A stretch of 64,000 nt of DNA from the human T2T-CHM13v2.0 reference genome, Homo sapiens. Below are positions 1 through 64,000 of the stretch, one piece after another. The notes beneath the pieces were generated by a model. It was not told the origin of the DNA. It saw only the letters and a list, made by a program, of their open reading frames with translations, and did no database searches. The translations under genes and the position numbers were made by a program. The number at the start of each line of letters is the position of its first letter. Position 1 is the first letter of the stretch. Location: NCBI RefSeq assembly GCF_009914755.1, contig NC_060941.1. One strand, 5' to 3'.

Positions 1-538
1 CTGGACCCTGCTCCTCTTCTCTCTAGCCCTGTGAAATGGCAGCTTCTCATTCTAATGTGCTATGAGTGAGGATGGGATGACAAGACAGTAACATCAACAT
101 TATCCTAATTGCTCCCTGCAGCTAAGACAGTGTTGGTGAGATCTATATAGTTTTATAGTTCATAATTATCTTGACTTAGAGTTAGAATTATTTTAAAATA
201 TTTATTTACTCAGCAAAGATTTACTGAATGCCTACTATGTGACTAGCACTGGACATTCAAATATAAAAAAGAATATAAAAAAGACACAGTCCCTGGCCTC
301 AAGTTACTAGAATCTATTGGCAGAAGAGACAAGTGAAGGGAAGCCCCCCATCTTCCATTCAATCACACATGTCCCGGTGTTGGGGTGGCCCATGGAAGGG
401 TGTTCCAACCACAGTCAGGCAGAAGAAGGAACCAACAAGCTTCCAGACAAAGACTTCTCATGTATGACTCACCCAAAAAAGGATTTCTGCTTAATGGAAA
501 AAATTAAGGCTACTACTTAATTTGCTCCTTATAAGCTA

Positions 539-25770
<25,232 letters not shown>

Positions 25771-27410
25771 TCATCCGGCAACAGTCTTCCCTAAAACCAT
25801 TCCTAAAACGAAACAAAGCTACTTCAGACCAACAGCGTTGAACAAGGGAAAAGAACAGATAAAACACAGTGCCATGTGCATGTAGCAATATACTAGAAGT
25901 AGCCAATAGTAACCTCATACTGAGAGTGACTGCTTAATGACAGGTAAATGATAGTTTCTTCCATTTATAAAAGCAACCACACTTTGGAAGTTCCCAATTT
26001 CAAAAACAAAAAAAAATAGGGGAACACTTACTATTTTAATAATAATCTCTTGAGCCCTTTCCATTCCAAATTTCAAATCTCAAAGGTCTCCAGCAAGGCG
26101 TTATTCCCAAAACAGAGCTTTGCCATGGTAAACTAGCATGTTCCAGCAGGGTGGTTTTTGGACAAGCAGTCTACATTAACAAGTCTTAATACTAGTCAGA
26201 AAGCAGTATGCTTCACTCTGTCAGGTGGCCCGAAGGCATATAACTCTCAATGACTCTAAGTAAACCTGTAGCATCAGAATTCCTCGATTCAAGCCAGGAT
26301 CTGCCATTTGGAGAGCTGAATGATTTCTCTCAATCTTCATTTCCCCCAATCTTTCCCCCACCCTATACATATGTACACAAGATAATAGATATGAAAGCAC
26401 TCGGTAAGCTATCAAGGGCTACACCCTTATCATTGCCTTGCCCTATTCTGAAGGCCTCATTATAGACTTTACTATCCCTGCCACTCACGTACTGATCACG
26501 TATAGTATTGTCTCATACTGTTATTTACCTATTTCACATGTACATGTCTCATCTTCCCAGCCAGACAAGGCGACTTGAGGGGAAGGGCCTTGTCTTGCTC
26601 TTCTATTTCCCATTACAAAGTGCTCTGAGCATAGTACACAATTTAGCATTTGTTGAGTTAAGCTGATTTTCTGTGAACTGACTAGTTTTAAATCTCTGGG
26701 GAATTTGTTCTCTCAAAAAATCCTACAGTAAATCAATTGGGAAATTCAAGGTTTTTTTAAAAAAAACCCTAATTTAAGCTTTTGAATAAATCCAAAATTT
26801 GCAGACTAGATTTGCTTAAAGACAGATACTTCTTGGGAACATAAAGACAGCTGTCTAAGAGTCCTTATTTCTAAGGCTGTAGCACACATGAAAAAAGCAG
26901 ATGGGAGGAGGCACATGAGCAAGGCAATCCCAACTGGCTTGACGTTGGCACAGGTGGGTGGCTGGAGTTGCAGAATGAAGGCTGCAGAAATGGGGCCCGG
27001 AGATCTGCCACTTTTAAATGGTCAGTACTTCCCTCCTGGCTGCTTCTAGGTGCCAAGGGCCAAATAGTCCATTCTCCACTAGAAAAAAACTAGGTGATCC
27101 CCACAGTTCCAGCATGCCTCAAGTGATGCTACACACACACATACACACACACGCACAAAGTCCAGGGACACCCACCCCTAAACTGTCCCCCTGTACAAAG
27201 TTCTGGGACTCTCCTTGCAATCTGGCCCTTTCCCACTGCTCCAGGAAACGTCCCAATTTGTCCCTCTACATACCCTGGGGCATCTCCACGAAAACCCTCT
27301 CTCCCCCATGCTGAGATGCCCTTACAGCCAGTGCCTTCATCCGCAACCCATGACAAACCTACCCCGAACCTGTTCCCTCCCACACAGCCCCAACTTCTTC
27401 CCTACACACA

Positions 27411-30400
27411 CTACTGGAACGCCCCCCTCAATCTAGCCTCCCCCACATAACTCTCTCCCAAATTGCTCCCTCTCACTCTGACTGCAGACACTCCTCCAGC
27501 CAGCCTCCTCCCACTTGGCTGTAGGTGGTCTCTGAAATGGCCAAGGCCTATTTCCTCCCTTGAAACTGAGGGTACCCCCACAGCTGTTCTTGTCCCTGAC
27601 ATGCCTAGAGCATTCTCATAGGCTGTTTCTTCCCCCAAAGACCTTGGACAGCTCCATAACCTGGCCCCAGGCACACAGGTGTGAGATGTCCCCACAGCCT
27701 GGCTGCCCCCGGCCAGTCCCAAAATATTCCCACCTCCTGTCTCATCCTCTGAAGCCCCCACTCCCCCTGTGGACTGTCTCCTCAGCACGGTCAGACCTGA
27801 GACACCCACGTCCGCTTCTGCTCCTGAGGACCCAGTCACCCACACCGCAGCAGGCGCACGCCCTGCCATGGGAGCTCCTACAGCTGCAAGCACCCCCAGA
27901 GGCAGAGGCACCCTCCCGGCCTCGGGAATGGCTCCACCGTGTCTCCTTCTCCACAGGCCTGAGACACCTTCAGAGCCTGTCTCCCCCTCCACAGGTCCAG
28001 GAACCCTGGCAGCTGTGGGCCCCTCAGTGGCCAGTCTCCTTCCCCATATGCCTGAGCCGTCATCCCCAGAGCCCGTATCCCCTACCATTGGCCCTGGAAG
28101 CCCGGGAGCTGTGGGCACTCCCACGGCCATGGAACCTCTAGCAGCCACAGGCCTCCCAGCAGTCTGCCTTCTTCCAGACAGGCCAGAGACATGCTCAAAG
28201 ATGGTCCCCTCCCCCACAGACCCCAGCAGCCCCACAGCCATGGACACTCCTGTAGTCTGTCTGCCTCCCAACAAACCTGAGACACCCCCAGAGCCAGTCT
28301 TCTCCGCCATGGGCCCAGGCATCCTGGTCGAGGTGGGCACCTCCATCCTTGTGGGACCCTTGGCATCTGCAGGTCCGCCCACTGTCTCTCTTTCACCCCA
28401 CAATTCTGAGCCAGTTTCCTCTTGCACAGGCCTAGGCACCCTGGGAGCCACGGGCACCCCACTAGCTGCAGACAGCCCCACAGTGCCAGGCATTCCTGCA
28501 GTTTGCTGCCTCCCTGACAAGCCTGAAAAGCCTCCATCACCAGGCTCCAGCTCCACAGAACCAGGCACCCTAGGAGCCAGAAGGACTTCGGTGGCCACAG
28601 GAGCCCTGACCCTCTGTCTCTGTCCCCAGGGTCTTGGGATACCCCCAGAGTCAGTCTCCCCCCCAAGCCCAGGCCCCTCAGGCACCACAGGAACCCCAAT
28701 AGTCTGTCTCCTCCCCCATGGGCCCGGGAAGGCCCCAGAACCACAATCCTCCCCGCCAGACCACAGCTTCTCCCGAGCCACGTGTCCCCCTGAAGCCACG
28801 GATTCCTCCCCGCCTGACCACAGCTCCTCCTGAGCCACGGGTCCCCCTGAAGCCACGGATTCCTCCCCGCCAGACCACAGCTCCTCCCGAGCCACGGGTC
28901 CCCCCGAAGCCACAGATATTCTGGCAGCCCGAGTCCTTTCCCACAGGTTCAAAATGTCTCTAGAGCTGCCTTCCTGACACACAGGACCAGACGCCCACAC
29001 AGCAGCAGGCACTCTGGCAGGCACCTTTCCAGAGCCGGGCACACCCATTGCCATGAGGACCCCTGCTGCGGCACACCCCTGCCGGGGCACATCTGCTGCC
29101 CTGGGTATGCCCACCGTCTCAGACACCCCCACAGCCTGCCTCCTCCCACACTGACATGCAACATCTCCACAGCCAGCCTCCTGATCCACTGACCCAGGGA
29201 CCCCTAAAGCTGGAGGCCCCAGACTCTCTGGCTCCCCCACAGCCTGCCTCCTTTCCCACGGGCTCAGAACATTCCCACTACAGGTCTCCTCTCCAAGCCC
29301 AGGCACTGCCTCGGCTGGGGGCCCCCCAAGAGCTTGCTGTCCGTCCCACAGGCCCAGGCCCCCGCTGTGGCTCAGCTCTTCTCCCAGGGCTCCAGGTACC
29401 ACCACAGCCTGGGGCACCCTTACCATCTGTCCCGCTCCCCACAGCCCTGGGACACTCACACAGCCCGTGTCCTTCCCCAAGGCCCTGGGTACCCCTGTAG
29501 CCTGTTGTATCCCCCACAGGCCTGGGGCACCCCCAGAACCTGCTGCCTGCTCCCCAGGACATGATGACTCTGCAGTCTGCGCAGCTCCCCGTGACCCTGG
29601 ATCACCCCCAGAGCCTGTCTCCACCCACACAGGCTGTCCCCTTTCCCTGAACCCTGGGTCACCTCCACATCTAGTTTCCTCTTCAGCAGCACAGGGCACC
29701 CCAACAGAGTATCCTGTGCCCCACGGGCCGGGCATACCCACAGAGTCTGTCTCCTCCACAGCCTGTCTCCTGTAACACACACCTGCGGCACCCACAGAAG
29801 TAGGCTCCTCCTCCACAGCATCGGACACCCCCACAGCCTGTCCCCTCCCCCATACGCCAGGGGTGGCCCCACAGACTGCTTCATGTGTCAGAGCCCCAGG
29901 AATCTGCGGGGACTGTCCTCTCCCCCACAGACCTGCAGCACCGCCACAGCCGAGCTCTCCCTCCATGGCTCTGGGCGCTCCCACAGCCCCAGTCCACCCC
30001 ACGGTCCCAGGCTCGCCCATAGTCTGTTCTTTTTCACAAGGGCCTGAGACAAACCCATAGCCTATCTCCTCCCCAGTCTCAGGAACCCCCACAGCTTCTC
30101 CCCTCCACAGGTGCGGGGCCATTTCAGAACTTGACGCCAAAGCCCCAGGCACACTCGCAGGAGGCACCCTCCCAGCCTGTCCCTGTCCACAGAAGCCTAA
30201 GGCTCTCTCGTAAGCTGCCCCTAAGCCCAGAGCTGTGGGCCCTGAGGGGGCCCGAGGGATCCCCCTTGCCTGTTCCTTCACCCAGGGCCCTGTAAGACCG
30301 CCGCGGCTTGTCTCTACCCAGGAAGCTCGGCCAGGAACACCCCTTTCGACAGGTCCCTCTCCTGCAGGCACGGGATGGAGCTCGACTCTACTTCCTTCCC

Positions 30401-30947
30401 CACATCCCGAGGCGGCCCTCATAGCCTGCACCTTCAGCCACAGGTGCAGAATGCTCTCATGGCCCAGAGATCCCGGGCGACCTTTTCTCTCGCAGCCCCG
30501 GGGACTTCTATCTTCGGTCTCCTCCTCCCCAGACCCGGTCACCCACACAGCCCCGGCAAGCCCCACCACCTCGGGCTCCCCCACAGCCCCGTTCACCCAC
30601 ACAGCCCCAGGGTCCCTTGCAGCCTCGATGGAGCCTGGGGTCCCAGGAGCTCCCAAAGCCTCATTCGCCCCGGCGGCGTCGGCTGTCTCCGCCGCTTGTC
30701 TCGTCCCCCATGGCCGCTGACGGCCCTGTGGCCTTTCTGCACTCACACAGCGCGTCTCCCACTCCGAGGGCTTCGCCCGGCGCCTTGCTCCACGGCCTCG
30801 GGACGTCCCTGCGCCCCGTCTCTTCCCCCACGGCCGCCGAACCCCCCGCCCCGACCTGCTGGGCCCCACGCAGCGACCCGGCATCTTAGCCGCCTGCTCT
30901 CCCCGGCGCAGCCTGGGCAAGGCCCCACGGCGAGTCTCCCGGCTCAT
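27411..30947 (-). CDS. Intronless uncharacterised 1178-aa Gly/Ala/Val/Pro/Glu-rich repeat protein nested in KIAA0753 intron 1
   Basis: 3537-nt open frame, ATG with purine at -3 (GCTATGA), recurrent peptide motif G-L-W-G-x-x-Q-x-V-G-V-P...E-E-T-G; no transposon sequence recognised. Confidence 0.7.
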   Translation of the reverse strand: MSRETRRGALPRLRRGEQAAKMPGRCVGPSRSGRGVRRPWGKRRGAGTSRGRGARRRAKPSEWETRCVSAERPQGRQRPWGTRQAAETADAAGANEALGAPGTPGSIEAARDPGAVWVNGAVGEPEVVGLAGAVWVTGSGEEETEDRSPRGCERKGRPGSLGHESILHLWLKVQAMRAASGCGEGSRVELHPVPAGEGPVERGVPGRASWVETSRGGLTGPWVKEQARGIPRAPSGPTALGLGAAYERALGFCGQGQAGRVPPASVPGALASSSEMAPHLWRGEAVGVPETGEEIGYGFVSGPCEKEQTMGEPGTVGWTGAVGAPRAMEGELGCGGAAGLWGRGQSPQIPGALTHEAVCGATPGVWGRGQAVGVSDAVEEEPTSVGAAGVCYRRQAVEETDSVGMPGPWGTGYSVGVPCAAEEETRCGGDPGFRERGQPVWVETGSGGDPGSRGAAQTAESSCPGEQAAGSGGAPGLWGIQQATGVPRALGKDTGCVSVPGLWGAGQMVRVPQAVVVPGALGEELSHSGGLGLWDGQQALGGPPAEAVPGLGEETCSGNVLSPWERRQAVGEPESLGPPALGVPGSVDQEAGCGDVACQCGRRQAVGVSETVGIPRAADVPRQGCAAAGVLMAMGVPGSGKVPARVPAAVWASGPVCQEGSSRDILNLWERTRAARISVASGGPVAREELWSGGEESVASGGPVAQEELWSGGEESVASGGHVAREKLWSGGEDCGSGAFPGPWGRRQTIGVPVVPEGPGLGGETDSGGIPRPWGQRQRVRAPVATEVLLAPRVPGSVELEPGDGGFSGLSGRQQTAGMPGTVGLSAASGVPVAPRVPRPVQEETGSELWGERETVGGPADAKGPTRMEVPTSTRMPGPMAEKTGSGGVSGLLGGRQTTGVSMAVGLLGSVGEGTIFEHVSGLSGRRQTAGRPVAARGSMAVGVPTAPGLPGPMVGDTGSGDDGSGIWGRRLATEGPTAARVPGPVEGETGSEGVSGLWRRRHGGAIPEAGRVPLPLGVLAAVGAPMAGRAPAAVWVTGSSGAEADVGVSGLTVLRRQSTGGVGASEDETGGGNILGLAGGSQAVGTSHTCVPGARLWSCPRSLGEETAYENALGMSGTRTAVGVPSVSREEIGLGHFRDHLQPSGRRLAGGVSAVRVRGSNLGESYVGEARLRGAFQ
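28744..28915. repeat. 57-bp in-frame tandem repeat x3 (SVASGGPVAREELWSGGEE)
   Basis: Three near-identical units gattcctccccgcc(a/t)gaccacagct...gaagccac with period 57. Confidence 0.92.
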
Positions 30948-31267
30948 AGCTCCAGGGCAGTTCCCTTCCTCCCTACCGCGGCCCTGGGGGATGTCTTAGC
31001 ACCTCGCTCCCTAAGCTGCTCCACACACGCACTCACACACTCCGCTCCGGCCTTGCAGCCTTTCTCCCTCCGAGCCCCTCACCCATCCCACCCCCGCCCA
31101 GTCTCGGGAACCCGCCCCCAGTCCCAGGCCCCCGTAAAGCCTAGACGGCAGAAAAGGTAACTGGGGGGACAAAGCAACAAAGGCTTTCCGAGTCAGATCT
31201 CCTCTCCCCCAAGTCCATGACTCTATGCGGCTTCCCAGAATCCCCCCCAGCCCCGGCCCGAGCCCAC

Positions 31268-31345
31268 CTGGCCTAGGGTGAGGCGCGGCTACTGGGAGGC
31301 GGGCAACGGGGGCCCCCAACAAGGCCGCGCTTCCGGCCGCCTGCC
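31268..31345 (-). other. KIAA0753: Probable non-coding exon 1 of KIAA0753 (5' end approximate)
   Basis: CCAG|GTGGGC donor at 31267-31266 inside the CpG island, just downstream of ETS and X-box motifs. Confidence 0.65.
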
Positions 31346-31347
31346 CA

Positions 31348-31361
31348 GTCGCCATAGCAAC
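31348..31361. promoter_or_regulatory. RFX X-box GTCGCCATAGCAAC
   Basis: 12/14 match to the GTTGCCATGGCAAC palindrome next to the start of a ciliary gene. Confidence 0.75.
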
Positions 31362-31713
31362 AGGCGCAGGGCGGCTTGGGAGCCTTTGAGGCCCTGAACT
31401 ATTTAAGGATCCAGGTGTTGCAAGGCGGTAAGTTTTGCAGCCAGTGTCCATGAGGTCGGGGCTGGGACTAGATTAGGGTAGATCTAAGCCTGGGCTTGGG
31501 AGTGCAGCTAGCGCAGAAAGATCTGAGGAACTAGAGCAAAAAGCCATGCGGATGGATTGTGGTCGTCAGAGGCTCCCGTAGTCTTTAGCGGCGCTGGCTT
31601 CCGCAGGCTCCGCCCTCTCTTGCCCACCCGGAAACAGCCTCGCCCCGCCTACGCGGGACCCAACCGCGGCGACCGGACGTGCACTCCTCCAGTAGCGGCT
31701 GCACGTCGTGCCA

Positions 31714-33650
31714 ATGGCCCGCTATGAGGAGGTGAGCGTGTCCGGCTTCGAGGAGTTCCACCGGGCCGTGGAACAGCACAATGGCAAGACCATTTTCGCC
31801 TACTTTACGGGTTCTAAGGACGCCGGGGGGAAAAGCTGGTGCCCCGACTGCGTGCAGGGTGAGGCCGGGATTCGGGGGCTGCTGTCCAATGGAAATGGCA
31901 GGAAGGTCGAGCCTACGGCCAGAAGGGGGGCTTAGCGGAGGCAGAGTCTTGGTTCCAGACATCCGCGGAGCAATCTGAGCTGTCCCCAAGTCTCCTTCTA
32001 TTAAATCCTACCCCGCCCTGCCAAGAGCGCTCTTCCTTTTACCACCTTACCCGGATGATCTTGGAATCTAGTTCCTTAAAACTTCTCACTCCCCCAGTAC
32101 CATTAGTGTCTTACAGGATACGTGAGTTGGTCAGCAAATACATGTGCTTTCCATTGTTACGGGCGCGGTGGTGCAGGGGCAAATCGGGACTGGGATTTGG
32201 TCCTTACCCTTAACGTGGCTCTAAGACCAGAAGGGAACACCTGACTTGTGTTGACCTCTTCAGTTAGCTGCAGGTTAAAGTCTGAGTGCTTACCAAGACT
32301 GGGGGAAGGGGGAAAGAACACAGTTTATACGTGCCTGATTGTAGAGTTGACGTGCGATTATTTTATCTCAACTTTTTTTAAAGCTGAACCAGTCGTACGA
32401 GAGGGGCTGAAGCACATTAGTGAAGGATGTGTGTTCATCTACTGCCAAGTAGGAGAAAAGCCTTAGTAAGTGGCAATGTATAATCTACCTCGCAGACGTG
32501 CACAAATTGCATACTTAGGCGGGAAGGGCCTCAGGGACTTACTTACCCAGTTTGTCTTACAAGGTAATGTCTGACAAGTTAAACAATTAGAAGCTATTAA
32601 ATACAAATTTAAAATGCCCACCTGAATTAAGTAAGGGTAATTCAACGAATTTGGTCTGGTGTAAGCCCAGAACTTAGCTGGCTTTACTTTTATATCTTAG
32701 TCACACTTTGAAACTTTGCACAGGGTAATTAGTAGATTAAGCCATAGTCCGCAAGGTTTTTTAAGTGTTTGCAAGAACAGTGATTACTAAAAAATTAAAT
32801 GTAGGACTATGTCAAATATTAAGCAAACTGTAATAAACCAAGTAAATTTTTTTCATGATCACTTTTTCTTTTCGAATAGTTGGAAAGATCCAAATAATGA
32901 CTTCAGAAAAAACTTGAAAGTAACAGCAGTGCCTACACTACTTAAGTATGGAACAGTAAGTATCTTTAAATATGCTGGGCCTGTAATTCACTGTCAGAAC
33001 TCTTTTAACTTGCTGTGGATCCAGATTTGAAAAGATCTTGACATTTCATCTCAATTCCATTGTTGTTCAGAGTGCTGCTGAAAGTCCATTCCTATGGCCA
33101 ATCCCAATAAACTGATAATGTAAATATCTAGCTATTAGGTCTTTTTCATGTTAAGTCACTCTTAAAAAACCAGAAAGTAGGTTGACTCATAATTCCTTAA
33201 AACATTTGCATCAACAGTTGTTTTCTGTTTAATTCATAATTCTGGTTAAAAAGTAAGGGCATCTCTTCTAGTTCAGTCATGCCCCTGGGATCCTAAATTA
33301 AAGAGTTGAGGGGAAGAAGAGGGCACTGGGCTTGCTGTCTCCTGTTTTAGTCTGTGGAGCTTCCTGGTATTTGGGGTTTAAGTCTCTTGAGCCAAGTATG
33401 TTAGTGATTCATCTTACAGCAAATATATTGATTCTTTCATAAAACTTGTTATAACTAGATGATAGTTTCTGAATTGCGTAATTTCTGTGTTCAAAGATGA
33501 GTGTCATTCAAGGCAGAACTCATTCCACTCCTAATAACGTTTTATAGAAGTAGTGAAGATTTGACTGTTTTTCTCTTACAGCCTCAAAAACTGGTAGAAT
33601 CTGAGTGTCTTCAGGCCAACCTGGTGGAAATGTTGTTCTCTGAAGATTAA
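31714..33650 (+). CDS. TXNDC17: Thioredoxin domain-containing protein 17 (TRP14), 123 aa, 4 exons
   Basis: Exons 31714-31858, 32384-32465, 32880-32955, 33582-33650 (145+82+76+69=372 nt), GT-AG introns, WCPDC active site, ends ...EMLFSED-TAA. Confidence 0.98.
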
Positions 33651-33699
33651 GATTTTAGGATGGCAATCATGTCTTGATGTCCTGATTTGTTCTAGTATC

Positions 33700-33740
33700 A
33701 ATAAACTGTATACTTGCTTTGAATTCATGTTAGCAATAAA
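33700..33740 (+). terminator. Proximal poly(A) signals of TXNDC17
   Basis: AATAAA at 33700-33705 and 33735-33740, 50-90 nt after the stop codon. Confidence 0.65.
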
Positions 33741-33962
33741 TGATGTTAAAAAAACTGGCATGTGTCTAAACAATAGAGTGCTATTAAAATGCCCATGAAC
33801 CTTTAGTTTGCCTGTAATACATGGATATTTTTAAGATATAAAGAAGTCTTCAGAAATAGCAGTAAAGGCTCAAAGGAACGTATTCTTGAAGGTGACGGAA
33901 ATACCTAAAAACTCCTAAAGGTGCAGAGCACACCTTCCAAATCTCTCAAAAGATCAGTATCT

Positions 33963-33968
33963 TTTATT
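33963..33968 (-). terminator. Candidate poly(A) signal of MED31 long 3' UTR
   Basis: TTTATT on + (AATAAA on -) ~1.1 kb downstream of the MED31 stop. Confidence 0.55.
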
Positions 33969-35097
33969 TTAAGTTATCTCCATCTGCAAAGCAACTGATG
34001 ATATTCCTGAAACCCCTTCTTTGATTTTGGAATGTAGAACCTAACCTCACCACTGAAGGAAAGCACATGACCTCTAATCTAGCCTCTGCTTAATTCAGGC
34101 AGTTTTGTTTTGTTTAATAAAAAACAGACTCCTGAGCACTAGAAGCAGTTTGTTTTGCAGCTGTCTCAATGTGCTTTACTTGGGATGAGGCAGGTGGCGG
34201 AGAGCGGCCGGAAAGACTCTATAACCCAGTTCTGGGAAGAACTCCAAGCTGGGAGTCAGTCACACTGACTCTACCACTTACTAGCTGTGTAACCACAGGC
34301 AAGTTACTCACCCCGTCCAAACCTCAGTTTTCTCTTCTATAAACAAGGTTCTTAGAATAAAATGAGAATTCAAGGAAGCACTTAACATAGCACCTGGTTT
34401 GTGGTACCTCCCAAATCAATGGTAGCTTTCCCAAATGAACACAAGTATTTGAGGCTCCTCATGTTTGTTCTAAAGTCAAGAGTCCAGTTAGTAACTAACC
34501 ACTAGTTGTCCTGCCATGACTAGGTCAAGTGAGGCCACAGTGATTCAGTGATTCTTAAAGCCACCTTGCAAAGCAGGTAATACAGTTATTTCCTGTCCTG
34601 CAGAATTCAAGAACCTTTATGCAGTTCCTGTCCTATGATTTAAAGAGGTCAGTGACTCCGCTACTCTCACTACATCTTAGAGTAGAGTGGTAGAGTAGTT
34701 GATCTGAGACAGTAAGGTTCCAGGAGATGGTCTTGCCCTACTATATGTCAGGAACAGCTAGCCTTAGAATTCAGTATACTTGGTGGCCCACCCCTACCCC
34801 ATGCCCCAGTGCCTTATTTGGTCTAAAGCACCTAACTTTTCCATTCTTAATCAGCTGATTATGCTAAATGCGTAAAAAAGAAAAACACCTTACAAATCCA
34901 CAGGGAAATCAAAGAACAATTCAGGTTTAACAGAAATAGTCTATTAACAATAAAAAGTTGGATGAAAAAGCACACTAAAGGTTCTAGGGGCTACCATAAT
35001 AAAGGTAGATAGGAAGAGTTTTCATTTTTTTTGTCTTCACTGTACAAAAGAAATACATTATATACATGTATTAAGTGCCTCGTTTGTATCCAGTTTT

Positions 35098-42900
<7,803 letters not shown>

Positions 42901-43597
42901 ATGCTGCTTCCCAAAGGCCACCAAGGGGCCAGGGCCCTCAGCCAGGACAGAAAGGCCTCCAGTTGCCAGCCAGCCAGCCAGCTGCCAGGTGGACCAATCA
43001 TTTTCGGTTTCATGGAAACAAACCATAAATCAATGTAAGAAACAGCCAAGCCGCAGTTTCTGAACACAGCCAACGTTTACTGACCGTCCTGCGTCTTGGA
43101 CCAGCCTACTTTTGACCCAGTGAACTATTTTCACTTGAAGCCAGCACAGAAGGTTTTCAGGCCCAGGATGCTGTCTAAATCGGGTTGATGGACAAAGAGA
43201 GGCTGTTTGAGCCTCTGAGCCAGGTGAGTTTGGGATCCACAGCCCTCAGAAAACCTTCACCCCTTAGGAACAGAGACCAAACTGAAATAATGACCTGTGG
43301 AATGATTCCATGCCTGCTAAAAACTCGAGGGACAAGGAACAGACTCATAAATTATTAATTGGCCTTTGTTTATGTTTCAAAGTAAATGGTCGTTTTCTTT
43401 ATGCTAAGTCTTTGTACCTGGCACCCCCATCCATACACTTTTTTAAGGTAGGTTAGATGTGGTTAAAAATGACAGTAAACCCACCAGCAAGCAAAAATAA
43501 TCTTAGAAAGTGAGAGGAGGTCACTGAAACCTGGCCTGAGGTTTGAAGAAGATGGAGAAGAGTTATATTTATTGAGAACCGGCTCTGTGCCAGGCAC

Positions 43598-43949
43598 TAG
43601 ATGTTCCTCCACTTACGATGGGGTTACCTCCCGTTGAAACTATTGTAAGTTGAAAATATGGTAATTTGAAAATGCACTTAATACCCCTAACCTACTAAAC
43701 ATCATGGCTTAGCCTAGCCTACCTTAAACATGCTCAGAACACCTAAAGTTGAGCAAAATCATCTAACAGAAAGCCTGTTTTATAATAAAATGTTGAATAT
43801 CTCATGTAATTTATTGCATACTGTACTAAAAGTGAAAAAGAATGGTTCTATGAGTACTTAAAGTACTATTTCTACTGAATGTCACTTTTGTACCATTGTA
43901 AAGTCGAAAAATCATAAGTCAAACCATCTTAAGTTGGGAACTGTCTGTA
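43598..43949. mobile_element. Tigger3a-like DNA transposon fossil
   Basis: agatgttcctccacttacgatggggttac ... aagttgggaactgtctg terminal inverted repeats. Confidence 0.75.
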
Positions 43950-44520
43950 TTCTGGGAACTTGGGCTATAGCAGTAAAAAAGGCAAAGTCCCAGCTCTAGT
44001 GGAGCTTACACTCTGGTGAAAAGGCAGACAAGCAATGATGAAACAAGACAATTTTCTATTGTGATTAGCACTATGAAGGAAATACATGGGTAATGTGATA
44101 GAGAATGGAAGTAAGTGGCTTCTTTTGATAAAATGGTCAGGGAAGGCCTTGCTGATTAGTTAACATGTAATCTGAGATATGTGTGAATGAACAGTGATCT
44201 GGAACAGGTGCATTCTAGGCAGAAGAACAGCAAATACAAAGGGTGGATGGGAACCAGCTTTGAATGTTCAAGGAACAGAAAGAAGGCCAGTGTGGCTGGA
44301 GTGAGAGAGAAGCAATTATATAGACATGGAAGCAGAACGGAAGAGAGGAGTTAAAAGCAAGCAGGGGCCAGTCCACAGAAGGTCTTCTAAGCCACAGTAA
44401 GGAATTTGAGATTATTCTAAGGTCAACAGGAAAACATTGAAGGGTTTCCAACAGGGGAACGACATGATGCCATTTACATTTTAAAAATATCCTTTTGGCT
44501 TCTGTGTGTAGAATGTGGGA

Positions 44521-44769
44521 CAGTGGTTCTCAACTAAGTGTGATTTTGTCCCCCAGAGGATATATGGCAACCTCTAGAGACATTTTAGTTTGGTTGAAAA
44601 GTTGTTGGGAGGGGGTGGGTGGCACATTAGGTGCTACTGGCACCTAGCGGGTAGAGTCCGGGGATGCCACCTGACATCCTACAGTGCACAGGTCAACACC
44701 CTCCCCTCTGCCAACGATGAAGAATCACTGGTCCCAAAATGTCAATAGTGCCAAGGCTGAGAAACACTG
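44521..44769. mobile_element. MER20 (hAT) element inside an L2 fragment
   Basis: cagtggttctcaac ... gtcaatagtgccaaggctgagaaacactg. Confidence 0.8.
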
Positions 44770-44856
44770 ACAGTTCTAGCAGCTTGGAAAGCTAGAGCAT
44801 GGTCCATTGGGACAGCGCACCACTTTAAGGAACAGTCATGGAAGAGGGTTACCTTT

Positions 44857-45771
44857 AAAAGTAAAGAGAAATCATCAAAGAAAACAGCAACACAAACGAG
44901 ACACAATACCTACCACTCATGGGCCACTATGTAGAAATTTTAACAGTGATCTCTAAGGTAGGCTGTAATAACTGTGGCTTCCCCTATTTTAATAATGCAT
45001 TGTAACAATTGTTAACAGTGATTAAGTTTCGCAAAAGCACGTGCTGAATCAGTTAAGAAAAACTTAGGATGCAAGCTGAACAAGAGACTCCAGAGAGCCT
45101 AAAAGATGATGGAACATATGCATATATAAGAATCACAAGTAACACAATGATACACAGGTCTGGCGACGATATTTCAAACGTATGCAAGCTCATGTGAGAA
45201 GCAGAAAACCAATCAAGGACACGCTTTAAGACACAAGGAGGACACGCTTTAAGACACAAGTCCTCTCCCTTAGTCTCGCCCACGCTGGGAAGCTGGTGGG
45301 GTCGTGTTTGAATAGCAAAGATGTGCGAACAAAACAAATTAGGAAAACTGCAGAGTACCTTAGCCTTTCTAGACGCTGCAAGAGCCTTCTCTCCTCCCTG
45401 TCCAAATACTAATCCTGCCGGGAGTGAGGCCTGGAAGGAGGCCCCGGGGAAGCGGGAGAAGAGGTCTGGGCCAAGGAGAGTTCTATCTGCGAAGACTCCA
45501 GGCTCAGAGCGCTATTCACCTGTCTCCAGGGCGACGGCAGCGGCCATAACAGGCAAAGACAGCGGATCGCCACCTGCCTAACAGAGGAAAAGCCCGGAGG
45601 GGCGGGAGGAGTTCCGGAAACCACGGCTCCCTCTTGCGATCCCGGGGCACCGAGGAATATGGGGACGGTGGCTCCGCTCATCCCCGGCCAGGCCCGCTTA
45701 GCCCGCGCTGGCTCCGGAATGGCGAGGGGGCGGTGCCGGGCTGTGGGAGCGCCTGAGGGGCAGGAGTCCAG
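44857..45771. repeat. Direct local duplication of ~41262-42389 (MED31 intron 1 part, exon 1, promoter)
   Basis: Colinear similarity from aaagagaaatcatcaaagaaaacagcaacacaaac to gggagcgcctgaggggcaggagtccag. Confidence 0.95.
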
Positions 45772-46068
45772 GGAGGCAGACTTTTACCCTCAAAAGGAAT
45801 GAGTCCCAGAGCCTGGCACAAGGAAGACAAGTGTGCAAAGTTGGTGGAATGAATTCGGTGGCCTAAATGTACCTTCCTCAAATGCCACGGCTGACTGGGT
45901 CTCCTCGCCCACTTCACCCTCTCTTGCAATCCAACTTGTGAGGCGTGTGTGTGTATGTGCATGTCCGCGCTTGCCTTTAGATGGAGGTTGGCTTCCCAGC
46001 CATCCAGGCTTGCATACACGTGCATAACTCCTACCCCTACCTCGCCTGCCTGCTGTACCAGGGGTTGA

Positions 46069-46138
46069 TTCCTTCTTTCTGCGTGTTTTCTGTCCAAATC
46101 CTTTTCTGATTTGGACAGAAAACACGCAGGTGGCACAC
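46069..46138 (-). ncRNA. MIR4520-1: microRNA hairpin mir-4520-1
   Basis: Perfect 22-bp inverted repeat 46079-46100 / 46108-46129 with 7-nt loop; arm TTGGACAGAAAACACGCAG recognised as miR-4520. Confidence 0.8.
46078..46131 (+). ncRNA. MIR4520-2: microRNA hairpin mir-4520-2 (opposite-strand reading of the same palindrome)
   Basis: Same perfect stem read on the + strand. Confidence 0.75.
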
Positions 46139-48821
46139 AGTAAGCGCTTAATAAATTTTCCGGCTACCTGATCTTCTTGGAATTGAGGGCATGCTCCTGT
46201 GCGCCCCTCATTGCACAGAGCTCCCTTGTCTGGAAACTCAGCAGTCACCGGAGCCGCCGTCGGTCCTCTCGCTTTCTCTATTTTAAAAAACGTTTCAACC
46301 GCTAGCGCTGTTGGATCTCTACCTTTCAGGCTTTATCACCTGGGGTGGAATGGGTGGTGAGAGGGAAGGGATGGGGAGTCAAGACAGGAGAACGCTCTCG
46401 ATTTCCCGACCCACCTCCCGTCATATCTCATGTCATATCTACCGGCTGTTCTACCCGGTCCTGTTACTTTTTTTCTTCCGCGAAAGCCCAAATTCCCATC
46501 ACTGCTCTAGCTCTCTCCCAGATCCCCAAATCCGGATGTCTGTCTCAGGGAACGTCAAAGGAACATGCCCGGATGAGGTCCTCCCCTCTCCCCACCTCCC
46601 AGCCCTCTCCTCCTGCCTCCCCCGGTGTCACCCGCGCCTCCTTCCTCTCTTCACCTCCCTCTAAACAAGAATCCGGCGCAGTCAGTTCTAGACCCTGAGC
46701 ATCTCCCGCGTCCCTGCCCAATATCCGTCCCGCCCCCGACCGCCCGCGTCCTCTTGAACCTGCGGAGCCCTGCCCCCCGCACTCCACGCCCTTGCTCCGA
46801 GCTTCCGAGAAAGCGGGGCAAAGGGAGCCAGAAAGAGAGAAAATGCGCACGGAGCAGGTGGCCCCGCGACTCCATGGTGAGGGGACGGGGCACGGAAGGT
46901 GGAAAGGTGCGCTCCCTCCTCCCTTTTTTCCTCCCTATGGTGGGCAGTTGGTGACACACAGTAAACGCTCAATAAATGTTTCCGCTACTCGATCTCCTTG
47001 GAATTAAGGGGATGCTCCTGAGCGCCCCTCATTCCACACAGCTCTGGTGTCTGGAAACTGCGGTCGCCCGAGCGGTCGTCGGTCCTCCCGGTTTCTCTAT
47101 TTTAAAAGCCATTTCAAACCTCCAGCGGCCTCGCCACCTCTGCTGCAGACCTTCCAAGCCCTTCTGAAGCCGGAATGAGTTCTCCCTAATTCACTCCCCC
47201 TGCTTAACACATTCGAACGGCTCCCGCTTGTTCTCGGGACCAAATCCAAAGCCCCTGGCGCCACCTTCGAGAGCCTCCGGACCTGCTGACCCCCCACACC
47301 TGGGCTCTGAGCTCCAGATCCAAGATGCTGCTCGCCCTCCCTTCCCCGCCGCTCTCTTTCTGCGCGCCTTTCCCCTGCCTTCCCTTTCTGTCACTCTCCC
47401 TGGCTGAGCCCTCTCCGCCTCCAGGTCTCCGGGAAGGTTGTCCCCAGGCCGGTGGGGCCCCTGCAGGTCCTCAGCCTCGGGCGGGGTGGGGTGGGGGGGT
47501 CGCACAGCGGGAATTGCCACCAGTGCGTCCCGGCTCCACAGCGCGCTCGTCCAGGGCGCGGCAGCGCTCAGCCCAGCGCTTGGCACAGTCAGTGACCACA
47601 GGGAGGAGAAAGTGAAGGCAGGAGCGCACCTTCCCACCTGCCGTCCCCGTCCCCTCAGAACCGAGTCCTGGGGCCACCTGCTCGGCGCGGTCCCTCTCTC
47701 TCTGGCTCAGTCCCCCCACCCCGATACGTCTCCTCCTCTCAGAGGCTCCGAGGAAGGGCGTGGGCGCTGGAGGGAGCAGGGCTCAGCCGGGTGCCCCTCC
47801 CGCCAGGCCCCACCGGGGCTGAGCCTCTTCTGTCGCCCGCAGGAGACAGAACTCAAGGTGGAAGTACCGGAGTACCTGGGGCCGCTGCTGTTTGTGAAAC
47901 TGCGTTAACGTCACTTCCTTCAGGTTCTGCAGCTGGATCTCCGTGTAGGGCCCCGGAGCCGGGGACGAGGTCAGGTTCCCTTGTTACCGCTGGGTGGAGG
48001 GCAACGGCGTCCTGAGCCTGCCTGAAGGCACCAGTAAGCGCGGGGCTGGGGGTGTCAGGAGGCCTCTGGGGTGGGAGAGAAGCTGGGGGGATGCGCGTGT
48101 GGAGAAGAGGGCGCAGGATGGGGGTGCTGGAACCTGGAGCGCAGGGCTCTTTGGGAGTGTCGAAGGGGCGGTGGCTGCAGCTGGCACAAAGTGGCTGGAG
48201 CCTGGGGGAGGGGCGTGATGCTGAAGAGGCAGGGGTCACACAGAAGGACGGAGTGATGAGGCTCTCCTGGCAGGGGCGAGAAGAGGAGCTCACCAAAAGT
48301 CACTGGCCAAGCCCTCCTCTGGCCTTCTAGGCCGTACTGTGGGCGACGACCCTCGAGGCCTGTTCCAGAAACACCAGGAAGAGGAGCTGGAAGAGAGAAG
48401 GAAGTTGTACCGGTGAGCCCTCCTCCCCTGACCCCACGTGAGCTGCTGATGCTTCCAGCACCCACGCCTGATTTCCTTCCTGCCCTACAGGTGGGGAAAC
48501 TGGAAGGATGGGTTAATTCTGAATGTGGCTGGGGCAAAACTATGTGACCTCCCTGTGGATGAGCAATTTCTGGAAGACAAGAGTGTTGACTTTAAGGTTT
48601 CGCTGGCCAAAGGGTGAGAGCAAGGGGAGGCTGGGTGAGAGGGAGGTGTCCTGGTCTAGTGGAAGCCAAGGGGCTTATGGGCTGCACTGCACTGCACTGG
48701 ACCGGCTCAAGGTCGGTGCCTGTGGCTGTCATGTTGGAGTCTCAGAATGATGCTCAAACCCTTTGCCCCATTCTGTCCTGAAGGCTGGCCGACCTCACTA
48801 TCAAAAACTAAATGTTCTGAC

Positions 48822-49144
<323 letters not shown>

Positions 49145-50049
49145 TCAACCAGATTTTCTGCTGTGGCCAGAGCAAGCTGGCTGGTCAGTCCCCCACCCCA
49201 ATATGTCTCCCAGGACGCTTACCCCCAGATCCCACCCAACCCAGGGGAATTGAAAGAAGCAGGGTGGGGAGACCAGAGACTTGGGTCCCTCTGGTGGGCT
49301 GGAGTCAAGGGGGCATGGTTGGTGGGGTTGGAAGGACCAAGAGCTCAGATCCCACAACTTGCTCAACAACTGCCTTCCCCAGAGCGCGTGCGGGACTCCT
49401 GGAAGGAAGATGCCTTATTTGGGTACCAGTTTCTTAATGGCGCCAACCCCATGGTGCTGAGGCGCTCTGCTCACCTTCCTGCTCGCCTAGTGTTCCCTCC
49501 AGGCATGGAGGAACTGCAGGCCCAGCTGGAGAAGGAGCTGGAGGTATGGACATCAGAGCCCTGAGGAAGCTCAGCAGTGAAGTGGGGTGGCCTAGTGCCA
49601 ATGATGCTGCTGCGGGACCCACTGTGGGCCTGGCTTGCTGCCAGCCAGCAAGGACGGATTCTGCAGGAGAGGTCCTGAGGGACCCTGGAGAAGCTCAGCT
49701 GCTCGGCCTCCTTCCCACACGAGAGTAGCTGCGGAGGGAGGGCGTGCAAGATGGAATGGTTGATAGAAACAAGGTCAAATGAAGAAATGTGACTGGCCCC
49801 TGGTGCTAGGGATTCGGGGAGTGTGCAGAGTAAGAGAGTCAGGATCAGAGTGCTGTGGCTGTTCATCAGGAGGCGATATGGAACAACAGAGAGGAAATTC
49901 ATGGGATTAAGGGCAGATAGGCTTGGATGTGAATCCTGGTTCTGCTATTTGTAAGCTGTGTGACCTCAGGCAAAATACCCAGCCTCTCTGATTATCTGTT
50001 TCCTCTTCTGTGCAACTGAGGCTCGTTCAACTAGGTATAAAAATTATAA

Positions 50050-50355
50050 GGCTGGGCACAGTGGCTTGCACCTGTAATTCCAGCACTTTGGGAGGTCGAG
50101 GCAGGAGGATCACCTGAGCCCAATAGTTGGAGACCAGCCTAGGCAACGTGGTGAAACCCTGTCTCTACAAAAATACAAAAATTAGCACCTGTAACTTTTG
50201 GTGTAGTGGCATGCACCTGTAGTCCCAGCTATTTGGGAGGCTGAGGTGGGAGGATCACCTGGGCCCAAGGAAGTCAAGGCTGCAGTGAGCCATGGTGGTC
50301 CCGCCATGGCACTCCAGCCTGGGCAACAGAGTAATACCCTGGCTCAAAAAATAAA
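50050..50355 (+). mobile_element. Alu (AluJ-like)
   Basis: Diverged dimer. Confidence 0.8.
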
Positions 50356-50422
50356 CAATGATATGAGGCAATAAGCACATGATCCATTACCTGGTACAAA
50401 GTAGGTGATGGAGACAAGTTAG

Positions 50423-50424
<2 letters not shown>

Positions 50425-50489
<65 letters not shown>
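50425..50489. repeat. (CT)n microsatellite in ALOX15P1 intron 6
   Basis: Direct reading. Confidence 0.95.
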
Positions 50490-50490
<1 letters not shown>

Positions 50491-52631
50491 TCCCCCTTGG
50501 AGGAATCCGAGTGGGAAGAAGATGCTTTATGTTGATAGCAGCCTTTGACCTCTTCCTGCACCCAGGGAGGCACATTGTTCGAAGCTGACTTCTCCCTGCT
50601 GGATGGGATCAAGGCCAACGTCAGTCTCTGTAGCCAGCAGCACCTGGCTGCCCCTCTGGTCATGCTGAAACTGCAGCCTGATGGGAAACTCTTGCCCATG
50701 GTCATCCAGGTGAGAGGACTCAGGATTTCTGCTCCCAGTCTCCAGCCTTCTCAGCTCAGCCCCTTATCGAAATGCACTAAGCACCATCTTCAAAGGCGCT
50801 GGGCTAAGGCACCAGGGAGACGCGAAAGGAGGAAATGCGCCAAGTCTCTATTCGAAGGCCTTGCAATGTAGCTGGAGAGACACATAGGGCTAGTCTGCAG
50901 AAGCTCCGGGACTGAGGAAGTCCCGGAGGACAGAGACAGCCCAGGAGGGATCGGGGAGTTGGGATGTCACCAGCCTTGGAGGAGGGCCAGGTCTCAGACA
51001 AGCAGGAGGGAGAGGAAGGACCAGTCCTCAGGGGCAAGACAGACTGGGCAGAGGCTAAGGTAGAGGAGTCAGGAGATTCCTAGGGGACAGTTGGACCGGG
51101 GCCAGACTAAGCCAGGCTAAGGAGCATGAAGTGGGAAGCTGGAGAAGGCTGTGATGAAACATGCTATAGGCACGCGGTGTGGGCAGTGGTGTTTAGGGTG
51201 GGTTGGAGAGGGGAGATGCTAGAAACAGGGACTGGGGCAACATGCCCCAGCACTGACCCCAGGAGGAGGGGAGCTCGGATATGGGTAGTGACCGTCGGGA
51301 TGGAGAGGACCGGTGGATGCGAGTGCAGAGGGAGATGAAGGAGAGGGGAAAGGGGAGCCAGGCCAGGTGCCTGCAGAAATAGCACCAATAAAGAGAACAG
51401 GGTGCCCAGGTAGACTTTTGTCTGGCCAATGTTGAGGTAACGGGAAGACATTTAAATTGTCCAGCAGGCAGCTGAGAACAAGAGATTCAGTCATTTGTGT
51501 AGAGGTGGGGCCAAAAGATGAGATTTCGAAAAACAGTGTGGGATGGAGGAAGCAGGTGGTTTGAATCTTGTCCACAATGCGGGGACTGAAAGGGGAAGTG
51601 GAGGCTGGAGGAGGCACCAGAAGAGCAGTTTCTGCAGAATGCTGGAGGCAAAGCAGCTTGCAGGGTGCTAATGCACTGAGCTGGTAGGAAGGGGAGGGGA
51701 GGAAATGGGAGCTGTAGGGAGAGGCAGGAGTGGGATGGGGAAAGCAGAACAGGTTTGGAGGACGAGGTTAACATGCAAGGGGGGCGGGAATCGCTGAGTG
51801 CCGGGCACTCATGCCTTCTCTCCCCACACTTGTCCCTGCTCCAGCTCCAGCTGCCCAGCACAGGATCCCCACCACCTCCCCTTTTCCTGCCCACGGATCC
51901 CCCAGTGGTCTGGCTTCTGGCCCAATGCTGGGTGCGCAGCTCTGACTTCCAGCTCCGTGAGCTGCAGTCTCATCTTCTGAGGGGACACTTGATGGCTCAG
52001 GTCATTGTTGTGGCCACCATGAGGTGCCTGCCGTCGATACATCCTATCTTCAAGGTAACACCTTATCCCCTTCTCTCCTGTATTCAGCTGAATACTTGAT
52101 GGGGACCTTTGTTTCTCTAGAGTTCTCTTTCTGTACAACACCCTCAATTTCAGCATGCTGCCCTGTGAATTCTGGCTGTATTGGCCTCCCAGTACTGCCA
52201 GCTCTCTCTGTCCCCTTAACTCAGGAAGATGATAGGACTCTGCCAGGGTTGCTCCTCCCTACTCTGCAGCTGGAAAGCTTTCTCCAGGCAGTAAGCTGGG
52301 GCAATTGTGGGGCCCACTTGTGTCTGTTTCTTCAGTTATTTCAGGCAAGAGGGTAAATCCAGTTCCTTACTTCACTCCAGCTGGAGGTCTCCTCCTCATT
52401 ATTTTATATACGTTTTGTGGAAGATTAACTTTACAATTTAGTTTTTAGGTAACAGAATATTCAGACAGGACTGCGACTCCATTCATGGAGTAATTATCGT
52501 AGCTCAGAGATGAATATTATTACTCTCTCCCAGAGACGGATGCAGTGACTTTTGGGACTTTGTGTGTCTCTTTTCTCAAGGAGAGACTAATAGCATCTTT
52601 ATTTCTATGAAGAATAGTTGCATTGTGTTAG

Positions 52632-52964
<333 letters not shown>

Positions 52965-53869
52965 TAACCAATAGAACTGACTGTGGGAGTTAGGCTTCGC
53001 CCTTGGCTCCAACCCTCTACCTTCTAAAGTCAGCTTCCTGTCTAAGGCTAGGTCTCTGTAAACCATATTCCTGCCTTCTTACCTGGCTCCATGTCGAGCT
53101 CACACCAGTAACTAATTCACCCTGGTAGCAGATGTTCCTTCCCTTAGTGGCAGCTGAATCCACGTTGCAACTTTCTAATGTTTGAAAAAGCTGCTTTATT
53201 GCATCCCTGCTCAGAATACCAGCACCAGCCAACTGGCACCCCTTATCAAAAGTCTGAGTTTCAGATCTCCAGGGTCCTTCCTCCAAGTTTCTGAAGTTTT
53301 AATAATTCCAGGTTCTGTTCTTTCCTGTCTACTGGTAGGGTAGAGCATCCTTTCATACGCTTATTACCCCTGTGGGTTTCTTTTTCTGTGACTTCTCTAT
53401 TCATATCTTTGCTCGTTTTGCTTCTTTCACGTCTTTTTCTTACTTGAGTCCTTTAAATATTCTGAAGACAAATTCTCACTTATTTGCATTGCAACCATAT
53501 TCTCAAAGTTTTTGGCTTGCCCCCATCCTTTAATTTTTTTTTTAATTTCAGAAGACAGTTTCTCAGCTTTCACCATGTGCCTTTATCTTTCCTGGTTTCC
53601 ATCTCTGATTTTATTTTATAATGGCAACAATGTGTTTCTGTCTTAATAAAGTGGTCCACCAGGATTGCTATCCCAGTGGTTTTTAAACTGCAGTCAAAAC
53701 ATTAAAGACTGGCGAAATCAATTTAGGGGGTCCCAGTCAGCATTTTAAAAAATGAAATAGAGTAGAATAAAACATATCAGTAGAGCAATATCAGAATACA
53801 TCACACTGTTTAATAGGAAGGAAGGAAGGAAAGAGGAAAGGGTAAGAAAGGAGGTGGGTTTGGACAATT

Positions 53870-54157
53870 TATTTTATTATTTATTTATTTATTTTTGAGA
53901 CAGAGAGTCGGTCTATCACCCAGGCTGGAGTACGGTGCCCAGCGTCTGCCTCCCGGGTTCAAGCGATTCTCTTGCCTCAGCCTCCCGAGTAGCTGAGATT
54001 ACAGGTGCCCAACACGCCCGGCTAATTTTTATATTTTTAGTAGAGACAGGGTTTCACCATGTTGGCCAGGCTGGTCTTGAACTCCCGACCTCAGGTGATC
54101 CGCCCTCCTCGGCCTCCCAAAGTGCTAGGATTACAGGCATGAGCCACCGCGCCTGGC
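53870..54157 (-). mobile_element. Alu (AluS-like)
   Basis: Reverse dimer. Confidence 0.85.
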
Positions 54158-55131
54158 CAGGTTTGGACAATTTAGTTATGACCCAGTGTCAAAGTTTTTA
54201 TTACAATGTTGCGGCAAGAAATGAGGCTTTTGCTAAGTCAATTCAACAAGTATCTATAGGTAAGGACACTTTACAGGAAAAGAGAATGACTAGATAATCA
54301 TTGTTAGACTGGATACAAGAAAAGAAAGAAAAGTTCTAGTTAAGGATTATTAGATTTATTAAAAGACAGTTAAAGGCCCTTGGATTCCTTCCCTCCAGGG
54401 TTGATATTAGCTGTGTACATAGGTAACTGGTTTCTAACAAGAGGTCATAATCTCATTAAAATTCATCAGAAAGTGGCTTAAGCATTTAATCAGGCATACA
54501 ATTGATTTCCAAGAAGAGTTTTGTGGCTTATATTCCCAAAACATCCTTGTCCCAGCCAGCGTGTGGGACAATCTTTTATTTTACAGTGTATATATTTTAT
54601 GAAAACTTGTATTTCACTACATATGTACCATATCTTGAAGCAAACTTTATTTTTGACTGTGTCACTGTCAATGAGGTTTGAAAAACACTGCTGTTCTTAA
54701 GAGCTGAGATCCAATCAAGGCCTCAGGAATTCCTGGGGTCCCTAAACCTGTCCTTGCCTGTAGTAAACCTCTCTATCTCTGCAGGCACCTAGGGGAGGTT
54801 CTCCTGGATGTCTTCACAGACATCCTGCATAGCTGTTAAACTCAGAAGTCTATCCATCCCACGTCTGCTTTTTGCCATATAAGATTTCATTTGCAAAAGG
54901 GTCCCAATGCTAATGATCTTTGAACATCATCAAGCTAATGTAATCCCATTGTTTTACTTTGAGGAAACTGAGGCTCGGAGTGAGAACACCTTGCCAGTCG
55001 CATGGCATTTGGTCCACCTGCAGTTGTACTGCCCCCACCAGTCTACCAGAGTAGCAAAGATTTCACCAGTAGGAACTCATGTATTTAGTGTTAATGGCCT
55101 GTCCACATTTCCCTTTAAAAAGACCAGGAGA

Positions 55132-55476
<345 letters not shown>

Positions 55477-55639
55477 TCATTGATCAGATTTTTTTTTACC
55501 AAGGCTACTTCACCCATTAGTCATGATAGGGTATAGTCCTAAGGCCTGTGAATTGTTCAAGGGCCTACAAAAATGGCTGAGGCCCAAAAAACTCGTTGCC
55601 TTCAAAATACAAAAAGAAAACAAAATTGAAATTAATAAG

Positions 55640-56049
55640 TGATATAGTTTGGATACTTGTTCCTTCAATCTCCTGTTGAAATTTGATCCCTGGTGTTCGA
55701 GATGGGACCTAGTGGGAGGTATTTGGACCATGGGGGCGGATCCCTCATGAATGGCTTAGTGCCATTCCTGCAGAATTGAGTTCTCACTCCTGGTTCCAGC
55801 GGGGAATATCGCTGCTAAAAACAGTCTGGCAGCTCCCCTCTCTCTTGCTCTTTTGCTCTCTCCCTGTGATGCCTGCTCTCCTTCACCTTCCATCATGAGT
55901 AGAAGTCCCCTGAAGCCCTCGCCAGAAGCAGAGGCTGGTACCATGCTTCTTGTACAGCCTGTAGAATTGTGAACCAGATAAATCTGTTTTCTTTACAAAT
56001 AACCCAGCCTTGTATGTTCCTTTATAGCAATGCAAAATGGACTAAAACA
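55640..56049. mobile_element. MaLR LTR (MST family)
   Basis: tgatatagtttggata...gggggcggatccctcatgaatggctt...gcaaaatggactaaaaca. Confidence 0.8.
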
Positions 56050-56289
56050 GTAAGTCCCAATGTGCATAAATTTTAGTATGTATCATATGATATGGATCAG
56101 GATCTCCAAAAATAAGAATGTGTATGGTCTAGGAAGGTCTCAAAATGGCTCTTTCAAGGTGTCTATACACTGATATCCAGGCTCCAAGGAGATGATAGTG
56201 TGGAGCCTTCTCTCTAAAAGTCCTAAGACTGATAGATTCAGCACAGTATTTGGCCCGGAGTGGCCTGAGACAATACATTTCTTTCTTTT

Positions 56290-56640
56290 AATTTTATTTT
56301 TTTTGAGATGGAGTCTTGCTTTGTCACCGAGGCTGGAGTGCAATGGCACCATCTCGGCTCACTGCAACCTCCTACTCCTGGGTTCAAGAGATTCTCTTGC
56401 CTCAGCCTCCTGAGTAGCTGGGATTACAGGCACGCACCATTACACCCAGCTAATTTTTCTTTTTGTTTTGGTATTTTTAGTAGAAACGGGTTTTCACAGT
56501 GTTGGCCAGGCTGGTCTCAAACTCCTGACCTCGGGTGATCCGCCTGCCTCTGCCTCCCAAAGTGCTGGGATTACAGGCATAAGCCACCGCCCCTGCCCCA
56601 AAGTGTTGGGATTACAGGCGTGAGCCACGGTGCCTGGCTG
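56290..56640 (-). mobile_element. Alu with duplicated 5' segment
   Basis: cccaaagtg(c/t)tgggattacaggc occurs twice in tandem. Confidence 0.82.
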
Positions 56641-57112
56641 GTAAACATTATTTCGTGAAACTTTTTTGTTTGGAATCGCAGTGTAAAATATATTTCTGGG
56701 AGTCATGGTCAAAAGAGTTGGAGAAAAGTGCGTCTCTAAGTTTTCTCCCAATTAGTGCCCCCTCTTGAGTTCCTGGCCATCTGTTAAATGTGTGCCATGA
56801 CAGACGATGGACAGTAGAGGGCAGACAATCCCCGCACAGCAGCAAAGGCTGGACTTCGGAGGAGTTGGAAACCACAGGCGAATGCCAAGCAGGACAGAAG
56901 CCTGAAGCCAGGCCTGAAGCTTCTGAAAGAGACAGGGCACACGTACCTGGTCCTCCTAGGCATCGCAGCACTCTCTGTGTGATATAACTGCAGCCACTTT
57001 CCAGTCTCCATCCACAGGCTGGATCCTTGTCTTTGGATATTTTTCACCTCCCTGGGAGTACTTCCAGGTGTCTAGTTACTTTTAAACCAAGGTCCTGTAA
57101 AACCATCTTTGT

Positions 57113-57372
57113 TCCGTCACCCAGGCTGGAGTGCAATGGTGTGACCTCAGCTCACTGAAACTTCCACCTCCCAGATTCAAGCGATTCTCCTGCCTCAGCC
57201 TCCTCGAGTAGCTGGGACTACAGGTGCGAGCCACCACGCCCGGCTAATTTTTGTATTTTTAGGAGAGACAGGGTTTCGCCATGTTGTCTCCAACTCCTGA
57301 CCTCAGATGATTCTCCTGCCTCAGCCTCCCAAAGTGCAAAGGGATTACAGATGTGAGTCACTGCACCTGGCC
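57113..57372 (-). mobile_element. Alu
   Basis: Reverse dimer. Confidence 0.82.
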
Positions 57373-57905
57373 TGGCACTTTAATATCGTAGAGCAGAGAA
57401 CACACACTGAGCTCTCAGTCTCCCCCAGGCACTGTTTGCAGCACTCTACATGTACTAACTCATGCACTCCTCACACCTAGGTGAAGTAGGTCAGGACACT
57501 GAGGATTGAGAAGCTTAGGTGACTTACCCAGCATTCCTGGCTAGGAAGAAGCAGAGCCAGGATCCAAACCCAGGCTAGCTGGCTCCGGAGCTTATGCTCT
57601 CAACCAGCAGCCGCTGTTGGTACAAGAGGAATAAATGCCTAGTCTTCTACCTACTGTATCTACTCCTAAGGATACTGAGGGTGTGATGTGGTCGGGAGAA
57701 ACCCTGGAGGCCATCAGAAGAGCAGGGGATATTCAAGCCTAAGATGGGAAGAATGGGTAGACACCACTTCATTCTGCTATCTGAAGGGCTGTCTTTGTCA
57801 GAGGCAGCCTCAAGAGCAGAACTAGAATCAAACGGTGAAAAGCTAGGAGGATTTGGGCTCAGAAAAAAAAAAAAGAAAGACTTTAAAAAATGTATTATAA
57901 AATCT

Positions 57906-58548
<643 letters not shown>

Positions 58549-59084
58549 TCATCTCCCCCTGCCCTAACTGGACTCCCATTTCTCTGCCTCTTGCCCACCC
58601 CTGCACACCCTAAGCCATTATTCATTTTATTTCCCAGGCTCTTCAAAGAGCTCTCTACCCTCGCTGCTCACACGTCCCCGTCCTGATCGTTTTTCCCTGC
58701 CCTTGCACTGCAACCTCACCAAATCTGTCCTTCCCAATGTAACTTCGTGCTGTTTCCCCTTCCCAATCCAATGGCTTCTTCTCGACCCCCAATTTCTCTG
58801 ACCTTTCCGTAGCATTTGGCTCTGGGGACAATTCCCTCCTCATCAAAACTTTTTCCTCTGTTGTTCTCCGTAAGCCTGAACTCTCTCTCCCCCTCCCCCC
58901 ACACCCGGCAAATGTCAGTGGTCCCCAGAATTCTTTCCTCCGCCTTAGCTTCTCACTTTGCACACTGCCCCGGCGCTCACATGGCAACCGCTGCCTGACT
59001 GCGGATGTCTCTCTCGCCCAGGCCTCCGTCCTGAGCACCAACCTCTCACAGGCTGGGAATCTTGTTCTGGATTAATTAGTTTCA

Positions 59085-59385
59085 TTTTTGTTGTTGTTGT
59101 TGTTTTGAGATGGAGTCTCGCACAGTTGCTTGGGCTGGCGTGCAATGGCGTGATCTCGCTCGCTGCAACCTCCGCCTCCCGGATTCATGCGATTCTCCTG
59201 CCTCAGCCTCCTGAGTAGCTGGGATTACAGGTGCACACCACCATATCAGGCTAATTTTTTGTATTTTTAGTAGAGACAGGGTTTCACCATATTGGCCAGA
59301 CTGGTCTCGAACTTCTGACCTCGTGATCCGCCCACCTTGGCCTCCCAAAGTGCTGGGATTACAGGTATGAGCCACCACGCCTGGT
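59085..59385 (-). mobile_element. Alu (AluSg-like)
   Basis: Reverse dimer with (TTG)n tail. Confidence 0.85.
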
Positions 59386-60901
59386 CAACCTTTTCTATTT
59401 CTCTATAGCGCCTACTAAAATGGGACTTGATATTATTTATTCATTGCTTAATTGTTTATGATCTATGTTCCCCACGGGAGGGCAAGGACTTTGACTTGTT
59501 TACTCCTATATCCCCAAACCTAGAACAGCGTCTGGCACAGAGCCAGCATGCAGTAAGTGTTGGTGGAAGGAATAAATGAAGGAATGAAGGAATGGTCGGG
59601 ATGAATTTCTTGCCTGTGGTTCACTGATGAGAAGCTGGGGAAGGCTGAAGCAAACTCACACGTGCCCCTGACCTCGGCTGCTCCTTCTGTCAGATAAACT
59701 CCTGTTTGTCCTCAAATTCCTGCTCCATTTCCACCTCCCCAAGGAGACTTGCCTAGTCCTTGACTCTGAGCCCACTTCCTGGGTGTTCTCGCTCCCCACC
59801 GCTGCTGCCTGTTTTTACAGCATCCATGTGGTCACTCCGTGAATGATTCTTTGTTGTTTCCTCCTGTCTCTCCCGTGAGATTGAAAGCACATCAAGGGCA
59901 GGCCTGTCACAAAGCCTCTTTGTGTTCTGTAGCTATGCGTGGAGCGAATGAACAAGGTTGGGCTTGTCTGGACCTGGGCACGGTCACTGAATGTTCTTGG
60001 CCTCTGTAAGGAAGGGCATCCCCTTGGCAGTTAGCAGGGCAGGCACAAGGGGCATAGCATCCCCAGAACATGATGAAGGGCACCTTTGAAAAGCTAGAGA
60101 GGCTTTGGATAGAGCTGGAATTGTCTGGTGACATGTGCTCATTCATACTACATGGTCATTATACTACGTGGTCTTAGAATATGTCAAATTCTCACCTTTT
60201 CATCCACCCACAATTCACTGAGTTCCCGTTCAGTGCCAGCTTCTGTGATGGGTAATAGTGGTGGGAAACATGCAGAACTGGATGATCAAGTTTAGAATGA
60301 GATCGTGCCTACTGTCGGAGCAGTCCAGGAGGGGTGACCCCAGGATCCCTTCTTCCTTTGCCTTCCATCTATTCTAAATTGTCTTCAGCTGGTGATGCAC
60401 CAGCTGGGCATCCAGACGTCAGCTGGCTTAAACAGACCGCTGTGCTTGCAACAAGCAAGACACTTCAGAACTTGCAGAATCACTGCATCCCTTTCTTAAA
60501 CCAAGACCCAACCCCACCATCTCTTTCTTTTCCTTTCTGGTTTGGCCTCTGTAGGTGTGACATCAGAGACACACCTCAGCGGATGTGACTCAGTGAGCAC
60601 CATTCAGACTCCCCAGGGCCACTCCCATGAGCTGGCCAGGTGGGCAGGCTTTGCTGAGCCTGTCTCCCCACCGGTCTGAGGTCTGCAGATTAGGCTTCCA
60701 GACAGGGAGCGGCAGGGCAGGCCCCTCAGTGGGAAGACAGGAGTGTCTGTATGGCCAGCCGGGAATCAAGAACCATTCACCCTCCACCAGCAAGGGTGGG
60801 GCTGCCCTGAGCTTTCAGGCAGCTGTTTTATGGAATTATTAATTTTAATGTACAGATGGTTTTATTTTCTGCTCATTTTCACATATTCTAAGAACCCTTA
60901 A

Positions 60902-61224
<323 letters not shown>

Positions 61225-62663
61225 TATAGTCTTAATATTCCCTATTTTAAAAAAATTCATGGCGGCCATACTAGAGCCCACGGGATATAGCGGAGAGCAC
61301 TGCCCTCATGGTCTTTAGATACACGTCTTTCATGGTTCTGTTGAATGACTTCCTTACAACACATTCCCAGGAGCAGAATTACCACATTAAAAGGTATGAA
61401 CATTTTCATAGCTCTGGAAGCGTATTGCCCAATTTCTCCCCTAAAAAGGTGGTGTTAATTTACACTGCCACTGGCAGTGTGTGTAAGCTGGTTTCAGCAC
61501 AGCTTCAACAGCATGAGACATTATAATTTTGTTAATGTTTGCTAATTTCATAGGTGTGAAATGAATGGCACATCAGGGGGACTTTAATTTGCGTTCCCTG
61601 GTGATCGTGAGGGTGAGCCTGTTTGGAGGTGCTGATGTGCACAGTCTGCCTAGTGGGGGCCTCTCCGCCCTGTCTCAGGCACTGTCTGTTTCTCAGCCTG
61701 TGTCTCCCCACACCTCTGCCTGCCTCCCGCCGACTGCTGTTCTTACTGTCCCTCTAAGCCTGTCTGTCTCAGTGTCTTAGCCTCTGATTCCTCTGAGTTT
61801 CTCTGGTTTCTAACTGGCCAGGTGTGGAGCTGGTTCATGGAGGTCCTAGCCAAGCCCTGACAAGCTGCAGTCTAGAGGCGGGGCGCAGGGTTCTGGGCAC
61901 AGGGCTCCAGGCTCCTGCCTCCAAGGGCTCCCTCCCTGGGGAGCTCCCTTTGTGAACTCACATGGTGCCCTGCCCTTCCTTCCACCAGGGCCTCACCAAA
62001 GGCCCCTTTCATTTCTCCAGGTAGCCTCAGCTGGGCTGACCTGCTCGATTGGATCCAGTGATTCTGAGATCCCAGAAGTAGCTGGGAGTGAGCAGGCTGT
62101 CCCTCAGTGACTCCCTCTTAGGAAGTATTCCAGAAGCCCCACCCTCAGGACAACTCACCAGACAGTGTTGTGTGTCCTGGCCGTTGGGGGTGTGTGGTCT
62201 GAAAGAGCCAGAAAGTGGTGTCCCCAAAGTCCAGATGTGTGGACAGTAGACAGGTCCACAGAGGTGACAATGGCGCCGCCTGCCTACCTTCTCCAACGAG
62301 CCCCTTACCTGAAGTGGCAGAAAGAGCTCACCTCTCAGGCCAAACCCCACTTGGCACCAGGTGGACGGGGGGCCACCGAGGCCCCATGGTTTAGCAGGGT
62401 CAGAGTGGGGCTGTCACCCTGCCCACTTTCAATGGCGTGGAAGAGTCTTCAACACTTGGGAAAGTTTCAGAAAGACTCTAGAGAGGCAGCTGGCTTCAAG
62501 GGAAGGCTGTGTGGATGTACTTGGCGAATCCTCATGATCAGTGAGTTGCTGACTCCGGGCTCTGGACCTGCCCTGTGGCTGCTTGTCTTTGAGGCAGGTC
62601 TTGAGGGCTCTCTGCAGTCATCTCTCAGGCCCTGTGGGTGGTGCCAGCCTATTAGAATCGTAG

Positions 62664-63013
<350 letters not shown>

Positions 63014-63348
63014 CTACCCTCTCATTTTATTTAACATTTTAACGTTAAGCTTTTAAAAAATTATACAAATAATGCATGCCTGTTTCTAGGATATTTGGAA
63101 AATACAGAAAACTATAAAGGAGAAAATATTAATCCTTCTATCCGTTCATCAAAGATAACTGCTATTCTATTTCAATATCAACCTTTTCTGTGCTCGCATA
63201 TTTTTATTATCACTACGACCATACATTATACGTGATGTATTTACCTCCGATTATATGCATTTTCAATATAACGAAATATTCTTTAAAAACACTGTTAATG
63301 ACTGCATAATAGTCTTTTGAGCTGACACACCTTAACTAATATTACCTA

Positions 63349-63890
<542 letters not shown>

Positions 63891-64000
63891 ACTAAAGTAA
63901 GCATCTTTATGCATAAATTTTTGTCCACAATTTCATTTTTCCCTTAGCTTAGATTCCTACTCATAGGGTATAGGCATGTTTTAAGATTTCGCATGTGTAT

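What the first reader, a model, noticed from the sequence alone, without database searches (positions are those of the whole stretch)
27411..30947. Intronless 1178-codon Gly-rich repeat ORF hidden in KIAA0753 intron 1, on the same strand
Seen: a 3537-nt stop-free frame starting ~320 nt downstream of the inferred KIAA0753 exon-1 donor, with no recognisable transposon. It is built from roughly 20 or more degenerate modules of the form G-(L/V/P)-W-G-x-x-Q-(A/T)-V-G-V-P-x(n)-(L/V)-x-E-E-T-G, preceded by an Arg-rich N-terminus and one non-repetitive, helix-like island (HESILHLWLKVQAMRAASG). The repeats are heavily diverged at the DNA level yet the frame stays open and the Trp positions recur, which is hard to explain without selection on protein. 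Inference: an uncharacterised disordered/structural protein made from the KIAA0753/TXNDC17 RFX promoter when the exon-1 donor is not used, so it would be mutually exclusive with KIAA0753 mRNA, and possibly expressed in germ or ciliated cells. I recall an unnamed 'novel protein' model at about this place in GENCODE but cannot verify it; I know of no function.
Basis: partly seen in the sequence, partly recalled or inferred. Interest (0 to 1): 0.85.

Follow-up and report, generated by a model that had tools for sequence, protein, structure and literature searches.

The report
Annotated orphan repeat-protein gene inside KIAA0753
The long open frame in the first intron of KIAA0753 is a real gene found only in placental mammals; it is already annotated and its protein has been detected, but nobody has studied what that protein does.

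Summary
Window 27411-30947 (-) is an uninterrupted 1178-codon frame, equal to RefSeq LOC122526780. It has no internal stop, where composition predicts about 25.

It is a real coding gene:
- 62 near-full-length relatives were found; all 48 named ones are placental mammals, from all four superorders.
- 52 of 63 aligned rows end at the human last residue.
- One paper's supplements list it as OpenProt IP_250569 / AC004706.3, with 12 tryptic peptides from HEK293T pull-downs. It is flagged as meeting the HPP PE1 rule.

Anatomy:
- an Arg-rich head (residues 1-109, net +17);
- a strongly conserved core (residues 110-230) with no Pfam, PDB or human paralogue match;
- 24-28 degenerate Trp/Arg/Gln modules that drift at close to the neutral rate;
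- a conserved tail.

Humans carry two extra in-frame 57-bp units.

The gene is already known, so this is a rediscovery. Its function is unstudied. Interest is moderate to low.

The parts
27411..30947 (-). Whole coding frame of LOC122526780: 1178 codons plus the TAG stop at 27411-27413. Single exon.
   Evidence: hub annotation table
30621..30947 (-). Arg/Gly-rich N-terminal head, residues 1-109 (26 basic, 9 acidic, net +17). It lies in the CpG island. A second conserved ATG, Met22, is at 30882-30884.
   Evidence: (25 rows start at M1, 16 at M22)
30258..30620 (-). Conserved core, residues 110-230. All 17 invariant columns of the 63-row alignment lie at residues 169-222. The 30-residue windows 151-210 are 0.88-0.91 identical across rows.
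   Evidence: no Pfam, PDB or paralogue match
27474..30308 (-). Array of 24-28 degenerate modules, residues 214-1158. The module core is about 24 residues, with Gly-Leu-Trp-Gly-Arg-Arg-Gln at its centre, and spacing is mostly 23-40 residues. Modules often end in acidic Glu-Glu-Thr-Gly-type linkers.
28747..28919 (-). Three tandem 57-bp (19-codon) units, residues 677-733. The two extra units (residues 691-728) occur in none of the 62 other aligned mammals.
27414..27977 (-). C-terminal part, residues 991-1178. It is better conserved than the middle (windows 0.52-0.66) and the last residue is conserved.
   Evidence: (52 of 63 rows end at residue 1178)
31141..31218 (-). Upstream ATG in strong context with a 25-codon frame, out of frame with the main ORF. 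It lies in the stretch between the KIAA0753 exon-1 donor and the main ATG.
31033..31086 (-). Second upstream ATG in strong context with a 17-codon frame, also out of frame. GC boxes lie just upstream at 31117 and 31099.
31268..31342 (-). KIAA0753 exon 1, non-coding. Its donor is CAG|GTGGGC at 31268/31267.
   Evidence: hub table
31348..31361 (-). X-box-like palindrome 6 nt upstream of the KIAA0753 start.
26035..26040 (-). ATTAAA, the only canonical poly(A) hexamer between the stop and KIAA0753 exon 2. It lies 1370 nt after the stop and next to the end (26032) of an annotated alternative exon.
   Evidence: hub table
28277..28298 (-). Short annotated exon of other KIAA0753 transcripts, inside the ORF. 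It ends in a CAG|GTTTGT donor.
   Evidence: hub table

Best explanation
LOC122526780 (formerly AC004706.3; OpenProt IP_250569; mouse counterpart probably Gm43951) is a genuine single-exon protein-coding gene. It is nested, in sense orientation, in intron 1 of KIAA0753. In these searches it occurs as a single-copy gene in placental mammals only.

Shown here:
- the frame is open far beyond chance;
- its length, stop position and module architecture are kept across all four placental superorders;
- the protein is made in human cells.

Inferred working (about 0.25 confidence):
- The specific parts are the 120-residue core (110-230) and the C-terminal tail.
- Between them lies an array of roughly 25 Trp/Arg/Gln modules with acidic linkers. 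It is selected mainly for being there, meaning for its length, composition and open frame, rather than for its exact sequence.
- This fits a flexible multivalent spacer or 'sticker' array.
- The Arg/Gly-rich head would give affinity for nucleic acid or for ribosomal or nucleolar material, in line with co-purification with RPS2.
- Any stop or frameshift would cut the core off from the tail. That would explain an intact frame alongside near-neutral residue change.
- Origin (inferred): amplification of a 25-35-codon unit before the placental radiation.
For: Frame: 0 internal stops against 25.0 expected (minimum 13 in 2000 shuffles). The longest simulated frame was 684 codons or fewer.

Orthologues:
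- 62 hits of 720-1203 aa at 44-88% identity, plus 11 shorter hits, which look like fragments of the same gene. Every named one is a placental mammal.
- Afrotheria and Xenarthra were checked in the taxonomy.
- A profile search of 1.84 billion representatives gave only 30 hits. 24 aligned in register with the profile; the 8 new ones I read are recognisable stretches of the same protein.
- The gene tree recovers the mammalian orders with one sequence per species.
- 52 of 63 rows end at human residue 1178, and 62 of 63 start with Met.
- 14 hits come from unnamed contigs of 3.6-8.7 kb that hold frames of 892-1163 aa.

Neutral simulations from the human ORF gave 7, 22, 29 and 34 in-frame stops at macaque-, lemur-, cow- and mouse-like divergence. 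0 of 300 runs stayed open in each (the divergences are recalled values).

Rate contrast: core identity is 0.74-0.96 against 0.51-0.91 in the repeats. Mean site rate is 0.66 in the core against 1.05-1.08 elsewhere.

Translation (PMC10787177 supplements):
- 1178 aa, transcript ENST00000634965.
- 10 peptides with bait NEUROG3 (classifier score 1) and 4 with bait RPS2.
- HPP PE1 flag 1; 11 other MS studies; 2 translation-evidence studies.
- 3 synthetic-peptide checks with correlations 0.95, 0.87 and 0.66.
- All 12 distinct peptides are exact products of an in-silico tryptic digest of the window's ORF.

Single copy: no paralogue of the whole protein, the core or the tail in the own genome.
Against: Sequence constraint outside the core is weak:
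- Repeat identity (0.91 macaque, 0.56-0.63 cow, pig and bat, 0.52 hamster) is only a little above the simulated neutral values (0.87, 0.48, 0.40).
- The gamma shape is 3.4 and the tree length is 13.3.
- Trp sites outside the core are not slow under LG (0.97).
- Trp is replaced mostly by its one-step codon neighbours (77%).
- Module cores are no more conserved than linkers.
So the 'motif array' idea has little support from conservation.

Other weaknesses:
- No codon-level test (dN/dS, PhyloCSF) could be run, because no mammalian DNA other than this genome is on hand.
- Most orthologues are automatic gene models. One is flagged low quality, and some lack an end.
- The RefSeq model is CDS-only, so the start and end of the mRNA are unknown.
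- Two upstream ATGs precede the ORF if the KIAA0753 start is used.
- The peptides come from one over-expression pull-down resource in one cell line, and the paper's main text does not discuss this protein.
- The RPS2 edge has a low classifier score (0.086).
- The NEUROG3 bait also brought two other Gly/Ala/Pro-rich non-canonical proteins, which may reflect bait stickiness.
- The folding state is unknown.
Confidence: 0.85

Rival explanations
1. The frame is open by chance or composition. It would be a G-rich, stop-poor tandem repeat that has simply not yet collected stops, and it has no protein function.
For: The coding strand is 42% G and poor in T and A. Other frames are also stop-poor, with 382 open codons in one + frame and antisense ATG frames of 321 and 261 aa. 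The sequence is built from repeats. Residue change in the repeats is close to neutral.
Against: 0 stops against 25 expected, and no simulation came near. Neutral drift would add about 7 stops even at macaque-like distance. Full-length frames with the same end exist in 4 placental superorders. There is a core at 0.88-0.91 identity. 12 peptides are in print.
Confidence: 0.02
2. The frame is translated, but what selection keeps is not the protein. It could be a DNA or RNA property of this promoter-proximal, G-skewed stretch (R-loop or G-quadruplex formation, enhancer activity), or the act of translation on intron-retaining KIAA0753 transcripts.
For: GC skew of 0.25-0.35 towards G on the sense strand runs over 3.5 kb. 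There are 13 G-quadruplex motifs on the sense strand and 0 on the other. RefSeq enhancer features overlap the 3' half (hub table). Residue change in the repeats is near neutral.
Against: A DNA-level role needs no open frame, yet only one of six frames is open. The stop position and the core residues are conserved at the protein level. The ORF body is CpG-depleted like ordinary methylated gene body; only about 30501-32000 looks like a CpG island. No Rfam family matches.
Confidence: 0.06
3. The repeat region is a folded beta-rich repeat structure (solenoid- or propeller-like). The conserved Gly, Pro and Trp would be structural positions, and the region would not be a flexible array.
For: Mean hydropathy 0.464 lies on the folded side of the charge-hydropathy line, 0.415. 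Val is 9.5% and Gly and Pro recur at fixed module positions. The three thirds of the array match each other as profiles, at E-values of 1e-18 to 1e-25.
Against: Module spacing varies, mostly 23-40 residues. Module pairs are only 24% identical. Cross-species identity is about 0.52 with many insertions and deletions. There is no Pfam, PDB-sequence or Atlas match. No structure could be predicted, so this stays open.
Confidence: 0.15
4. It is an Argonaute-hook type protein, like GW182/TNRC6. The many Trp-Gly sites would dock Argonaute, or another protein with Trp pockets.
For: There are 30 Trp, 11 of them as Trp-Gly, spread along a Gly-rich protein. Trp has the highest raw conservation. The family comparison itself is recalled, not tested.
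Against: The residue before Trp is Leu, Pro or Val in 26 of 30 cases, not the small or polar residue recalled for Ago hooks. There is only 1 Gly-Trp. Trp sites in the repeats evolve at an average rate. No Argonaute link appears in the one proteomic record.
Confidence: 0.05
5. One reading: the mRNA starts at the shared KIAA0753/TXNDC17 promoter and arises when the exon-1 donor is not used, so each transcript makes either KIAA0753 or this protein.
For: Same strand, with the ATG 320 nt after the donor. One CpG island covers both. An X-box-like site lies at the KIAA0753 start. The only poly(A) hexamer lies 1370 nt after the stop.
Against: Two strong-context, out-of-frame upstream ATGs lie between the KIAA0753 start and the main ATG. 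GC boxes at 31117 and 31099 could serve a start site of the gene's own. Ensembl listed a separate single-exon transcript. No RNA data could be consulted.
Confidence: 0.35

Closest known systems
LOC122526780 / NM_001396008.1 (RefSeq), AC004706.3 / ENST00000634965 (Ensembl, once biotype TEC), OpenProt IP_250569
   Same: It is the same object. The coordinates are identical to the RefSeq CDS (hub table). The length of 1178 aa is the same, and all 12 published peptides lie in the window's ORF.
   Different: Nothing differs. The records give no function, no domain and no untranslated regions. The anatomy (core, modules, human-only units), the placental range and the rate analysis are additions made here.
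Predicted orthologues in other placentals, named by pipelines 'collagen alpha-1(I)/alpha-2(I) chain', 'mucin-19', 'Gm43951 protein' or 'RIKEN cDNA 4933427D14 gene'
   Same: They are collinear and full length at 44-88% identity, with the same core, the same end and 9-30 modules. The name 4933427D14Rik is the mouse KIAA0753/Mnr gene (passages of PMC8276316), which fits the same host locus.
   Different: The collagen and mucin names are misnomers from composition. The longest Gly-X-Y run in the human protein is 5 triplets, and no Pfam family matches. The link between mouse Gm43951 and this gene rests only on a UniRef name for a hamster protein.
Placental-only single-exon genes derived from retrotransposons (RTL/SIRH and PNMA families; recalled)
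   Same: Single exon, restricted to placental mammals, conserved open frame.
   Different: There is no Gag, protease or any other Pfam match at E-values up to 1, and no paralogue in the genome. The internal repeat architecture points to amplification in place, not to a captured element.
GW182/TNRC6-type Trp-Gly repeat proteins and other 'sticker and spacer' low-complexity proteins (recalled)
   Same: Many Trp and Arg residues are spread through a Gly/Ser/Pro/Ala-rich chain. The sequence changes fast while composition and Trp count are kept: 19-36 Trp, median 28, across orthologues.
   Different: Hydrophobic residues precede Trp. Val content is high and net charge is low. There is no evidence of Argonaute binding or of condensates. 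Membership is not supported.
Elastin-like polypeptides (recalled)
   Same: Val-Pro-Gly and Gly-Val-Pro triplets recur, 10 each, in a Gly/Val/Pro/Ala-rich chain.
   Different: Only 2 matches to the Val-Pro-Gly-x-Gly pentapeptide, no tandem pentapeptide arrays, Lys at 1%, and no signal-peptide-like hydrophobic start.

Membership tests
Bona fide protein-coding gene | Frame open beyond what composition allows | tested here: met
   0 stops against 25.0 expected. 0 of 2000 shuffles had one or fewer, and simulated frames reached at most 684 codons.
Bona fide protein-coding gene | Full-length open frame kept in distant species, with conserved ends | tested here: met
   62 relatives in 4 placental superorders. 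52 of 63 rows end at residue 1178. Caveat: most are automatic models.
Bona fide protein-coding gene | Uneven constraint along the protein (a conserved domain) | tested here: met
   The core, residues 110-230, is 0.88-0.91 identical in its best windows and has a site rate of 0.66 against 1.05-1.08 elsewhere.
Bona fide protein-coding gene | Two or more unique, non-nested peptides of 9 or more residues (HPP PE1 rule, as named in the paper) | tested here: met
   Table S3 of PMC10787177 flags PE1 = 1 for both baits. 12 distinct peptides, 11 of them 12-23 residues long, all appear in the in-silico digest of the window ORF. I did not re-examine the spectra.
Bona fide protein-coding gene | Codon-level signature (dN/dS below 1, PhyloCSF) | not testable with these tools
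   No mammalian DNA other than this genome is on hand. There is only a rough comparison with simulated neutral identity.
Bona fide protein-coding gene | Defined mRNA with mapped start and poly(A) site | not testable with these tools
   The RefSeq model is CDS-only (hub table). Only sequence motifs were located.
Collagen (the name given to many orthologues) | Long uninterrupted Gly-X-Y triplet runs; Pfam Collagen repeat | tested here: not met
   The longest run is 5 triplets. Pfam gives 0 families at E-values up to 1.
Elastin-like | Tandem Val-Pro-Gly-x-Gly pentapeptides and Lys/Ala cross-link segments | tested here: not met
   2 pentapeptide matches, not in tandem; Lys is 1.0%.
GW182/Ago-hook proteins | Trp flanked by Gly and small or polar residues (recalled definition) | tested here: inconclusive
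   11 Trp-Gly but 1 Gly-Trp. Position -1 is Leu 13, Pro 7, Val 6 of 30.
GW182/Ago-hook proteins | Binds Argonaute | not testable with these tools
Retrotransposon-derived placental genes (RTL/PNMA) | Gag-like or protease domain | tested here: not met
   No Pfam match. The precomputed Pfam column is empty for all 62 relatives.

The most novel reading that the evidence does not exclude
This is an orphan gene born in the placental ancestor, inside intron 1 of the ciliopathy gene KIAA0753, by amplification of a 25-35-codon G-rich unit. It has been held open for the whole placental radiation, while most of its residues drift at roughly two thirds of the neutral rate. Its only tightly constrained part, residues 110-230, is a protein domain with no known relative. 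The protein works as a multivalent Trp/Arg scaffold that rides with ribosomal protein S2 and the bHLH factor NEUROG3. Humans have lengthened it by two in-frame 19-residue units.
Probability: 0.3. Interest if true: 0.6.

Novelty: already known. Interest (0 to 1): 0.35.

Why it matters
This is one of the largest human proteins with no study of its own. In my searches the only papers that name it are expression lists and one proteogenomic supplement.

Practical consequences of its position:
- It sits on the same strand inside intron 1 of KIAA0753, a gene whose mouse knock-out is lethal (passages of PMC8276316). KIAA0753's link to Joubert and orofaciodigital syndromes is recalled and was not seen in any call.
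- Variants filed as deep-intronic for KIAA0753 can be coding here.
- Deletions or guide RNAs near the KIAA0753 5' end may hit both genes.
- RNA-seq counts for this gene cannot be told apart from unspliced KIAA0753 pre-mRNA.

It is also a clear case of a frame kept intact while most of the sequence drifts almost freely, and a candidate for gene birth by repeat amplification.

Tried and rejected
Tools that were not available:
No fold and no fold search were possible.
- Complex prediction (two copies of the core) was not available.

Searches that found nothing:
- Pfam: 0 families at E-values up to 1.
- PDB sequences with the 63-row profile: one chance-level hit, E = 0.69.
- ESM Atlas on the core and on residues 330-625: best scores 0.81 and 0.79, which is chance level.
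- Rfam over 25800-31800: no match.
- Own genome: no paralogue of the whole protein (stricter first look), the core or the tail. The one extra hit had E = 0.575 and an internal stop.
- Module profile against the six-frame translation of the whole window: 30 of 30 hits lie inside the ORF.

Literature:
- 'PhyloCSF' plus 'KIAA0753': 0 papers.
- The 2019 whole-genome PhyloCSF paper (PMC6886504) does not name KIAA0753, TXNDC17 or '1178' in the supplementary text that was searched; files 1 and 8 were not searched. Nor does it in the passages found. I could not confirm my guess that the model came from that screen.
- GENCODE 2021 (PMC7778937; passages) says nothing specific.

Readings rejected:
- Collagen, elastin-like and retroelement-derived (see the membership tests).
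- Transmembrane or secreted: the highest 19-residue hydropathy is 1.36, and the start is Arg-rich.

Full report
**1.
- The minus strand of window 27411-30947 carries one ATG-to-stop frame of 1178 codons. It coincides base for base with the RefSeq coding part of LOC122526780 in the hub's table.
- The frame has no internal stop. The two other frames of that strand have 27 and 31 stops, and the three + frames have 11, 20 and 28.
- Shuffling bases within each codon position gave a mean of 25.0 in-frame stops (minimum 13; 0 of 2000 shuffles with one or fewer). Markov simulations of orders 1, 2, 3 and 5 (1000 each) never gave an open frame above 684 codons.
- Codon position 1 is 50% G. The protein is 19.5% Gly, 11% Ala, 9.5% Val, 8.6% Arg, 8.4% Pro, 8.2% Glu and 2.5% Trp.

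**2. The repeats are real and old.**
- A profile seeded on the 10 clearest Gly-x-Trp-Gly sites found 21 modules in its first round and 28 at convergence, 24 of them near full length. The same profile found a mean of 0.125 (maximum 2) in 200 shuffled copies of the protein.
- The module core is about 24 residues, with Gly-Leu-Trp-Gly-Arg-Arg-Gln at its centre followed by a Gly-Val-Pro turn. Successive modules mostly lie 23-40 residues apart.
- Module pairs share 24% of residues. They share 48, 45 and 40% of bases at codon positions 1, 2 and 3, against 34, 27 and 29% expected from composition.
- The three thirds of the array match each other as profiles, with E-values of 1e-18 to 1e-25. The core does not clearly match them.
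- In the whole 64-kb window, 30 of 30 module hits lie inside this ORF.
- A second, better conserved Trp motif (Ala-Val-Trp-Val-Thr-Gly type) recurs at residues 117, 135, 210, 441, 651 and 1036.

**3. Relatives.**
- A search of 5.8 billion proteins returned 62 relatives of 720-1203 residues at 44-88% identity. A search among shorter proteins returned 11 more, which look like fragments of the same gene.
- Of the 62, 48 carry a species name. All are placental mammals: primates, a colugo, rodents, lagomorphs, bats, artiodactyls and a porpoise, horse, carnivores, shrews and a mole, elephant and tenrecs, and an armadillo.
- I checked the tenrec (Afrotheria) and the armadillo (Xenarthra) in the taxonomy. 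The other assignments rest on my own knowledge.
- 14 of the 62 come from unnamed contigs of 3.6-8.7 kb that hold frames of 892-1163 residues. If those frames were called without splicing, which I assume but cannot check, they are intact in one piece.
- A profile of the 63-row alignment, run over 1.84 billion cluster representatives with no word filter, found only 30 proteins. 24 had E-values of 1e-10 or better and aligned in register with the profile, and the 8 new ones I read are recognisable stretches of the same protein.
- No marsupial, monotreme or non-mammal appeared. This is absence from these libraries, not proof.
- The gene tree recovers the recognised orders with one sequence per species, as expected for a single-copy gene inherited vertically.
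- The human genome holds no second copy of the whole protein, the core or the tail.
- Many relatives are named 'collagen alpha chain' by pipelines. That is a composition artefact: the longest Gly-X-Y run is 5 triplets and Pfam finds nothing.

**4. What is conserved.**
- In the 63-row alignment, 52 rows end at the human last residue and 62 start with Met. 25 rows start at the human Met1 and 16 at Met22.
- All 17 invariant columns lie at residues 169-222. The 30-residue windows 151-180 and 181-210 are 0.88 and 0.91 identical across rows, against 0.37-0.66 in the repeat region (231-1178), leaving out the human-only insert.
- Against single species, the core is 0.96 (macaque), 0.82 (cow, elephant) and 0.74-0.80 (hamster, spiny mouse) identical. 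The repeat region is 0.91, 0.56-0.58 and 0.52.
- Module count (median 21, range 9-30) and Trp count (median 28, range 19-36) are kept across relatives.

**5. How strong is selection?**
- Starting from the human ORF, I simulated neutral change at divergences that I recall for macaque, lemur, cow or dog, and mouse (0.065, 0.25, 0.38 and 0.50 per site). The simulations used substitutions only. They produced 7, 22, 29 and 34 in-frame stops on average, and 0 of 300 runs stayed open at any distance. The open frame is therefore under purifying selection.
- The same simulations gave neutral residue identities of 0.87, 0.61, 0.48 and 0.40. The repeat region lies only modestly above these.
- The fitted gamma shape is 3.4 and the tree length is 13.3 changes per site over 63 tips.
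- The core has a mean site rate of 0.66 (median 0.49), against 1.05-1.08 elsewhere.

Three results count against motif-level constraint in the repeats:
- Trp sites outside the core have an average LG-normalised rate of 0.97.
- Lost Trp residues are replaced in 77% of 309 cases by one-step codon neighbours: Arg 32%, Leu 15%, Cys 14%, Ser 9% and Gly 6%.
- Module cores are no better conserved than linkers, 0.522 against 0.523.

A mild signal remains. Where a module carries the consensus Arg-Gln, those residues are 0.75-0.76 conserved, against a background of 0.52.

My reading is strong selection on the core and on keeping the frame open, and weak selection on the exact repeat sequence.

**6. Evidence that the protein is made.**
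- One paper holds 'AC004706': PMC10787177, 'Newfound Coding Potential of Transcripts Unveils Missing Members of Human Protein Communities'. I read passages of the main text and parts of supplementary files 2, 3, 4 and 6, not the whole paper.
- It re-analyses BioPlex 2.0 affinity-purification data from HEK293T cells.
- Table S1 lists IP_250569: 1178 aa, gene AC004706.3, biotype TEC, transcript ENST00000634965, no InterPro entry, 11 other MS studies and 2 translation-evidence studies.
- Table S3 lists it as prey of two baits.

| Bait | Replicates | Unique peptides | Coverage | PE1 flag | PepQuery-validated | Z score | Classifier score |
|---|---|---|---|---|---|---|---|
| NEUROG3 | 2 | 10 | 0.155 | 1 | 7 | 48.6 | 1 |
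| RPS2 | 2 | 4 | 0.057 | 1 | 4 | 20.8 | 0.086 |

- Table S2 gives three synthetic-peptide comparisons, with correlations 0.95, 0.87 and 0.66.
- The 12 distinct peptides equal the predicted tryptic products at residues 188-202, 233-248, 261-282, 437-453, 664-671, 782-793, 794-813, 814-836, 837-853, 982-1000, 1103-1120 and 1160-1172 (matched by eye). They span the core, the repeats and the tail.
- The main text does not discuss this protein. 'NEUROG3' and 'RPS2' occur 0 times there.
- The NEUROG3 bait also brought non-canonical proteins from BEND4 and ZNF703, so that bait may simply collect Gly/Ala/Pro-rich material.
- Other mentions are gene lists only. LOC122526780 is among the top down-regulated genes in human blood after controlled schistosome infection (PMC12748245; passage). 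Gm43951 appears in three mouse RNA-seq lists (PMC10746429, PMC9222422 and a bioRxiv preprint; passages).
- Such counts cannot be separated from unspliced KIAA0753 pre-mRNA, because the gene lies in that intron on the same strand.
- The link between Gm43951 and this gene rests on one UniRef name.
- No paper holds the transcript, RefSeq or OpenProt identifiers apart from the one above.

**7. Surroundings.**
- KIAA0753 exon 1 ends at a CAG|GT donor at 31268/31267, and the ORF's ATG follows 320 nt later.
- Between them lie two ATGs in strong context (31218, 25 codons; 31086, 17 codons), both out of frame, and two GC boxes (31117, 31099).
- The main ATG has G at -3 and A at +4. Met22 has A at -3.
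- CpG observed/expected is 0.54-0.83 only over about 30501-32000. The ORF body (27501-30000) is 61-66% G+C but has CpG observed/expected of 0.17-0.33. Only the 5' end of the gene lies in the promoter island.
- The one canonical poly(A) hexamer before KIAA0753 exon 2 is ATTAAA at 26040-26035, 1370 nt after the stop.
- An X-box-like palindrome lies at 31348-31361.
The upstream ATGs speak for a start site of the gene's own, or for poor translation of read-through transcripts.

**8. A human-lineage change.**
- Residues 677-733 are three 57-bp units, 92% alike.
- All 62 other mammals in the alignment, including macaque and owl monkey, have one unit.
- No ape sequence was among the hits, so I cannot say whether the gain is human-only or shared with apes.

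**9. How it may work.**
- Shown: a conserved core, a conserved tail, a basic head (net +17) and an almost neutral, slightly acidic repeat body (net -22) with no membrane-type segment.
- Inferred: the core and tail do the specific work. The repeat array is a long, tolerant connector or multivalent array, in which Trp and Arg could act as weak contact points. The basic head gives affinity for RNA-rich or ribosomal material, in line with the low-scoring RPS2 co-purification.
- I put about 0.25 on this working model and about 0.93 on the gene being a real, selected coding gene.
- Whether the repeats fold is open. The charge-hydropathy point lies on the folded side, and no structure prediction could be run.

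**10. Verdict.**
- The finding is correct as an observation, but it rediscovers an annotated gene for which peptide evidence is in print. Novelty: already known.
- Interest is moderate to low for the scan. It is higher for anyone working on KIAA0753 or on uncharacterised human proteins.

Noticed in passing
window 31348-31361 (-) and 42132-42145 (-): An X-box-like palindrome sits 6 nt upstream of the KIAA0753 start. A two-mismatch copy sits at the MED31/C17orf100 divergent promoter. 2 matches were found against 0.13 expected, and 2 of 100 shuffles reached 2. The RFX consensus is recalled, not tested.
   Followed up: partly
window 28277-28298 (-): A 22-nt exon of other KIAA0753 transcripts lies inside the ORF and ends in a CAG|GTTTGT donor. 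Some transcripts therefore start in, or pass through, the coding region and then splice on to KIAA0753 exons.
   Followed up: partly
window 27868-28833 (+) and 30375-31160 (+): There are antisense ATG frames of 321 and 261 aa, both Pro-rich. They are most likely a by-product of the stop-poor, C-rich antisense strand. They were not examined in other species.
   Followed up: no
window 27130-27157: A short (AC)n microsatellite lies about 250 nt downstream of the stop codon.
   Followed up: no
window 27000-31250: GC skew of 0.25-0.47 towards G on the sense strand is sustained for over 4 kb. There are 13 G-quadruplex motifs on the sense strand against 0 on the other. The mRNA and the non-template DNA strand would be rich in G-quadruplex potential.
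   Followed up: partly
one search hit list: No human or ape protein was listed. The best hit was a macaque protein at 88%, although the Atlas holds the human sequence letter for letter. Ape state of the 57-bp units therefore could not be checked.
   Followed up: no
PMC10787177, supplementary Table S3: The NEUROG3 bait brought down three non-canonical proteins, from AC004706.3, BEND4 and ZNF703, all with Gly/Ala/Pro-rich peptides. This could reflect a property of that bait or sample rather than specific binding.
   Followed up: partly
PMC8276316 (passages): The mouse Mnr (4933427D14Rik = KIAA0753) knock-out allele removes 10 exons and is lethal by embryonic day 9.5. Whether that deletion also removes the nested gene was not stated in the passages read.
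   Followed up: no

What the first reader, a model, noticed from the sequence alone, without database searches (positions are those of the whole stretch)
45520..45547. Duplicate MED31 first exon with intact ATG, phase and splice donor, 3.4 kb upstream of the real one
Seen: the duplicated block keeps a 28-nt coding exon ATG GCC GCT GCC GTC GCC CTG GAG ACA G|GTGAAT (MAAAVALET, vs [15 protein letters not shown] at 42157-42130), same strand and phase, plus the TTCCGGAA ETS palindrome (45612-45619) and CpG-rich flank. Inference: it could act as an alternative first exon splicing to MED31 exon 2 (acceptor 41064-41063), giving a full-length M7L MED31 isoform whose primary transcript runs antisense through C17orf100; or it could be a decoy promoter.
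Basis: partly seen in the sequence, partly recalled or inferred. Interest (0 to 1): 0.7.

Follow-up and report, generated by a model that had tools for sequence, protein, structure and literature searches.

The report
Duplicated MED31 promoter and first exon
A 0.9-kb old copy of the MED31 promoter, first exon and start of intron 1 sits 3.4 kb upstream of the real one; it could still encode the protein's start on paper, but it is best read as a leftover promoter whose DNA methylation differs between people by genotype, not as a proven second start of the gene.

Summary
Window 44853-45771 is the only relative in the T2T genome of 41259-42389, the MED31 promoter half, exon 1 and 5' intron 1 (89% identity over 876 aligned columns). 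The copy keeps the ATG, the 28-nt coding exon, the phase and a GT donor that is weakened at +5. Spliced to exon 2 it would give MED31 with one change, M7L. The block stops about 200 bp short of exon 2. Its upstream edge is a breakpoint joined, by 2-3 nt of microhomology, to an unrelated duplicon with paralogs on chr17 at 4.53 Mb and chr9 at 105 Mb. CpG density matches the active original.

Five published hg19 CpG positions place the copy inside the recurrent "MIR4520A/B" variably methylated region. One probe lies in the copy's coding exon. Another has heritability 0.927 and a cis SNP 429 bp away, which showed no expression association in blood. Mean blood methylation at three probes in the copy is about 0.5-0.8. 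The RefSeq table supplied lists one MED31 transcript and no gene at the copy.

Best reading: a relic orphan promoter, silenced or open by genotype, adding little or nothing to MED31 mRNA. Its use as an alternative first exon could not be tested: no RNA-seq or CAGE data were available here.

The parts
44853..45771 (-). Copy B: partial paralog of the MED31 5' end (promoter half, exon 1, about 640 bp of intron 1)
   Evidence: aligns to 41259-42389 and to nothing else in the genome. 783 of 876 ungapped columns are identical; K2P 0.115.
45520..45547 (-). Copy of the 28-nt coding part of MED31 exon 1 (MAAAVALET, phase 1)
   Evidence: 25 of 28 bases identical to 42130-42157. In frame with exon 2; the only protein change is M7L.
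45514..45519 (-). Splice donor GTGAAT (original: GTGAGT), G->A at +5
45548..45624 (-). Equivalent of the MED31 5'UTR. No ATG; 80.5% identical to the original.
   Evidence: Position 45624 aligns to the RefSeq TSS at 42234.
45612..45619 (.). TTCCGGAA palindrome (two overlapping ETS cores) at the TSS-equivalent, inside a 26-nt run identical in both copies
45625..45771 (-). Upstream promoter part of the copy. The distal GC box is kept; the proximal GC-box cluster and one ETS core of the original have no counterpart; one TTCCGG is found only in the copy.
44853..45519 (-). Copy of the 5' part of MED31 intron 1, without the Alu that the original carries
   Evidence: intron K2P 0.094; 0.080 at non-CpG sites
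45403..45842 (.). CpG-island-like stretch around the copy (440 bp, GC 0.63, o/e 0.64, 28 CpG)
   Evidence: The stretch around the original runs about 42027-43037.
45541..45542 (.). CpG of array probe cg24686902 (hg19 6558231), inside the copy's codons 2-3
   Evidence: One search gives the position; the offset hg19 = window + 6,512,690 is derived.
45675..45676 (.). CpG of probe cg08103988 (hg19 6558365), in the copy's stretch aligned to the original's GC-box cluster
45715..45716 (.). Peak CpG of the regional mQTL (363 bp upstream of the MIR4520-2 start, hg19 6558405). This CpG exists only in the copy.
45750..45751 (.). CpG of probe cg21358336 (hg19 6558440): h2 0.927, top SNP rs2040847
45769..45772 (.). 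Breakpoint junction between the copy and an unrelated duplicon, with 2-3 nt of microhomology
41259..42389 (-). Original block A (MED31 promoter half, exon 1, 5' intron 1). It ends 2 bases before the C17orf100 start at 42391 and 197 bases before exon 2.
   Evidence: and the gene table in the finding
41533..41766 (+). 5'-truncated Alu with poly(A) inserted in the original after the duplication. Its flanking direct repeat GAAGCACCAG occurs once in the copy.
40985..41062 (-). MED31 exon 2, the acceptor the copy's donor would have to reach (4457-nt intron, antisense through C17orf100)
   Evidence: and the gene table

Best explanation
Copy B is a 919-bp partial paralog of the MED31 5' end: the MED31-side half of the MED31/C17orf100 bidirectional CpG-island promoter, exon 1, and the first ~640 bp of intron 1. 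It arose in a local duplication tied to a segmental-duplication rearrangement. By inference this happened a few tens of millions of years ago in primates. B is the derived copy, because its upstream edge is a breakpoint fused to a truncated foreign duplicon. It survives as a short orphan CpG island (about 440 bp) with intact coding, phase and donor signals. Today it is the core of the strongly heritable, variably methylated region that methylation studies label MIR4520A/B. Depending on the cis haplotype the element is methylated or not. Inferred: on methylated alleles it is silent. On unmethylated alleles the conserved ETS/TSS core may fire weakly. Its contribution to MED31 mRNA is minor or nil, and the protein would be practically unchanged (M7L).
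For: Structure:
- There are only two copies in the genome.
- A carries an Alu with a target-site duplication that B lacks, so the Alu came after the duplication.
- Homology of the right flank to its paralogs on chr17 4.53 Mb and chr9 105.08 Mb begins at 45769/45770. Those two paralogs stay alike beyond that point, so the duplicon is truncated at the junction with B.
- The 2463 bases between A and B have no relative in 45772-50000.
- Divergence: K2P 0.115 overall, 0.094 in the intron, 0.080 at non-CpG intron sites.
- No sign of gene conversion: the longest identical run is 46, against about 40 expected.

Competence on paper.

CpG retention: promoter plus exon holds 22 CpG in A (o/e 0.74) and 23 in B (o/e 0.77). 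Of 48 aligned CpG positions, 25 are shared, 10 are in A only and 13 in B only.

Epigenetic state:
- 5 of 5 published hg19 CpG positions land on the C of a CpG in the window under one offset. The pyrosequencing primer of PMC9112484 matches 46099-46124 next to the CpG at 46125.
- cg21358336 is among the 10 most heritable probes: h2 0.927, top SNP 429 bp away, P 1.3e-91.
- A bisulfite-sequencing regional mQTL covers hg19 6558016-6558815, which is window 45326-46125.
- Mean blood beta at the three probes inside B is 0.48-0.83.
- The probes are B-specific: at most 44 of 50 flanking bases match A.

Lack of output:
- The RefSeq table lists one MED31 transcript and no gene at B.
- PMC4072933 states that none of the nine other top SNPs, a set that includes rs2040847, was associated with gene expression.
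- There is no MED31 retrocopy in the genome that could record past use of the exon.
Against: - CpG loss in B is no greater than in the constitutively active original. This argues that B has stayed unmethylated in the germ line for most of its history, as working CpG-island promoters do.
- The 26 bases around the TSS-equivalent, the ATG and the donor GT are all intact.
- Methylation is incomplete and lower in saliva: 17-35% at the neighbouring MIR4520 CpG. Open alleles therefore exist.
- H3K4me3 peaks were assigned to the miR4520-1/-2 promoters in MCF10A and MCF7 cells. I saw table rows only, without coordinates.
- The expression test in PMC4072933 used arrays on blood lymphocytes and could not see a first-exon switch.
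- Absence from RefSeq is weak evidence.
- No outgroup was available, so I cannot say which copy changed.
Confidence: 0.58

Rival explanations
1. One reading: B is a working alternative promoter and first exon. Minus-strand transcripts start near 45624, use the GTGAAT donor at 45519 and splice to exon 2 at 41062. This makes full-length M7L MED31, at least on unmethylated haplotypes or in particular tissues, and the transcript runs antisense through C17orf100 and over the canonical promoter.
For: - The frame, ATG, donor and a UTR free of upstream ATGs are all in place.
- The TSS core is conserved.
- CpG retention equals that of the active copy.
- The element meets CpG-island criteria.
- Methylation is polymorphic, not fixed.
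- Exon 1 of the real gene has no annotated acceptor, so exon 2 is the first annotated acceptor downstream.
Against: - The RefSeq table gives no such transcript.
- The donor lacks G at +5.
- The proximal GC-box cluster (3 of A's 4 GC boxes) and 1 of A's 3 ETS cores have no counterpart in B.
- The would-be intron carries 2 AATAAA and 2 ATTAAA on the minus strand and must read through an active CpG-island promoter.
- Mean blood methylation is 0.48-0.83.
- No expression association was reported for the top cis SNP.
- The supplements held for a promoter-usage QTL study do not mention MED31: 0 of 3 files.
Confidence: 0.2
2. B works mainly in the other direction. As half of a bidirectional promoter it drives plus-strand transcription into the adjoining duplicon, giving the primary transcript of MIR4520-2 (46079-46131) and perhaps upstream ALOX15P1 RNA.
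For: - MIR4520-2 starts 308 bases beyond B's edge on the plus strand.
- B and MIR4520 are methylated together in one region, window 45326-46125 (probes).
- H3K4me3 peaks were assigned to the miR4520 promoters in two cell lines.
- PMC7477873 cites small-RNA data saying miR-4520a is abundant in skin (passage only).
Against: - The block ends 2 bases before the C17orf100 start site of the original. B therefore lacks that TSS and the ~600 bp CpG-rich body downstream of it.
- RefSeq starts ALOX15P1 at 48348, which is 2.6 kb away.
- No transcript data were seen.
Confidence: 0.12
3. B makes no RNA of consequence but acts as DNA. It could be a decoy or competitor for ETS-type factors, or an enhancer- or insulator-like element whose methylation state tunes the neighbouring MED31/C17orf100 promoter.
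For: The ETS palindrome and the distal GC box are conserved. B lies 3.4 kb from the real promoter. Its methylation is variable.
Against: No expression association was reported for the top mQTL SNP in blood. Nothing in the sequence singles out this reading.
Confidence: 0.05

Closest known systems
Alternative first exons that arose by duplicating promoter plus first exon upstream of shared exons (for example the UGT1A and clustered protocadherin variable first exons; recalled, not looked up here)
   Same: A duplicated promoter and first coding exon on the same strand and in the same phase, upstream of the common exon 2.
   Different: There are only two copies. The distal one has no annotated transcript, a weakened donor, and heritable partial methylation. 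The encoded difference is a single residue.
Gene fragments and orphan CpG islands at segmental-duplication junctions
   Same: A truncated piece of a gene's 5' end fused by microhomology to an unrelated duplicon. It meets CpG-island criteria away from any annotated gene start.
   Different: The fragment lies only 3.4 kb from its parent, in the same orientation and upstream of it, so in principle it can still feed the parent's exons.
Genotype-controlled variably methylated promoters (cis-mQTL or haplotype-dependent methylation). The same methylation papers list PM20D1, ZFP57-upstream and VTRNA2-1.
   Same: Very high heritability, a nearby top SNP, coordinated methylation of many neighbouring CpGs, and recurrence in unrelated methylation studies.
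   Different: Here the variable element is a paralog of a housekeeping promoter with no gene of its own. The passages I saw label it MIR4520A/B or intergenic and do not mention the MED31 homology.

Membership tests
Alternative first exon of MED31 | Start codon, reading phase and open frame into exon 2 | tested here: met
   131 codons, with only M7L different.
Alternative first exon of MED31 | Usable 5' splice site | tested here: inconclusive
   CAG|GTGAAT against CAG|GTGAGT. The G->A at +5 weakens U1 pairing. No splice-site scoring model was available.
Alternative first exon of MED31 | Own transcription start (capped 5' ends) | not testable with these tools
   No CAGE or RNA data. Only the sequence around the aligned TSS is conserved.
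Alternative first exon of MED31 | Observed splice junction to exon 2, or an annotated transcript | tested here: not met
   The RefSeq table in the finding lists 1 of 1 MED31 transcript, starting at 42234, and no gene over 44106-46068. Junction reads themselves were not testable.
Segmental-duplication junction fragment | Paralogous to a source locus and truncated on both sides | tested here: met
Segmental-duplication junction fragment | Abuts another duplicon at a breakpoint where that duplicon's own homology is cut off | tested here: met
   homology starts at 45769/45770; the paralogs continue beyond; 2-3 nt of microhomology.
CpG island | At least 200 bp, GC at least 0.5, observed/expected CpG at least 0.6 | tested here: met
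   45403-45842, 440 bp, GC 0.63, o/e 0.64.
Heritable variably methylated region (cis-mQTL) | Inter-individual methylation variation explained by nearby genotype | tested here: met
   From the literature, mapped here by coordinates: h2 0.927, top SNP 429 bp away; regional mQTL ranked 7th of 12,283 regions. 5 of 5 positions fall on window CpGs.

The most novel reading that the evidence does not exclude
The widely reported 'MIR4520A/B' methylation signal is really a genetically switched second MED31 promoter. On the unmethylated haplotype the copy fires and splices to exon 2, making M7L MED31. Its transcript runs antisense across C17orf100 and the canonical promoter. Carriers would then differ in how this Mediator subunit and its neighbour are transcribed.
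Probability: 0.12. Interest if true: 0.6.

Novelty: new member of a known kind. Interest (0 to 1): 0.4.

Why it matters
MED31 is a conserved Mediator subunit, and a second promoter under genetic and epigenetic control would be a concrete regulatory polymorphism. The firmer result is practical. A cluster of array probes recurs as a 'hit' in unrelated methylation studies of depression, folate, adiposity, assisted reproduction, atherosclerosis and atrial fibrillation, where it is labelled MIR4520A/B or intergenic. Three of these probes (cg24686902, cg08103988, cg21358336) sit in a duplicated MED31 promoter and exon 1, and a fourth (cg08750459) sits in the adjoining MIR4520 hairpin. The methylation there is almost entirely set by cis genotype. 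That gives the region an identity and a testable target, the junction to MED31 exon 2. It also warns against environmental readings of those hits.

Tried and rejected
- Simple tandem duplication of 41259-44852: rejected as sufficient. The 2463 bases after A have no counterpart after B. A tandem duplication followed by a deletion remains possible.
- Gene conversion between the copies: no support. The longest identical run is 46, against about 40 expected.
- Array cross-hybridisation between the copies as the cause of the methylation signal: unlikely. At most 44 of 50 flanking bases match (the usual 47-of-50 criterion is recalled). Bisulfite sequencing shows the same region.
- Retrocopies as fossils of past exon use: none exist. 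A 591-base exon-4 query hit only itself, and the B query found no third copy.
- Literature:
  - MED31 + C17orf100 gave 1 paper. Its two CpGs lie about 3 kb away at hg19 6,555,443 and 6,555,742 and are annotated MED31; C17orf100, so they belong to the original's side, not to the copy.
  - A five-term search on alternative promoters listed 15 of 1,163 papers, none of which contains MED31.
  - C17orf100 alone: 16 papers, 15 listed, none on the promoter by title or abstract.
  - MED31 + mQTL: 0 papers.
  - mir-4520 + template switching: 0 papers.
  - Promoter-usage QTL supplements: MED31 found in 0 of 3 files.
  - Supplements of the assisted-reproduction study: only gene-ontology rows with MED31, no coordinates.
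- Promoter versus intron divergence: the promoter plus exon is more diverged (non-CpG K2P 0.141 against 0.080; 25 of 196 against 44 of 582 sites). Without an outgroup this cannot be assigned to either copy, so I draw no conclusion about selection.

Full report
**1.

On the minus strand, 45547..45520 reads ATGGCCGCTGCCGTCGCCCTGGAGACAG and is followed by GTGAATAG. The annotated MED31 exon 1 coding part, 42157..42130, reads ATGGCCGCTGCTGTCGCTATGGAGACAG and is followed by GTGAGTAG. 25 of 28 coding bases agree. The three differences are two synonymous GCT/GCC changes and ATG->CTG at codon 7.

TTCCGGAA is at 45619..45612. Joining the copy's exon to exons 2-4 by coordinates gives a 131-codon open frame that differs from MED31 only by M7L. 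The 77-base equivalent of the 5'UTR has no ATG.

**2. Extent and uniqueness of the duplication.**

- Self-comparison of the window gives A 41259-42389 <-> B 44853-45771 in two pieces. A more sensitive search adds nothing on either side.
- A search of the whole 3.1-Gb assembly with B returns only B itself and the two pieces of A.
- The split in A is a 234-base, 5'-truncated Alu with a poly(A) tail (41533-41766). It is flanked by the direct repeat GAAGCACCAG, which occurs once in B. The Alu therefore entered A after the duplication.
- With the Alu removed, 783 of 876 ungapped columns are identical (58 transitions, 35 transversions, 54 gap columns; K2P 0.115).
- The block covers 155 bases upstream of the RefSeq TSS, the 5'UTR, the 28-base coding part and about 640 bases of intron 1.
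- It ends 197 bases before exon 2 and 2 bases before the C17orf100 start at 42391.
- B thus holds only the MED31-side half of the bidirectional CpG island. The island-like stretch is about 440 bases around B (45403-45842) and about 1 kb around A (42027-43037).

**3. How the copy got there.**

The sequence just beyond B's upstream edge has paralogs at chr17 4.528-4.532 Mb (minus strand) and chr9 105.079-105.081 Mb. Homology to both begins at 45769/45770, while B ends at 45771. The two paralogs remain similar to each other for hundreds of bases past that point. The window's copy of that duplicon is therefore cut off exactly where it meets B, with 2-3 bases (CAG/AG) shared at the joint.

The 2463 bases between A and B (C17orf100 and its flank) are unique apart from one dispersed repeat.

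B is therefore the derived copy, a junction fragment of a complex rearrangement. Two routes are possible, and I could not tell them apart:
- a templated insertion during the arrival of the duplicon, or
- a 3.6-kb tandem duplication followed by a deletion.

Age: the intron part has K2P 0.094, or 0.080 at non-CpG sites. Against recalled calibrations (human-macaque about 6-7%, human-marmoset about 11-12%), this puts the event at very roughly 30-50 million years ago. That figure is an inference. There is no sign of later gene conversion: the longest identical run is 46, against about 40 expected.

**4. State of the promoter sequence.**

- The 26 bases around the position aligned to the TSS, including the ETS palindrome, are identical in both copies.
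- ETS cores: 3 in A and 3 in B. The two in the palindrome are shared. A's core at 42249 has no counterpart in B, and B's at 45719 has none in A.
- GC boxes: 4 in A and 2 in B, with 1 shared. The cluster at 42277-42290 is absent from B.
- The donor has A for G at +5. No splice-site scoring model was available.
- The would-be intron to exon 2 is 4457 bases. It runs antisense through C17orf100 and over the real promoter, and it carries 2 AATAAA and 2 ATTAAA on the minus strand.
- In favour of B: its promoter plus exon holds 23 CpG (o/e 0.77), against 22 (o/e 0.74) in A. Of 48 aligned CpG positions, 25 are shared, 10 are in A only and 13 in B only. B has lost CpGs no faster than a constitutively unmethylated island. 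This suggests it was largely unmethylated in the germ line over its history. Caveats: small numbers and no outgroup.

**5. What is published about this spot.**

The MIR4520-1 and MIR4520-2 start positions given in PMC12554007 (table rows) fix the relation hg19 = window + 6,512,690. With that single offset, 5 of 5 published CpG positions fall on the C of a CpG in the window:

| CpG | hg19 position | Window position | Location |
|---|---|---|---|
| cg24686902 | 6558231 | 45541 | inside the copy's codons 2-3 |
| cg08103988 | 6558365 | 45675 | copy's promoter |
| regional-mQTL peak CpG | 6558405 | 45715 | copy's promoter |
| cg21358336 | 6558440 | 45750 | copy's promoter |
| cg08750459 | 6558815 | 46125 | MIR4520 hairpin |

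The pyrosequencing primer in PMC9112484 is the bisulfite form of 46099-46124, which confirms the last row.

- PMC4072933 (table and passages) lists cg21358336 among the ten most heritable probes of the 450K array. It has h2 0.927, and the top SNP is rs2040847 at hg19 6558011 (window 45321, inside B's intron part), P 1.3e-91. The paper states that none of the nine other top SNPs, a set that includes this one, was associated with gene expression in blood lymphocytes.
- PMC12554007 ranks the MIR4520-2 region 7th of 12,283 for regional mQTL strength. The effect spans hg19 6558016-6558815, which is window 45326-46125: B's exon and promoter through to MIR4520.
- Mean beta values in blood leukocytes in two groups of 7 people (PMC6976716):
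  - cg24686902: 0.81 and 0.56
  - cg08103988: 0.83 and 0.48
  - cg21358336: 0.80 and 0.51
- In saliva the MIR4520 CpG was 17-35% methylated (PMC7477873).
- The same probes recur as top 'hits' or regions in unrelated studies.
- The probes are specific to B: at most 44 of 50 flanking bases match A.
- In the passages I saw, the region is called MIR4520A/B, intergenic or a miRNA promoter. The term MED31 occurs 0 times in six of these papers. PMC10176895 lists MED31 only as a gene annotation of the region.
- I found no paper that describes the duplication. I read passages, not whole texts, and supplements were only partly available.

**6. Reading.**

*Shown:* B is a real, old, unique partial paralog of the MED31 5' end at a duplicon junction. 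It is coding-competent on paper. It has kept CpG-island character. In present-day humans it is methylated to a degree set by cis genotype.

*Inferred:* it behaves as an orphan promoter that is shut on methylated haplotypes and at most weakly active on open ones. It contributes little or nothing to MED31 mRNA.

My odds are about 0.58 for this reading, 0.20 for a real but minor or conditional alternative first exon, 0.12 for a mainly plus-strand role toward MIR4520-2 or ALOX15P1, and 0.05 for a DNA-level decoy or regulatory role. The decisive data (junction reads, CAGE, haplotype-resolved RNA) were out of reach here.

**7. Novelty.**

Duplicated promoter-plus-first-exon units, gene fragments at duplication junctions and genotype-controlled methylated promoters are all known kinds, so this is a new member of known kinds. 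The useful new link is that the recurrent MIR4520A/B methylation region is a MED31 promoter/exon-1 paralog. That link turns an anonymous signal into a specific, checkable hypothesis.

Noticed in passing
window 46079-46129 (MIR4520-1/-2): The miRNA hairpin is a perfect 22-nt inverted repeat with a 7-nt loop. Both paralogs of this duplicon (chr17 4.53 Mb, chr9 105.08 Mb) carry only the left arm, each with one mismatch, and the loop-like CTTTTCT. About 565 bases that the window lacks follow, and the window resumes at GTGGCACACAG.... The hairpin therefore looks as if a ~565-base stretch was replaced by an inverted copy of the adjacent 22 bases (fold-back or template-switch origin). A search for mir-4520 plus 'template switching' found 0 papers.
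   Followed up: partly
window 45770-46107 versus 46129-48826: The two sides of the MIR4520 hairpin differ sharply in similarity to the chr17 4.53 Mb paralog: 82% on the left and 96-98% on the right. This suggests two layers of duplication, or a later conversion, that meet at the hairpin.
   Followed up: no
window 41533-41766: A 5'-truncated Alu with a 17-A tail and the direct repeat GAAGCACCAG lies in MED31 intron 1, antisense to the gene. It is absent from the paralogous copy. By recalled diagnostic bases it looks like a young (Y-type) Alu. This was not tested.
   Followed up: partly
window 42389-42391: The duplicated block ends 2 bases before the annotated start of the single-exon gene C17orf100. 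One breakpoint therefore fell exactly between the two divergent start sites of the bidirectional promoter (and the gene table).
   Followed up: no
window 43599-43953: A dispersed repeat of about 350 bases lies inside the C17orf100 3' region. The first look found thousands of candidate relatives in the genome (3680 candidates; the 39 scored outside the window are 78-81% identical). NCBI's list of longest masked stretches in the finding does not include it.
   Followed up: no
window 48348-48821 (ALOX15P1 exons 1-2): The first two ALOX15P1 exons lie in sequence that also has a paralog on chr9 at 105.08 Mb (79-89% identical). The 5' end of this 'ALOX15 pseudogene' transcript may therefore not derive from ALOX15 itself.
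   Followed up: no
about 3 kb on the MED31/C17orf100 side of copy B (hg19 chr17:6,555,443 and 6,555,742): The two 'MED31' CpGs linked to prenatal mercury exposure (PMC10879652) lie about 3 kb from copy B and are annotated MED31; C17orf100. They belong to the original's side, not to MED31 exons or to the duplicated copy.
   Followed up: partly
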